Below are positions 1 to 64,000 of a stretch of 64,000 nucleotides of DNA, piece by piece. The notes below the pieces were generated by a model. It did no database searches. It saw only the letters and a list, made by a program, of their open reading frames with translations, and was not told the DNA's origin. A program made the position numbers and the translations under genes. Source of the stretch: Gemmatimonas sp. (GTDB lineage Bacteria > Gemmatimonadota > Gemmatimonadetes > Gemmatimonadales > Gemmatimonadaceae); NCBI GenBank assembly GCA_965279375.1, contig OZ257156.1, positions 2,208,001-2,272,000 of the forward strand. The letters are read 5' to 3'. Position 1 is the stretch's first letter. Each line of letters begins with the position of its first letter.

Positions 1-1065
1 AAGCACGAGTTCCACACCGCGGGTGGAGGCGACCGAACGCACCGCACGCGTGGTGTCGTGCACCAACTCCTCAAGATAGAGTGTCGCGTGCCGCGCGACG
101 AGATGCCCCGAGTCCGCGCGCGAGAGCAGGAAGAGGTCATCGACGATGCGGGTGAGCCGGCTCGCCGCGTCCTGGATGATCGTCACGGAGGCGCGATACT
201 CGGACTCCGTGCGATGTTCTCGCGACAAGGTGACGTCTGCTTCGGTGCGCACGACTGCGGTTGGGGTGCGCAGTTCGTGCGAGGCATCGGTGATGAATCG
301 ACGCTGACGATCGAACGACTGCTCCAGTCGATCGAGCAGTCCGTTGAAGACGCTGGCGAGCCCCATCAGTTCGGCGCCGCCGCCCACGGGCAGTCGCTCG
401 TACATGTTGCTGGCGCTGATCTCGGCCGCGCGTGCCGTCATCGTGGAGACCGGGGCGAGACTGCGCTTGGCGAGGAAGTAGCCACCGGTCGCCGCCGATG
501 CGAGCAGCAGCGGAATCGCGATGAGAAAGATCTGTCGAATCCGCGCGAGTACCTCCTCGATATCGCGAAGCGTATACGTGCCCGCGAGCGTGAAGTGCTG
601 TGCGTCGATGACGAGCGGGCGAGAGACGACGCGGAAGTCGCCGTCGGCCAACGTTATCGTCAGTGTTTGCGGCGTAGCGACGTCGTGCGTGCGCAGCGCG
701 CGAAGCAGTCGATCCTCGTCAACGGCTGTCGGGCGTCGCTCGGCCGCCGCGTAGTCGTCGCCAATGGCATTCATCGCCACCACGGCGCCGGTGGAATCGA
801 GAATGGCGATGTGCAGTTCGCGAAAGCGCACCTCGGACACCGTGCTGCGCATTGCGTCGAGCGGAGTCCACGCGGCGCGTCGTTCGGCGACGAGTTCGCG
901 GGAGAACGCGGTCAGTGCATCGCCGATGAACAAGTCTGTGCGGACCTGCAGTGAGCGCTCCACGACGACGTAGCAGACGACGGCGAACGCGACCAGCGGC
1001 AGCGCCAGCAGCATCGTGTACCACAGCGTCAGCCGCGACCGCAGCGAAGACGGCCACGACGTCAT
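1..1065 (-). CDS. Membrane sensor histidine kinase, runs off the left edge of the window
   Basis: Reverse strand reads MTSWPSSLRSRLTLWYTMLLAL... and contains the H-box FITDASHELRTP; lies directly downstream of an OmpR-type regulator. Missing from the ORF track because no stop codon falls in the window. Confidence 0.9.
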   Translation of the reverse strand, partial: MTSWPSSLRSRLTLWYTMLLALPLVAFAVVCYVVVERSLQVRTDLFIGDALTAFSRELVAERRAAWTPLDAMRSTVSEVRFRELHIAILDSTGAVVAMNAIGDDYAAAERRPTAVDEDRLLRALRTHDVATPQTLTITLADGDFRVVSRPLVIDAQHFTLAGTYTLRDIEEVLARIRQIFLIAIPLLLASAATGGYFLAKRSLAPVSTMTARAAEISASNMYERLPVGGGAELMGLASVFNGLLDRLEQSFDRQRRFITDASHELRTPTAVVRTEADVTLSREHRTESEYRASVTIIQDAASRLTRIVDDLFLLSRADSGHLVARHATLYLEELVHDTTRAVRSVASTRGVELVL

Positions 1066-1083
1066 GCGGGTACCGTCATTCGG

Positions 1084-1794
1084 TCAGCTCTTGCGTCGAG
1101 GGGCCGTGCGCGATGCCGCGCTGTCAGGGGCCTCCAGCACGAACCCGCTGCCACGCAACGTGGTGAAGAGCGGGAGCTCCTCCCCCTCGTCGATCTTGCG
1201 CCGTACGCGACTCGCGTAGACGTCGATGATGTTGGAGAAGGTCCCCTTGCTGTCTTCCCAGACGTGCGTCATCAGCTCGGCGCGACTCACGACGCGACCG
1301 GCATTGCGCGCAAGGTAGAGGAGAAACGCAAACTCCTTGGCGGTCAGCGTGATCTCTCGCTCGCCGCGGCGCACCGCGTGACGTTTGGTGTCGATCACGA
1401 GATCGCCCACCGTGATCAGCGGTTGCAGGGTGTCCGAGTGGCGACGGGTGAGTGCGCGCAAACGCGCCAGCAACTCCCCAAAATCGAACGGCTTGGTGAG
1501 GTAGTCGTCAGCGCCGGCGTCGAGTCCCGCGATCCGCTGCTCCACGCTGTCGAGTGCGGTCAGCATCAGGATGGGCACGCGATCGCCTCGCTCTCGAATC
1601 GAGCGGCAGATCTCGATCCCGCTCACATCCGGCAGCAGGACATCGAGAATGATCGCGTCGAACACCTTGGTCTCCGCGAGCTGCTGGGCCTGCGGTCCGG
1701 TCGCCGCTTGCTCGACCGTGTAGGCGGCTTCGCGGAGCCCGCGCACGATGGAGGTGCGCAGCTGGCGATCATCTTCGGCAAACATGAGGCGCAT
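1084..1794 (-). CDS. OmpR/PhoB-family response regulator
   Basis: Receiver motifs AEDD, ILDVLLP, MLTA, GADDYLTKPF; winged-helix C-terminus (LTAKEFAFL...TLRGSGF). Confidence 0.95.
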   Translation of the reverse strand: MRLMFAEDDRQLRTSIVRGLREAAYTVEQAATGPQAQQLAETKVFDAIILDVLLPDVSGIEICRSIRERGDRVPILMLTALDSVEQRIAGLDAGADDYLTKPFDFGELLARLRALTRRHSDTLQPLITVGDLVIDTKRHAVRRGEREITLTAKEFAFLLYLARNAGRVVSRAELMTHVWEDSKGTFSNIIDVYASRVRRKIDEGEELPLFTTLRGSGFVLEAPDSAASRTAPRRKS

Positions 1795-1860
1795 GCGTAC
1801 AAGCTACGCATGCGCCTGCAGTGTGCCTACTCGCGCCAGTGCGGCGCGGGCCGGTTCCAG

Positions 1861-2691
1861 CTAGGCCGCCGAGCCGACTTCCTCGACGGGCGCTGGCTGC
1901 GTGGCGCGGATCCCCGGGCCGATGGTGAGCCAATCGGTGCGGGCGCGGTCCCATTCCTGGATGATGACGCCGTAGCGCTCGAACAGGCGTCGGATCTGCA
2001 CCGGGCCGTATTCCAGCAGTTCCTCGAGCACGGGCACGAGCACGCTGATCGCGTCGTCGCTGATGATCGTGCGGCGGGCGATCTGGGCGATGCGGCGCGC
2101 CTCGGAGGCGGCGATGGTCAGCCCCTCGCCGCGGTTCACGTGCAGCATCACATGCAGGTCACTGGACCCATCGCCAACGTAAATGACCCGCTCCGCCGGG
2201 ACACCGAGCCGAGCGCGCAGCTGATCGACCTCGGCGACCTTCCCAAACCCAGCCGGGACGCGCGCGATCGATTCAATCTCACCACTGCCGTGATTATAGC
2301 CGAATTGTGTGCCGATGATGTTCTCTCTTGGCACCAGTCCTTCGAGGGCCGAGTGCACCACGTCCTCGGGCGCGGCCGACACCACGAAGAAGTCGAAGGT
2401 GGCCTCGTCGATCCCGTCGGCCAAGGCGCGCGTCAGCAGGGCGATGTTGCGCTTGAGCCGGATCTGCTTGCCCACCGCGATCAGGTGCTCGCGGCGAACC
2501 CGACGATACTCCGGGTCGTGTCGAAGCAGATACGAGAGCTCGGCGCCTTCCTGCACCAGGTTGAGCCCGGAGAGCGACGCCACCTTGGCCCCGAACCCAC
2601 CAATGCCCAGCATGTCGCTCAGGACGTGTCCCGAGTCGTTGAAGCTGAGCGTCTGATCGAAGTCACTCACCAACAGATAGTGCTTACGCAT
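1861..2691 (-). CDS. HAD-superfamily (IB-like) phosphatase
   Basis: Motif I DFDQT, motif II VVSA, motif III GK, motif IV GDGSSD. Start moved to MRKHYLL, which has a GGAGG RBS. Confidence 0.85.
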
Positions 2692-2766
2692 ACGTCCTCC
2701 TGACGTGTGGCGCTCGTGTTCAGACCAACCACGACCACCGAGACGAGCTCCGCCGTTCCATCGCAC

Positions 2767-2804
2767 AAAAAACCCCCGCGTCCGGTGCTGCTGGGAGGCG
2801 GGGG
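2767..2804 (-). terminator. Intrinsic terminator upstream of the HAD gene
   Basis: Minus strand CCCCCGCCTCC-loop-GGACGCGGGGG followed by TTTTTT. Confidence 0.8.
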
Positions 2805-2910
2805 CGACACCGGCGATGCGCACGGGGAGCGGAACACTGCTCAGGGCGTCATCGTGATGCGGCTATGGATACGAGCGGGACGGGGCTCAATCGGCGAACC
2901 CCGCTTACGA

Positions 2911-2939
2911 ACCGTAGGAGGGGCGACAGGCGATGTCAA
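2911..2939 (-). promoter_or_regulatory. Sigma70-type promoter
   Basis: Minus strand TTGACA-N17-TACGGT: perfect -35, 17-nt spacer, -10 with the conserved TA...T. Confidence 0.65.
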
Positions 2940-2963
2940 TGGAACGGTTGCGCTGTGACGAGC

Positions 2964-4124
2964 TCAGTACTTGTCAGTGGCAGGATGAAACGTGCGCCAG
3001 CTGTGCCAGAATTCCTGACTGGCATTGAGTGACACCAGTGTGCCAGATGCCCCTTTGCCCGTCAGCGAGTAGCTCGCCGTCGGCGTGACAAGCGAGTCGC
3101 CGCGCAGTTCGAATCGCGCGGCGGTGTCCGGGCGAACAAACGCGAAGAAGCTCGTGCTGTCGGGGCTCAGCACCAAAACAATGGGCGTACCGCCAACGTC
3201 GTCCTGCACCAGACGTTCGCGACGAAGCCGGTTCCAATCGTAGGCCTTGCTGGCGTTGCCGACCGCGAGTCCAACCACCCACGACTTGTCGTGCCACGAC
3301 GCGGTGTCGGTGCCGGTGAGATCCTTGCGGCTCGTGCCACGCTCGTATGCGTAGTCCTTGCTGTATTCGTCGGCGAACGTGGAGTCGGCCTGCATGATCA
3401 GGCTGTTCGGATACAGCGCGAGCCACTGACGCAGCGTCACCTGTCGCGTGGGCAACTCCGGCAGCGTCGTTCCCTTGCGCGGCCCCGTGATCGCTTCGCC
3501 GTTGGCCTGTCGCCACCAACTGCCGGTTGTCGCGTCCTCGAACATGGCGTTGAACTGGTCCATGCCTACCAGGCGAAACGTCTCCGGCACGCCGTTGACC
3601 GCCGGCGTGAAGATGCGGCCGGTGCGACAGACGGTGCAGTAGCTGACGAGGATAGGCTCACCGCCAATGCTGTCGCGCACCTGATGGTGGTAGCCGATGT
3701 ACTGCAGCGGATAGGCGCGCGCCTCGCCATTTCGCTCGATGCCCACCACGAGCCGGTCGAGCGCGACCTTGTTCTGCGCGCTGGGCACCATGGCAACGAC
3801 GGTCGGCTGCAGGAACATGTGGTCGGCCGACATCTGGAAGTTGAACGCGTACGTCACGCCAGCAACCAGCAGCAGCGCCATCGGTGCCAGCCAACGCTTG
3901 AATCCGGTCGCACCAAACGCGGGCAGAAACCAGAACAGGATCATGCCGCCGAACAGACCGCGCAACGGCCAGCGCCAGCCGTAGATCAGGTAGGCGTAGT
4001 CGATACTGCGCATGCGCTGACTGCCAGGCATCGGCATGATGAAGTAGACGTTCGCGATCTCGAGCGCGAGCAAACCGACAATGCCAATCCAGAAAATCGA
4101 ACGACGCGAGGCAAGTGATGACAT
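2964..4124 (-). CDS. DUF3179-like membrane-anchored CxxC protein
   Basis: Three N-terminal hydrophobic segments; ARAYP, SYCTVCRTG, DATTGSWWRQ and FWHSWRTFHP motifs typical of DUF3179. Confidence 0.7.
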   Translation of the reverse strand: MSSLASRRSIFWIGIVGLLALEIANVYFIMPMPGSQRMRSIDYAYLIYGWRWPLRGLFGGMILFWFLPAFGATGFKRWLAPMALLLVAGVTYAFNFQMSADHMFLQPTVVAMVPSAQNKVALDRLVVGIERNGEARAYPLQYIGYHHQVRDSIGGEPILVSYCTVCRTGRIFTPAVNGVPETFRLVGMDQFNAMFEDATTGSWWRQANGEAITGPRKGTTLPELPTRQVTLRQWLALYPNSLIMQADSTFADEYSKDYAYERGTSRKDLTGTDTASWHDKSWVVGLAVGNASKAYDWNRLRRERLVQDDVGGTPIVLVLSPDSTSFFAFVRPDTAARFELRGDSLVTPTASYSLTGKGASGTLVSLNASQEFWHSWRTFHPATDKY

Positions 4125-4155
4125 GGATCGAATACGGTAGGGTGAAGACGGATTG

Positions 4156-5775
4156 CTACTTCAAGATGCCTTTCGTCTGCGCGGCGAGCGCCAGCGCAAC
4201 GCCATTGCTCCAGCCAAAGCCGTCCTGCGTGGGGTACTCGCCGCCGCCGGCGGCGCGGTTGGGATCGGTGACGTCGTACTTCTCGGTCATCTTGCCGCTC
4301 GTCGCATACACGCGCCGATTGAGCGCAAGCCATCGCTCACGCGCTCCGTCAGCGAGATCTCCACGGCCGTAGCGACGTACACCTTCCATGCCGAGCCACT
4401 GCAGCGGCGGCCAGCCGTTGGGCGCGTCCCACTGCTGACCGGACGCCACGAGCGTAGTGACGAATCCGCCGGACTTGAGAAAGTCCTTCTCCAATCGCGC
4501 CGCGACCGCGCGCCCCTGCTCAGCTGTCGCCACGCGGAAGTAGAGCGGTGCGGCTGCGGCCATCGTTGGGCGCGTGCGTTCGGGAGTTCCTGTACGCCAC
4601 CGCACGTCGTAGAAGAAGCCGTTGCTGAAGGCATATCGGCGCAGCGCATCGCGACGCTTCAGGGCGGCCGCTTCGAACGATGCGCTTCTTGCCGCGTCGC
4701 CCGTGCCGTTCCGCTTGCGCAGCAAGGCGGCGATGGTGCGCTCCGCATGATACAGCAAACTGTTGAGATCGACCGGCGCGAGCTCGATCGTTTCGAGTGT
4801 GCGCAAGTCCTTCGCGTCGCGCATCCAGCGGCTCGAGAAATCCCAGCCACTTTCGGCCGCCGCGCGAATGTTGGTGTAGAGCGCGCGCTGTGCAGTTGGC
4901 GTCAGCGATTCAGCGAGTCGAAAATCCTCGCGATACGATTCCGGTCGCGGTGTGGGCAGGTCGTCGTAGTAGCGATTGAGCAGCGTACCATCGCGCAGGC
5001 GTACCACTCGGCGGTATGCGTTCCCGGGTTTCACGCGCGGTGCGCCGTCCATCCAGAAGTCATGCTCGCGCAGCATCGCGTCGAGATACGGCAGTGCCTT
5101 CGCGCTGTCGGTGGCATCGGCGTAGAGGCCAACCATCGCGGCAAAGAACGGCGGCTGGCTGCGACTGAGGTAGTAGCTGCGATTGCCGTTGGGAATGTGG
5201 CCGACCGTCGTGATGAGATGCGCGAAGTTGTCGAGCATGTGCTTCACGAGGTCGGTGCGCTTGCTCTCCACCAGCCCAAGCATCGTGAAGTACGAATCCC
5301 AGTAGTACACCTCGCGAAAGCGGCCACCCGGCACGACGTACGGATTGGGAAGCGGCAACAGCGACGACCGTGCATCGACGCTGTCCTTCGCGCGCGTGAG
5401 CACGGGCCAGAGCGATGTGATGTGCTGCTCCATGCTCTCGCCGCCCTTGGTGACGACGTCGCCACCGACTGCCTTGGGCGCTTCGAAGTTGCGCGCCACG
5501 AAGTCGCGCAGGGCAAAGCCGGGCGTGGACCGTTCCGCGCGATAGCGCTCGACGATGGCCGCCGGATCGGAGAGCGGTCGCGCATCGACGAACGTCTTGC
5601 TGTCGGGAAAGAGTTGCGCGAGCTGAATGTCGTGGAAGAGCGTGCCGAGATCGCGCGCAGGATCGTACGCGGCGCGGAATGACTGTGCGCGCTGCGCCTG
5701 CGCCGACGACGACAGGCACACGCCGAGGAGAACGGCGCTGACAGTGCCCGCGAGGCGAGTGGACGCGCGGCGCAT
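4156..5775 (-). CDS. treA: Periplasmic alpha,alpha-trehalase (GH37)
   Basis: Signal peptide; DSKTFVD, PGGRFREVYYWDSY, RSQPP, AESGWDFS, QWDAPNGW, GGGEY...GFGWSNG. Confidence 0.95.
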   Translation of the reverse strand: MRRASTRLAGTVSAVLLGVCLSSSAQAQRAQSFRAAYDPARDLGTLFHDIQLAQLFPDSKTFVDARPLSDPAAIVERYRAERSTPGFALRDFVARNFEAPKAVGGDVVTKGGESMEQHITSLWPVLTRAKDSVDARSSLLPLPNPYVVPGGRFREVYYWDSYFTMLGLVESKRTDLVKHMLDNFAHLITTVGHIPNGNRSYYLSRSQPPFFAAMVGLYADATDSAKALPYLDAMLREHDFWMDGAPRVKPGNAYRRVVRLRDGTLLNRYYDDLPTPRPESYREDFRLAESLTPTAQRALYTNIRAAAESGWDFSSRWMRDAKDLRTLETIELAPVDLNSLLYHAERTIAALLRKRNGTGDAARSASFEAAALKRRDALRRYAFSNGFFYDVRWRTGTPERTRPTMAAAAPLYFRVATAEQGRAVAARLEKDFLKSGGFVTTLVASGQQWDAPNGWPPLQWLGMEGVRRYGRGDLADGARERWLALNRRVYATSGKMTEKYDVTDPNRAAGGGEYPTQDGFGWSNGVALALAAQTKGILK

Positions 5776-7139
5776 CAGTGTCCCGCTCGCGCCGCCGGTG
5801 CGCTGGCGCTCCCGTCGTTACTCTTGGCCACCGTCACGAAGGCACAGGCCACGGCGGCGCAGCCGAGCAGCGCGCCCGCCAATCGGATGACATTCGCGGG
5901 ATTGCTACCCAGCAGCGGCTCGTAGAAGAACGGGAGCGAGACGTTCTGGATGAGCATTGGAATGACGATGAACATGTTGAAGACGCCCATGTACACGCCG
6001 ACGCGATCCTTGGGGATGGAGTCCGAGAGCATCACATACGGATTGCCCATCATGCTGCCCCACGCGAGGCCGATGCCGAGCATGGGCACAAAGAGCAGGG
6101 CACGGCTCTGAATGGACGGAATCGCGAGCATCGCCGCCGATGCGGCCACCAGCGCGATGACGTGCATCCACTTGGCACCGATGCGGCGCGTGATGGGCAC
6201 CATCGCGAACGCCGAGATGAACGCGATGAAGTTGTAGAATGCGCCGACCTGTCCCGTGACGAGCCCCGCTTCGCGAAAGCCCGGCGAGAGGGGATCCTTG
6301 GTGCCGAAGAGCGTGAGCGCGAGCGCCGGCGAGATGTAGATCCAGTAGCAGAACATGGCGTACCACTGGAAGAACATGAGCACGGCCATCTGCCGCATCG
6401 TTGACGGCATGTCGCGGAACGCTTCGGCGATCTCCTTGAGTGTGTTGCCGATTCCTCTGGGCATCGCCTGAATGCGGGCGCGCTCGTCGGCGGTGAGCGG
6501 CAGTTCAGGGGTCGTCTTGACGGACCAAAGAATGGAGAGAATCGAGAACGCGGCGCCCATCAGGAAGGCGAGCATCGTGATGGTCGGGATGCCGCGATCG
6601 TTCACGGCGTCGCGGTTCATGCCCATGAACACGAGCAGCGACGGCGTGATGTATGAGAGTGTTTGCCCCAACCCCGTGAAGGCGCTCTGCGTGAGGAAAC
6701 CGAGCGATGTCTGCGTGCCGTCGAGGCGATCGGAGACGTAGGCGCGGTACGGTTCCATCGTGATGTTGTTGGCCGCGTCGAGAATCCAGAGAATGCCGGC
6801 GGCCATCCAGAGCGATCGGCTGAACGGCATCGCGAAGAGCGAGAGCGAACAGAGAATCGCGCCGATGAGGAAGTACGGTGTGCGTCGCCCGCGCGGGCTC
6901 AGCGTGCGATCGCTCATCGCGCCAACGATGGGCTGTACGATGAGCCCCGTGATCGGACCGGCGAGATAGAGGAACGGCAGACTCGCTTCGTCCGCTCCCA
7001 GATAGCGGTAGATTGGGCTCATGTTCCCCTGCTGGAGCCCAAAGCTGTACTGGATTCCGAAGAATCCGATGTTCATGTTGACGATCTGGGAGAACGAGAG
7101 CAGCGGTCTCGTCGGCGTCACGGCGGCGGGTTTGTTCAT
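5775..7139 (-). CDS. MFS sugar (maltose/sucrose/trehalose-type) transporter
   Basis: About 12 hydrophobic segments; [47 protein letters not shown]. Start set at MNKPAA; its stop overlaps the trehalase start by 1 nt. Confidence 0.92.
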
Positions 7140-7163
7140 GGGCAATTTTCGCGTGAGGCAGCA

Positions 7164-8309
7164 GTGGATGTCCAGAGTGGGCGAGACGACGAGGCCGTAG
7201 CGCTCCTGCGCGCGTTGAGCGGCCCCGACGGCATTCATGCATCGTTGTCTGCGACAGCGAATTATCGGGCGGTGTTTGCGCGGGACGCGGTGATGGCGGG
7301 AACGGCGGGGCTGCTGCTGGGCGATCCGATCGTCACGCAGGGGCTCGTGCGAACGCTCGAACGGTTACGCGACTTGCAGGGGCCGGCGGGGCAGATCGCG
7401 TCCAACTTCGAAATCCATCCGGACCGCGCGCCTCACGTCAGCTTTGGCACCCTCGCGCCGCGCATCGATTCGGCGACGTGGTACCTGCTGGGCATTGCGT
7501 TCGGTGCTCAGGAGGGTGTGCTCGACGCGGAGGCCTTTCGGGGGTCGGCCCGCGCGGTCGTGCACCTGCTGGACGGCATCGAGTATAACGGTCGGCACCT
7601 GCTCTACATCCCCACGGGCGGGAACTGGGCCGACGAGTACATCTACGACGGCTATATCCTGTACGATCAGGTGCTGCGCGCCTGGGCGCTACGGTTGTTG
7701 GCCACCACGTACAACGAGCCGACCTGGCGCACCAAGGCCGAGCAGATCGGCGCGGCGATCGAGTCACGCTACTGGCTCGACCCGGCACGTGAGCGTGGGC
7801 ATCCTGCCGCCTCGCTGTCACCGATCGGGTCGCAGGACATGTTCGACCTGGCGGCCTGCAGCCTGCTGGCCCTGTCCGGGGTGGCACCCAAGCTCGCGTC
7901 GGCGGCGCTCGACTGGATCGACGAGACCTTTCTGTCGCACGCCAAGTTGCCGCCCGCCTTTCACCCAGTCATCGACGAGCAGAGTCCCCTCTGGCCGGCG
8001 CTCCGTCGCTACCACCTGCACGACTTCCGAAACGCGCCGCACGAGTACCACAACGGCGGCATCTGGCCGATCTGGCTGGGGTGGCTGTCGCTCGCGCTCT
8101 CGCATACGGGGCGTGCTTCCGAGCTGGAGCGGTTGTGCACCGTGGCCGATGAAGCTTTGCGCGACGGTGCGCCGTATGCATTCGAGGAGTACCTGCACGG
8201 CCAGACCGGCGAGCCGGCCGGCACGCAGCGCATGGCGTACTCCGCGACCGGCATGGTCTTCATGCGGCGCGCGGCACTGCCCGACACTCTACAGTTCTTT
8301 TCCGCGTGA
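7164..8309 (+). CDS. Cytoplasmic GH100-like (alkaline/neutral invertase-like) glycoside hydrolase
   Basis: YRAVFARD, NWADEY, YHNGGIWP and FEEYLHG motifs parallel GH100-type (alpha/alpha)6 enzymes. The GTG start at 7164 is inferred; the 6663 start in the track overlaps the MFS gene. Confidence 0.7.
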   Translation: MDVQSGRDDEAVALLRALSGPDGIHASLSATANYRAVFARDAVMAGTAGLLLGDPIVTQGLVRTLERLRDLQGPAGQIASNFEIHPDRAPHVSFGTLAPRIDSATWYLLGIAFGAQEGVLDAEAFRGSARAVVHLLDGIEYNGRHLLYIPTGGNWADEYIYDGYILYDQVLRAWALRLLATTYNEPTWRTKAEQIGAAIESRYWLDPARERGHPAASLSPIGSQDMFDLAACSLLALSGVAPKLASAALDWIDETFLSHAKLPPAFHPVIDEQSPLWPALRRYHLHDFRNAPHEYHNGGIWPIWLGWLSLALSHTGRASELERLCTVADEALRDGAPYAFEEYLHGQTGEPAGTQRMAYSATGMVFMRRAALPDTLQFFSA

Positions 8310-8319
8310 GGACGCGCGC

Positions 8320-8994
8320 ATGACTCAGGATCGCTCGAGCGATGAAATGATCGACCCCGGCACGGATAGCGTGCCGACGAGCGCGGAGTCGTTGGCGCGA
8401 CAGCTGTTGGCGCTGCTGCCGGTGCTCTGGGAGTCGCACGCGATGCGACGTCGCGTGATCGGCATCGCCGGCGAGTCCGGCAGCGGCAAGTCGGTCACCG
8501 CGGACACCCTGGCGCGGCTGAGCAACGCGGCAGGCGTGCGCACGATGGTGATCAATCAGGACAACTACTTCGTGCTGCCGCCGCGCACCAATCATGAGCA
8601 TCGCTGCGAAGATCTCGCGAACGTGGGACCGCACGAAGTGCAGATGTCACTGATCGCGGAGCACGTGCAGGCGTTCCGCATGCGGCGAAACGCCGTAGTC
8701 GCGCCGTTGGTGGATTATCCCGGCAATCGGTTCGTGACGCAGACGTACGATTTCGCCGACATCGAACTGCTGATCGTGGAAGGGACGTACGTGCTGCAAC
8801 TGCCCGATCTGGATACGCGGATTTTTCTCGAAGCGACACACGAGGAGACGGAGGAGCGTCGGCGGGCGCGGAACCGGGATATTGACGAGCCGATTGTGGC
8901 GCAGGTGCTGGCGATCGAGCATGAGATCATCGCGCAGCAGGCGGTGGTGGCGGACGTCCTGATCGATGCGACGTTCAGTATCGTGCGGGGCTGA
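8320..8994 (+). CDS. Uridine kinase/phosphoribulokinase-fold P-loop kinase
   Basis: VIGIAGESGSGKS Walker A, INQDNYF, LIVEGTY; GAGG RBS before the ATG at 8320. Confidence 0.8.
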   Translation: MTQDRSSDEMIDPGTDSVPTSAESLARQLLALLPVLWESHAMRRRVIGIAGESGSGKSVTADTLARLSNAAGVRTMVINQDNYFVLPPRTNHEHRCEDLANVGPHEVQMSLIAEHVQAFRMRRNAVVAPLVDYPGNRFVTQTYDFADIELLIVEGTYVLQLPDLDTRIFLEATHEETEERRRARNRDIDEPIVAQVLAIEHEIIAQQAVVADVLIDATFSIVRG

Positions 8995-9026
8995 CGCGAC
9001 GCGGAGCACGCTACACCACTCCCGTC

Positions 9027-9337
9027 ACCGGTTACGCAGTTCGCTCCACTCACGACTCACCACTCATGACTCGCGACCCGGAACAGAGGTGAGTCGTACT
9101 AGCCACGCGAGATGATGCACGCGGACGGTTGCGGTGTTTCCGGACGGCACGGAGGTCACCCGAAACCGAGGGCGGTTTCGGGTAACCGGTAGCCTGTTTT
9201 TCTCTCGCGAACTGACATCGCCCGGAACCGCAAACCCGACACAGCTCTGTTCCGGGTCGCGAGTGGTGGGTGGCCAGTCTTGAGTGGAGCGAACTGCGTG
9301 ACCGGTTACCGAACCGCAAACAGCGTGACCGGTTACC
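9027..9337. repeat. Nested palindromic element (MITE/REP-like or structured RNA)
   Basis: 62-bp imperfect inverted arms 9027-9088 and 9245-9306 (26-nt block with 1 mismatch plus 20-nt perfect block), inner 11-bp hairpin ACCCGAAACCG/CGGTTTCGGGT, direct repeats GTGACCGGTTACC x2 and GAACCGCAAAC x2. Confidence 0.75.
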
Positions 9338-9341
9338 CGAC

Positions 9342-11009
9342 TCAGTTCACTCGTGCGTTGCGGTGCAGTGCGATCGCACCGTTGGCTGGTACCGAAATCG
9401 TCGCTTCGCCCGTCGCGCTCACTACCACCGCGTTGCCGCTACAGGTTGCCGCACTCGCACCGCTCGCAGCAACGAAGCTGTCGCGCACCACATCGCAGTA
9501 GCGCCCCGAAGCGAGCAGCGTCGGCAACGTCGCCGTGACTGCACCCGCCGTGCGATTGAACGCGACGAAGCCCGCACCATCTCGGCAGAGCGCGATCCGA
9601 TTCGGATCGCCGTCGATACTCGCTGCGCTACGACCGCAACTCGAGAGTGGCGCGCCGACGGCGGCCTTACGAAACGCCACCATGTTGGCGATCGCCGGTC
9701 GGCGATGCTCGCAGATCCATATTCCTGACTGGACCACACCAAGCGTCACCGAACAGCGCGACGCACCGCTCGTTTCGAACGTGGACGCCGTGACGCCGAT
9801 GCCGGCAGAAGGCGGGCCCGCGTCGCGTCCACTCAACGTCGTGCGATCGAATCCGTAGCTCGACATCACGCTGGGATAACCCTGTGGGTGCGCGAGCATG
9901 AAGATGACCGCCAGTTCGTAGCTGGTACTGGCGTAGTACAGATTGTCGCCGCGCTGGTTGTCGTGGTTGTCCACGAAAACGACGCTCTTGTCGGACGGCA
10001 GCGAGCCGGGGGACTGCAACGTCAGCCCGTTGATCGTGCCGCCGTTGCGCCCGCTGAACGCATCCGTCAGCCGGTAGCCGTACTGGAAGTCGCTCACGTC
10101 CGCCACGCCGCCCGATGCATAGCCCACGCCATAGTACGGCGGTGGCGTGACCGCTTCACCGGCGTTGTTGATGATCTCGAGAAATACATACGGACGGCTA
10201 CGTCCCACCGAAGCGGCGGCCGCGTTCACTCGACTGAGTATCGCGTCGAGGTCGCGTGGAGCGACGTGCTTGGCGGCATCGATGCGGAATCCGGCTACGC
10301 CCAAGGCGTTGAGCGCGATGAGATAGTTGGCAATTGTCTCGCGCACCGTTGCGTCCTCGGTGCGGAGATCCGCGAGCCCAACCAGCTCGCAGTTCTGCAC
10401 CTGAAACGCGTTGCCGTAGCTCTCGATGCTGCAGGGCGAGTGAAAGTCGGCGATACCAAAGGGCGCCGCGGGATAGCTGTACTTCGTGTAGACGCTTCCC
10501 GCACTGCCGGTGCCGCTGCCAGCCGTCATGTGATTGATCACGACATCGGCATAGATCTCGACGCCCACGGCACGGCAGCGTGCCACCATGTCCGCCAGCT
10601 CTGCGGCTGTGCCTGAGCGCGAACGATCCAGCTTGTAGCTGACCGTCTGGTAGCGCTGCCACCACGGATAGAACGCGCCCCCGCTGGTGATGACGGCATG
10701 TTCGGACGGCGGTGAGATCTGCACTGCCTTGTAGCCCTTGGGGCCTAACCAGACTTCGCACTCGCGCGCGATGTCCGGCCAACGCCACTCCAACAGATGC
10801 ACGAACACATCGCCGGCCGCTGCACGACCGCTGGACCTGTAGTCCTGCGTCAATTCCGTCGGTGGTGTAACCGGCGGCAACACTGGGGGCGTCGGTGACG
10901 TCGGCGAGGCATCACTGCCACCGCTGCAGGACGTCACGAGGCAAACACTCACGGCGATCAGCGCCAAACGGATGCTAAGCCTCGCGGCGCCGCGCCAGCG
11001 AGCGATCAC
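9342..11009 (-). CDS. Lipoprotein alpha-amylase (GH13, subfamily 32-like)
   Basis: Lipobox VTSC, Pro-rich linker, WWQRYQ, DVVINH, GFRIDAAKH, FVDNHDNQR. Confidence 0.92.
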   Translation of the reverse strand: MIARWRGAARLSIRLALIAVSVCLVTSCSGGSDASPTSPTPPVLPPVTPPTELTQDYRSSGRAAAGDVFVHLLEWRWPDIARECEVWLGPKGYKAVQISPPSEHAVITSGGAFYPWWQRYQTVSYKLDRSRSGTAAELADMVARCRAVGVEIYADVVINHMTAGSGTGSAGSVYTKYSYPAAPFGIADFHSPCSIESYGNAFQVQNCELVGLADLRTEDATVRETIANYLIALNALGVAGFRIDAAKHVAPRDLDAILSRVNAAAASVGRSRPYVFLEIINNAGEAVTPPPYYGVGYASGGVADVSDFQYGYRLTDAFSGRNGGTINGLTLQSPGSLPSDKSVVFVDNHDNQRGDNLYYASTSYELAVIFMLAHPQGYPSVMSSYGFDRTTLSGRDAGPPSAGIGVTASTFETSGASRCSVTLGVVQSGIWICEHRRPAIANMVAFRKAAVGAPLSSCGRSAASIDGDPNRIALCRDGAGFVAFNRTAGAVTATLPTLLASGRYCDVVRDSFVAASGASAATCSGNAVVVSATGEATISVPANGAIALHRNARVN

Positions 11010-12445
11010 GGTGCGGCCGCTGCACTACCGCCGCGGACGAGCACGCGGTAGCCGTGCCGGGGGATCGTAATCTGCTGCGTGGTCGCAAGCGTCAGCGATT
11101 GCTTGCCGAACCAGTCGGTGTACTCGCCGGGCGTCGGCAGGCCTACGTACTGCACCGTTGCATCGATGTTGCCGAAGTTCACGAACGCCACCACGCTGTT
11201 GCCGTCGCGCTTGCGCGTGAACGCAAAGATGCGCTCGCCGCCATCGGTGGTGAGAAGCGTTTGCTTGCCGCCCCACGGACCGTTCCACAGCGCGGGCTGT
11301 GTGTGCCGCAGCGCAAACAGCGATCCGTAGAAGTCCGCCAGCGACGGTCCGCTCCAGTCCACCGTATCCTTCTCGAAGAATCGCAGGCGCTTGGAGAGGC
11401 TCGCCTCCTGTCCGGTGTAGAGCAACGGCAACGAGTTCTGTGCCGTCGCGCTCAGCACGTACGCGGGCACGTGGTTCTCGCGCATGCGCTCGAACTCGGA
11501 GCCTTGCCAGCTGTTCTCGTCGTGATTGCTGGTGAAGTACAGCCGGTATGCACTGGAGGGGAACAACGAATCCTGTCGAGTGAAGTAGGCGCGCAGTTGC
11601 GTGGCGCCGACCTTCCCCTGCGCCACGTCGTTGAGCAGATGGTGCAACTCCCAACCGTACGTCGCATCGAACGACTCGTGCAGCGCGGGATCCTCCCACT
11701 CGGCCAGCATGAACAGATCGGGACGCGCCGCGCGCAGAGTGTCGGACACCTGCTTCCAGAAGTCGCGCGGCACGAGGCCCGCCATGTCGCAGCGGAAGCC
11801 GTCGATCGCCGTGTGTTCAAGCCACCAACGCATCTCGCCCAACATCGCCGCGCGCATCGGTTGGCTGTCGTAGTTGAGATCCGCGACGTCGGACCAGTCC
11901 GTTTCCTTGCCCTTGTCGTCGATCGCGCGCGAGATCGTGCCGTCCGCGCGCAGCGTGTACCAGTCCTTGTGTTCCTTGGTCCAGGCGTGATCGAACGCGG
12001 TGTGATTGGCGACCCAATCGAGGATCACCTTGAGCCCGAGCTTGTGTGCGGAGTCGACCAGCGCGACGAAGTCTGCCTCGGTTCCGAACTCCGGGTTGAA
12101 CGCCGTGTAGTTGGCGACGGAGTAGTAGCTCCCGAGTCCGCCCTTGCGATTGAGCTTGCCGATCGGCTGCACCGGCATCAGCCACAGGACGTCAACGCCC
12201 AGCGCTTTGAGTCGTGGGAGCTCCTTGGTGAACGCGGCGAACGTCCCCTCCGGTGTGTACTGCCGGATGTTCACCTCGTAGATGACTGCGTCCTTGGACC
12301 ATTCCGGATGCATGCCGCGATCAACCACGGATGCTGCAGGCGCCTGCTCCGTCCGTCCGCAGGCGGAGATCAGCAGCGGCGCGACGAGCAGAGACGCAAG
12401 CAGCAGCGCGACGCGACGAAGACGAGACGACAGGCGTGACATCAT
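11006..12445 (-). CDS. Lipoprotein alpha-amylase-family enzyme (GH13, subfamily 36-like)
   Basis: Lipobox ISAC; IYEVNIRQYT, DWVANH, GFRCDMA, LAEW, SNHDE. Confidence 0.92.
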   Translation of the reverse strand: MMSRLSSRLRRVALLLASLLVAPLLISACGRTEQAPAASVVDRGMHPEWSKDAVIYEVNIRQYTPEGTFAAFTKELPRLKALGVDVLWLMPVQPIGKLNRKGGLGSYYSVANYTAFNPEFGTEADFVALVDSAHKLGLKVILDWVANHTAFDHAWTKEHKDWYTLRADGTISRAIDDKGKETDWSDVADLNYDSQPMRAAMLGEMRWWLEHTAIDGFRCDMAGLVPRDFWKQVSDTLRAARPDLFMLAEWEDPALHESFDATYGWELHHLLNDVAQGKVGATQLRAYFTRQDSLFPSSAYRLYFTSNHDENSWQGSEFERMRENHVPAYVLSATAQNSLPLLYTGQEASLSKRLRFFEKDTVDWSGPSLADFYGSLFALRHTQPALWNGPWGGKQTLLTTDGGERIFAFTRKRDGNSVVAFVNFGNIDATVQYVGLPTPGEYTDWFGKQSLTLATTQQITIPRHGYRVLVRGGSAAAAP

Positions 12446-12491
12446 CGATAGGGTGCTGAAGGGAAAGCCGAGTATCGACCATCGCGCCGGC

Positions 12492-15400
12492 TCAGTGCAG
12501 AGCGCGCAACACTTGCAGCGGGAGGTTGTTCCGTGCGACGAGCACCAGCGTGCCGCGCGATCCGTTGGCGAGCACGCGCATCTGCTTCACGTCGCCATCC
12601 AGATGCAGTCCACTGGTTGATTGATCGACGGCCGAGAAGCGACCGCCGCCAATGCCGCGCAGCAGCAATCCGTAGCTGGCATCGTAGCGCCCCTGAACGG
12701 GTGGCACGCGACTGAAATTCCCGCCGAGCAGCAGGTCGATGGTGCCGTCGCCGTCAAAGTCGCGTGCGACGATGGCGTGGGTCGGGGCGAACTGTGCTTC
12801 GACGGGGAGTGACTCGATGGTGAACGTGCCGCGCCCGCTGTTGCGCGCCACCACGCTGGCAAAGGTGCTCGCCTTGAACACGCTGGCCTTCGTGAGATCT
12901 TCTGCCGGAAAGATGTCGTCAACACGGCTGGCACCGAACGACGCGTACGTGAGGTACTTGGGGCGCAGCACGGGCAGCAACTTCACCAGTTCGTCGCGAC
13001 CAGCGAGCGGATAGCTGACGCCGTGCTTGTAGAAGGTCAGGATCTGCTCGAGCGTGCCGTTCTTGAGGAAGTCGTTGACGTATAGCTGCGCGGGCTCTTT
13101 CGCCGACGCCGTGATGTACGAATTGAGCCCGAGATTGCCCAGCACCAGATCGACATGTCCGTCGCCGTCGAGATCGGACGCGCTCACGGTATTCCACCAC
13201 CCTTCGGTGTTGGCGAGGCCCACGTCGGAGGTACGCTCGACCAGCTTGCCGCCTTCCTGGTGGAAGACGCGTACCGGCATCCACTCACCCACCACCACGA
13301 GATCGAGCTTGCCATCGCGGTCGTAGTCGAACCACGCGGCCGAGGTCACCATGCCCGCCGTACTCAGGGCGTTGGCAACCGTGCTGGTCACGTCGGTGAA
13401 CTTGCCGTGCCCGTCATTCTGCAGCAGGTGGCTCTTGGGAACCACGCCGTACTTGCCGGTGACCACGCGTGCGCCAACGAACAGATCGAGATGGCCATCG
13501 CCGTTGAAGTCGCCCGCCGACACCACCGATCCGTTCTCGAAGAACTCGGGGATCGCCGTGCGATCTCTGCTGAAGTGCCCTGCGCCATCGTTGAGATACA
13601 AGCGATCACGCAGAGCCTCGGCGTTGCCTGTGAACTCGTTGCCGCCGCTCACCACGTAGAGATCAGGCTTGCCGTCGCCGTTCGCGTCAAAGAACAGTGC
13701 GTCGGTGTCTTCGGATAGGCTGTCGGCCGCGAGCGCCGGCTCGAGTGCCGCGCGGAATCGGCCGTCCTTCTGCTGCAGCATCAGCGTGCCGGGCTGCCAC
13801 TTGGCGCCACCGAGGTACATATCATCCAGCCCATCACCATTCACGTCAGCGACCGCCAGCGCGGGTCCCTCGGCCGACAGAATGTGAGGCATCAACGGCT
13901 CGCGATCGAAGTCGTTGAACGAGTTCTCTTCGTGCTTGTATGTGAGACCGAAGGTGCTCGTGACGTCGTCGAATCGCGGTGTGGTGGTCGTGGCACCGGT
14001 GGCCGCAGAGAGGTTTGGCGCACGCAGGGCCGCGGCCATGAGCGCGGCGGCGCCTCGTGCGATGTTGCCTGGTATCGCCTGCTTCTGCGACACCGTGAGC
14101 GACGTGTTGAGCGGGACGTTGGTGAGCAGCTGCGTGCGGCGATCCGGCCAGATCACGATCAGCGAGTCGAGCGTGGGAGATGCTGACGTGTCCTTGCCGA
14201 ACCCGAAGTGCAGGCGCGGATCGACGGCGCTTTGGAAGCCGCGAGTTGGACTCTGTTCGAGCAGCTGCATCGTGCCGCGCTGCCGGGCGATCACACGCGC
14301 GCCGATGCCGGCCGTGTTGGCGCCGTCGCCAGCAAGCGTGACGGTGAGATACGAGTTGCCGTTACGCTCACGTGCTCGGTTGCGATAGATCGACGCGGGC
14401 GCGTTGATGTTGTTCGTCACCAGATCGAGCGCGCCGCTGTCGTTCAGGTCAACGTACGCTGCGCCGTTGGAGAAGCCTTTCTGTCCAACGCCCCAAGCGG
14501 TCGCCATGTCAGTAAAGCGCAGGTCGCCATTGTTGCGATACACATGATTGGCCACCGGCACCTGCGGCATCTGCTTGAGCAGGGAGAGGTTTTCCTGCGT
14601 GATCCCCTGCGCGAGCGACGCCTGCACGGTCGCGTTGCCCACGAAGTTGATGTAGTCGAGATCGTTGGGGCGACGCAGGATACCGCTGGTGATGAACAGA
14701 TCCTTCTGTCCATCGTTATCCAGGTCGGCGAAGAGCGTGGACCAGCTCCAGTCGGTGGCGTAGACGCCTGACAGATAGCCGATCTCGCTGAAACGGCCGT
14801 CGCCGCGATTGAGCTGCAGCGTGTTACGTGCGTACTGTGGGTGATAGCCCGCTTCGAGGCGCAGGTTGAACAGCGTCCACGACTCTGCATTGGCCGAACT
14901 CTTGAGCACATCCTCGCGCTCGGGCATCATGTCGGCCACAATGACGTCGGGACGGCCATCGTTGTTCATGTCGGCCGCATCGACGCCCATGGAGAAGCGA
15001 CTCGTGTGCCGCATCGAGGTCGTGATGCGCTCGGCGAAGGTCCCATCACAGTTGTTGTGATAGAGGAAATCGTTCTCCTGAAAGTCGTTGGCTACGTACA
15101 GGTCGACACAGCCGTCGCTGTCCAAGTCGCTCGCGACGACGCCCAAGCCAAAGCCTTCGATGCCGCCGTAGATGCCGGCCTTGGCGCTGACATCCACGAA
15201 GCGCCCGCGATCGTTGCGATACAGTCGGCCCCCGCCAAGCTTGCTCCGTACATCGCGCTTGAGCGCGGTGCCGATCGCGCGTTCCGTGTGCGTCGAGTGG
15301 CTGAGCAGGAAGAGGTCGAGGTCGCCGTCGTTGTCGTAGTCGAAGAAGGCGGCCTGCGTGGAGTAGCCCACGTGGTCCACGCCCATCTGCGCGCTGCGAT

Positions 15401-15953
15401 CGCTGAACGTGCCGTCACCGTTGTTGATGTAGAGCGCATTGCGCCCGTGCATCGTCAGGTAGCTCACCGCCGACACGTAGATGTCCACGCGACCGTCGCC
15501 GTTGACATCGGCCATCGTTACGCCGGTCTTCCATCCCTCCGGTCCACCAACGCCCGCCTTCTCCGTGATGTCCTCGAACTTGTAGTCGCCCTTGTTCAGA
15601 TAGAGCGCGTTCTTGCCGAGGTTGGAGGAGAAATAGAGATCGGGAAGGCCGTCCGCGTTGATGTCACCGACGGCGACGCCTCCGCCGTTGTAGTAGTAGA
15701 GATAGTTGAGAATGTTGAACTCGGGCGCTTCGGGCAGCGTGTTCGCGAAACGCACACCGCTGCTGGTCGGCGCCACGAGCTCGAAAAGCGGAGGACCCGA
15801 CGCCGCTGCCTCACTGCCGACGTTCGTTGCGTCGCCGGACGACGTTCCCGCTGATGTCGCCGACGGTGCTTCGCGCGCACAGCCCGCGAGCAGCAGCGCC
15901 GCCCCAAGCTGCGCGGCGGATCGAGCGACGGTACGTGCGCGCAGCGTGATCAC
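12492..15953 (-). CDS. FG-GAP/VCBS-repeat ASPIC/UnbV-domain lipoprotein (paralog 2)
   Basis: Lipobox LAGC; many DxNxDGxxD Ca-binding repeats; central NTAGIGARV...RGFQS...LHFGFG...IWPD ASPIC/UnbV-like segment. Confidence 0.88.
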   Translation of the reverse strand: MITLRARTVARSAAQLGAALLLAGCAREAPSATSAGTSSGDATNVGSEAAASGPPLFELVAPTSSGVRFANTLPEAPEFNILNYLYYYNGGGVAVGDINADGLPDLYFSSNLGKNALYLNKGDYKFEDITEKAGVGGPEGWKTGVTMADVNGDGRVDIYVSAVSYLTMHGRNALYINNGDGTFSDRSAQMGVDHVGYSTQAAFFDYDNDGDLDLFLLSHSTHTERAIGTALKRDVRSKLGGGRLYRNDRGRFVDVSAKAGIYGGIEGFGLGVVASDLDSDGCVDLYVANDFQENDFLYHNNCDGTFAERITTSMRHTSRFSMGVDAADMNNDGRPDVIVADMMPEREDVLKSSANAESWTLFNLRLEAGYHPQYARNTLQLNRGDGRFSEIGYLSGVYATDWSWSTLFADLDNDGQKDLFITSGILRRPNDLDYINFVGNATVQASLAQGITQENLSLLKQMPQVPVANHVYRNNGDLRFTDMATAWGVGQKGFSNGAAYVDLNDSGALDLVTNNINAPASIYRNRARERNGNSYLTVTLAGDGANTAGIGARVIARQRGTMQLLEQSPTRGFQSAVDPRLHFGFGKDTSASPTLDSLIVIWPDRRTQLLTNVPLNTSLTVSQKQAIPGNIARGAAALMAAALRAPNLSAATGATTTTPRFDDVTSTFGLTYKHEENSFNDFDREPLMPHILSAEGPALAVADVNGDGLDDMYLGGAKWQPGTLMLQQKDGRFRAALEPALAADSLSEDTDALFFDANGDGKPDLYVVSGGNEFTGNAEALRDRLYLNDGAGHFSRDRTAIPEFFENGSVVSAGDFNGDGHLDLFVGARVVTGKYGVVPKSHLLQNDGHGKFTDVTSTVANALSTAGMVTSAAWFDYDRDGKLDLVVVGEWMPVRVFHQEGGKLVERTSDVGLANTEGWWNTVSASDLDGDGHVDLVLGNLGLNSYITASAKEPAQLYVNDFLKNGTLEQILTFYKHGVSYPLAGRDELVKLLPVLRPKYLTYASFGASRVDDIFPAEDLTKASVFKASTFASVVARNSGRGTFTIESLPVEAQFAPTHAIVARDFDGDGTIDLLLGGNFSRVPPVQGRYDASYGLLLRGIGGGRFSAVDQSTSGLHLDGDVKQMRVLANGSRGTLVLVARNNLPLQVLRALH

Positions 15954-15960
15954 CGATGGT

Positions 15961-17373
15961 TCACCGAGTCGAGACGCGAGTCGTCGGGTGTGTCATCAAG
16001 CGCTCGACGATGAGCGCACCCACGCGCCCGCCCTGACGCTGTCCCTGCTCGATCGCGCGACGGTAGTGAATGCCGCCGTACAGCCGACTGATGGCCGCTT
16101 CCTCTGCCGCCTGCTTGAACGACGTGAATGAGCGCACCGGCAACCCGTACTCGGCTTCCGTCGAATCGGCAAAGGCCACGGCATCGCCGTACTTCTCGGT
16201 CAGGACGGCGGCGGCGGCGGTGGAAATGACGCTGTGGCCGCTTGTGTACTCCGGGAATGGTGGCGTTTGCAGCAGCGGTTCCCACGCTTCGTCGAGATAC
16301 GTGTTGATCGTCGTCTCCGGGCGAATCACGTTCGTGGCGTACTTGGTCTCCCACACGCTGAGAAAGCCATCGGCGAGCGCCAGCGCCGTGCGTGCATATG
16401 CATCGGCGGCATCGAGCATGCTCGACTTCTTGTCACGTGCGACAATGCTGACGATGCCCATCCAGTGACCACCCGGCGTCACCTTCTTGGTGGCGAACAT
16501 GGTGTGTCCTTGCACGTGCATCACGTATGGATTGCAGTCCCAGAACGCGGCGATGTTGCGCTGCTCCTGCGTCAGGCTCTTGCCGACGGCGTGCACTTCC
16601 AGCATTTCCGTCCAGAACGGCGACCCCTTCTTCGGGTCGAATTTGTACGGCGGATCCGCTCGGAACTGACTCGCGGAATCGAGAATGAATGGGCGCAACT
16701 TCCCCCAGTTGGGCTCGATCGCGTCCATGTACGCCGGCGGCGTGGGAATCCACCGTCCCGGTTCCTTGGTGACGGTGTACTTGGGCATCCCGCGCATCTC
16801 CTTGTAGTTGTCCTTCGACGCCCACGCGAGAATGTGCTTGGCCACCGTGTCGCCATACGCGACGGACCGTGCGAACACCTCGTCGGACAGCCCGCTCTGC
16901 TTGAACTGCTCGTCCAGCGTTCGGCGCAACGTGTCCATGCGCGCACGCGAGAAGGTGAGCTGCGTTCCGACGGTCATGAGCGCGTGGACGCCGGCGAGCT
17001 CCAGCGAGTACTCCGCGCCCGCTTCCCGCGCAGGCACCGGCGTCAGTCCACGCAACTGACCAGCCAGCGATCGATAGCTCGTATCGCCCTGTCGCAACAC
17101 CTCGTACGCGGCCACGCTGCTGTACGCGTACACGCGACTCGCTTGTGGCGGGCTGAAGATGTCGTACACGATCACACTGGTCAGGTCATGCACGGCGGTG
17201 TGCAATGCTTCCACGTTCGCCGGAGAGTTGGCGGTGCTGCCCGTCGTGGAGGAGGTGCCAGACGACTTGCCTGAAGACGTGCCCGCAGACTTTCCGGCGT
17301 CGCTGCATCGAAGGTAGACCACCGGCACCGCAAGGACGACAACGGCTGAGAGCAGGATCGATTTCAGCTTCAT
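15961..17373 (-). CDS. Exported vanadium-dependent haloperoxidase / PAP2-fold protein
   Basis: All three vanadate/phosphate-binding motifs: KYATNVIRP, PEYTSGH, SRLYGGIHY; N-terminal signal sequence and Ser/Gly/Thr linker. Confidence 0.85.
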   Translation of the reverse strand: MKLKSILLSAVVVLAVPVVYLRCSDAGKSAGTSSGKSSGTSSTTGSTANSPANVEALHTAVHDLTSVIVYDIFSPPQASRVYAYSSVAAYEVLRQGDTSYRSLAGQLRGLTPVPAREAGAEYSLELAGVHALMTVGTQLTFSRARMDTLRRTLDEQFKQSGLSDEVFARSVAYGDTVAKHILAWASKDNYKEMRGMPKYTVTKEPGRWIPTPPAYMDAIEPNWGKLRPFILDSASQFRADPPYKFDPKKGSPFWTEMLEVHAVGKSLTQEQRNIAAFWDCNPYVMHVQGHTMFATKKVTPGGHWMGIVSIVARDKKSSMLDAADAYARTALALADGFLSVWETKYATNVIRPETTINTYLDEAWEPLLQTPPFPEYTSGHSVISTAAAAVLTEKYGDAVAFADSTEAEYGLPVRSFTSFKQAAEEAAISRLYGGIHYRRAIEQGQRQGGRVGALIVERLMTHPTTRVSTR

Positions 17374-20300
17374 TTGATCGGTCGCAGAGATTTGGTCGGA
17401 GACGTCGGATTCGCGCGGAAGAACAGCGGCGTGTCGTTGTTGCGCGCCACCATGATCAGATCGCCCTGGCGTGTGCGAATGCGTTGGATGTCGCGCGCCT
17501 GGCCGGGCACATGAAAGCCGCTCAGCTTCGAATGCACTGGCGTGAAGCCTCCCTTGCCATCACCCGTGAGCAGCAGTCCGTAGCTGCCGTCCATGCCGCC
17601 CAACTCCGGCTTCACACCGTCGAAGTTGCCCGCCGTGAGCAAGTCCAGCTTGCCGTCGCCATCGAGGTCCTGCGCCAGCATGCCGAAGGTCGGCGACAGC
17701 TGCGCTTGTCGCACAAGCGGAACGAGGGTGAACGTGCCGTCGCCGTTGTTTCGCGCCAGTGCAGACTCGAAACTGTACGCCTGCCGAGTGATGGCAGTGG
17801 ACAGGTCAGCCGCAGGGAAGATGTCGGTGATGGTTTGGGTAGCGTAGTCCTTGTAGTTCCGGTAGCGCGCCTTGAGCGGTGGAATCGCCTTGATGATGTC
17901 GTCGCGCAGTACCATCGGATATCGCTTCCCCTGCGACACGGTCGTGACGAGCTGCTCGTCGAAGCCATTGCCGTCGAAGTCCTTGACGTACATCGTCGTG
18001 GGCTCGGTGGCACTGGCAGTGAGCCGCTGGTTTAACCCGGCGTTGCCCAGCAGAAAATCCACGCGTCCGTTACCTGCAAAGTCGCCCGCAATCACGCGGT
18101 TCCACCAACCGTTGCTTTGTTCGAGTCCCGGGCAGGGCATCGGCTGCAACTTGCCGCCGCCCATGTTGCGGAAAATCGTGAGCGGCATCCAGTCGCCGAC
18201 CAGCACCAGGTCGGGACGGCCATCGCCGGTGACGTCGCGCCACAGCGCATCCGTCACGAGTCCCACGTGCGCCAGCTCGGGAGCAAGCGTTGCGGTGACG
18301 TCAGTGAAGTGGCCTGTACCGTCGTTGCGCAACAGTACGCTCTCGGGATCACGCCCGTAGCGCCCCGGTACCACGCGACCACCAACGAACAGATCCAACG
18401 TGCCGTTGCCGTCGATGTCCGCCGCGGCAACGTGCGATCCGCTATTCGACTCGGCCGGGAGATATCCCTCGGTCTTGTGAAAGCGCCCGTTGCCATCATT
18501 CAAATACAACCGGTCCTGCAGTGCAGGGGCGAGATCTGAATACTCGGCGCCGCCGCTCACCACATAGAGATCGGGACGCTTGTCGCCGTTCGCGTCAAAG
18601 AAGAGCGCGCCCACGTCTTCCGAAATGGCATCGGGCTCGAAAAGCCCGGGATTGCTGCGCGTGAAGCGACCGTCTTGCTGCTGCAGCATCAACTGCCCGA
18701 CCTGTTCCTTCGCACCGCCGATGTACACGTCATCGAGTCCGTCGCCGTTCACGTCGGATACGGCAAGGGCCGGGCCTTCGGTGGAGATCATCTTCGGGAT
18801 CAACCGCTCACGATCGAAGTCCACGAAATCGTTCTCATGGTGCGTGAAGCCGAATCCGATTTGCGATGTGACGTCCGCGAGCAGCGCACGAGCAGGCGCC
18901 GCCACCGATGTGGCTGCCGCCGCCGCGTCCTTCTGCAGCAGGGTGATGCGGGCGTTCGTGGCGACATTGCGCGCGACGCTGACACGACCGTCGGGCCACT
19001 CCACTGTGACGGAGTCGAGCTGCGCATGCGCGCCTACGCCAAATGTCAGCAGCGGCTGCATGCTGGATTGAAAGCCGCGCACCGGCGCCTCTTCCTGCAT
19101 GAACTGCTCGCTCCCCACGCGCGCGGTCACGCGCGCACCGACGGCAAAGCGATTCGCACCTTCTCCCTGCAACGTCACCTGCAGGAAGTGATTCTCCTTC
19201 TTGAGCGCACGCGCGTTGTTGCGATAGACGAACGCGTCCATGTTCACGTTGTTCACGACGAGGTCGAGCGCGCCGTCGCCATCGAGGTCACCGTACGCGG
19301 CGCCGTTGCTGAAGCTCGGTGTGTCCAGCCCCCACGACTTGGCCTCGTTGGTGAAGCGCAGATCGCCGTCGTTGCGGAACATGTAGTTGGGGATGCGCGT
19401 GGACGTCATCGCATCGACCAGCTGCAGGAAGTCCACCTGCTTGCCATTGAACACCGCTTCAGCCGCCGTCTGGTTGGCCTGCGACGAGATGTAGTCCTGC
19501 GACGTGACGTCCTTGGCCAAGCCGTTGGTCACGTACACATCCTTGCGACCGTCGAGGTCGAAGTCCGCGATCAGCGCGCTCCAGCTCCAGTCGGTGCGCG
19601 ACACACCGGCGATCTGTCCGATGTCGCTGAACGTGCCGTCTCCGTTGTTGCGCTGCAGCATGTTGCGCATGAACTGCCGGTGATAGCCGTTCTGCACCTT
19701 CTGCTGATACACGTCCCACCCTTCGAACGACGTGGTCGTGCGAAGCCGGTACTCGTCTTCCGGGAACATGTCCGTCGTGTAGATGTCCGGCCAGCCGTCG
19801 TTGTCGATGTCGGCCACGTCGAGCCCCATCGAGAAGTAGCTGCTGTACGGCATCTGCTTGTCGAGCGATTCGGCGAACGTGCCATCGCCCTTGTTGATGT
19901 ACAGGTAGTCGCGTTCGAAGAAGTCGTTGGACACATAGATGTCCGGCAGGCCATCGCGATTCACGTCGGCGACCGCCACGCCCAATCCGAATCCGACTTC
20001 ACTGCCAAAGATGCCCGCCTTCGCGCTGACATCCACGAACTTTCCGGCGTCGTTGCGATAGAGCTTCGCGCCGCCGAGTGAGTCGCGGACCATGCGCGTG
20101 TTGCGCATGCCGAAGCTGCTGACCGGGCGTGGCGAGTTGTTGATCAGAAAGAGATCGAGATCGCCGTCGCGGTCATAGTCGAAGAAGACCGACTGTGTGG
20201 AGTAGCCACCATCCGCGATGCCATACTCGCGCGCCATTTCCTTGAACGTCGGGATGCTGTCGCTGCCGCTGCCTTGATTGATGAACAGCTGATTCGCGCG

Positions 20301-20756
20301 TTGCTTGCCCGGCTCCTTGCCGGCGTGGCACACGTACAGATCGAGTTTGCCGTCGCCATTCACATCGGCGAGCGTGACGCCGGTGGTCCAGCTCTCGTTG
20401 TTCTCGAGATTCGCGGGCTTGGTGATGTCGCGAAAGCGGAACTGTCCCTCGTTGAGATACAGCTTCGCGCCGCCTTCATTCGCCGACAGCACGAGCTCCG
20501 GCAGGCTGTCGCCATTCAGATCGCCGATCGCAACGCCACCACCGTTGTAGTGATTGCGATACGTGAAGACGTTGACGTCTTTCGTGTCGGTGATCGTGTT
20601 CTGGAAGCTGACACCGGTGTAGCTCGCGGGCAGCAGTGAGAACAATCGTCCATCGGCAGCGGGTGCCTGTGCATCACGAGTTTCGGGGCTGCTGCAGGCG
20701 CCGAGCAGGAGGGAGGTCGTGAGCAGCAGCGGACGAATCGCTGGGTTCATGCGCAT
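17370..20756 (-). CDS. FG-GAP/VCBS-repeat ASPIC/UnbV-domain lipoprotein (paralog 1)
   Basis: Lipobox LGAC; DxNxDG repeats; NRFAVGARV...RGFQSS...EWPDG. Start moved to MRMNP (AAGGA RBS), downstream of the terminator hairpin. Confidence 0.88.
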   Translation of the reverse strand: MRMNPAIRPLLLTTSLLLGACSSPETRDAQAPAADGRLFSLLPASYTGVSFQNTITDTKDVNVFTYRNHYNGGGVAIGDLNGDSLPELVLSANEGGAKLYLNEGQFRFRDITKPANLENNESWTTGVTLADVNGDGKLDLYVCHAGKEPGKQRANQLFINQGSGSDSIPTFKEMAREYGIADGGYSTQSVFFDYDRDGDLDLFLINNSPRPVSSFGMRNTRMVRDSLGGAKLYRNDAGKFVDVSAKAGIFGSEVGFGLGVAVADVNRDGLPDIYVSNDFFERDYLYINKGDGTFAESLDKQMPYSSYFSMGLDVADIDNDGWPDIYTTDMFPEDEYRLRTTTSFEGWDVYQQKVQNGYHRQFMRNMLQRNNGDGTFSDIGQIAGVSRTDWSWSALIADFDLDGRKDVYVTNGLAKDVTSQDYISSQANQTAAEAVFNGKQVDFLQLVDAMTSTRIPNYMFRNDGDLRFTNEAKSWGLDTPSFSNGAAYGDLDGDGALDLVVNNVNMDAFVYRNNARALKKENHFLQVTLQGEGANRFAVGARVTARVGSEQFMQEEAPVRGFQSSMQPLLTFGVGAHAQLDSVTVEWPDGRVSVARNVATNARITLLQKDAAAAATSVAAPARALLADVTSQIGFGFTHHENDFVDFDRERLIPKMISTEGPALAVSDVNGDGLDDVYIGGAKEQVGQLMLQQQDGRFTRSNPGLFEPDAISEDVGALFFDANGDKRPDLYVVSGGAEYSDLAPALQDRLYLNDGNGRFHKTEGYLPAESNSGSHVAAADIDGNGTLDLFVGGRVVPGRYGRDPESVLLRNDGTGHFTDVTATLAPELAHVGLVTDALWRDVTGDGRPDLVLVGDWMPLTIFRNMGGGKLQPMPCPGLEQSNGWWNRVIAGDFAGNGRVDFLLGNAGLNQRLTASATEPTTMYVKDFDGNGFDEQLVTTVSQGKRYPMVLRDDIIKAIPPLKARYRNYKDYATQTITDIFPAADLSTAITRQAYSFESALARNNGDGTFTLVPLVRQAQLSPTFGMLAQDLDGDGKLDLLTAGNFDGVKPELGGMDGSYGLLLTGDGKGGFTPVHSKLSGFHVPGQARDIQRIRTRQGDLIMVARNNDTPLFFRANPTSPTKSLRPIK

Positions 20757-20773
20757 GGAATCCTTCATAGATA

Positions 20774-20807
20774 CAAAATAGCCTGCCTCCGCTCGGAGAC
20801 AGGCTAT
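20774..20807 (-). terminator. Intra-locus terminator/stabilising hairpin after susD
   Basis: Minus strand ATAGCCTGTCTCC-GAGC-GGAGGCAGGCTAT followed by TTTG. Confidence 0.7.
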
Positions 20808-20858
20808 CGTGTGCACCTTTTGTCGAACGACCGTCAGGTCATTCGCCGCAATCCCGAA

Positions 20859-22415
20859 TCAGTAGCCCGGGTTCTGCTTGAGGAGCGAGTTGGTGGCCAA
20901 CTGCGACTGCGGGATCGGGAAGAGCACGCGGTACGCGTCCGTCACCGTCTTGAACTGGAACGGCTTGGTGTACGTGCCAGCGCGGATCATGTCCTGACGA
21001 CGCTTGCCTTCGCCGGTGAGCTCGAACAGACGCTCGTTGTAGATCGCCGTGCGGGCCTGCGCCTGCGTGAGGCTCGTGGCGAGCGGCTTGGCCGGCGTGA
21101 AGACGCGGGAGCGGACCTGATTGACCGTCGCAATGGCGGCAGCGGTCTGACCCAGTTCGTTCTGCGCTTCCGCCTTCGAGAGGTAGACCTCGGCGAGGCG
21201 GTAGTGCGGGAAGTCGTTGGGCTGGTTCTGGTTCGTCACCGAGTTGTCGAGCGGGAACTTGTAGATACGCGCGCCTTCGCCTTCAGCGGCGGCGGTCGGA
21301 TCCTTGATTTCCGGCGTGAAGACCAGACGGTTGCCCGCGCGATCGTTCACCGGCGCGCCGGTATTCTGGTTCACCTGCGGGCCGACGAGGAAGATCGACT
21401 TGCGCAGGTCGGCGTTGTCGAACGTGTTGTACGTGTCCGCCAGCGTCGAGAAGCCGTTCCAGCCGCCGAAGTTGGCGGAGTTGTAGTGGAACGAGCGCAT
21501 GTTGAGGTTCAAGCCGAGACCATCAACCGTGCTGAAACGCACGACGAAGATGTTTTCCGCCGAGTTCTGGTTGGTCGGCAGGAAGTTGGACTTCCAGTTC
21601 GACGCCAGCGTGTAGTTGCCGGAGTTGATGATGCGGTCAGCGACCGTGATCGCATCCTGCCAGCGCGCGGCGCCCGGCGCGATGCCGGTCGTCGAGACAG
21701 TGCCCTGATAGACCTGCGCGTTCAGGTAGATGCTGACGAGCATGGCATCCACGGCACCCTGCGTGACACGGCCCCAGTTGGCTGCATCCCACTTGGCCGG
21801 CAAGCCGGCACGCGCGGCGATCAGTTCCTTCTCGACGAAGTCGAAGACTTCCTTGCGCGTGTTCTGCGGACGCTCCTTGATCTCGGTCGTGGTCACGATC
21901 GGCACAGGGCCGAACGCGTCCATGAGCGCGATGTAGTAGAACGCACGCAGCGCGCGCAGCTCGCCTTCAATGGCCGCCTGGTTCGGGACCTGGTTGGGCT
22001 TGAGCGCGTTGATGACCGCGTTCGCCTTCGCGACGCCGGACCAGAGGTTGGACCAGGCCGAGTTGATGTTGTCGGAACCAGCGGCGCTGGTCGGCGACCA
22101 CGTCTGGCGATGCAGCTCGAGCCACTTGCCGTTGTCGTACCAGTCCGAGCCGCGCGTCGGAACGATGAGTTCGTCCGTGCTGACTTGGCTGATGTTGTAA
22201 TACTCGTCGAGCGTTGTGCGGAGCGTGGAGTACACGCCCGCCAAGCCGCCGATGACCTCAGCCTGCGTCCGGTAGTAGTTGTCCGGAGTGATGGCGCTGG
22301 TCGGGGTTTCCGTCAGGTCCGTGCAACCCTGCACGCCGACGGCCGCGGCCGACAGCATCAGGAGCGCTGTTGCGCCGGCCTTTCGCGTGGTGATCTTCAC
22401 CGGTGAAATCCTCAT
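20859..22415 (-). CDS. susD: RagB/SusD-family glycan-binding lipoprotein
   Basis: Lipobox VQGC; ELRALRAFYY..LMDAFGPVP, YRLAEVYL, ERLFELTGEG.RRQD, FPIP...KQNPGY. Confidence 0.93.
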   Translation of the reverse strand: MRISPVKITTRKAGATALLMLSAAAVGVQGCTDLTETPTSAITPDNYYRTQAEVIGGLAGVYSTLRTTLDEYYNISQVSTDELIVPTRGSDWYDNGKWLELHRQTWSPTSAAGSDNINSAWSNLWSGVAKANAVINALKPNQVPNQAAIEGELRALRAFYYIALMDAFGPVPIVTTTEIKERPQNTRKEVFDFVEKELIAARAGLPAKWDAANWGRVTQGAVDAMLVSIYLNAQVYQGTVSTTGIAPGAARWQDAITVADRIINSGNYTLASNWKSNFLPTNQNSAENIFVVRFSTVDGLGLNLNMRSFHYNSANFGGWNGFSTLADTYNTFDNADLRKSIFLVGPQVNQNTGAPVNDRAGNRLVFTPEIKDPTAAAEGEGARIYKFPLDNSVTNQNQPNDFPHYRLAEVYLSKAEAQNELGQTAAAIATVNQVRSRVFTPAKPLATSLTQAQARTAIYNERLFELTGEGKRRQDMIRAGTYTKPFQFKTVTDAYRVLFPIPQSQLATNSLLKQNPGY

Positions 22416-22446
22416 AGCTCTGTGCCTGTATGGGTGAAGGTGCGGG

Positions 22447-25400
22447 TCAGAAACCGACGCGCATCCCGGTGGTGATGGTGCGAGCGCGCGGGTACGCGAG
22501 GTAGTCGATACCGCGGGCCGCGAGGCCGGCGGCAGCGTTCACTTCCGGATCGTAGCCCGTGTAGTTCGTGAACAGCAGCAGGTTGTCGCCAGAGACGTAG
22601 ATGCGCGTCGGGCCAGACTTGGCCGACATGCCCGGTACCTTGAACGAGTAGCCCACCGTGACGTTCGCGAGACGGAGGAACGAGCCGCTCTCGATGTAAC
22701 GCGAGGAGAAGATCGCCGGATCCGAGATGGCGATGCCATCGTTGATCGCCGACTTCAGGAAGTTCTTGTCCTGCAGCACGTTGGACTTGGTCGCATAGAC
22801 CAGGGCCGTGTTGTTGAAGACCTTCTGGCCGACGTCCGAACGGACGAGCGCGTTGAAGTCGAACTTGCCCCACGTGCCGGTGGTGCGGATGCCCGAGCTG
22901 AACTTCGGATTGGCGTTGCCGAGGATCATTTCGTCATCGCCGCTCGGCGAGGTGGTGGTGCCGTCCAGCGTGCGACCCGTCTCGTTGCCGGAGGCGTCAC
23001 GCGTGACCTTGTACTTGTTGAAGAGCTGCTGACCCTGCGCGTTTATTCCCGCGAACTCCGGGCCCCAGAACGTGCCGATCGGCTGGCCGGGGATGATGCG
23101 CTGCGAGTTGCGGCCCGACTGACCCTGGCCGCTGACGCTGCCGGTGGAGATGAACTTCTGCTTGCCGAGGCTCTCGACGTTGTTGCGGTCAACCGAGAGC
23201 ACGAGGCCAACGTTCCAGGTCTTCTTGGACGAGTTGATGATCGAGGCGTCGATGGACGCTTCGAGGCCCTTGTTGGTGACGGAGCCGATGTTCTGGAGCT
23301 GCGTTCCAACGACGGCCGGCTGCGGCACGTCCACCGTGAGGAGGAGGTCGGTGGTCTTCTTGCTGTAGAACTCGACCGTACCGGTGAACTTGTTGTTGTG
23401 CAGGCCGTAATCCATCGCGACGCTGGTCTGCGCCGTCTGCTCCCACTTCAGGTTCGGATTCGGGTTCTGCGTCGGGATGACACCCGTGTAGACCGTGTTG
23501 CCGAACACATAGCGCGCGTTGCCGTCCGTGCCCAGCAGCGTGAGCGAGGCGTACGGGTTCACGGCCTGGTTACCCTGCAAGCCGTAGCCGGCGCGCAGAC
23601 GAAGATCCGAGAAGAGGTTCTGGTTCTTCATGAAGCCTTCGTCGCTGAGCTTCCACGACGCGGAGACGGCCGGGAACGTCGCCCACTTATTGCCCTCGCC
23701 GAACTTCGACGAGCCGTCCTTACGAACGACGGCGGTCAGGAAGTATCGATTCTTGTAGCTGAGGTTCGCGCGGGTGAAGAACGACGCGAGGCGGTTCGTC
23801 ACGGCGTACGAATACGGCGGGTTGAGCGTCGCGCCGGCGCCGAGGTTGTTGAACGTGAAGGCGTCGGTCAGGAAGTTGCGACCCTGCGCGCCGAAGCCGC
23901 TCGTGTTGTAGTCGGCATGCTCGTAGCCACCGACGATGTCGAACTCGGTCTGCTCGCCGAGGTTCGGCTTGTACGTCAGGAGCGTCTGCACCGTGGCCGA
24001 CGACACACTGCGGTTGTCGATCGCCGCGAGGCCGTTGTACTCGGCGCCGGCCGGGCTGATGGCCGGGAAGTAGTGGTTACGCACCGAGCCCGACTTGTCC
24101 ACGCCGATGTTGGCCGAGGCGCTGAGCGAGCTGAAGATCGAGTACGTCGCCGTGATGTTGCCGAGCGCGCGGTTGGTCACCGCGTTGTCACGCACCTGGT
24201 TGGCCAAGGCCACCGGGTTACGCTGCGACTGACGGCCACCACCGAGTTCGTAGTACGGGTTGCCGCCGGGCGTCGTGTTGAGGATCGGACGCGTCGGGTT
24301 GAAGGTCACCATGTTGTTGAACACGCCGCCTTCGAAGCCACCGATCGTTTCGAACGGGAGATACTTATTCGTCACCTGCGACGCGGTCATGTTCAGGCCG
24401 AGCGTCAGCTTGCCATCCGCCGCCGTCGTGTTGGCGTTCAGACGGCCCTGCAAGCGCTCGAATCCGTTGGCGATGATGACGCCTTCCTGATTCATGTAGT
24501 TGAGCGACGCGCGGTAGCGCGTGTCCTGCGTGCCGCCGGAGAACGACAGGTTGTGGTTCTGCGTCATCGACGTGCGCGAGACGGCATCCTGCCAGTTGGT
24601 GTTGGCCGTGCCCTGCGACGTCAGACGGCTCTGCGGCAGCTTGCCCGCGGCAACCTGCGCCTGCACGAACGCGCGATATTCATCGCCGTTCAGCACGTCG
24701 AGTGGACGCGCCACCGAGGCCATCGCGGAGTAGCCTTCGTACTCGAGCTGTCCGCCACCCGTGCCGCGACCCTGCTTGGTCTCGATGAGGATGACGCCGT
24801 TCGCGCCGCGCGATCCGTAGATGGCCGTCGCCGACGCGTCCTTGAGGACGGTGATGTTGGCGATGTCGCTCGGGTTGATCAGCGTCAGCGGGCTGCGCGG
24901 CAACGACGGCGTGCCGCCAAGGCCGATACCGCCGGCTTCGGTGGACTCGTTGTTGATCGGCACACCGTCGATGACATAGAGCGGCTCGCTGCTTGCGCTG
25001 ATGGAGGTACCGCCGCGGATGCGCACCTGCGCACCGGCACCCGGCTCACCACCATCTAGCGTCACGTTCACGCCAGCCACGCGGCCGGCGAGCATGCCGT
25101 TCACGTTCGGCATCACGCCGACGTTCGCGTCCGCGCCCTTGACCGTGGCGACGGAGCCCGTGACCGCTTCACGACGCTGCGTGCCGTAACCAACCGTGAC
25201 CATCTCGGATAGGAACGCGGCTACCGGCTTCAACGAGACGTTGAGTGTGGCCGTACCACCAGCGGCGACCGGAACCTGCTGCTGCACCGCGGCGTATCCG
25301 ATACGCGTGATCCGAACCATCGGCGTGCCCGCAGGAACGCCAGTCAGGGTGTAGCCACCGTCAGCACGCGTCAGCGTGCCTCGCGTGGTGCCGACGATGA

Positions 25401-25539
25401 CGACGGCGGCACTGCCGATCGGTGCCTGCGAGGTGGAGTCGACGACTTTGCCGGAGATGGTTCCTGAGCCCTGAGCCTGGGCTGGAACTGTCCACAGCAT
25501 GGCGACCGCGAGGGCGCCGAGGACACGAACGAATTTCAT
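22447..25539 (-). CDS. susC: SusC/RagA-family TonB-dependent transporter
   Basis: Signal peptide, N-terminal extension, VGYG, PLYVIDGVP, VLKDASATAIYGSRGANGVILIETK, NPNLKWE, terminal Phe. Confidence 0.96.
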   Translation of the reverse strand: MKFVRVLGALAVAMLWTVPAQAQGSGTISGKVVDSTSQAPIGSAAVVIVGTTRGTLTRADGGYTLTGVPAGTPMVRITRIGYAAVQQQVPVAAGGTATLNVSLKPVAAFLSEMVTVGYGTQRREAVTGSVATVKGADANVGVMPNVNGMLAGRVAGVNVTLDGGEPGAGAQVRIRGGTSISASSEPLYVIDGVPINNESTEAGGIGLGGTPSLPRSPLTLINPSDIANITVLKDASATAIYGSRGANGVILIETKQGRGTGGGQLEYEGYSAMASVARPLDVLNGDEYRAFVQAQVAAGKLPQSRLTSQGTANTNWQDAVSRTSMTQNHNLSFSGGTQDTRYRASLNYMNQEGVIIANGFERLQGRLNANTTAADGKLTLGLNMTASQVTNKYLPFETIGGFEGGVFNNMVTFNPTRPILNTTPGGNPYYELGGGRQSQRNPVALANQVRDNAVTNRALGNITATYSIFSSLSASANIGVDKSGSVRNHYFPAISPAGAEYNGLAAIDNRSVSSATVQTLLTYKPNLGEQTEFDIVGGYEHADYNTSGFGAQGRNFLTDAFTFNNLGAGATLNPPYSYAVTNRLASFFTRANLSYKNRYFLTAVVRKDGSSKFGEGNKWATFPAVSASWKLSDEGFMKNQNLFSDLRLRAGYGLQGNQAVNPYASLTLLGTDGNARYVFGNTVYTGVIPTQNPNPNLKWEQTAQTSVAMDYGLHNNKFTGTVEFYSKKTTDLLLTVDVPQPAVVGTQLQNIGSVTNKGLEASIDASIINSSKKTWNVGLVLSVDRNNVESLGKQKFISTGSVSGQGQSGRNSQRIIPGQPIGTFWGPEFAGINAQGQQLFNKYKVTRDASGNETGRTLDGTTTSPSGDDEMILGNANPKFSSGIRTTGTWGKFDFNALVRSDVGQKVFNNTALVYATKSNVLQDKNFLKSAINDGIAISDPAIFSSRYIESGSFLRLANVTVGYSFKVPGMSAKSGPTRIYVSGDNLLLFTNYTGYDPEVNAAAGLAARGIDYLAYPRARTITTGMRVGF

Positions 25540-25941
25540 ACGTCGGCCTGTTTAGGGGTGCGATGTTGCGCTTCGCTCCAATCCGATGAGACGCAAATGC
25601 GCCTCGTCGGACGAGGAGTTTGGAAGCAGGCCGCGCGAGTCGTGACCGAGCTTCCGAGGGGTACTTCGGTGAAACAGCAGGGAGAGTGATCCGCGCACGC
25701 ACCGGCGCTCCATCCGCGTGATGCAAAGCATCGAACGCGAGGGCAGCAGGGGTCGTCTTCGGCGGAGCGAACTCGTAAGGCAGGAATCGGACTGTCGCCC
25801 GGGAGGACCGAAGGCTCGGCTCCGAACGGGCACTTCGGCACCGTCGCATAGGGGGCGACATCCGAAGCGTGTTGCACGAGTGACAGACCGACAGGGTGAG
25901 GCGGGAAGCCCCTCTAGGATGAGGGACCGGTAATCGGATGG

Positions 25942-25957
25942 TGTTACGCTGTTAACA
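25942..25957. promoter_or_regulatory. Palindromic operator candidate TGTTA-N6-TAACA
   Basis: AT-rich inverted repeat in the divergent susC/hydrolase intergenic region; a second, TGTCA-N9-TGACA, lies at 25990-26008. Confidence 0.4.
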
Positions 25958-26073
25958 GTCTGGCCCAATCCTAAGTCACGCGAAGGTATTGTCAACTTTT
26001 GACTGACAGTTGTAACGAGCTCGACAGCGCATTCGCCATCGACGGCATGGCGGTCCATCCATAGGATTGGCGC

Positions 26074-28542
26074 ATGCCGATGACCGCCAGTCTCGCCCTC
26101 CTGCTCCAGCTCGCCGCCGCGGGTCGCCCTGCGACCGAGATCCGGCCGACGCTCGCCTTTCCCGAAGCCGGCCTCGACGACCCTGCCACCTACCAGGGCT
26201 ATCAGACCCGCTTTTACCGCGACGCGGCCCGAAACACGCTCCAGATCTATATAGATGAGCGCGCGGCTCGCGTCGTTCATCTTTGGGCGGACGCCGAGAA
26301 TGAATCCATCGGCTTCACCGCCCGACAGCCCGACGGCAGCACGGCCCCCCTTCGCTGGGATGGTGACGGCGCCACCCTCGCCGGTAGCGCGACCTCCCGG
26401 CGCCGGGCCCTCGAATACCGGCTGATCGCCGACGGACGCGCGATCCATCTGGGCTGGTTCCTCCTCGGCTCGATGCGGATCGAACGGGACTTCCAGTACG
26501 AGCAGCGCCAACGCGCGCCCTTCAGCGCGCCAGCGTTTCGTCTCCCCGAATTCGATCGCCTCGGGGTGGCACTGGGCTCGCTCGACACAGGGACCAGGCG
26601 CTTGCATCTCGCGGCGCTCCAGGCGCCGGATCTGGCGACGCTCGAGTCCCGGCGCCACCCGAGTATTCGCCAGCAGCAGGACGCCACGTGGTGGACCACC
26701 AGGATCACCCAGCCGTCGCTCGATGGGCGCGACACCATCTCGCTCGAGATCCGGGTTCGCCGCGCATTCGTGGACGCAGCTCAGCAGGGCGATTCGATCG
26801 TGCTGCGCGCGCGGAGCGGAGCTCAAGTTCCGTTCACGGTCAGCGTCAGCACCACGGGAGCGCCGCTCACGCCCTTGGCCCGACGGGACATCTTCTCCCC
26901 CGCCTTCCTCGCGTTCCTGGCCAGAACGCGCGCCGCTGCGCCCGACACCACGAGCGAGGCCGGACTCCGCGCCCGACGGCTCGAACGCCAGGTTCGCGGC
27001 GTCGAGCTGCTCTCGTCGCGCGAGAAGCTCATGGCGGGACTGCCGACCTACGCGACGTACTTCGGCCGCGACATGCTCATGAGCGCGCTCATGATGCGCG
27101 CGATCTGGCAGCCGGCCATGTCCGAAGCGGTCATTTCCGCAGCGTTGCGAAAACTCTCTCCCGCCGGAGAGGTCAGCCACGAAGAGGCGCTGGGCGGGCA
27201 AGCCGTGCGCGAGTCCGCGTCGGAGTACGCGACGCTCATCGAGGCGAGCAACGCCGCGCGCGCACGTGGCGCGACAGCTCTGTCCGACTCGCTGCGCAAC
27301 GTCGCGCGATCCGTGTTGCAGCAGGCACGGCGGACGCGCGAGAACTATCACATGATCGACGACGAATTCCAGCTCCCGGTTTTCGTTGCGCGCTGGATCA
27401 CCGAAAGCTCGATATCGGCAGCGTCCAAGCGCGCCTTCCTCCGCGCGAATGGCGGCGGTGCATCGCGCACGGTGCTGCTGTTGCGAGAACTTGCGCTCGT
27501 CGCGCGAATGACTGCGCCGTACGTGGCCAAGCCGTCTCCATCGTCGCTGATTTCGTTTGCGCCGCGCGACGTCATCGGGTGGGCCTCGCAGAGTTGGCGA
27601 GACAGCGGCGTGGGCTACGCGAGCGGCCGCTACGCGATGGACGTCAACGCCATCTGGGCTCCGCAGGCGCTCGAGGCGATCGCACGCATTCTGCCGGCCA
27701 TGCGCGCGCTCGGCGAGCCGATCGACGCACTCGTTGCGGCCGACAGCACACTCTCGCGCAACGCGACGTTCGTGTCGTGGCTGCGTCAGCCGTCGCTCGT
27801 CGATGCGGCAGCGCGCGTCTGGCGTGGCGCAGACCAACACTTTCTCGTGCGTCTCTCGCCCTCACAGCTACGCGACGGAATCCAGGCACGCCTCGCCGCG
27901 ATGCCGGCTGATGAACAGACGTACTGGCGTGCACGCGTTGCGGACACTGGCAGCGACAAGGACTCGCTGACATTCCTTGCGCTCTCGCTCGATGCAGCGG
28001 GCGAACCGATCGGCGTGGCCAACAGCGATCCGGCCACGCGGCTTTTTCTGGGTGAGCATGAAGGACAACCGGCATCGCTGCGTCCTGAGGACATCGCGAC
28101 CGGACTGCGAGACGCGCAGCTCTTTGCTCGGCCGTATCCCGCGGGGCTGCTGGTGGACGGCGTCGGTCCTGCCGTGGCCAACGATGCCTATGCCACGCCC
28201 GCGGTGTGGGACGCGTTCGTGAAGGACGCGTATCACGGGCCGCGTGTGGTGTGGGGGCGCGAGGTGAATCTGTTTCTGCTCGCGGCCGCTGAGCGCGTGC
28301 GGCTGGGCGAGCGCGCGCAGACACCGGAGGCGAAGGCATACGCGGCCGCGCTGCGCGACGCGATCACTGCGGTCAAGCGCGCCGTTGACGCGTCAGGATT
28401 TCACAGTGAGTTGTGGAGCTATGGCTTCTCCAACGGGACGCCCGGTCCGATCCGATACGGCAGCGGGGCGGACGTGCAGCTCTGGAGCACGACGGATCTG
28501 GCGGTGGCGTTTGCACTCTCGCGCATCGCGGCGACTCGCTAA
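26074..28542 (+). CDS. Uncharacterised, probably exported (alpha/alpha)6 glycoside-hydrolase-like (glycogen-debranching-like) protein
   Basis: TYFGRD, SHEE, YHMIDD, WRDS, YHG..VVW, SELWSY, VQLWS acidic/aromatic motifs; divergent from susC. Confidence 0.6.
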   Translation: MPMTASLALLLQLAAAGRPATEIRPTLAFPEAGLDDPATYQGYQTRFYRDAARNTLQIYIDERAARVVHLWADAENESIGFTARQPDGSTAPLRWDGDGATLAGSATSRRRALEYRLIADGRAIHLGWFLLGSMRIERDFQYEQRQRAPFSAPAFRLPEFDRLGVALGSLDTGTRRLHLAALQAPDLATLESRRHPSIRQQQDATWWTTRITQPSLDGRDTISLEIRVRRAFVDAAQQGDSIVLRARSGAQVPFTVSVSTTGAPLTPLARRDIFSPAFLAFLARTRAAAPDTTSEAGLRARRLERQVRGVELLSSREKLMAGLPTYATYFGRDMLMSALMMRAIWQPAMSEAVISAALRKLSPAGEVSHEEALGGQAVRESASEYATLIEASNAARARGATALSDSLRNVARSVLQQARRTRENYHMIDDEFQLPVFVARWITESSISAASKRAFLRANGGGASRTVLLLRELALVARMTAPYVAKPSPSSLISFAPRDVIGWASQSWRDSGVGYASGRYAMDVNAIWAPQALEAIARILPAMRALGEPIDALVAADSTLSRNATFVSWLRQPSLVDAAARVWRGADQHFLVRLSPSQLRDGIQARLAAMPADEQTYWRARVADTGSDKDSLTFLALSLDAAGEPIGVANSDPATRLFLGEHEGQPASLRPEDIATGLRDAQLFARPYPAGLLVDGVGPAVANDAYATPAVWDAFVKDAYHGPRVVWGREVNLFLLAAAERVRLGERAQTPEAKAYAAALRDAITAVKRAVDASGFHSELWSYGFSNGTPGPIRYGSGADVQLWSTTDLAVAFALSRIAATR

Positions 28543-28574
28543 CGGCGCGCGGCTGACTCGACACGCATTCGCTG

Positions 28575-30599
28575 CTAGCGCCGGCAGCACCAGAACTGGT
28601 ACATGCCGGCGAAGGTGTCGGGGTTCTCCGATTCGAACAGCTCCCAGCAGGCAAGGTTCGTGAGGGCATCTGCGGAAGCGTACTGGGCGCTGAAGCGTTG
28701 CCGGGTGCGCTGGTCGAGCTGAAAGCCGAGGAAGCGCAACGACAGCGACTCGAGTGCGTGCGCCAGCTCCGGTACGGTGTAGGTCCGCTCTTGCGGGTGC
28801 ATCACCAGATCGCGACAGCCACTGGTCGAGTAGAAGTCGAGAAACTGTGTGACCCCGTGCGCTGCGTGCTCGGATGGCAAGTCGAGAATGGCTTGCCGGC
28901 AGGCGCGAATGCCTGCTTCCGTTGGCGTGAACTGATGCGCGCGAACGAATTCGCGCGCCGCATCGACTGTGTGCCGCGCCCGCGTTGCATACAGTCCGAT
29001 CTTCATCACGCCGTCCGGCGCGAGTTGATCAAGGAGCTTGCGCCACCCCTCCAGCGGGTCCGCGAGATGGTGCAGCACGCCCGAGCAGGAAATGACATCG
29101 AATTGACGGCCCAACTGAGGCAGCAGCAGTAGGTCGGCCTGCGCAAACGACAAATTGCGCACGCCAAGTTCCGCCGCCTTGCGCGCGGCGTAGGCCAAGC
29201 TCGCTCGACTGAGGTCGATTGCCAGCACCTCTGCGTCGGCGAACTGCAGCGCGACCTGAATGGACTGTCGGCCTGTGCCGCCGCCCGCGACGAGCATCGT
29301 CGCCGGCTCTCCGAGGGCATCACCCGATCCGTCGGCGCCGCGCAGCTCGCGCATGAACGTCCGCGTCGCGACAACGCCGGGGCGTTCAATGCTGCGCCAT
29401 CGCGGATACGGATTCTCCTCGTACATCGCCTGCACGGTCATCGACACGTCGTTCGCGACAGCCGAGAGAGATGGCATGCTCTGCGCGAGCAGTGCCTCGC
29501 GCTCGCGATCCTCCACCTGTTCACGTACCAGCGCGGCGAACTCCGGTGGGCGTCCCTCGCTCTCGCTCGTGCTGTCGGCGCGCGTCAATGCGTTCTGTGC
29601 GTACGCCCATCCCGGCACTGTGTGCAACGGGGCGTAGCAGGCCGCGAGGACCAAGTCGAATCTACGCGATGCGTCATTCGCGTACGCCGACGAGTGTAGG
29701 CGCTCGAGCACGATCTCCAAGGCACGCTCCTCCGCCTCCGACACGTGCCACGCGTACTCGGTGTTGAAGCATTGCCGAGCGAGCGTGCAACAGAACGCAG
29801 CGAGATCTGCTGGCGGGACTGACCCCGTGTAGTTGGCTGCACGCCGCAACAGCATCGCGCGACGCACGTTGGTGAGGACACGTTCCATGCGCGCATTGGA
29901 CACCACGACGCGAGGCAGAATTGCGCGCAAGAGTGGATCGTCGATCAGCGCGGTCGTGGCGATCGTAGCGGTCTCGAATGGATCGCTCGCTGCGCGCGCG
30001 CACGTCTCGAGCTGCGCAAACGCGCTCGTGCTCATCGTCAGGCCGAGAACCGCGTCTGCGAGTAGCTGGGTGTCCAGCGATTCGTCGTGGCACAAGCGAA
30101 CCAGCACCGCGCGCACGCTGTCGCTGGCCGTGGTGAGCGCGACACCCTGCAACGCCGATACGACGAGACCGTGCAACTCCGAACGGTGCGGCTGTGCCGC
30201 GAGCACCTCGAAGAGCAGCGGAAGTGCGTCAGCGACGTTGCCGCGTGCGTGCCGGACGAGCGCCAGGTTGGTCGCAACATCCGTCGAGGTTGGCAGCAAC
30301 GCGCGCGCGCGCAGGAGGGAACGTTCCGCGAAGTCGAGCTGCCCGGTCATGCGATAGGCGTCGCCGAGCGTGTTGTGGAAGGCGCCCGAGTCGGGCCGTC
30401 TGGCCATCGCGCGCGTGACGAGGCGAATCGCTTCGTCGTGCTTGCCGCTTTGGTGCGCGATGAGACCGAGCAGATAGAGCGCGTCTGCCTGTCCGGCCTC
30501 CTGCTGCAGCACTCGGCGATAGCCCGCTTGGGCCTCGGTCAATCGACCAGCCTGATGATGCTGCAGCGCCTCTTGCAGGAGCGACTCGATGGCAGGCAC
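28575..30599 (-). CDS. TPR-repeat class I SAM-dependent methyltransferase
   Basis: N-terminal TPRs (ADALYLLG, FHNTLG); YEENPYPRW, LVAGGGTG, IDLSRASLAYA, SGVLHHLADP. Confidence 0.88.
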   Translation of the reverse strand: MPAIESLLQEALQHHQAGRLTEAQAGYRRVLQQEAGQADALYLLGLIAHQSGKHDEAIRLVTRAMARRPDSGAFHNTLGDAYRMTGQLDFAERSLLRARALLPTSTDVATNLALVRHARGNVADALPLLFEVLAAQPHRSELHGLVVSALQGVALTTASDSVRAVLVRLCHDESLDTQLLADAVLGLTMSTSAFAQLETCARAASDPFETATIATTALIDDPLLRAILPRVVVSNARMERVLTNVRRAMLLRRAANYTGSVPPADLAAFCCTLARQCFNTEYAWHVSEAEERALEIVLERLHSSAYANDASRRFDLVLAACYAPLHTVPGWAYAQNALTRADSTSESEGRPPEFAALVREQVEDREREALLAQSMPSLSAVANDVSMTVQAMYEENPYPRWRSIERPGVVATRTFMRELRGADGSGDALGEPATMLVAGGGTGRQSIQVALQFADAEVLAIDLSRASLAYAARKAAELGVRNLSFAQADLLLLPQLGRQFDVISCSGVLHHLADPLEGWRKLLDQLAPDGVMKIGLYATRARHTVDAAREFVRAHQFTPTEAGIRACRQAILDLPSEHAAHGVTQFLDFYSTSGCRDLVMHPQERTYTVPELAHALESLSLRFLGFQLDQRTRQRFSAQYASADALTNLACWELFESENPDTFAGMYQFWCCRR

Positions 30600-30820
30600 G
30601 TGCGACGTCGATGGAGGAGGTGGCGAAGTGCGACTTCGTGGCCGCGAGTCGGCGTGAGGCTGGATGGGTCGAGTGACCCAATCGCCTGCGACGCGGCCTC
30701 CGTAAGGTTGCCTGAGTCGTACGCCGGTTCTGTCAACAGGAATCGCAACAGGCGATGCAGAATGGTGGCGCGCAATCGGGCGCGAATCAACGCCGCATCG
30801 CAGGAATCTGGAGATGCGCT

Positions 30821-31723
30821 ATGACGTGGCTACGTCGCGTGGGAATGTTGTTCGTGGGAGTGCTCGTGCTCGCGCTGGCGGGCGCGGCGACAGTGTATGG
30901 AATGTCGGAGCGTCGGATGTCCGCGCGGTACACCGTAAAACCGGAATCACCGGTGCGTGTCATGGCGAGCGCGGAGCAGCTCGCGCGCGGCGAGCATGTC
31001 GCCAAGGCGCTGGCCAAATGTACCGACTGTCATCAACCCGACTTTGGCGGGGGCATGGTCGTCGACGCGAAGCCGATCGGTCGTGTGGAGGCAACCAATC
31101 TGACGATCGGAAAGGGCGGCGTGCTGTCGGGCTACGACGACGCGGCGCTGGAGCGCGCGATTCGCCACGGCATCGCCAGCGATGGGCGCAACCTCCTTAT
31201 CATGCCGTCCGCCGAGTACAACAACCTCGCCGACGACGACATCGCTGCATTGATCGCCTATCTGCGCTCGCTGCCGGGTGTGGACCGCGAACATCAGCCA
31301 GCGCGCATTGGTCCAGTGCTTCGTGCGCTGTGGGTGACTGGCAAGCTGGTGCCCGCACCCGCCGAGGAGATTCGTCACGATGCGCCGCACCGGGCCGTCG
31401 CGCCGAGGGGCAACTCCGTGGAGCACGGTCGCTACATCGCCAGTAACGGGTGTACCGGCTGTCATGGTACCGGCTTTTCTGGGGGCCCGATTCCCGGCAC
31501 ACCGCCGGATTGGAAGCCGGCGGCCAACATCACGCCGACGGGCATCGCGCACTACTCACTGGCAGACTTCGCCAGGATCATGCGCGAGGGCCGCCGTCCC
31601 GACGGGAGCGTGGTGGACACGTTGATGCCCATCAAGGCCACCAAGTTGATGAGCGACGAGGAGATCGAATCGGTTTACCGGTTCCTCAAGACGGTTCCGC
31701 CCAAGCCGTATGGCAACCGCTGA
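30821..31723 (+). CDS. Membrane-anchored dihaem cytochrome c
   Basis: CTDCH and CTGCH, each followed by NLT/NIT and an MP axial-ligand motif; start MTWLRR with GGAG RBS. Confidence 0.9.
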   Translation: MTWLRRVGMLFVGVLVLALAGAATVYGMSERRMSARYTVKPESPVRVMASAEQLARGEHVAKALAKCTDCHQPDFGGGMVVDAKPIGRVEATNLTIGKGGVLSGYDDAALERAIRHGIASDGRNLLIMPSAEYNNLADDDIAALIAYLRSLPGVDREHQPARIGPVLRALWVTGKLVPAPAEEIRHDAPHRAVAPRGNSVEHGRYIASNGCTGCHGTGFSGGPIPGTPPDWKPAANITPTGIAHYSLADFARIMREGRRPDGSVVDTLMPIKATKLMSDEEIESVYRFLKTVPPKPYGNR

Positions 31724-31741
31724 GCGCCGTCGACGACCCAT

Positions 31742-32365
31742 CTACTGATTGCTGTGCAGGCGGGCGCGCACGGCGCTGACGAAGCGCTCGGCGTCGGCGG
31801 GCGCGAAGTGCGCGAGAAACGGGACGTTGTTCTCCTTCATGTCCACGAAGGAGAGGACGGGCTTCTTCCGGTACTCGAAGACGATGGTGTTCTTCTCGTA
31901 ACGAGCGTCCTTGAGATCCGCGATCGGGAATCCGCGCGCGTTGTCGAACACGACGCTGAGTCCTGCGCTGACTGACTTCTTGACGATGCCCTCGATCATT
32001 CGACCGAGGGCATCGCTGCTGTCTCCGTCGGAGTTCTTGGTGGACTTGGCGAGATCCTCGCGCACCTCGCGCCGTACCGAGTCGGAAAACGCCACGAGCA
32101 CCGAATCGTTGCGAATACCCATGACCATGCCACCGCCGATGGTCGTGATGGAGACGGCGCCGCGGGAGAGGTCGGCAGGATCGGGTTGGTCGATAGGTCC
32201 ACGCGACGCGCTGTCGGCAGCACCGGCCGAGTCGGTCGTCACACTGGCGGATACGCCGAACGAGCTGGACGTGGTCGAATCGGCGGGCGCAGCATCGTTG
32301 TCAGACGTGCACGCCGAGGACGCGATGGCGACGAGCACAGCAGTCGGGAGCAGGAATGCACGCAT
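31742..32365 (-). CDS. Hypothetical lipoprotein
   Basis: Lipobox-like SSAC, low-complexity linker, plausible globular C-terminus. Confidence 0.7.
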   Translation of the reverse strand: MRAFLLPTAVLVAIASSACTSDNDAAPADSTTSSSFGVSASVTTDSAGAADSASRGPIDQPDPADLSRGAVSITTIGGGMVMGIRNDSVLVAFSDSVRREVREDLAKSTKNSDGDSSDALGRMIEGIVKKSVSAGLSVVFDNARGFPIADLKDARYEKNTIVFEYRKKPVLSFVDMKENNVPFLAHFAPADAERFVSAVRARLHSNQ

Positions 32366-32543
32366 GGAAGAATCCGTAAAGGAAATGCCGCGGGGAACCG
32401 CTCAGCTTGGTCACGCGCGGTGCGGACGGGCTGACGAAGAGCGGCGGACGCGGTAAGTCTCGCGAACTCTTCGCGTCTCGGCCAGAGTGACGCTGTTGAG
32501 ATGGGTTGGTGCGCAGTAGAATCGAGCGTCGCCATCTATCGGA

Positions 32544-33524
32544 GTGAATCGCGTGTCTTCGTTCAAGCCGCAGTCTGTCGATTGGCCCGCCGACCGTGCC
32601 GTGTTGCTGGTCCACGGGATCGGTAATGCGAGCGCCGGTGCCGTTGCCTTCCCGTCGGGGGAGCTGGGCGAAGCGCTGGGAGCGGATGCCGCCAAGGTCG
32701 CGGTGTACACGCTCAGCTACGACTTCATCAACGACTGGGTCGTGCGGAAGCAGCAAGTCGCCGCCGGCATCGCAGCGGCCGGCAAGGTGGTGTCCCGGGA
32801 GTTCGACAATCCCGAGTTGGCCGATACGCTGGCGGAATATGTGGGTGACATCCTGTGGCCCGTGCTGCATCAGGACACGCGGCTGGCGATTCGCGATGCG
32901 TACATGGCACAGCTGCAGCAGATCGTGCTCGACTGCGGCGAGGCGGCGTTGGCGCGAGGACACGACCCGCTCGACTATCGCGTGAGCATCGTGGCGCACA
33001 GCCTGGGCTGCTACCACACGTATGAAGCGTTGCATGCGGCCGTACGTGAGCCGGAGTATCGATTGCAGCCGGGTACGGACCTCACGCAGCTCGAGAGCGT
33101 GACGTTGATGGCATCGCCGGTGCAGCTCATTCGAACTGTCGCCGGTGCGATTCGCGCGTTCGTGCCTGCGCCGGAGCAGTTGGCCACGCTCGATCCAGCC
33201 GGACTCTCGCTGCCGGCGCAGCCGGTGGGGCGCAAGAACGTGCCGGCCACGCGACGGTTTCTGTCCGTCACAGGCAATCAGGATCCGGTTGGTGGCCACT
33301 TGCTCGGCAAGAAGAACGGATGGGCGTTCATGGACATCGCGGGCCAGGAAACGACGATCGTTCCGCAGTCGCTCGTGGGCGGCAACAGCGCGCAGGCTCT
33401 CAAGGCTGCGTTGCAGTCGGGCGGCGGTGCGGGCGCGGCCGTTGGCGCCACCGTACAGGACCCGCATTCATGGAGTGCCTATATGACGCGTGAAGCCGCG
33501 CTGTTGTCGGAGCTGCTCGCATGA
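32544..33524 (+). CDS. Alpha/beta-hydrolase-fold protein
   Basis: LLVHGIG, nucleophile elbow AHSLG, NQDPV, DPHSW (candidate Ser-Asp-His triad). Confidence 0.7.
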   Translation: MNRVSSFKPQSVDWPADRAVLLVHGIGNASAGAVAFPSGELGEALGADAAKVAVYTLSYDFINDWVVRKQQVAAGIAAAGKVVSREFDNPELADTLAEYVGDILWPVLHQDTRLAIRDAYMAQLQQIVLDCGEAALARGHDPLDYRVSIVAHSLGCYHTYEALHAAVREPEYRLQPGTDLTQLESVTLMASPVQLIRTVAGAIRAFVPAPEQLATLDPAGLSLPAQPVGRKNVPATRRFLSVTGNQDPVGGHLLGKKNGWAFMDIAGQETTIVPQSLVGGNSAQALKAALQSGGGAGAAVGATVQDPHSWSAYMTREAALLSELLA

Positions 33525-34483
33525 ACGCGCATCGTGTTGGCCTTCTGGCCTGCGGTCTTGCCTTTGCATGCTCCGCACTCCCCGCGCAACAGAGCGCCGA
33601 CGCGCTGCTGTTGGCGCGCGCCGATTCCATCACCGTCGGCGACTACTGCACCGCACTGCGCAGCGTCATGAGCAAGGACGCCGTGCTCCGTGCGATCGCC
33701 GACGAACGCTCCCTGGTCGAAGTGCACGTGGAACGCATCTGCGATCCGCGCGTGCGCGCGATGTCGCTGCGTTCGCTCTCGGCGTCGGGGCCCGCGTCGT
33801 TCGTGGCGGTCGCGCGTCAGCGACAGGATGCGTATCGGCAGCTTTCGGCGGCGCCGCTGGATACGTCGATGCAGATCGTGCGCAGCCGTCTGCGCGGCGG
33901 CGATCTGCGTCCCATCGTGCGCGATGCGCTCGGCGACTCGGCGGCGCAGGCCTTCGTGCGAATCACGGAAACGGCGCAGGGACTGTTCGTGCGCGAGGCG
34001 CGCGATCGTGCGTTGATGAGACTCGACCGATACGAGCGCAAGCTGGGGCCCCAGTCGCCCAAGCTGAACGCTGTCGAAGTGGTGCTCAACTACAGTGCGC
34101 AGCGGTGGGTGCCAGGCTTTGCACCCTCGGTGACACGCGGGCCGTCACCACTCGAACTGATTGCGTCGTATGTGCCCACGTACGCCACCGTCGCCGACAA
34201 GAAGGCGGCGGCCGTGTCGGCCACCGAGTTCGGTGTGCGCGGCTATTTGTTTGGTGATAACTGGGGCAAGACCGGCAAAGCCGGGCTGCTCAAGCCCGCG
34301 TACTGGTCGCTTGGTGCTCTGGTCGCGAGCGATCGCAGCGCAGCGTTAGCGTGGCCGTGGGACGGGCGCACGCGGACGGGAGTATTTGCGGGGTGGGGTG
34401 AACTCAAGGTGGGCTACGTGCCCGGTCGCAAGGGGTCCGTCATCGTCACGAGGCAGTTGCAGGTCATTCCGTTCGTGTTCTGA
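33521..34483 (+). CDS. Hypothetical exported protein, possibly outer-membrane
   Basis: Signal peptide, ATGA coupling to the hydrolase, beta-strand-like C-terminal half ending in Phe. Confidence 0.65.
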   Translation: MNAHRVGLLACGLAFACSALPAQQSADALLLARADSITVGDYCTALRSVMSKDAVLRAIADERSLVEVHVERICDPRVRAMSLRSLSASGPASFVAVARQRQDAYRQLSAAPLDTSMQIVRSRLRGGDLRPIVRDALGDSAAQAFVRITETAQGLFVREARDRALMRLDRYERKLGPQSPKLNAVEVVLNYSAQRWVPGFAPSVTRGPSPLELIASYVPTYATVADKKAAAVSATEFGVRGYLFGDNWGKTGKAGLLKPAYWSLGALVASDRSAALAWPWDGRTRTGVFAGWGELKVGYVPGRKGSVIVTRQLQVIPFVF

Positions 34484-35027
34484 TCGAGCGCTCGGCGAGC
34501 AGCGCATCGATCACGTTGGTCGCGCGTGACTGCCGTTCGGCCCACGTGCCACGAATCAGTGTCACTGGTGCGTTGAACCGCGCGAGCGTATCGCGGAAGA
34601 GTTGCTGCACTTCCTCGCGCCGGTCGCCGCGGTCACGCACGTCGTCTGGCACCCACGGCACGTCGATGTCGAGGAGCAGATAGTGCGTGGGCTGTCGTGC
34701 GATCGCTGCCTCTTCGATGAACGCCGGACAGCGTCCGAAGTAGTGATGGCAGTAGACCACCGTGCTGACCAGATCGGTGTCCTGAATCAGCAGACGGTCA
34801 GTGCGCGCAATGAACTCGTCTTCGCTGGCCATCTGCCCAAAGGCGATCGGGCCATGATCGCGAAAGTCGAGCGGGGCGCCCTTGTTGGCGGCGTAGGTGC
34901 GCACGAACTCCGGCACCACCGGCGCGGCGTAGTGCGCGCCGAGTTGCGCGGCGAGTGTGGTCTTTCCAACGGATTCCGAACCCGTCAGGACGATGCGGAC
35001 GAGGTGCGGTTGAACGATCGCTTCCAT
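34464..35027 (-). CDS. NadR-like (ribosylnicotinamide kinase-type, AAA_28) P-loop kinase
   Basis: RIVLTGSESVGKTTLA, VPEFVR, IQDTD, PWVPDDVR; overlaps the 3' end of pnuC. Confidence 0.85.
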   Translation of the reverse strand: MEAIVQPHLVRIVLTGSESVGKTTLAAQLGAHYAAPVVPEFVRTYAANKGAPLDFRDHGPIAFGQMASEDEFIARTDRLLIQDTDLVSTVVYCHHYFGRCPAFIEEAAIARQPTHYLLLDIDVPWVPDDVRDRGDRREEVQQLFRDTLARFNAPVTLIRGTWAERQSRATNVIDALLAERSIRTRTE

Positions 35028-35608
35028 TCGAAGTGGCCGAAGATGGCGAGCAGCAGAAAGACCGCGTAGAGCAGCGCCGTCAGGCGCAGGCCACGCACGA
35101 GAAAGACGCCAACGTACGCAACATCGAGCACAATCCACAGCGTCCAATTCTCGAGCAGCTTGCGCGTCATCATCCATTGCGCGATCAGACTGCCCACGGC
35201 GAGTGCCGCGTCGAGCAGCGGAAGCTTCGAGCCGGGAATGCGCGAGGTGATCGAGAAGACGGCGAGCCAGAGCAGCAGCGCAACAGCGGCGAGTATAGTG
35301 GCGAGACGTGCACTCGTCCGCGTGACCAGGAGTGTCGACTCCTGTGGTGCGCCGCGGAGCCAGTGCCACCAGCCGTACAGTGAGAGCACGAAGTAGAACA
35401 GCTGCAACCCGGTGTCCGAGTACAGACCGGCGCGCGAAAAGACCACCATGTAGAAGACGGCGTTGGCGACGCCGAGTGGCCAGCTCCAGATGTTCTCGCG
35501 CGTGACCAAGTACACGTTGAGCACGCCCGTGATGAAACCGAGCAGCTCGGTGCCCGAGCTTCCGTGTGCGACGAGCCATGCAGAGATCCCAGCGACCAGA
35601 GCAGTCAT
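34985..35608 (-). CDS. pnuC: PnuC-family vitamin transporter
   Basis: About 7 TM segments; RENIWSWP, LQ...YGWWHW, AQWMMTRKLLENW.LWIVLD. Confidence 0.9.
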   Translation of the reverse strand: MTALVAGISAWLVAHGSSGTELLGFITGVLNVYLVTRENIWSWPLGVANAVFYMVVFSRAGLYSDTGLQLFYFVLSLYGWWHWLRGAPQESTLLVTRTSARLATILAAVALLLWLAVFSITSRIPGSKLPLLDAALAVGSLIAQWMMTRKLLENWTLWIVLDVAYVGVFLVRGLRLTALLYAVFLLLAIFGHFEWKRSFNRTSSASS

Positions 35609-35660
35609 GCGCGGAAAGCTACACAGCACGCTACACATCGCGCGTACCGCTGATTATGCT

Positions 35661-35756
35661 TTGGACACATGACCGGGGTGCCGGCGCCGCTAGTGAGCGT
35701 CGGCTGAGAGAGTCCCGTAGAACCTGATCCGGTTCGTACCGGCGTAGGGAGTCCAA
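35661..35756 (+). ncRNA. TPP riboswitch (THI element)
   Basis: GGGGTG...GCTGAGA...CCC..GAACCTGATCCGGTTCGTACCGGCGTAGGGA consensus core, closed by TTGGAC/GTCCAA pairing immediately upstream of the ATG at 35759. Confidence 0.95.
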
Positions 35757-35758
35757 CG

Positions 35759-37885
35759 ATGTCCAGCCTATCTCGGGCGCGCACTGCGGTGCGTGGGCCC
35801 GTCCGTCTGTCGGTGCATCTGCGCGTGAGCGCATCGTTGTGTGTCGCTCTGCAGTCCGTGTCCTTCCGGACCCTCCCCGCTCAAACGCCCGACACCACGT
35901 CGCGCGCCGCCGCCAGCGATAGCGCGCGTCGCATCGAGCGCGTGCTCGTGCGGGCCATTCGTGCGTCGGACAAGGCACCCATCTCGCAGAAGACCATTGA
36001 ACGCGGTGTCATCACGCAGCGCAATTTCGGGCAGGACGTGCCGCTGTTGCTGCAGGGGGCATCGCCGTCCATCACGGCACACACCGAGACTGGTACCACC
36101 TCGGGGTACAGCTATCTCCGGCTACGCGGGCTCGATCAAACCCGCATCAACATTACCATCGACGGCGTACCGCTCAACGACATGGAGGACCAGGTCCTCT
36201 ACTTCGCCAACTTCGCCGATCTGATGGCGAACGTGCAGTCTGTGCAGGTGCAGCGCGGTGTGGGCACCAGTACCGCCGGTACCGCGTCATTCGCGGGCTC
36301 GATCAACTTTGAGACGACGCCCGTTGCACGTCGCGAGGCCGGCGGCGACGTACAGCTGCAGCTTGGCTCCTTCGACGCGCGTCGCTTGAGTGCGTCGTTT
36401 CATTCGGGGATGCTGGGGACTCGCTTCGCCGCGTACGGGCGCGTGAGTGCACAGCAGACCGACGGCTATCGCGACCACAGTGGCGTGGAGGGGCGGTCCG
36501 CATTTCTCGGTGCGGGCTGGTTCGGTTCGCGCGACATCGTCAAACTGACGACGCTTGTCGGCCTGCTCGCGGATACGCTGTCGTACACGGGGGCAACGGC
36601 GGCTGAGCTGGCCCGCAACCGTCGGTACAATCCGTTGGCGCCCGATGAACTCGACCGATTTGGCCAGCAGATGGTTGCGCTGTCGTACTCACGAGTCGTG
36701 AATGGCGCGACGTCGCTCAACACCACCGTCTATCGCAACTCGGCCAGCGGCAAGTACGACTACTTCGATGGTGGGGATCGCTACCAGTTCGGACTCGCGC
36801 ACAGCTGGTATGGCGTCACCAGCGCAGTGAACGTGGACCGCGGCGCGTTGCAGCTCAACGCCGGTGTCAACGCGAATCGCTACGAGCGTGCACATCGCGC
36901 GTGGTTACGCCCGGACCTCGCGACCACGCTGTACGACAACACCGGCCACAAGGGTGATGCAAGCGGCTTCGTGAAGGGATCGTACGAGGTCGGTATGGTG
37001 CGCTGGTTCGCCGATGTGCAGGCGCGGCACGCGACCTTTCGCTACGAACCCGACGCGCGCGCCGGCATCAGCGGACGCTCTATCGACTGGACGTTCCTCA
37101 ACCCGAAGGCTGGCGTCACCGTGCAAATGGCGGACGGACTCTCGATGTTCGCGTCGTACGGCAAGACAACGCGCGAGCCTGCACGCAGCGATCTCTTCGC
37201 CGGCGACGACGATCTCAACGCTGGCAATGTGGCCGACTACGGCGACTTCACGCGCGTGAAGCCGGAGTCGGTGCGTGACGCCGAGCTCGGTCTGACGCTC
37301 ACGCGCGGCGCAGGCGAGCTGTCGGCGAACGTCTACAGCATGGATTTCACCAACGACATCGCGCGCATCGGAGCTCCCACCGCATCGGGCTCGGTGCTGC
37401 GGCGCAATGTGGGCTCCAGCTATCGGCGTGGCGTCGAAGTGGACGGCACGTGGCGCGCGACCTCACGCGTCACGCTCGGCGCGAACGTCACCGTGAGCAG
37501 CAATCGCATCAAGCAGTTCACCGATTCGTCGCGCGCCACGCCGGTAGTGCGTCGCAACGTGGAGCCGTTGCTGACGCCTCGCCTGCTCTCGGCGCAGCGC
37601 ATCGAAGTCAGCGCATCGAAGCGCGTCACGCTCTATGCAGAAGGGCGATATCAGTCGCGTGCTTTTCTCGACAACACCAGCAGCCCTGACCGCGTCTTGC
37701 CGGAGTTCTTCGTACTGGACGCGGCCGTGCGTGTAAGCGAGGGTCGGTACTCGCTGATAGTGCGTGGCGGCAATGTCGGTGATCGTCAGGGCTACGGCAG
37801 TGGTTCCGTGTCGAGCTCCGGACGGGTGCGCTATTTCGTGCTCCCCGCCCGGAGTGTCAACGTGACGTCGTCCGTCTCGTTCTAG
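35759..37885 (+). CDS. TonB-dependent receptor, probably for thiamine
   Basis: NFGQDVP, LRLRG...RINITIDGVPLND.E, VQRGVGTS, NPKAG, terminal Phe; preceded by the TPP riboswitch. Confidence 0.9.
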   Translation: MSSLSRARTAVRGPVRLSVHLRVSASLCVALQSVSFRTLPAQTPDTTSRAAASDSARRIERVLVRAIRASDKAPISQKTIERGVITQRNFGQDVPLLLQGASPSITAHTETGTTSGYSYLRLRGLDQTRINITIDGVPLNDMEDQVLYFANFADLMANVQSVQVQRGVGTSTAGTASFAGSINFETTPVARREAGGDVQLQLGSFDARRLSASFHSGMLGTRFAAYGRVSAQQTDGYRDHSGVEGRSAFLGAGWFGSRDIVKLTTLVGLLADTLSYTGATAAELARNRRYNPLAPDELDRFGQQMVALSYSRVVNGATSLNTTVYRNSASGKYDYFDGGDRYQFGLAHSWYGVTSAVNVDRGALQLNAGVNANRYERAHRAWLRPDLATTLYDNTGHKGDASGFVKGSYEVGMVRWFADVQARHATFRYEPDARAGISGRSIDWTFLNPKAGVTVQMADGLSMFASYGKTTREPARSDLFAGDDDLNAGNVADYGDFTRVKPESVRDAELGLTLTRGAGELSANVYSMDFTNDIARIGAPTASGSVLRRNVGSSYRRGVEVDGTWRATSRVTLGANVTVSSNRIKQFTDSSRATPVVRRNVEPLLTPRLLSAQRIEVSASKRVTLYAEGRYQSRAFLDNTSSPDRVLPEFFVLDAAVRVSEGRYSLIVRGGNVGDRQGYGSGSVSSSGRVRYFVLPARSVNVTSSVSF

Positions 37886-37920
37886 GGTCGTGATGTAGCT
37901 GTCGCCTGCAATCGCGCAGC

Positions 37921-38730
37921 TCAGCGACGCGACACTTCCATCCGCCCCGTGAGATTGCGCCGCGCTTCGTCGAGCGCGGCGCGCAACGCCAACGCCTTCT
38001 CGCGCGATGAGCCGTTGCGCGTGGCATCCCGCAGTGCGTTGCGCAACGTGCGCTGTGCGTCGTCGTTCACCGCGCCGCCGGCCAGCAGTGCGGTTGCTGC
38101 GACTTCGTAGATCGCCACGGTGGAAGCGGCCTGCCCGTCGTTGTAGAGCGGCGCGCCACGGTCGATGGCGAGATCGATCAGATCAGCTGCGCTGCCGCCG
38201 TTGCCGTTGTTTGACCCACCATTGGCGCGGTTCTCCGTCGGAATGAGCACGCGATCGATGACGTGAATGATACCGTTGCTTGCCGGAATGTCGGCGATGC
38301 GCACCGTTGCGTCATTGATGCGCAGGAAATCACCGTCCTGTGCGATTCGCACAACGGGGCCGGCCACCGTCGCGGCCGAGCGGGCTTCACGCGCCTGCGC
38401 CGCCGTGACACGTCCTGCCACCACGTGATACGTCAGGATGGTGCGCAGCTTCTCGCGATTCTGCGGCTTGAGCAGCTCTTCCACCGTACCGCCGGGCAAG
38501 CGCTTGAACGCTTCGTCAGTCGGCGCGAAGAGCGTGAACGGACCGCGACCGAGGAGCGTTTCCGTCAGACCGGCCGCGTCGACTGCGGCGAGCAGCGTAG
38601 TGAAGGATCCAGCAGTCTTGGCGACCTGTGGAATGGTCGGCGTGGTGCGACCGCCATGTTGCGCGGAGGCCTGAGCAGGGAGTGCGAACATCGAGGTGGC
38701 GACCAGCGCGAGAGCAAAAATGGGACGCAT
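37921..38730 (-). CDS. Secreted fasciclin (FAS1) protein with an extra helical C-terminal domain
   Basis: Signal peptide; GPFTLFAPTDEAF, ILTYHVV, NGIIHVIDRVLIP. Confidence 0.93.
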   Translation of the reverse strand: MRPIFALALVATSMFALPAQASAQHGGRTTPTIPQVAKTAGSFTTLLAAVDAAGLTETLLGRGPFTLFAPTDEAFKRLPGGTVEELLKPQNREKLRTILTYHVVAGRVTAAQAREARSAATVAGPVVRIAQDGDFLRINDATVRIADIPASNGIIHVIDRVLIPTENRANGGSNNGNGGSAADLIDLAIDRGAPLYNDGQAASTVAIYEVAATALLAGGAVNDDAQRTLRNALRDATRNGSSREKALALRAALDEARRNLTGRMEVSRR

Positions 38731-38781
38731 GCAAACCTTCCGAGCGATTGGGTGATCGAAACGAGCGAGGATGTCCTGCTG

Positions 38782-38807
38782 TTCGCCCGGATCGCTGTGC
38801 CGGATGC
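38782..38807 (-). promoter_or_regulatory. ECF (SigK-like) promoter for the fasciclin gene
   Basis: Minus strand GCATCC-N16-CGAA. Confidence 0.75.
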
Positions 38808-38832
38808 GCCATGGTCGACATCAATTATGAGT

Positions 38833-38858
38833 GCATCCAAGTTGCGCTTGGGTGCGAA
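38833..38858 (+). promoter_or_regulatory. ECF (SigK-like) autoregulatory promoter
   Basis: Plus strand GCATCC-N16-CGAA, same boxes and spacing as the divergent copy. Confidence 0.75.
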
Positions 38859-38913
38859 TGCCCTGCTGCCAGGAGTTGTTGTGGAACCCGATCGGAGTCT
38901 TGATGGAGCAGGC

Positions 38914-39543
38914 ATGGGCAGCGCTGCACGGCAGCATCTCTCACTCGTAAACGTGGTTGGCATCGACGCTGTCGCGTTGCCGCCGCTGTTGCCTCGCATC
39001 GCGACTGGCGATGAACGAGCGGTACGCGAGTGCGTCCAACGGTATGGCGCGCTCGTCTGGTCGCTGGCGCGTCGTTGGTCGGCGGACACGCTCGATGCGG
39101 AAGATGCGGTGCAGGAGGTCTTCATTGATCTCTGGCGCACCGCGGTACGTTTCGACGCTACCCGCGCCAGCGAAGCCGGCTGGGTGGCGATGATCGCGCG
39201 GCGACGCTTGATCGATCGCGCACGGCGGCGTCAGCGTACGCCAGAGCTGGAAGCGTTCCCCTCAGGTTTCGACGTTGCTGATGAGGCAGCGGAATCGCCC
39301 GAGGAAGAAATCGATCGCGAGTCGCGCGCGGAGCGTGCACGCGCCGTGCTCCGTTCTCTGCCACCGGCACAGCGTCAGCTGCTGGAGCTGTCGCTGCTGG
39401 ACGGAAAGACCCACGACGAGATTGCGCGCGAGACCTCGCTGCCGCTTGGCACAGTGAAATCGCATATTCGCCGCGGATTGCTCCGCGCGCGCGCGCTGCT
39501 GACGGCAAGCGTTGACACAGGACATACGGAGGGCTCGCGATGA
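38914..39543 (+). CDS. ECF sigma factor (SigK-like)
   Basis: DAEDAVQEVF, IARRRLIDR, THDEIA...LPLGTVKSHIRRG; start inferred downstream of the ECF promoter, with a GGAG RBS. Confidence 0.92.
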   Translation: MGSAARQHLSLVNVVGIDAVALPPLLPRIATGDERAVRECVQRYGALVWSLARRWSADTLDAEDAVQEVFIDLWRTAVRFDATRASEAGWVAMIARRRLIDRARRRQRTPELEAFPSGFDVADEAAESPEEEIDRESRAERARAVLRSLPPAQRQLLELSLLDGKTHDEIARETSLPLGTVKSHIRRGLLRARALLTASVDTGHTEGSR

Positions 39544-40394
39544 GCGATGACGTACACGACAAGCTGCGCGACGGTGTGCACGACGCGAGCCGAGAGGCCG
39601 CGTCTGGCGCGTCGCACGAGCAGCTGCCAGCGATGGATAATGAGGAGTGGGAGCGCGTCGTCGCGGAGCTCACGGCGGCGATGCACGGCGAGCAGCAGGG
39701 CGAGTCGATGCCAGCTGCGCTGACGGAACGGATCGTGGGGGCCGGAGAGCTGATCGTGCGTGAGCAGTCTGCGGCGCGTACAGTGCCAGTCGCGCCCTTG
39801 CCGGCGCGTCAGCGCGAGACGTCGGTGACGCCGCTGCGCGTGGTGTGGCAGTGGTCGGGGTGGTTGGCGGCCGCTGCGGTCGCGGTGTGGGTTGTTGGTT
39901 CGAGGGGCACCTCGTCTGCCGGCCGCCCTTCGACGGGCACGCCCGCGACGGCATCGTCATCGGCGGTGCGGCCATCCGCCAACAGCACTTCGGCAGGGAT
40001 GCGGCTGCGACAGACGCTGCTCGCGTCTGAGGCCGATGTCGCGCAGCTCGCGTGGACTGCGACCAAGGACTCGTCAGCCCTTGGAGCCGGCGGCGACGTG
40101 GTCTGGAGCGCACGCGCGCAGTCGGGGGTGATGCGCATCGCCGGTCTCCGCCCCAACGACCGCAAGCGCTGGCAGTATCAGCTCTGGATCTTCGACAAGC
40201 GTCGAGACCAGCGCTATCCGGTGGACGGGGGCGTCTTCGACATCCCGGCCGGCGGCGGCGAAGTCTTCGTGCCGATCAACGCGCGCGTGCCCGTGGGCGA
40301 GGCGGTGCTCTTCGCCATCACCGTGGAGCCGGCGGGCGGTGTGGTGGTGTCCACGCGCGAGCGGATCGCGTTGCTGGCCAAGGCGGGCGGCTAG
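39540..40394 (+). CDS. RskA-type anti-sigma factor
   Basis: ATGA-coupled to the sigma gene; one TM (GWLAAAAVAVWVV); YQLWI and FAITVEP.GG RskA C-terminal motifs. Confidence 0.88.
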   Translation: MSDDVHDKLRDGVHDASREAASGASHEQLPAMDNEEWERVVAELTAAMHGEQQGESMPAALTERIVGAGELIVREQSAARTVPVAPLPARQRETSVTPLRVVWQWSGWLAAAAVAVWVVGSRGTSSAGRPSTGTPATASSSAVRPSANSTSAGMRLRQTLLASEADVAQLAWTATKDSSALGAGGDVVWSARAQSGVMRIAGLRPNDRKRWQYQLWIFDKRRDQRYPVDGGVFDIPAGGGEVFVPINARVPVGEAVLFAITVEPAGGVVVSTRERIALLAKAGG

Positions 40395-40399
40395 GCCAA

Positions 40400-40426
40400 C
40401 GCGTAGGCGGGCAACACGCCGCTCGC

Positions 40427-40433
<7 letters not shown>
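40400..40433. terminator. Hairpin between convergent genes
   Basis: CGCGTAGGCG...CGCCTACGCG 10-bp perfect stem, no U-tract. Confidence 0.5.
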
Positions 40434-40597
<164 letters not shown>

Positions 40598-40635
40598 GGG
40601 TCGCCAAGCGTGTGATCGGGTGCGAGTGTTCCCGG

Positions 40636-41874
40636 ATGACCGCTCCTGAACCGCAATCCGTTCCGGATCTCGACCGTACCGCCGCGCTCGGCACCTTGCG
40701 CGCAGTCGCTCGCGCCCTGGCCGCCGGCACCAACTCCAGCGAGGTCCTGAAGACGCTGTGCGAGGCCGCGACGGCCCGTGGGCGTGCTACTGGCGCCTCA
40801 GTGGCCGAAATAAGTTCTGATACTGGCACGTTCGTAGCCAACTATGGCGATCGGGTGGAGCTTCTCGGCATTTCCTTTCCGCTACAGGGCACGATCACCG
40901 GCCGTGTGGCGCAGGAAAAGCGGACCATCGCGGTACACGCGCCGAGCGAGAGCTCGCCGTTCTTTGCGGAACTCCTTCCGCAGCTTGGCATTGGCCCCAT
41001 TCTGGTGCTGCCACTTCTCGCGCAGGACGAGCTGCTGGGAGTCCTTTCGGTCTTTCGGAACGAAGGTCAGCCTGGGTTCGACGATCTGGACGCGGAGCGG
41101 CTCGGTACCGTGGCCGACCTCGCCTCGCTGGCGCTCTGGAAGGCGCGCCTGCTGGAGAATGCCCAGTCGGCCGACGCGGCCAAGACCAGTCTGCTCGCGA
41201 CCCTTTCCCACGAACTCCGTACGCCGATCACCGCGCTCGAAGGCTACGGCGAGCTGCTGGAGGACGAGATTCTCGGGCCCCTCGCTCCGGCGCAACGCGA
41301 TGTCGTGGTCCGTCTGCGCACGGTCGGGCGTCACTTGGGCGCGATCATCGAAGACATCCTGACCTACGCCTCACTCGAGGCCGATCGGCTGATGACGCGT
41401 ACGGGCACGGTGGTGCTCGAAGAGCTGATGGACTGGCTACTCGTGTTTGTGGAGCCGCTGGCGCGCGAGAAGGGGATCGCCTTTCGCGCCGATCTCGAGG
41501 AAGGGCTGCCGTCGATTCGCACTGACGAAGGCCACGTCCGCCAGATCCTGCTCAACCTCTGTCAGAACGCCGTCAAGTTCACCGAGCAGGGGGAGGTCCA
41601 CATTCGTGTCGCGCGGGGATCCCCATTGCCTGACGGCTCGGGCACCGTGCGTTTTGCCATACGTGACACGGGCGTCGGTATCGGCACCACCGATCTGCAG
41701 CGTCTCTTTCGTCCCTTCTCGCAGTTGGAGGACGGGCCGCGACAAAAGCGCGGGACGGGGCTCGGGCTCTACATCTGCCGTCGATTGGCGACGACATTGG
41801 GCGGCCGCGTGGAGGTGGTCTCACGTCCGGGAGAGGGGAGCGTATTCACGCTCGTACTGCCGATCGCGCACTAG
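40636..41874 (+). CDS. Soluble GAF-domain histidine kinase
   Basis: GAF-like N-terminus; [33 protein letters not shown]. Confidence 0.92.
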
Positions 41875-41946
41875 CGAATTTCTAAGTGCGCCATGCCGGT
41901 TACTGGCCTATCCCGCACTCAGTGCTCCGTTAGATTGGGTTTCACT

Positions 41947-44739
41947 ATGACCGAGACCGCAATCACCAGCGTTTTCAACGACGGCGTCATCGCCGAACAG
42001 TTCGAGCGTTTTCGTCACGATCCCGCGAGTGTGGACGAGACCTGGCGCCAGTATTTCGCGATCGCGCAGTCGCTCTTTGCCGGCTCGGCCGGCACGAGCG
42101 CGACGCCCGTCGCTCCGGCGGGCGAGGGAGGTGGCTATAGCCTCGACATGCTGCGCAAAGCCGCCGCGGCCGCAGAGCTGCAGCAGGCGATCCGCAACTA
42201 CGGCCACCTCGCGGTACAGCTCGATCCCCTCGGCTCGCCGCCTCCTGGCGCCGATGAACTGACGGCGGAATACCACGACATCACCGAAGACGATCTCGCT
42301 ACGGTCCCCGGTTCGGCGCTCGGCGATCTGCGTTTTGCGACGGCCGCGGACTCGATTCGGCGCAAGCGCGCGGTGTACTCCACGCGCATCGGCTACGAAG
42401 TGTGGCACCTGCATGCCGACGCCGAGCGTGAGTGGTTCCGCGTGGCGTTTCGCGACGGCGTGCTCACGCGTGACCTGACGCCCGACGAGAAGAAGGCGAT
42501 CCTGCATCGCCTCAACGAAGTGGATGGCCTCGAGCGGTTCCTCGGGCGCGCGTACGTCGGCTACAAGCGGTTCTCCGTGGAGGGCACGGACACGCTCATT
42601 CCGATGCTCGACGAAGTGATCAACTCGGCCGGCCGCGCCGGCACGCAGGAAGTGGTGATCGGCATGGCGCATCGCGGCCGCTTGAACGTGCTCACGAACG
42701 TGATGGGCAAACCGTATGAGACGCTGTTCGCCGAATTCGAAGGGCGTCATGACCACGCCGACGAGAATGCCACGGGCGATGTGAAGTATCACCTGGGTTA
42801 CGCCGGCGTTCGCAACGTGGACGGCCGCGAAGTGCGGATGCGTCTCGTGCCAAATCCGTCGCATCTCGAAGTAGTCAATCCGGTACTCGAAGGCGTCGCG
42901 CGCGCACTGCAGCGCACGCCGAGCAATCTTGCCGTGCGCGACGAATCGCTGGTGTTGCCCGTGGCGATTCACGGCGACGCGGCATTCCCGGGCGAGGGCA
43001 TTGTCGCGGAGACGCTCAACATCTCCCGGCTCAACGCGTATCGCACCGGTGGCACGATTCACATCATCGTGAACAATCAGGTCGGCTTCACCACCGATCC
43101 ATCCGACGCGCGCTCCACGTACTACGCCTCCGATCTCGCGAAGGGCTTCGAGATCCCGATCTTCCACGTCAACGGCGATGACGCGCAGGCGTGCATCACC
43201 GCCGTGCGATTGGCGTGCGCGTATCGCGCCACGTTCGGCAAGGACGTGCTGATCGATCTCGTCGGTTACCGTCGTCATGGACACAACGAAGGCGATGAGC
43301 CCACGTACACGCAGCCGAATCGCTACGCGCTGATCAAGGCGCATCCGACGGTGCCGCAGGCGTGGGCCAAGCGTATCGTCGCCGAAGGCGTCATCAGCGC
43401 CGACGACGCCGTCGCCATGGAGCAGCAGGTCTCGGCGCGTTACGCGGACATTCACGCACGCTTCAAGTCATCGCTGTTGGCCAGCGAGTCACACGCGCCC
43501 TGGCCGGCAGAAGCGGAGGAACCGGCCCAGCTGGTGACCACGTCGGTCGCGGCCGATCGCCTGCAGCACTTGAACGAAGCGTTGCTGACGTGGCCCGCCA
43601 CGTTCACGCCGCACCCGCGTCTGGCCAAGCAGCTCGAGCGCCGTCGCGACGCGATGGGAGATGCGGGTGGCATCGATTGGGGCCACGCGGAATCGTTGGC
43701 GTTTGGTTCGCTGCTGGTCGAAGGGATGTCGGTGCGCATGACCGGTCAGGACGCGGAGCGTGGAACGTTCTCGCATCGTCATGCGGTGCTCAACGATGTG
43801 GAGACCGGCGGCAAGTACGCGCCGCTCGCACATCTGGACGGCGTGAAGGGCACGTTCGAGATCTACAACTCGGCGCTGTCCGAAACGGCCGTGCTCGGGT
43901 TCGAGTATGGCTTCAGCACGGTGGCCACCGAGACGCTGGTGCTGTGGGAAGCGCAGTTCGGCGATTTCGTGAACGTCGCGCAGCCGATCATCGATCAGTT
44001 CATCGTATCCGATCGCGCCAAGTGGGGCATCGACTCCGGCCTGGTGATGCTGCTCCCCCATGGCTACGAAGGCCAAGGCCCTGAGCATTCGAGCGCACGT
44101 CTCGAGCGGTTCCTGCAGCTGTGCGCCGAAGGGAACATGACGGTCGCCTACTGCAGCACGCCGGCGCAGTACTTCCATCTGCTGCGTCGTCAGGCGCTCA
44201 CGGCCAATCGTCGGCCGTTGGTGTGCATGCAGCCCAAGTCGCTGCTGCGTCTCCCGCAGGCGGCGTCGCATCTGCAGGATCTCGCGAACGGCAGCTTCCT
44301 GCCGGTCATCGACGATCCGATTGCGTCGCAGCATCGCGACGACGTGCGTCGCATCGTGTTTTGCACCGGCAAGGTGTACTACGACATGGCAGCGTCCGCC
44401 GAGCGTAGCTCGAGCGTGGCGTTGGTGCGCGTGGAACAGCTCTATCCGTGGCCGCATGAGGAAATCGCGCGCGTGATGGATCTGTATCCGGCGGTGGAGC
44501 AGGTGGTGTGGGTGCAGGAAGAGCCCAAGAATCAGGGCGCGTGGACGTACGTGCAGCCGCGCCTGCGCGCGTCGGCAGGTGCCGCGGTTGGCGTGCGCTA
44601 CGTTGGTCGTCCGGAGCGCGCGAGCCCGGCCGAGGGCTACAAGGACGTACATGATGCGGAGCAGGCGCGCATCGTGGCGTTGGCACTCGATACAGGCGAT
44701 GTCGCGATGGAACGGCAGACGCTGCGGGTGATGCAATGA
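41947..44739 (+). CDS. sucA: 2-oxoglutarate dehydrogenase E1 component
   Basis: GMAHRGRLN, GDVKYHLG, NPSHLE, HGDAAF.GEG, GYRRHGHNE, WEAQFGDF, PHGYEGQGPEHSSAR. Confidence 0.97.
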   Translation: MTETAITSVFNDGVIAEQFERFRHDPASVDETWRQYFAIAQSLFAGSAGTSATPVAPAGEGGGYSLDMLRKAAAAAELQQAIRNYGHLAVQLDPLGSPPPGADELTAEYHDITEDDLATVPGSALGDLRFATAADSIRRKRAVYSTRIGYEVWHLHADAEREWFRVAFRDGVLTRDLTPDEKKAILHRLNEVDGLERFLGRAYVGYKRFSVEGTDTLIPMLDEVINSAGRAGTQEVVIGMAHRGRLNVLTNVMGKPYETLFAEFEGRHDHADENATGDVKYHLGYAGVRNVDGREVRMRLVPNPSHLEVVNPVLEGVARALQRTPSNLAVRDESLVLPVAIHGDAAFPGEGIVAETLNISRLNAYRTGGTIHIIVNNQVGFTTDPSDARSTYYASDLAKGFEIPIFHVNGDDAQACITAVRLACAYRATFGKDVLIDLVGYRRHGHNEGDEPTYTQPNRYALIKAHPTVPQAWAKRIVAEGVISADDAVAMEQQVSARYADIHARFKSSLLASESHAPWPAEAEEPAQLVTTSVAADRLQHLNEALLTWPATFTPHPRLAKQLERRRDAMGDAGGIDWGHAESLAFGSLLVEGMSVRMTGQDAERGTFSHRHAVLNDVETGGKYAPLAHLDGVKGTFEIYNSALSETAVLGFEYGFSTVATETLVLWEAQFGDFVNVAQPIIDQFIVSDRAKWGIDSGLVMLLPHGYEGQGPEHSSARLERFLQLCAEGNMTVAYCSTPAQYFHLLRRQALTANRRPLVCMQPKSLLRLPQAASHLQDLANGSFLPVIDDPIASQHRDDVRRIVFCTGKVYYDMAASAERSSSVALVRVEQLYPWPHEEIARVMDLYPAVEQVVWVQEEPKNQGAWTYVQPRLRASAGAAVGVRYVGRPERASPAEGYKDVHDAEQARIVALALDTGDVAMERQTLRVMQ

Positions 44740-47450
44740 TGCGTCGCGCATCATGCCGAACGCCTCAATCGATCACGAGCGCCGCAGCCATTGCTGCGGC
44801 GCTCGTCGTTGGGGCGCTGTCGATGTCAGCGCGTTCGCTCTCCGCGCAGGGCGCAGCCACCATCGACCGCGGTGCCGCGGCGCTCGGCTCCGAGCTGGCA
44901 GGGCTGGGTACCAGAGGTCGCGTGCTGACCGTCGCCGCACATCCCGATGACGAGGATACGCAGTTCATCACGTGGTTGACGCGTGGACGTCATGTGGAGA
45001 CGGCCTATCTATCGCTCACGCGTGGAGACGGCGGACAGAACCTGCTCGGCAACGAGCTGGGAGAAGCACTCGGCGCCATTCGTACGCAGGAGCTGCTGGC
45101 GGCTCGACGTATCGACGGTGGTCGCCAGTTCTTCACGCGCGCCTTCGACTTTGGCTTCAGCAAGAACGCCGAAGAGACCTACACGCACTGGCCCAAGGAT
45201 TCGATTCTGGGCGACGTGATTCGTGTGGTGCGCTCGTTCCGGCCGCACGTAATGGTCGGGTTTTTCAGTGGTACGCCGCGCGACGGGCACGGGCATCATC
45301 AGGTGTCGGGGCTGTTGGCGCGCGAGGCGTACGAACTCTCGGCGGACACCGTGCGCTTTCCTGTTGCTGGCTATGGACTGCCGTGGACCGTGTCCAAGTT
45401 CTATCGCAGTGCTCGACAGAACATGGCCGGTGGATCGCTGCGGATGAACGTGGGTGAGTACGACGCGCTGTTGGGGCGGAGTTACTACGAGATCGCCGCC
45501 GAAAGCCGGTCGCAGCACAAGTCGCAGGGCTTTGGCGTGCTGCAGCGGAAGGGTGCGATCCCCGATGCGGTGGTTCGCGAGGCGGCGCGCGTGGGGCCGG
45601 CCGATTCCACGTCGGAGCGCTCGCTGTTTGATGGTGTCGATACCACGTGGGCGCGTGTGCGTCGCGTGTTGCCCTCGATGGCGCAGGCACAGCTCGATTC
45701 GGCGCTGATGTTGTTCGGCACGGCGCGGCAGCTGTATCGCGCGGAAGATCCCACGCCGACGATTGCGCCGCTGGCGAATGCGTTGCGTCTTGTCCGTGCG
45801 GTGCGCGATGCGAGCGGCGCGCCACCCGCAGTGTTGTTGTCGGCGGTCTCGGGCGCGCCCGCGAGGATCGGTGTGCGCAATGCAAAGTCGGCGGATCTGG
45901 ATGCGTGGAGCGCGCTGCGCTTGACGGAGGCGCGTGCCGAGCGTGCGCTGACGCTCGCGGCGGGCGTGGCTGTGGAGGCGACGGCGCCCAAGGCACTCTT
46001 CCCGGTGCGTGAATCGGCGAAGACGAACGTCGGCGACTCGCTGCCGGTGACGATCACGATCTTCAATCGCGGCCGCGTTCCGGTGACGATGCAGTACGCG
46101 GGGCTGCGAGACTATCCGCCGCCGACGGGTGTTCCCCAGGAGCGGAACATCGCCATTGCGCCCGACAGCGCGCTGACGGTGAGTCGATGGGCGGTGGCGT
46201 TCGAGCCGGCCACGCCGTGGTGGCGCGTGAATGGGCGTCGTCAGCAGGACTGGTTCCAGACGCCGATCGACGCGAACGATGAATCGCAGCAGCAGGATCG
46301 CACGGCAACGGTGGTACGCGCCTCGGTCGAGATTGCCGGAGTGTCGGTGACGATTCCCGCCGTGGTCGTCAATCGCTACGCCGATCCGATCAAGGGCGAT
46401 CAGCAGGTGCCTGTTGCGGCCGTTCCTGGCATCACGGTTGGTCTCGAGAACGTGTTCGAGTACATCCGCGCCGGCGTCCCCGTGGAGCGCGATGTTCGCG
46501 TGCTGATCACGTCTGCATACGACGCCGTGTCACGTGTGACGGTGAAGTTGGAAATTCCCAAGGGGCTCGTGGCTGACTCCCTCGAGCGCGTGCGTGATGT
46601 CGCGGCGGGTGGCAGCACCGTCGTCACGTTCCGCTTGCGCGGTATCGTGCAGCCGGGGCGCAATCTCGTGGGCGCGTTCGCGTCGCATGACGGCGCCACA
46701 TCGACCTCGGGCTACTACACGATCAACTACGACCACATCGCACCGCAGCGGCTGTACGGCACGTCGGGGATGTATCTGTCAGCGGTGAGTGTGAAGCTGC
46801 CGCCGCGGGCGAAGGTGGGCTACATCGTCGGCGTTGGCGATCGCGGCTACGAAGCGTTGCAGCAGCTCGACGTGAGCGTAGAGAAGATCGAGCCGGCAGC
46901 GTTGCCGGGGATGGACCTGTCGCGCTTCACGTCCATCGTCGTGGGGCCGCGTGCCTACGAGTCGAGCGAAACGCTGGTCAAGCAGAACCCACGCCTGCTG
47001 GACTACGCCAATCGTGGCGGTACGCTGGTGGTGCAGTACGGCGCGCAGGACATGAGCCGTTTCCCTGTCACGCCGTATCCGCTGCAGTGGACGCGGCCGG
47101 CCGCGCGAGTCACGATGGAGCAAGCGCCGGTTAAACTGCTCGCGCCGACGTCGCCGCTGCTCACGACGCCCAACAAGATCAGCGACGATGACTGGAAAGA
47201 CTGGGTGCAGGAGCGCGCCACGTACATGCCGAGCACGATCGACAAGCGCTATACGTCCGTGCTGGGAATGAACGATCCGGGCGAGCCGGAGAACGCGGGC
47301 GGCCTGCTCGTCGCGCCGGTGGGGAAGGGCAAGTACGTGTACGTCACGCTCGCGCTCTTCCGCCAGTTGCCGAACGGTGTGCCGGGTGCGGCGCGTATTC
47401 TGCTCAATCTCGTGAATGCGGCGCCGACAGTCGTACCGCCCAAGATGTAG
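44736..47450 (+). CDS. Exported PIG-L/LmbE-family deacetylase with Ig-like and C-terminal GATase-like regions
   Basis: AHPDDED, LTRGDGGQN, RTQEL, DFGFSK, HGHH, SQHKSQG; signal peptide. Confidence 0.9.
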   Translation: MMRRASCRTPQSITSAAAIAAALVVGALSMSARSLSAQGAATIDRGAAALGSELAGLGTRGRVLTVAAHPDDEDTQFITWLTRGRHVETAYLSLTRGDGGQNLLGNELGEALGAIRTQELLAARRIDGGRQFFTRAFDFGFSKNAEETYTHWPKDSILGDVIRVVRSFRPHVMVGFFSGTPRDGHGHHQVSGLLAREAYELSADTVRFPVAGYGLPWTVSKFYRSARQNMAGGSLRMNVGEYDALLGRSYYEIAAESRSQHKSQGFGVLQRKGAIPDAVVREAARVGPADSTSERSLFDGVDTTWARVRRVLPSMAQAQLDSALMLFGTARQLYRAEDPTPTIAPLANALRLVRAVRDASGAPPAVLLSAVSGAPARIGVRNAKSADLDAWSALRLTEARAERALTLAAGVAVEATAPKALFPVRESAKTNVGDSLPVTITIFNRGRVPVTMQYAGLRDYPPPTGVPQERNIAIAPDSALTVSRWAVAFEPATPWWRVNGRRQQDWFQTPIDANDESQQQDRTATVVRASVEIAGVSVTIPAVVVNRYADPIKGDQQVPVAAVPGITVGLENVFEYIRAGVPVERDVRVLITSAYDAVSRVTVKLEIPKGLVADSLERVRDVAAGGSTVVTFRLRGIVQPGRNLVGAFASHDGATSTSGYYTINYDHIAPQRLYGTSGMYLSAVSVKLPPRAKVGYIVGVGDRGYEALQQLDVSVEKIEPAALPGMDLSRFTSIVVGPRAYESSETLVKQNPRLLDYANRGGTLVVQYGAQDMSRFPVTPYPLQWTRPAARVTMEQAPVKLLAPTSPLLTTPNKISDDDWKDWVQERATYMPSTIDKRYTSVLGMNDPGEPENAGGLLVAPVGKGKYVYVTLALFRQLPNGVPGAARILLNLVNAAPTVVPPKM

Positions 47451-47604
47451 CGAACGGCAAACCGCGACGGCAACTGCAACAGACTGGAAAAGGATGACGC
47501 GGAAACAGCGGGGATATTGCGGCCGATTCGGCTCGCGCTTGGCAGTATCCCTGAAAATCTCCGCTGTCGATCCGCGCCATCCCTCCTAAAGCAGTTGCTG
47601 TTCG
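47451..47604. repeat. Long imperfect nested inverted repeat
   Basis: Five nested helices pairing 47470-47520 with 47542-47598, between convergent genes. Confidence 0.6.
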
Positions 47605-47605
47605 T

Positions 47606-49297
47606 TCAGCGAGAAGAAGCCGACGTTGGCGCACCGCCGCCGAGGCTCAGCAACGAGCCCACGACGAGCACGGTGACCGCGCCAATGACGTTGTGCCAGA
47701 GGAACGAGACGGTCGGCATGCCGAATGAGACGGCGGCGACGGTGCTCATTCCGGCCAGCAGTCCGACAAACGCGCCCAGCGCGCGTGCTCTGGGAATCAT
47801 CGCGAGCAGGAAGACTCCCAGGATCGATCCATAGAAGAACGAGCCGAAGCGATTGACGACTTCGATGAGCGAGCCGAGTGTGGCGGCGTACGATGCCACG
47901 AGACAGGCGAAGATGCCCCATCCGGCGGTTGCGACGCGTGAGACCATGAGGAAATGCTCGTCGCTCGCTTCGGGGCGATACCAGCGGCGATAGAAGTCGA
48001 TCACGGTCGCAGTCGAGAGCGAACTCAGCTCCGCCGAGATCGCCGACATCGCCGCGCCCAGTACGGCTGCGATGAACAGACCCGCCAGTCCGAGTGGCAG
48101 GTAGCCGATCACGAAGCGCGGGATGATGTAGTTCACGTCGCGCGACGGCTGCCCGGTGATCCGCGCAGCCTCGGCGAGCGCCTCGGTGCGTACGTCCGTC
48201 ACCACTTTGTCTGCCGCGCGGAATTGTTCGAGCGACGCACGCGTTTGCTCGTTGTTGCCGCTGCGGCGCGCGTCGGAGGTGGCGCGCGCAGCACTGGTCC
48301 GCTCGGCGATCGACGCGGCGTAGCGTGACTCGAGCTGCGCATACACGGCCGGTTCGGCGGACTTCACCTGCTCAGCGTGCGCCGGGTTGTAGAGCATCGG
48401 CGCCGGCTCGAACAGGAAGAAGAGAAACACGAGCACGCCGACCAGCAGCACCAGCGCCTGCAGCGGGATCTTCCAGTAGGCGCTCATCAGCAGCGAGCTG
48501 CGTGCCTCTTCAACCGACTTGGCCGAGAGGTAGCGCTGCACCTGACTCTGGTCGGTTCCGAAATACGAGAGCATCAGGAACGTGCCGCCGATGATGCCCG
48601 ACCAGAACGTGTACGTCTTGGTGATGTCGAACGAGAAGTCGAAGACCTGCAGCCGTCCGGCTGCACCGGCGACGTGCAGCGCATCGTCCAGGGGAATGGG
48701 CATGCGCATGATGAGCACGATCACGACAGACGTGAGCGCTGCTACGACGATGACCATCTGCTTGACGTCCGCCCAAGCGACGGCGCGCACTCCGCCGAAG
48801 ACGGTGTAGGTGATGGTCGGGATGCCGATCAGTGCAACGCACCAGCCGAGGTTCCAGCCAAAGATCGCGGAAAAGACGACCGCTGGCGCGGCAAGGATTG
48901 TGCTGCAGGACATACCGCGCGACAGCAGGAAGAGGAGGCTCGTGAGCGAGCGCGTCTTCGCGTCGAAGCGGCGTTCGAGGTATTCGTAGGCGGTGTAGAC
49001 CTTGGCACCGTGCAGGAACGGCACCAGGGTGACGCCCAGGATAACCATCGCGATTGGCAGTCCAAAGTAGAACTGCACGAAGCGCAGACCGTCGGTGGCA
49101 CCCTGTCCTGTGGTGCCGATGAGCGTGACCGCGGAGAGCTGCGTGGCCATGACCGAGAGGCCGACAGCCCACCACGGCAGGCTGCGGCCGGCGAGGAAGT
49201 AGCCTTCGAGGTTGGAGGTGCCGCGCGAGCGTCGCAGGCCATCGACGACCAGATAGAGCAGGTACGCCGCGACGACCAGCCAGTTGATCCAATGCAT
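47606..49297 (-). CDS. Sodium:solute symporter (SSS family)
   Basis: YFLAGRSLPWW, AYEYLERRF, GTDQSQVQRYL, AAMS; 13-14 hydrophobic segments. Confidence 0.95.
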   Translation of the reverse strand: MHWINWLVVAAYLLYLVVDGLRRSRGTSNLEGYFLAGRSLPWWAVGLSVMATQLSAVTLIGTTGQGATDGLRFVQFYFGLPIAMVILGVTLVPFLHGAKVYTAYEYLERRFDAKTRSLTSLLFLLSRGMSCSTILAAPAVVFSAIFGWNLGWCVALIGIPTITYTVFGGVRAVAWADVKQMVIVVAALTSVVIVLIMRMPIPLDDALHVAGAAGRLQVFDFSFDITKTYTFWSGIIGGTFLMLSYFGTDQSQVQRYLSAKSVEEARSSLLMSAYWKIPLQALVLLVGVLVFLFFLFEPAPMLYNPAHAEQVKSAEPAVYAQLESRYAASIAERTSAARATSDARRSGNNEQTRASLEQFRAADKVVTDVRTEALAEAARITGQPSRDVNYIIPRFVIGYLPLGLAGLFIAAVLGAAMSAISAELSSLSTATVIDFYRRWYRPEASDEHFLMVSRVATAGWGIFACLVASYAATLGSLIEVVNRFGSFFYGSILGVFLLAMIPRARALGAFVGLLAGMSTVAAVSFGMPTVSFLWHNVIGAVTVLVVGSLLSLGGGAPTSASSR

Positions 49298-49301
49298 GGC
49301 G

Positions 49302-49400
49302 TCAGTACGTGTAGCGAGTCTGCAGGAGCCAGAGCAACGCGAGGGCGATGGTCTGGATCACGAGCACGCGCCAGAGCGTCGTGCGAAACGGGGTGGGCAT
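49302..49400 (-). CDS. 32-aa single-TM small protein upstream of the symporter
   Basis: Hand-translated MPTPFRTTLWRVLVIQTIALALLWLLQTRYTY; its stop lies 4 nt before the symporter ATG. Confidence 0.65.
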   Translation of the reverse strand: MPTPFRTTLWRVLVIQTIALALLWLLQTRYTY

Positions 49401-49601
49401 AGGCAGTAAAAATACCGCGTGGTCGCGTTACCCGGATTGGGGGATATTCGCCCTCCCACTGGTGTCCTCCGTCGGACGACCATTTGACCTCAGCCGCCAG
49501 CCAGCGCTATGCTTCCAATTCAGACGACGACCTGTGCAGGGCAGCGTAGGGCTGCGACGACGCCGTCGCGACACGCGAGCGCAGCACGTTGCGGTTGATG
49601 C

Positions 49602-51662
49602 ATGGCAGGTGAGCCTACGTCCAGCGCCAGTGTGAGTTCGGGAAGCGACCGTCATTCCGATCGTGAGTTGCCGATTGGGGATGCCCTGCCGCAGATCATC
49701 GACATGTTGCCGTACGCGGCCGTGCTCTTCGCTGCGGACGGGCGTCTGCGCTTCTTCAACGCGCCCGCACGCTCGGTGTACGTCATCGATGAGATCGCCG
49801 CGCCCAGTTCGCAGACGGCGGAGCAGGTGCTCGGCGAGCTGCGGACGTACGCGCTTCCCGCGATGGCGCGCGTTCGCGAGTCGGGCACCTCGGAGAGCAC
49901 CACCCTGCATCTGAGCACCGATCGCTGGTTCGACATGCGCGTGATTCCGTTGATCGACGACATGGTGTACGTCGGCGCGGCCGATGTGACGCTTCGTGAG
50001 CGTCGCCGCGAAGCGCTCGAAGTTGGCGAGCGACGGCTGACGGCGATGTTCGCGCTGATGCCGGCGTCGGTTAGGGTGGCCCAGCTGTCCGGTCGCATCG
50101 AGCAGATCAGCGAGACGGCCAATCACGAACACCCGATGCCGCGTCCGGAAACGTTGCGCGAGCTGTGGACACGCGATGCGCCGGTCGATCTGTTGAGTGG
50201 CAAGGCAATTTCTTATTTGGATTGCCCGGGCGTACGCGCGATGGCGGGTGAGACCGTGCGCGGCGAGCTCCTGCACGTGCAGCGCGGCGGTCTGCAATCT
50301 CCCCGCGTGATCGATGCGTGGGCGTCGCCGCTGCGTGATCACGCGGGCAAGATCACCGGCGCCTTACTGCTCGACCGTGATGTCACCGATCAGGTGCGCG
50401 CCGAGCAGGCACTGCGCGACGAGCGTGCAGAGGTGGCGTCGCTGCGAGAGCAGGTGGCGCGCGAGGCCGATCGTATCGAAGCGTTGGTGGAGGAGCGAGC
50501 CCGTGAGCGTCTCGAGTTGGAGGAGACGCGTTCCCGCGATCGGCGATTGGCGGCGATGGGCCAACTCGCCGCGGGCGTCATGCACGACGTGAACAACTCG
50601 CTCAATCCGATCATGGCGGCGTCGTTTCTGCTCAAGCATTTCGCCGAGTCACCGGACGCGGTGCGCGACTATGCGGACCGTATTGCGAAGGCCGCAGAGA
50701 CGGCGGCGGCGACCGCGTCGCGTGTCGGACGATTCATTCGTCAGGAGCCGACCAGCATCTCCGCGAGCGAGCAGTTGGATCTGGCGAAGCTCGGGCACGA
50801 AGTACTCGATCTGACGGAGCCGATGCGCCAACGGTTGGCGCGCGGCGAGAACGAGGTGCGGGTGGTACGCCTACTGGACGGCCCGGTCTGGACTCGGGGC
50901 CTTCCCGGCGAGATTCGCGAAGCGCTCCTGAGCCTCGTCCAGAACGCCATCGATGCAATGCCCAAGGGCGGTACGCTGACCGTGCGGGCGTACGCGGAGG
51001 GCGATGAGGCGTGTGTGGCAGTTCAGGATAGCGGTGTCGGGATGACTGCAGACGTGCGTGAACGCGCGTTCGAGCCATTCTTCAGCACTAAGGGTGCTGG
51101 AGGAACCGGCCTCGGCCTGGCGGAGGTGTACGGCATCGCGCGACGGCATCGTGGCTCCGCGGCTATTGTAACAGTGCCTGGCGCAGGCACCACGGTCACG
51201 TTGCGTCTGCCGCTGGCGAGCGATGAGCTCTCCGACGCTGCTTTGGTCCCATCGACTGCGCCTAAGGCAGCGACCGTGCCGCAACGCGTGCTCGTGGTCG
51301 AGGATCACGAAGATGGACGGCGACTCGTGCGCCGAATGCTCGAGTCCCACGGGCACATCGTCGATGCGGTCGCGCTCTGTGCCGAAGCGCGAGAAAAGCT
51401 CGCCAGCAGCGAAAACGTGCCGTACAATCTACTTTTGACTGATGTGGGACTACCGGATGGGAGCGGGTGGGACCTGGTGTCGTACGCTCGGCACCATGTG
51501 CCGGGAATGCGTATTGGCGTGATTACGGGGTGGGAACCAATGGTCAGCGCCGACGATGCCGTCGGTGTGGAATTCATCCTGCGTAAACCATTACGCGCTG
51601 CTGAGTTGCTGGATCACGTTGCGGGCCGAATATCGTCCGCGCAAACCGAGTCAATTTCATGA
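49602..51662 (+). CDS. Soluble PAS-domain hybrid histidine kinase/receiver
   Basis: PAS-like regions, LAAGVMHDVNN H-box, NAIDAM, DSGVG, FEPFFSTK, GTGLGL, C-terminal receiver (VEDH, LTDVGLP, KP). Confidence 0.92.
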   Translation: MAGEPTSSASVSSGSDRHSDRELPIGDALPQIIDMLPYAAVLFAADGRLRFFNAPARSVYVIDEIAAPSSQTAEQVLGELRTYALPAMARVRESGTSESTTLHLSTDRWFDMRVIPLIDDMVYVGAADVTLRERRREALEVGERRLTAMFALMPASVRVAQLSGRIEQISETANHEHPMPRPETLRELWTRDAPVDLLSGKAISYLDCPGVRAMAGETVRGELLHVQRGGLQSPRVIDAWASPLRDHAGKITGALLLDRDVTDQVRAEQALRDERAEVASLREQVAREADRIEALVEERARERLELEETRSRDRRLAAMGQLAAGVMHDVNNSLNPIMAASFLLKHFAESPDAVRDYADRIAKAAETAAATASRVGRFIRQEPTSISASEQLDLAKLGHEVLDLTEPMRQRLARGENEVRVVRLLDGPVWTRGLPGEIREALLSLVQNAIDAMPKGGTLTVRAYAEGDEACVAVQDSGVGMTADVRERAFEPFFSTKGAGGTGLGLAEVYGIARRHRGSAAIVTVPGAGTTVTLRLPLASDELSDAALVPSTAPKAATVPQRVLVVEDHEDGRRLVRRMLESHGHIVDAVALCAEAREKLASSENVPYNLLLTDVGLPDGSGWDLVSYARHHVPGMRIGVITGWEPMVSADDAVGVEFILRKPLRAAELLDHVAGRISSAQTESIS

Positions 51663-52261
51663 CGGATCTCCCGTCGACTATTCGAGTTCTTGTGGCTGAA
51701 GACAATGCGCTGGAGCGCTCCACTCTCGTGGATCTGCTCGGCGTGCTTGGCCATATGGTCGTTGCCGAAGTGGAAACCGGCGCCGACGCCATCGCGAAGG
51801 CACAGCAGTTCACGCCCGATGCGGTGCTGCTGGACGTGCACATGCCGGGTGCCAGCGGTGTGCAAGCTGCAGAGGAAATTGCGCACGCGCTCCCCGGTAC
51901 CGCTGTGGTCCTCGTCACTGGCGATCTGTCGCTGACGCTCTCAGCCGCAGACGTATTGCGCAGCACCGCCGTCGCGTTGCTGGCCAAGCCGACACCACCG
52001 GCCACGCTCGACGCGACGCTGCGGATGGCCGTCATTCGGGCGCGTGAACTGTTGACGGCGCGTCGCGAAGCCGCCGATGCCAAGCAGCAGCTCGAGTCGC
52101 GCAAGTTGATCGAACGCGCGAAGGGCATTCTCCTGCGTCGCACCGGCAGCAGCGAGCAGGAAGCGTATCGTATCATGCAGCGCAGCAGTCAGGACCGCTC
52201 CGTGCCGATGGTGGACATCGCGCGGGCCGTCATCGACAGCGAGCCTGGTATGAAGAGCTAG
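51659..52261 (+). CDS. ANTAR-domain response regulator (PdtaR/EutV-like)
   Basis: Receiver (AEDN, LLDVHMP, KP) plus RKLIERAKGIL...EQEAY..MQRSS ANTAR domain; ATGA-coupled to the kinase. Confidence 0.93.
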   Translation: MTDLPSTIRVLVAEDNALERSTLVDLLGVLGHMVVAEVETGADAIAKAQQFTPDAVLLDVHMPGASGVQAAEEIAHALPGTAVVLVTGDLSLTLSAADVLRSTAVALLAKPTPPATLDATLRMAVIRARELLTARREAADAKQQLESRKLIERAKGILLRRTGSSEQEAYRIMQRSSQDRSVPMVDIARAVIDSEPGMKS

Positions 52262-52289
52262 CGTCTGGAGTACATGGCCTGACTCAAAG

Positions 52290-52326
52290 CACGAACGCGG
52301 CGCCCGGTGTGGGTGCCGCGTTCGTG
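52290..52326. terminator. Strong hairpin between convergent operons
   Basis: CACGAACGCGGCGCCC-GGTGT-GGGTGCCGCGTTCGTG, 16-bp stem with one G-U pair. Confidence 0.7.
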
Positions 52327-52386
52327 TGTAAGAGTACCCCGCGCTGTCAGTTGACCAAGATCGCCGGTTCACGCGATCAGCGTGCC

Positions 52387-52686
52387 TCAGAACGGCGGTG
52401 GCGGCTCTGCAGGCTTGACCGGATCGCTTGGGCCGCCGGTCGGCCACAGCTTGTGATGCACTTCGTCGATCCAGTCCACGAGGCCTACGCTGTTGGGCTT
52501 TTGAGTGTTCACCCATTTCAACAACGCCTGCAGCTTCTCTCGCGTCTTCGTGTGTTCGACCTTGAGCGAGTCCAGCGACGTCTCGAGCGTGGACACACGC
52601 GTGATCAGTCCGTCCACGCGCGAATCCTTGCCGCAACCTGTCACAAGCACCGCTACGGCTAGTACGAACAGCGTGCTTCGTTTCAT
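52387..52686 (-). CDS. Small coiled-coil lipoprotein with Pro-rich tail
   Basis: MKRSTLFVLAVAVLVTGC lipobox, heptad pattern, C-terminus DPVKPAEPPPPF; GGGAG RBS. Confidence 0.8.
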   Translation of the reverse strand: MKRSTLFVLAVAVLVTGCGKDSRVDGLITRVSTLETSLDSLKVEHTKTREKLQALLKWVNTQKPNSVGLVDWIDEVHHKLWPTGGPSDPVKPAEPPPPF

Positions 52687-52712
52687 CTGCAAGGCTCCCG
52701 CGTTGAGAGGAG

Positions 52713-55601
52713 TCAACGGTTCGTCGGGCGCAATCGTTCGATAGCTCCCACGCGCGTCCTAAATTGCACGGCCTCGTTAGGCTTGTCTAGCGAATCTGCG
52801 ACGCGTGCGCGGAGCTCGAGACTGCGTCTGAGAAACGCGAGGTAGATCTGCGGCTGAACGTGCTCGAGATGTGCGGCGGTCTGCGACGCATCGGCGAAGG
52901 CGCCTCGCGCGAACTGCAACTCGGCCAGCGTCATGCGCTCGACGCCCAACGGCTCGAACAGTTCGTAGGTGAGCGAGTCACGCCGTGCCGACGGTGCGAG
53001 CTGCCCATATGCCGCGATCGCGCCGGTCGTATCACGCACGGCCAGCAGCAGTCGCGCACGCATCGCCTGCGCAAAGAGCCGCTCACGTCGACCGCCCGTG
53101 CGCGCGACACTGTCGCTGATCGCACTCATCGCGCGAAGGCGCGCCGTGTCGCCGGTGAATGCGTGCCACAGTCCCAGCACCCAACGTGTTTGCGGACTCG
53201 CGCGTTCGTACGACGCGCCGTATGCCTTCTGCGCGAAGCCGGCAGCTTCGTCGGCCTTGGGCGCCATCAGCGTTCGGTCCACGCCGGCCATCGCGTCGAT
53301 GATGTAGAGCGCGCGCGCCTGCGACGTACCGGCGGCAACGGTGGAATCGAGCAGCGCGCGGAGCTCTGTGTCGCGATGGGTTGCGACGAGCAGACCCTGC
53401 AAGTGCAGTAGCGCAGACCATCGGACCCCGGCGGCTGTCGTCGTCGACTGCAGCAGCGCGCGCAGTCCATCTTCCGCGCAGGTGGGATACGCAAAGTGCG
53501 CCAACAGCTCGCGTGACGCGGCGAGTACGGCAGGGGCATCCAGCTGCACGGCATCCTTCCAAACCGGCGCATCCCCGCGCACGCACGCGGACATCAACGG
53601 CAATTCGCGCACGAGCGACGGCTCCGCACCAAGCGAATTCAGCATCGCCACGATCGCATCGCCGCGCGCCACATCGCCGCGTCGCAGCGCAATCTCCGCG
53701 AGATGAAAGAGCGGCGGCGTGAATGCCGAATCGCGCGCGATCGCTTTGTTCAGCCAGTGCTCCGCCGCCGAGTCAGGTGGCGCCGCCGGTCCGCCAAGCA
53801 GATGATGATGCACCTCAGCGAGCGCCATCGCGGCTTCTGGATTTTCGTGGTCGCTCTCGAGCAGCTTTCCGAGTACGAGACGCGCGGAGTCCGCCTTGCC
53901 TTGCAGGTAAAACAGCAGCCCGTTCGCAAACGCCCGATGGCGCGCGGGCAGTCCGGCGCCACGCTCACTTGCCAGTGATGCCAGCGACTCGGCTTCATCG
54001 AGACGCGATTCCCAGCTGGCCGCCTGCGCGCCGCGAATGGCCGCAATCGCGAGCGCGCTGTCCTCGTGTACGGCACGACGAAAGAGCTCGAGCGCCAGCG
54101 CAAAGTGCGACTGCCGGTACTCCCGCTCTCCCTGAATCCACAGTGCCACGGCACTGGGCGACCGCTGCGTGAGATCGCCGAGATCGATGCGGCGCGTGGG
54201 GTCGAGCAGGCGCGGGAGCAATCGCGCGGCAGCGCGCAGTCCAAGCGTTGGCACCGAGACCGTTGAGTCACCGCTCGCACTCTCCTGCGCAACGAGCGAA
54301 TCCCCTTGCGCGTCGTGCAGTCGCAACACGACTTCCGTGCGTCCACCACGTCGCGAGATGGCGCCGTCCACGTAGTGCAGCGCACCGCGCTCGCGCGCGA
54401 TCTGCCCCGCCACGTCAGCCGTAAGCAGCCGGAGGTCCTGACGCATAGCCGGAGCGAGACGGCTGTAGCCGTCGATGACCCGCAGCGGCTCGGCGTGCTC
54501 GAGCGACGCGCTGATCGCGATGGCAACGTCCCAGCCGAGTGCGCTCGCGTCGGCCGAATCGCTGCTGCTCTGCAGCGGAAGCACCACGACGCGATTGCGG
54601 TCGAGTACGGGCGCTCGCTGGGACCACCAAACGCCAACGGCAGCGGCGAGCGCTAGGCATAGCGCTGCGATGAACATCGGGCGTGCGCGTGACGGACGCG
54701 CGGGTTCCGCCACGGTCGCGTGGGACGAGGACGGCGTGATCGTGCCCACGCCGTACGACGGCGTGGTGGGATTCGCCAATGCGGCTGCGAGTTCGTTCGC
54801 CGACGTGAAGCGATCCGCGGGGACCTTCTCCATCGCACGGTCGAGAGCGGCCAGCACGTGCGGCGGCACCGTGGGGCGCACGATGGTAAGTGGCGTTGGG
54901 CGATCGCTGATGTGACGCGCGATGACGGCGTGCGGCGTAGCCGCCGTGAACGGAGGGTCGCCCGCCAGCATTTCGTAGAGCACACAGCCCAAGCTGTAGA
55001 TGTCGCTGCGCGCGCCGACTTCCGAATCGGCCGATGCCTGCTCGGGGCTCATGTAGGCAACCGTCCCCACCGCGAATCCGCTGTCGGTCAAGCGCTCGGC
55101 GGCATCGCCAACCACACGAGCGACGCCGAAGTCCGTCAGCATTGCGTGTCCCGACGAGAGCAGGATGTTCTCCGGCTTCACGTCGCGGTGCACGACCCCT
55201 TGCTCGTGCGCATAGGCGAGCGCGCTCGCGATCTCGGATGCGATGCGTACGGCATCGGCGACCGGAAGCTGACGCTCTCGGCGCAGCCGTTCACGCAATG
55301 GTTCGCCACCGATGAACGGCATCGCGCAGAAGACGTGCGGTCCGCGCTGCCCCCATTCGAGCACCGGCACGATGTTCGGATGCTGCAACCGCGCTTCGAT
55401 ACGAATCTCCTGCTGGAAACGCGCGGCGCCGACACTGGTCGCGATCTCCTCGCGCAGGACTTTAATGGCAACCGTGCGATCGTGCCGAAGGTCGCGCGCA
55501 CGATAGACCACTCCCATCCCACCGCGACCGATTTCGCCTTCGATCGCGTAGTCGTCGCCGAGAGCTCGCTGCAGAGAATCGAATTGCTCGTCCACGCTCA
55601 T
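52713..55601 (-). CDS. Membrane Hanks-type Ser/Thr protein kinase with TPR-like ectodomain
   Basis: GRGGMGVV, VAIK, HRDVKPEN, DFG, GT..YMSPE, DIYSLG; one TM; long helical-repeat C-terminus. Confidence 0.95.
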   Translation of the reverse strand: MSVDEQFDSLQRALGDDYAIEGEIGRGGMGVVYRARDLRHDRTVAIKVLREEIATSVGAARFQQEIRIEARLQHPNIVPVLEWGQRGPHVFCAMPFIGGEPLRERLRRERQLPVADAVRIASEIASALAYAHEQGVVHRDVKPENILLSSGHAMLTDFGVARVVGDAAERLTDSGFAVGTVAYMSPEQASADSEVGARSDIYSLGCVLYEMLAGDPPFTAATPHAVIARHISDRPTPLTIVRPTVPPHVLAALDRAMEKVPADRFTSANELAAALANPTTPSYGVGTITPSSSHATVAEPARPSRARPMFIAALCLALAAAVGVWWSQRAPVLDRNRVVVLPLQSSSDSADASALGWDVAIAISASLEHAEPLRVIDGYSRLAPAMRQDLRLLTADVAGQIARERGALHYVDGAISRRGGRTEVVLRLHDAQGDSLVAQESASGDSTVSVPTLGLRAAARLLPRLLDPTRRIDLGDLTQRSPSAVALWIQGEREYRQSHFALALELFRRAVHEDSALAIAAIRGAQAASWESRLDEAESLASLASERGAGLPARHRAFANGLLFYLQGKADSARLVLGKLLESDHENPEAAMALAEVHHHLLGGPAAPPDSAAEHWLNKAIARDSAFTPPLFHLAEIALRRGDVARGDAIVAMLNSLGAEPSLVRELPLMSACVRGDAPVWKDAVQLDAPAVLAASRELLAHFAYPTCAEDGLRALLQSTTTAAGVRWSALLHLQGLLVATHRDTELRALLDSTVAAGTSQARALYIIDAMAGVDRTLMAPKADEAAGFAQKAYGASYERASPQTRWVLGLWHAFTGDTARLRAMSAISDSVARTGGRRERLFAQAMRARLLLAVRDTTGAIAAYGQLAPSARRDSLTYELFEPLGVERMTLAELQFARGAFADASQTAAHLEHVQPQIYLAFLRRSLELRARVADSLDKPNEAVQFRTRVGAIERLRPTNR

Positions 55602-56152
55602 GGAGGCGTCTTGGAGAGTGAGTCGAGCACGAGTCTGAATGTCGGGTCGATCGGAGGTATGGTGCCGGCGCTATCGGCCGACAGCAGCCGGCGGAACAGC
55701 GTCTTGGCGTTCACGGGCGTGATCGCGTGCAGCGCGACGGCAGCACGGGTACGATAGGCACGTTGGAAATTCGCCACCGCGCTTCCGACGATGAACGCAG
55801 AGTCGCCAAGCGGACGGAGCGCCTGGTCGGCCGGGCTCTGTCGATCGAACTGCTCGCGCATTCTTCGGAAAGTCCTGCCGGTCGAGCGGGCGAAGTTCTG
55901 GCTGATCGAGTCCGGTGGTCCGTCGAGCGCACGGGTGAGCGAGGGCACCACGGCTATGCCGCGTGCAACGACACTGTCGCGCTCCCCGTCTACACACTCC
56001 TCGCAGGTGAGCCATCGCTCGACGCGCTGCCAGTCGGGGCTTTCGACGCGACTGCGGCTCGTGTCTGTTCTGCAGGCAACGGCGACGGTGCTCAACAGGA
56101 GGAGTATGAACAGATGGCTGCGACGTATTGCGACAACGAACTCTGCGTTCAT
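55598..56152 (-). CDS. Hypothetical CxxC lipoprotein (HEAT-like helices)
   Basis: Start MNAEF ATGA-coupled to the upstream gene; lipobox AVAC; WLTCEECVDGE. Confidence 0.7.
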   Translation of the reverse strand: MNAEFVVAIRRSHLFILLLLSTVAVACRTDTSRSRVESPDWQRVERWLTCEECVDGERDSVVARGIAVVPSLTRALDGPPDSISQNFARSTGRTFRRMREQFDRQSPADQALRPLGDSAFIVGSAVANFQRAYRTRAAVALHAITPVNAKTLFRRLLSADSAGTIPPIDPTFRLVLDSLSKTPP

Positions 56153-57501
56153 TGGCACAGCACCGGAGGAGGGGTGGGCTTCGGACTCAGCACTGGCCGC
56201 ACGTCGGTGGACAGTGCTGGACATGTCGCGGTGGCGTACGGATCGCACGGACAAATGTTCGGGCCCTGACTCAGGTCGGCGTTGCGTTTGATCCACGACC
56301 GTCCATCCACGTGCATGCGATAGACCTGACCGAGCGTCAGTCGTTCTCGACCATCGAGCCCCGCGGCCGACCCGGGATTGACGAACATGACGTTGTCGCT
56401 GGCAAACCCATGCACTCGGTTGATGTGACCGGTGTCTGGTGCGATCAGTCCCAGTGCGTGTCCGAACTCGTGGGGGATCGTGGTGGATACTGCCCAGTTG
56501 CGCGAGATGAGAATGACGTTGGGTTCGCAGAAGTAACCGCGATTGATTCCGTCGATTCTTTCGATGTAGTAGATGTTCAGTTTCTGCGGATCCGGGGCGA
56601 CGTTCGTGGGTAGGTTGGGGATCTGCGAGCATTGATCGAACGTCGATGGCAGCAGTTGGCGAATCGTCGTTTGCATCGTTGGCGGGAATACGATACCGGC
56701 ACGCGCGTTTCGCAGGTCGCTTTCCGTGGCGAGCAACCCTGCGTCAACGAACTTTTTTGCCGAGTCCTGATGTATCAGGTCCACTCCGAGGACCACCTGC
56801 AGCGGAATCCGAATCGGAGGTCCGGCATCCACCGCAGTCACCATATCCTGATTGGTGCTCCAGGACATCGGGTGCCTGAGCAACGGGCGCGTGGACTCGG
56901 TGAACACGTTCGCCTCGGCGCGTAAGCACCCGCTGCTGCCGTTGATCTCACGCAGTGGAGCACTCGACACGAAGCTGGTGATGCGGTCGTAGTCGCAGTC
57001 GCTTGCATACTCGCCACTCAACATCGCGACGGCCGGCAAGTCGCCCGCCACATACGTCGCACTCACTTGGTCCGTCGGCGCCACGGCTGACGCGACCACC
57101 GCAACAAACGCGGTTCCCGTCAGCGTGCCGTTGGTGACGGTGAGCTTGATGACTTGGCCTGGTGAAAGTCCTCCGGGCATCGTGACGATCGCATCGCTTT
57201 TAGTGCCGACGATGGTGGGCGCGGTGGTCGACGCCGACCACGTCAGCACACCGGGATCGAGCGGTGCCCCTGTCGCGTCTTCCGAAACGACCGTGAGACG
57301 AAAGCTCAGGGGTGTGCCGGGTGCCGTGGCCCGTACCTGCACTACCTCGGGCAGGATGAGCAGGTATGGCGGTTGACGGAGGTTGAGGAAGGCCAAGCCC
57401 TGATTGCAGCCGCTGCCGATGAGCAGTGGCGCGAGCAGCGCGCACACCACGAGTCGACAGCACCGCACCACGTCTCCGAGACGAGCATTGGTCTGCACCA
57501 T
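56149..57501 (-). CDS. Lipoprotein zinc metalloprotease, pappalysin (M43)-like
   Basis: Lipobox GSGC; LNIYYI, HEFGHALGL, Met-turn NVM, LTLGQVYRM; GAGGAG RBS. Confidence 0.75.
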   Translation of the reverse strand: MVQTNARLGDVVRCCRLVVCALLAPLLIGSGCNQGLAFLNLRQPPYLLILPEVVQVRATAPGTPLSFRLTVVSEDATGAPLDPGVLTWSASTTAPTIVGTKSDAIVTMPGGLSPGQVIKLTVTNGTLTGTAFVAVVASAVAPTDQVSATYVAGDLPAVAMLSGEYASDCDYDRITSFVSSAPLREINGSSGCLRAEANVFTESTRPLLRHPMSWSTNQDMVTAVDAGPPIRIPLQVVLGVDLIHQDSAKKFVDAGLLATESDLRNARAGIVFPPTMQTTIRQLLPSTFDQCSQIPNLPTNVAPDPQKLNIYYIERIDGINRGYFCEPNVILISRNWAVSTTIPHEFGHALGLIAPDTGHINRVHGFASDNVMFVNPGSAAGLDGRERLTLGQVYRMHVDGRSWIKRNADLSQGPNICPCDPYATATCPALSTDVRPVLSPKPTPPPVLCQ

Positions 57502-57573
57502 CGTTCTCCTCGGCGTTGAACTACGCCACTGACACCGCTGCTGCTGCGAGTTGCTGCTGCTTCGCCGCGCGCC

Positions 57574-59055
57574 CTACGAGATCGGCTTTCCCGGGGGCGG
57601 CCCGGACACCTGCTTCACGAGCTGATAGAGGAACTCGAGGCCGTCGTAGTACGACTTCACGCGCAGCTTCTCGTCGCGTCCGTGCGCGTTCGTTTCACCC
57701 GGCGCGGAAAAGATGCCGCTCACGCCGTAGGTGGGGATGCCGGCCGAGCGCAGGTACGCGCCGTCCGTGGCGCCGGTGGACATCGTGGGGATCACCGGCA
57801 CGTCGTTGAACATCTTCTTCGTGAGCGACGTGGTGACGGCGAGCAACGTCGGATCGATCGCCGCAGTCTTCTTGCCGAACCGGTCGCCACGCACCTCGCG
57901 CATCTTCACCTTCACGCCCGTGTCGGCCACGACGCGCTCGATGGTCGCCTTCACGTCTTCCGCTGTGGACGTAGGCACGATGCGGCAGTTCACCGTGGCG
58001 ACGGCGGTCTGAGGCAAGGCGTTATCCGCGTGGCCAGCGGCCAATCGCGTCGCGACACAACTTGTGCGCAGCATCGAGGCGTAGCGAGGATCGGTGGAGA
58101 TGATGCGTGCCGCCGCGGTGTCCGCCGGATTGGCGACGATCGCGCGCATCGCCGCCGCGATGGATGGGATCTCGACCTTGGAAGTTTGCGCGAAGAACGG
58201 ACGCGACACGTCATTCAGGTCTACGGGGAATACGAACTTCTCGAGCCGTGCGAGCGCGTTGGCGAGCTGATAGATCGCGTTGTCCTTGCGCGGCACGCTG
58301 GAGTGGCCGCCCGTGTTCAGCGCGGTCAGCGTGAAGTTCACCGGCACCTTCTCGGCGGCCTGCACCGAGTGAAAGAGCGGCTTGTCGTCCTGCAGTGTGC
58401 CGCCGCCACCTTCGTTGATCGCGTACTCGGCGTCGATGAGCGCCTTGTGATTGTTGATCAGCCACGAGACGCCGTTCGATCCACCGCCCTCTTCATCGGC
58501 CGTGAGCGCGAGAATGAGATCGCGCTGCGGCACGTAGCCTTCCTGTTTGTAGCGCAGCAGGTTGGCGACGAACATCGACGCCATCGACTTGTCGTCGGCC
58601 GTACCGCGTCCGAGGAAGTAACCGTTCTCTTCCACGAGCGTGAACGGGTCGCGCGGCCAGTCGCTGCGCAGTGCGGCCACGACATCGAGATGCGCGAGCA
58701 GCAGCAATGGCTTTCCCTGTCCCTTGCCATGATAGCGCACCACGAGATTGCCCTTCGTCGGGCGATCGGGTGGCACGAGCACCTGCACGTCGGCCGCGGG
58801 GAATCCGGCATCGAGGAATCGCTTGGCCATCGCGCGTGCGGCCTTCGTCACATCGCCAACGGAGTCAACCGTATTGATCTCGACCAGCTCCTTGTACACG
58901 GCACGCGCCGCCTGTTGCTGCGGTGTGAGCGTGGTCGGCGCACCGGGCGCGGACATGCCGGGAAGCTGCGCGTGCAGCGCGGGCGCGACGAGCGTGGACG
59001 CAACAAACGCGGCAGTAACGGCGACGGCCGCAGCGGTGTGACGACGGACGGGCAT
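57574..59055 (-). CDS. Exported M20/M25/M40 metallopeptidase
   Basis: AHLDVV, GRGTADDK, ADEE, NEGG, GGHSS, GATDG, AHGRDE; signal peptide. Confidence 0.92.
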   Translation of the reverse strand: MPVRRHTAAAVAVTAAFVASTLVAPALHAQLPGMSAPGAPTTLTPQQQAARAVYKELVEINTVDSVGDVTKAARAMAKRFLDAGFPAADVQVLVPPDRPTKGNLVVRYHGKGQGKPLLLLAHLDVVAALRSDWPRDPFTLVEENGYFLGRGTADDKSMASMFVANLLRYKQEGYVPQRDLILALTADEEGGGSNGVSWLINNHKALIDAEYAINEGGGGTLQDDKPLFHSVQAAEKVPVNFTLTALNTGGHSSVPRKDNAIYQLANALARLEKFVFPVDLNDVSRPFFAQTSKVEIPSIAAAMRAIVANPADTAAARIISTDPRYASMLRTSCVATRLAAGHADNALPQTAVATVNCRIVPTSTAEDVKATIERVVADTGVKVKMREVRGDRFGKKTAAIDPTLLAVTTSLTKKMFNDVPVIPTMSTGATDGAYLRSAGIPTYGVSGIFSAPGETNAHGRDEKLRVKSYYDGLEFLYQLVKQVSGPPPGKPIS

Positions 59056-59241
59056 GGGTCGGCTGGTGAGGGTTAAACGCGAAGGTACCAGACGGAAGGA
59101 TCTCCGGCGAGGGGACGAATCGATCATTCGGGATTCCTTCACCGCGGCGCCAGGAGTGGCATCAAGGGCGGCACCAATGTTGCCCGCCCATGTGGCTGCC
59201 GGCCGGTGGCCGGCTCTCTCTTTCGCCGCGAGGCACGCACC

Positions 59242-59499
59242 ATGGGCGACCGATCACGCCACACAGGCACCGACCACAGCGGTCAGTTTTCCGATCACTT
59301 CCAGGCGGCGTCGCAGTATCAGGCGGCCGCGCACCACCACCTGCAGGCCGCGCATCACCAGGAGCACGGCCAGCATGAGGCCGCCATGAAGCACGCCGAA
59401 GCGGCCCGACGCCACGGCGATATGGGGCATGAACTCTCGGAGAAGGCGGCGAAAGCCAACCTCACCGCCCACGCCCACGCCGACGCCAAGACAGACTAG
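59242..59499 (+). CDS. Small His-rich helical protein, putative metal binder
   Basis: 85 aa with 15 His in an Ala-rich helical pattern (AAAHHHLQAAHHQEHGQHEAAMKHA); GAGG RBS. Confidence 0.8.
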   Translation: MGDRSRHTGTDHSGQFSDHFQAASQYQAAAHHHLQAAHHQEHGQHEAAMKHAEAARRHGDMGHELSEKAAKANLTAHAHADAKTD

Positions 59500-59530
59500 C
59501 GGCGCGCCGAAAGCCGGCGCGCGAGCAGCG

Positions 59531-60484
59531 TCAGCGGCCGCCGGGGAGTGTGGCGACGCCCGTGGCCGGATTGAACGTGCTGCCAGCCGGCAGCACGTGC
59601 ATGACCATGCCGGTGGCACCAAGCACACCCTGAGGTGTGATCGCGCTCTTGCGTGCGTCGTAGATGACCGCGACGCTGGCTCCGGCGATGCGCCACGTGC
59701 CGTCCGGCTGCACGATCAGCGCGGTGGACTCGTCAACGCCAACACCCAGATGCGTGTCGCGCTCGAGCACGAGGCTGATCAGGCGATTGTGCCGCTTCCG
59801 TCGCAGGAAATGCTGGTCGATGATGGCGTTGCCGATAAGACCAAAGCCGTCCGCGGTGGCGATGTTGTTTCGGTCGATGGTGCCCATGGACAATGTGGTG
59901 TCCGGGCGCGTGCCTCCGGGGTGCTTTTCGTCACCCGTGAGCATGATGCTCGACATCACGGCGGCGCCGGCTGATGTCCCGCCGATCACCGCGCCCGCGC
60001 GATAGCGATCGGCGATCGCGGCCGCGGTGCGCGAGCCACCGAGTGCCGCAGTGAGGCGAGATTGATCGCCGCCGCCAAACCAAACGCCGGTGGCGTTGCG
60101 CACCGCCTGCACGATCGAGTCGGCATCGGCACCGTCACGTTGCACCCAGAGACTCACGGCTTCGGCGCCAAGCGCGCGCAAATCCTTCGCCTTGGCCTCA
60201 CCGCTGGCCTTTCCATCGGCGCTGGCCATCGCGAACACGACGATGCGCGCCTTGCCCGCGCCGCCCGCCAACTCGACGAACTCGCGCACGAGCGCGGCAG
60301 GCTGCGGGCCGCCACCGACGATGTACAGCGATCCCCGCGCGCTGCTCTGTGCCGACGCCGACGGGACAGCGAAAGCGATGGCGAGCGTCAGTAACGCAGC
60401 GGCAAATGCATTCCTGCGTGCACGCGAGGCAAAGGAACGCGTGGACGTGAGAGCAGACGCAAGCAATGACTCGAACGGAGACAT
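59531..60484 (-). CDS. Exported cyanophycinase (peptidase S51)
   Basis: IVGGG, FGGGDQ, GTSAGAA, IDQHF..R.R..RL, GVDEST; signal peptide ending ASA-Q. Confidence 0.88.
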   Translation of the reverse strand: MSPFESLLASALTSTRSFASRARRNAFAAALLTLAIAFAVPSASAQSSARGSLYIVGGGPQPAALVREFVELAGGAGKARIVVFAMASADGKASGEAKAKDLRALGAEAVSLWVQRDGADADSIVQAVRNATGVWFGGGDQSRLTAALGGSRTAAAIADRYRAGAVIGGTSAGAAVMSSIMLTGDEKHPGGTRPDTTLSMGTIDRNNIATADGFGLIGNAIIDQHFLRRKRHNRLISLVLERDTHLGVGVDESTALIVQPDGTWRIAGASVAVIYDARKSAITPQGVLGATGMVMHVLPAGSTFNPATGVATLPGGR

Positions 60485-60601
60485 GATGAGGGCAGTCGAG
60501 GGGGGCGGGAGCGGATCAATGCTCCGCAAAGATGCGCTCCCCGACCGCCGATGGGCGAATCCGACGTGCGTATTCGTTGCCAGATGACCCAACCCGCTGA
60601 A

Positions 60602-61183
60602 CTAACTTGGCGGTAGCACCGGCGCGTGGTGGCTCGTCCCTGGTGCGCGCATGCCACTGGAATTGGACAGCGAGACAGTCGCCTGCGGTGTCAGCTCGTC
60701 GAGAATCCGTCGACTGACCAGGACCCCGTTGTCGTAGACGTCGAGCAACGTGCGGTGCCCCACGACCTCCGGCAGCAGCAGGCAATCCACCACCAGCGAC
60801 TGCGGGACCTCGACAGTGCGGAACCTGAGGTGCGCCGACACCATGCCGTCTGATTCGATGCTGGGCGCATCGAAGAGGATCGGGATCAGCCCCTGACCGT
60901 CCGCACCCACCGCGCACCGCTCCGAGAGGAGCAGGGCGGCCTCGCGCAGTCGCGCGGCGGCAAAGAGCGTGCGCGGCGCCGAGAGCGTGAGGTCAATCGT
61001 GCGACCGACGATGCGAACCGTCGCCGTGCTCTCGACCGTCGCGACTGGTCCCGCCACCACACTCGCAATGCGATTGGCCGTCGACCTAGTGGGCAGCGGT
61101 GGCACGGCCACGACTCGGCCCAGCAGCAGTCCGCCCGCGAAGAACGCCGATGCGTACGACAGCACTTCCACCAGAAAGAACAT
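60602..61183 (-). CDS. Hypothetical membrane-anchored protein
   Basis: N-terminal hydrophobic segment, fills the intergenic gap, no recognised motif; start uncertain. Confidence 0.5.
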   Translation of the reverse strand: MFFLVEVLSYASAFFAGGLLLGRVVAVPPLPTRSTANRIASVVAGPVATVESTATVRIVGRTIDLTLSAPRTLFAAARLREAALLLSERCAVGADGQGLIPILFDAPSIESDGMVSAHLRFRTVEVPQSLVVDCLLLPEVVGHRTLLDVYDNGVLVSRRILDELTPQATVSLSNSSGMRAPGTSHHAPVLPPS

Positions 61184-61407
61184 GGCCCGACACCGGTTGC
61201 TGGTCGCGAGGGCGCCCATGACTTGTTCTTGCGGCGCAGTGGAGCAACACGTGAGTAGTCGCCGCACCCCAGCCGCTGTGCCGCCTCGCTCGACTGAAGC
61301 GCCCCGGACGTCTCAACAGGATGTCGTTTCGGGCGTATCTTCACCGTCGCTCATCACCTGAGCCCAGTCCCTCCGAACTTCCCTCGTGACTCCCACATGA
61401 CCTGCTC

Positions 61408-63054
61408 ATGACACGCTCCCGTCGCGATTTCCTCAAGGCAAGCGCTGCCGTCGCCGCTGGTACCATGGCCGCGTCGTCCTCGCTCGCTGCGGCGCCCGGT
61501 CTCATCACCCGCGTCACGCCGCGCGGCCTGCTCGACGCGGCGACGCCGTTCGACGATCCCGCCGTCAAGGCGCTGATGCAGGTGGCCATCGACACGGCGA
61601 AGCGCGGCGGAGCCTCGTACGCCGATGTGCGCGTCGCCGCACGGCGCCAGCAGAACGTCAACACGCGCGACCGCATCGTGCAGGGGGTGAGCGATACCGA
61701 CACCTTCGGACTCGGCGTGCGCACGCTGGTGGATGGCGCGTGGGGATTCGCGGCGACCAGCAGCCTGAGCACCGACTCCGTCGCCGACATCACGCGCAAG
61801 GCGCTCGGACAAGCCAAGGCCAATCGCGCCAGCCAGATCCGCCCGGTCAAGCTCGCGCCGACGCCCGGCAATCAGGTGGGAACGTGGTCGAGCCCGATCA
61901 AGACGGACCCGTTCACCGTGGCGATTCCGGACAAGGTCGCGCTGCTGCTCGCCGCCAACGAAGCGGCGCTCAAGGTGAAGGGCGTACGCACGGTCAACTC
62001 GGCGATGTTCTTCTTGCGCGAAGAGAAGTCGCTGATGACGAGCGATGGCTCGTATCTCATTCAGACGATCTTCCGCACGTCGCCGTCGATTTCCGTGACG
62101 GCGGTGTCGGCGGACTTCTCCGATTTCCAGTCGGTGGACAGCAATGACATCGCGCCGATGGGTTTGGGCTACGAGCATGTGCTCGACTCCAAGCTCGTCG
62201 AGCGCGCGCCCAAGTACGCCGAGCAGGCAGTGCAGAAGCTGTCCGCCAAGCCGGTGGAGCCGGGGCGTTATGACCTGCTGCTGCATCCGTCGAATCTGTG
62301 GCTGACAGTGCACGAAGTCATCGCGCATCCGAGCGAACTCGATCGTGCGTTAGGCTTCGAAGCCAACTACGCGGGCACCAGCTTCATCGCGCCGCCGGAA
62401 GCGGTGCTGGGCAAGCTGCGCATTGGCTCGGACCTCTTGAACATCGTCGGCGATCGCGAGCAGGCGGGTTCACTCGGCGCCATCGGCTGGGACGACGAAG
62501 CAGTGAAGCCGACCAAGTTCGACATCATCAAGAACGGCATCTTCGTGGACTATCAGACCACGCGTGAGCAGGCCACGATGATGACGGATTACTACACGAA
62601 GGCCGGCAAGCCGGTGCGCTCGTACGGCTGCAGCTACGCGCAGAGCTGGGCGGACGTGCAGTTCCAGCGCATGCCCAACGTGAGCATGGTGCCGGGCAAG
62701 AACGACGACACCTTCGAAAGCCTGATTGCCAAGATGGATCGCGGCATCGCGATCGAGGGCGACGGTTCGTTCTCGATCGACCAGCAGCGATACAACGGAC
62801 AGTTCGCCGGCCAGGTCTTCCACGAGATCAAGGGCGGCAAGGTGGTCGGCATGCTGAAGGACGTGGCGTATCAGTTCCGTACGCCGGATTTCTGGAAGTC
62901 GCTCAAGGCGATCGGCGGCCCGAAGAGCTACCACCTCGGCGGCGCGTTCGGCGACGCCAAGGGACAGCCAGGTCAGTCGAATTCCGTCAGCCACGGCTGC
63001 GTGCCGTCGCTCTTCCAGCAGGTGAACATCATCAACACCGGGAGAAAGGCGTGA
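61408..63054 (+). CDS. tldD: TldD-family metalloprotease with twin-arginine signal
   Basis: SRRDFLK Tat motif; YADVR, G.WGFA, HEVIAH, WDDE, QRMPN. Confidence 0.9.
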   Translation: MTRSRRDFLKASAAVAAGTMAASSSLAAAPGLITRVTPRGLLDAATPFDDPAVKALMQVAIDTAKRGGASYADVRVAARRQQNVNTRDRIVQGVSDTDTFGLGVRTLVDGAWGFAATSSLSTDSVADITRKALGQAKANRASQIRPVKLAPTPGNQVGTWSSPIKTDPFTVAIPDKVALLLAANEAALKVKGVRTVNSAMFFLREEKSLMTSDGSYLIQTIFRTSPSISVTAVSADFSDFQSVDSNDIAPMGLGYEHVLDSKLVERAPKYAEQAVQKLSAKPVEPGRYDLLLHPSNLWLTVHEVIAHPSELDRALGFEANYAGTSFIAPPEAVLGKLRIGSDLLNIVGDREQAGSLGAIGWDDEAVKPTKFDIIKNGIFVDYQTTREQATMMTDYYTKAGKPVRSYGCSYAQSWADVQFQRMPNVSMVPGKNDDTFESLIAKMDRGIAIEGDGSFSIDQQRYNGQFAGQVFHEIKGGKVVGMLKDVAYQFRTPDFWKSLKAIGGPKSYHLGGAFGDAKGQPGQSNSVSHGCVPSLFQQVNIINTGRKA

Positions 63055-64000
63055 GCCATCGTCTGGGAAATCATCAGGGCGACATCGCGCCGCGCTCGCT
63101 CTTTGCGCCGGTGAACGTGTTGTCGCGCGCCGAAGCGCAGGAGATTGCCGCGCGCGCACTCAAGAACTCGCCCGCGGAAGAGACGCGCGTCTCCATCAAC
63201 AGCGGTGCGCGCGCGGATACGCGCTTCGCGCTGAATCAGGTGACGACGTCGGGTGAGAATCAGGATACGACGGTCACGATCACGGCGTACGTGGGCAATC
63301 GTTCGGCGAGTGTGAACACCAATCGCCTCGACGAAGCATCGCTTGCCGCTGCAGCGAAGCAGGCACATGAGATCGCGAAGCTGGTGCCACCCAATCCGGA
63401 GCGGATGCCGGAGCTTGGTGCGCAGCAGTATCCGGCGCCCAAGGAACGCAGCTTCTCGATGCCGTCGCCGGAAGAGCGCGCACTGGCCGCGAAGCAGGTG
63501 ACGGAGTTGGCGCGTGCGAACGATCTCATCGCGACGGGCTTCATCGAGTGTCGGGCCGGTGCAAACGCGCTGGCCAACTCGAAGGGACTGTTTGCCTACG
63601 ACTCGAGCGCCGTGATGACGATGACCGCGACGGTGCGCTCGCCCGATGGCACGGGATCAGGTTGGGCCTGCAGCGATGGGGTGAACTTCAGCGATCTCGA
63701 TCCAACGGCCGTTGCTGCCACTGCGGTGCAGAAGGCCAAGGACTCACGCAACCCAGTCGCGATCGAGCCGGGTCGTTACACGACCATTCTCGAGCCTACT
63801 GCGGTCGGCAATCTCGTGCAGCTCATCGCCGGTGCGATGCAGGCGCGCGCTGCGGATGAAGGACGCTCGTTCTTCTCGAAGCAGGGCGGCGGCAACAAGA
63901 TCGGGCTCAAGGTGGTGGATGAGCGCGTGACGCTGCTCTCCGATCCGGAGGATGCGCCGAGCACCACGGGAGGCTTCGATGGCGACGGAGTGCCGGTGGA
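63051..64000 (+). CDS. PmbA/TldE-family partner, runs off the right edge of the window
   Basis: GTGA-coupled to tldD; hand-translated TRFALNQVTTSG and IEPGRYTTILEP. Confidence 0.88.
   Translation, partial: MSHRLGNHQGDIAPRSLFAPVNVLSRAEAQEIAARALKNSPAEETRVSINSGARADTRFALNQVTTSGENQDTTVTITAYVGNRSASVNTNRLDEASLAAAAKQAHEIAKLVPPNPERMPELGAQQYPAPKERSFSMPSPEERALAAKQVTELARANDLIATGFIECRAGANALANSKGLFAYDSSAVMTMTATVRSPDGTGSGWACSDGVNFSDLDPTAVAATAVQKAKDSRNPVAIEPGRYTTILEPTAVGNLVQLIAGAMQARAADEGRSFFSKQGGGNKIGLKVVDERVTLLSDPEDAPSTTGGFDGDGVPV

Follow-up and report, generated by a model that had tools for sequence, protein, structure and literature searches.

What switches on a bacterial receptor kinase whose gene lies among genes for a protease and two further envelope proteins, and could its signal be encoded beside it? 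The question is raised by four same-strand genes in a 64,000-nt window (the whole stretch of DNA analysed here, to which all positions refer) of a Gemmatimonas sp. genome, which consists of one 5.31 Mb contig. A sequence-only reading of this DNA had proposed that the small lipoprotein of the group, or its Pro-rich tail, is a ligand released or destroyed by the protease. For double-membrane bacteria, the ligands of receptor kinases bearing TPRs were left open by a 2026 paper on the kinase PknS, as far as its accessible part goes (PMC13147305). We find that the four genes belong to a real, conserved cassette class that is apparently undescribed, and comparison of its loci makes a strong genomic case for what would be a proteolytically released peptide ligand. 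The suggestion that no described system has this composition agrees with our literature searches, which covered main texts from mostly open-access journals and found none.

Organization of the locus

All four genes lie on the minus strand as intact ORFs: an exported metzincin, P0002 (56149..57501; 450 aa), a CxxC-HEAT lipoprotein, P0001 (55598..56152; 184 aa), a transmembrane Hanks kinase, P0003 (52713..55601; 962 aa), and a small lipoprotein precursor, P0004 (52387..52686; 99 aa). An ATGA overlap at 56152/56149 couples P0001 translationally to the protease P0002, a second one at 55601/55598 joins P0001 and P0003, and the 26-nt gap between P0003 and P0004 contains the ribosome-binding-site-like GGGAG, so that the layout originally read from the sequence is confirmed in full. 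The accompanying view that the protease, the CxxC protein and the small protein are lipoproteins holds in so far as lipobox patterns, the only basis for these calls, are present in each, with the reservation that the P0002 lipobox is non-canonical at position -3. Among the four window proteins, the kinase alone was given a Pfam family name (PF00069). Neither a promoter-like site at the cassette nor an excess of terminators was found.

Across 41 loci, no recurring neighbours were seen beyond the four cassette genes; the M20 peptidase gene upstream of the window cassette and the ANTAR and histidine kinase genes downstream of it are not conserved neighbours. The same comparison bears out the earlier remark that the group includes no transcription factor or phosphatase, as no gene of either kind is a conserved neighbour. 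The host genome has five PP2C_2 matches.

The receptor kinase and its ectodomain

By its catalytic motifs, transmembrane helix and external domain, P0003 is a Hanks-type receptor Ser/Thr kinase, and intact, as first described. Its cytoplasmic kinase domain (54801..55550, minus strand; residues 18-267; PF00069, E 1.7e-51) carries the GxGG, K, HRDxKPxN and DFG motifs, which are also intact in orthologues. Arg residues precede the hydrophobic helix (54621..54674, minus strand), indicating an N-in/C-out orientation; this arrangement is the same in orthologues, and the helix is kept irrespective of the protease partner. The 635-aa ectodomain (52713..54620, minus strand) consists of an alpha/beta domain followed by a TPR solenoid, its profile matching TPR structures, and is a candidate peptide receptor. 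Its Cys pair (residues 673 and 708) is present in 78/78 sequences, and because this pair is invariant and the transmembrane helix is kept, we conclude that the sensor of the kinase faces outside.

TPR solenoids are established peptide receptors, as in the RRNPP family. At one locus, L128, the same ectodomain is fused to a BTAD activator domain and not to a kinase, and the peptide gene is still present; we count this persistence of ectodomain and peptide as suggestive of a peptide-receptor pairing. Complex prediction of the ectodomain with the mature small lipoprotein, from 32-row alignments, gave ipSAE values of 0.06 and 0.00 against a mark of 0.32, and is no evidence either way.

The metzincin and its CxxC partner

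The protease P0002 (56149..57501, minus strand) comprises a probable lipoprotein signal, an Ig-like N-terminal region (Ig-like structure matches to residues 40-140) and a metzincin catalytic domain. It belongs to the metzincin clan by its HExxH (HEFGH), third His and Met-turn, all kept in orthologues, and by its fold, with a third-His spacing longer than canonical (11 residues beyond HExxH, the canonical value being 6). The zinc motif H344-E345-x-x-H348 ... H359 (56425..56472, minus strand) is conserved in 18 orthologues, H344, E345 and H348 being invariant and H359 at least 90% conserved. A Pfam scan of P0002 gave no match; the M43 Pfam model gave none, and M12B matched 3/9 proteins weakly. 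The fold matches (VIA) of its structure model (pLDDT 77) were ulilysin at Z 13.4 (rmsd 3.1, 172 aligned), 6o38 at 13.2 and venom reprolysins at 12.7 and 12.6, scores that are tied within 1 Z. Judged from this model, the catalytic domain appears to lie between the pappalysin/ulilysin (M43) and reprolysin (M12B) folds, neither being clearly favoured. Entry 6o38, which we take to be a bacterial metalloprotease in complex with its dedicated chaperone, is entitled 'chaperone-substrate complex'. The metzincin fold is thus common to P0002, the M43 pappalysins/ulilysins and the M12B ADAMs/reprolysins (Z 11-13), and P0002 differs from both in its longer third-His spacing, its Ig-like N-terminal region and its lack of a Pfam assignment. 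The role proposed for it below, freeing a ligand for a receptor kinase, would be like that of M43 and M12B sheddases, and the cassette as a whole would work like eukaryotic sheddase circuits. The protease profile has strong matches in about 20 of the 401 phylum genomes, and four proteins stand among the matches listed for it in the protein database.

P0001 is all-alpha (model pLDDT 92), and its C50 and C53 are at least 90% conserved among 91 homologues. A Pfam scan found no HEAT match in P0001 itself and weak HEAT matches in some homologues; its best fold match (Z 8.5) scores within what chance gives for helical proteins, a Foldseek search with the model returned no match, and Atlas gave sub-0.9 matches only. 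The P0001 profile collects 805 representatives at E<=1e-10, with ordinary HEAT-repeat proteins among them, and in the 25 long matches scanned the P0001-like module is often N-terminal in larger lipoproteins with RCC1, Big_1, CarboxypepD_reg or SusD. No HExxH, and hence no protease fusion, was found among the 150 best profile matches. Homology between the protease and the CxxC protein was considered and none was found. The CxxC-HEAT protein adjoins a metzincin wherever it is seen, and one locus (L103) has a metzincin without it; it is most likely a chaperone, inhibitor or adaptor of the metzincin.

Conservation and linkage of the gene set

P0001 matches occur in 8/200 and P0002 matches in 10/200 genomes of the family, mostly side by side, and nine such loci also have both a small ORF with a Pro tail and a kinase orthologue of full length (37-46% identity). 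Each of the three non-kinase genes has homologues linked to orthologous kinases elsewhere, the opposite of what would have told against the system as first conceived. Searching 401 phylum genomes with profiles added ten loci and ectodomain-only scans another 23, with L093 duplicating L087; the profile searches covered Gemmatimonadota, the window's own phylum. The weak matches G106 and G010 are not cassette loci. All four genes occur together in 30 loci (the window and 28 others, plus L124), which belong to Gemmatimonadota where named; the relatives' records are Gemmatimonadota in 17/18, the remaining one being labelled just 'bacterium'.

With 36 Hanks kinases in the host genome (motif count), and with gene order and strand differing between loci, envelope genes might in principle have come to lie beside one of many kinases by chance. 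The linkage counts refute this, and we give it next to no weight: the set of four is retained in 30 loci, through rearrangements and in distant loci with 22-45% identity, and of the other kinases of the host genome 0/35 have a Pro-tail ORF downstream and 1/35 has an endopeptidase within 1.5 kb (local profiles).

A profile of the ectodomain, built from metzincin loci and favouring them, gave 61 matches at E<1e-100 in 54/401 genomes, a patchy distribution. We retrieved 59/61 of these and set aside four that run into the edge of a contig or of the fetched segment. The 55 assessable loci that remain count the window and 11 previously found loci among them. The receptor has a small Pro-rich ORF next to it in 47/55 under a strict rule (L126 counted by hand) and in 50/55 with three PP/PPP cases just below threshold; a tail-bearing gene is lacking in five, being absent from L105, L123, L125 and L134, with L122 having the helix only. 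The background under a similar rule is about 2% (22/1052 long ORFs). The core of the cassette is the receptor kinase with the small Pro-rich gene. The four-gene system proposed from the window thus stands as a set kept in 30 loci, with its metzincin and CxxC protein as optional members.

The small Pro-rich precursor

P0004 is made up of a lipobox (C18), an Lpp-like coiled coil, a Trp-bearing helix, a Gly-Gly spacer and a Pro-rich tail. The predicted mature signal, DP...PPPPF (about residues 88-99, with a putative boundary; 52390..52425, minus strand), is conserved in the four closest homologues, and uncorrected pN/pS values of 0.35-0.65 against four close homologues place the gene under purifying selection. 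Searches with the single P0004 sequence found nothing in 150 family genomes (0/150), and the small gene is recognisable by position only. Membership of the Lpp/alanine-zipper lipoproteins was rejected (19 bits against a cut-off of 108, and a C-terminal Phe instead of Lys); only the coiled coil resembles Lpp.

The Pro-rich unit is almost the sole feature common to the small proteins, and at other loci DP/EG-x-PP units like the P0004 tail build up the tandem repeats and also the micro-ORFs. The small proteins take the form of lipoproteins, TM-anchored proteins, leaderless and often Lys-rich proteins, pure tandem repeats of 9-13 residues (ten loci: L107, L113, L114, L116, L120, L126, L130, L133, L137 and L138), or a helix gene followed by a separate tail ORF of 27-29 aa (L136, L141 and L142). 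That the tail is shared alone, as repeats or as micro-ORFs, is what a ligand model would predict. Because 39/50 precursors have neither signal nor anchor, their lipoprotein nature is not a defining trait; what the sequence-only reading rightly singled out is the Pro-rich tail, which all the small proteins share. A Cys pair is common to the lipoprotein and leaderless forms. At L023, L025 and L091, the charge pattern, a heuristic, suggests a cytoplasmic tail.

Comparison of the tail with the protease, the CxxC protein and the ectodomain in 29 loci revealed no peptide in common between cognate partners, the scores being those of non-cognate pairs, and no small protein matched modified-peptide models. 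PCAT/double-glycine export was likewise rejected: any C39 was found in 24/80 genomes and none in G000 or in near-complete carriers such as G332, G485, G361, G293, G308 and G299. Since C39 was not found in many near-complete carrier genomes, C39 exporters do not explain the exit route of the leaderless precursors.

Exchangeable proteases

An endopeptidase is adjacent in 32/55 loci and belongs to one of six unrelated groups: metzincin (15), S8 (7), C14 caspase (6), leaderless zincin (2), astacin (1) and C39_2 (1). The metzincin and CxxC-HEAT module occurs among the 15, the window included, and other proteases occupy 17 loci; in both leaderless-zincin loci, a gene for a TPR-S or trypsin protein comes next. 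At L110 and L139 the endopeptidase gene runs on the other strand and could be incidental, and no protease was seen in 23/55 loci, where near neighbours were scanned and some contigs are short. The metzincin with its CxxC protein is therefore an optional module, replaced elsewhere by unrelated and often leaderless proteases.

Precursor type co-varies with protease type. Anchored precursors accompany 9/15 metzincins against 2/35 others (8/14 against 2/33 in a strict subset), an association whose Fisher p overstates its strength because the loci are kin and not independent. This enrichment by the exported metzincin is what a sheddase model would predict; in 6/15 metzincin loci, the exported metzincin stands beside a leaderless precursor. 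Caspase loci have leaderless repeats with Arg at every junction and at least two Arg junctions in 6/6, a pattern found in 0/32 in the metzincin count. On a quick tree, the caspase/Arg loci form one clade, so their match counts as a single event, and the anchored-metzincin loci fall in two or three places, so that few independent events underlie the match as a whole. Arg repeats also occur at L138, where no caspase lies nearby, and the two Asp-Pro repeat precursors adjoin a different zincin. The His-Cys dyad is kept in all five caspases inspected; the caspases and four S8 proteases next to leaderless precursors have no visible signal. In L137, the caspase is joined to nSTAND1 and WD40 in one protein; an nSTAND1-WD40 gene is also present in L107, its start lost at the contig end.

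Proposed mechanism and alternatives

Our main reading, to which we give a probability of roughly 55%, is a propeptide-protease-receptor kinase cassette: proteolysis would set the Pro-rich tail free, and the tail would switch the kinase by binding to its ectodomain. In the window, signal sequences suggest that all three soluble partners (precursor, metzincin and CxxC protein) are exported as lipoproteins, and the kinase would span the inner membrane with its TPR ectodomain outside, so that the metzincin could shed the tail within reach of the ectodomain. The CxxC-HEAT lipoprotein would hold or fold the metzincin, which would cut the precursor near the Gly-Gly spacer and free a tail of about 12 residues; this tail would bind the TPR groove and turn the kinase on. 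The kinase would then phosphorylate a target presumably encoded elsewhere, since none is conserved in the locus. In sister cassettes, a leaderless precursor would be cut inside the cell by a caspase, a subtilase or another zincin, and the peptide would reach receptors through membrane damage or by some putative export route. Release by lysis or membrane damage would explain leaderless precursors and fits immune-type proteases.

Similar linkage data would be obtained if the kinase worked by de-repression, the intact small protein holding it off through the ectodomain and the protease destroying an inhibitor without making an agonist. The window precursor is indeed anchored in the ectodomain's compartment, and the periplasmic domain of PknS seems, from the accessible part of the paper, to restrain autophosphorylation (PMC13147305); however, leaderless tandem-repeat precursors and micro-ORFs of 27-29 aa would have no access to the ectodomain while the cell is at rest, and many identical copies with cleavable junctions suit the production of many agonists, so we consider de-repression improbable. 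We see just as little reason to expect an intracellular or scaffold role, in which the kinase domain, a soluble kinase or the protease would be the binding partner of the Pro-rich motif (a substrate decoy or inhibitor in the case of the protease) and the ectodomain would sense something else. Such a role would suit the predominance of leaderless precursors, the adjoining caspases and four S8 proteases without visible signal, and the stand-alone kinase-domain genes that lie near the cassette in 17 loci, but the same tail is found on clear lipoproteins, P0004 included, the Cys pair is shared by anchored and leaderless forms, the peptide gene is retained where BTAD replaces the kinase, and several repeat units have no Ser or Thr.

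Less probable still is a defence module of gasdermin or Pepco type, in which the Pro-rich tail inhibits a membrane-damaging, amphipathic helix rich in Trp until cleavage takes the tail away, with the kinase as regulator. The available portion of PMC12642450 names the classes of the partner proteases (caspase-like, trypsin-like and S8) among those of defence effectors and describes Pepco as activated when a tail of 20% proline is lost; the caspase-nSTAND1-WD40 protein of L137 and the patchy distribution (54/401 genomes) point the same way. Many precursors, however, are Gly/Pro repeats without a helix or have the tail as a separate gene, and for this reason it is the tail that stays constant and not the helix; moreover, PADLOC 2.0 matched 0/4 window proteins (the kinase submitted as ectodomain only), its matches being generic caspase and CHAT ones in L130. 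In that same portion of PMC12642450, gasdermin, Pepco, MBL and EACC1 modules resemble our loci in carrying exchangeable caspase-like, trypsin-like and S8 proteases by a small substrate; a STAND sensor fusion is shared at L137. Our loci differ in pairing the substrate, which lacks a toxin fold, with a membrane receptor, and the word 'kinase' is absent from that text.

Taking the released-ligand reading further, the cassette could serve as a cytokine-like alarm, a possibility that we hold only tentatively and think rather unlikely: an immune protease would cut a leaderless multi-copy precursor, and the peptides, escaping as the cell is damaged or lyses, would turn on the TPR receptor kinases of kin nearby. 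The L137 caspase-STAND-WD40 protein would then exemplify a sensor-linked immune protease, and the window cassette would be an exported, sheddase-controlled form of the same ligand-receptor pair. Such an alarm, if true, would parallel inflammasome/IL-1 and PROPEP/PEPR logic, provide the first ligand class for periplasmic-TPR Hanks kinases, and possibly tie immune proteases to the warning of neighbours, beyond cell suicide. The released-ligand reading itself, if true, would mean that bacteria use a precursor, a protease and a receptor kinase as plants and animals do. It is directly testable: in about 50 loci the candidate ligand is encoded next to its receptor and is short enough for synthesis, the candidate processing enzyme comes with it, and the caspase loci add a readable cleavage site.

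Relation to known systems

RRNPP systems such as Rap-Phr combine a small precursor, proteolytic maturation and a TPR receptor, as proposed here. RRNPP receptors are cytoplasmic, and their peptides must be imported. Membership of that family was rejected, as the TPR region of P0003 follows a transmembrane helix with a positive-inside pattern, carries the invariant Cys pair, hence is not cytoplasmic, and is fused to a kinase. TIGR04510 denotes a 'putative peptide modification system cyclase', and this family adjoins a small peptide gene. The ectodomain resembles it weakly (E 1.9e-8, 33 bits, 6/16 members), far below the cut-off of 400, and has a kinase in place of a cyclase; a literature search on the family found no paper.

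According to the accessible part of 10.1101/2020.03.09.983940, the metacaspases of plants cleave their substrates after Arg or Lys, and a cut at Arg69 releases Pep1. The caspase sister loci match the layout of this PROPEP1-metacaspase 4-PEPR1 system as given there, with an Arg-cut precursor, a caspase-clan protease, a C-terminal peptide and a receptor kinase. By comparison with it, our loci are bacterial and operon-encoded, show no peptide or ectodomain homology and have TPR and not LRR ectodomains, and in the window the protease is an exported metzincin and the precursor a lipoprotein.

PknS of the Xanthomonas PknS-EcfK pair is similar to P0003 in architecture, being likewise a Hanks kinase that spans the membrane and has periplasmic TPRs; the part of the paper available names no ligand for it (PMC13147305). 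Compared with PknS as presented there, P0003 lacks a long N-terminal extension and comes with a peptide and a protease. A PknS/ECF43-type pairing was not seen, no ECF sigma factor adjoining the window kinase or being conserved across the 41 loci; the host genome encodes six TIGR02999 sigma factors, each next to another kinase.

Kinase-sigma factor pairs elsewhere in the genome

The genome that carries the window encodes six TIGR02999 ECF sigma factors, all of them above the cut-off (contig OZ257156.1, positions 64636, 1754893, 2003868, 3336287, 4622760 and 4806309), and each is adjoined by a Hanks kinase. These pairs resemble PknS-EcfK of Xanthomonas, a Hanks kinase with periplasmic TPRs and its ECF sigma factor, and the closest paralogue of the window kinase's ectodomain is the neighbour of one of the six sigma factors.

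Genomic surroundings and variants of the cassette

Genes for an M20 and an S51 peptidase (57574-59142 and 59531-60592, minus strand) lie upstream of the window cassette on the same strand, while a hybrid PAS histidine kinase and a REC-ANTAR regulator (49602-52261, plus strand) converge toward it; comparison of the neighbours at 41 loci revealed no conservation of any of these genes with the cassette. Within the genus, only one of the 15 other genomes (G444) has a match to the protease, belonging to a cassette copy at a contig end (locus L072) in which protease and kinase are fragmented. Related metzincins also occur at four loci (L145-L148) without a receptor within the fetched 9-15 kb; the partner at L145 is CxxC-like, yet the portion of its sequence seen lacks the CxxC motif.

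At L127, L129 and L135 the precursor is a leaderless, helical protein of 116-118 aa with two internal polyproline runs, and at L117 (3611-3941) a leaderless, Lys/Arg/Ser-rich, histone H1-like protein ending in a polyproline tail; similarly basic N-termini recur at L028, L034 and L070.

At 17 loci (L067, L068, L069, L079, L081, L084, L086, L101, L102, L104, L108, L111, L127, L129, L133, L135 and L140), ORFs consisting of a kinase domain only, frequently on the opposite strand, lie close to the cassette and could possibly encode soluble partner kinases. At L128 (4581-7934), a gene combining a BTAD activator, a transmembrane segment and the ectodomain of the cassette receptors is followed by a gene for a Pro-tailed peptide, with further BTAD genes on the flanks. 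As a group, L079, L080, L082 and L084 carry paralogous receptors in tandem or convergent arrangement, and their small genes are duplicated or contain internally doubled helix-Cys units.
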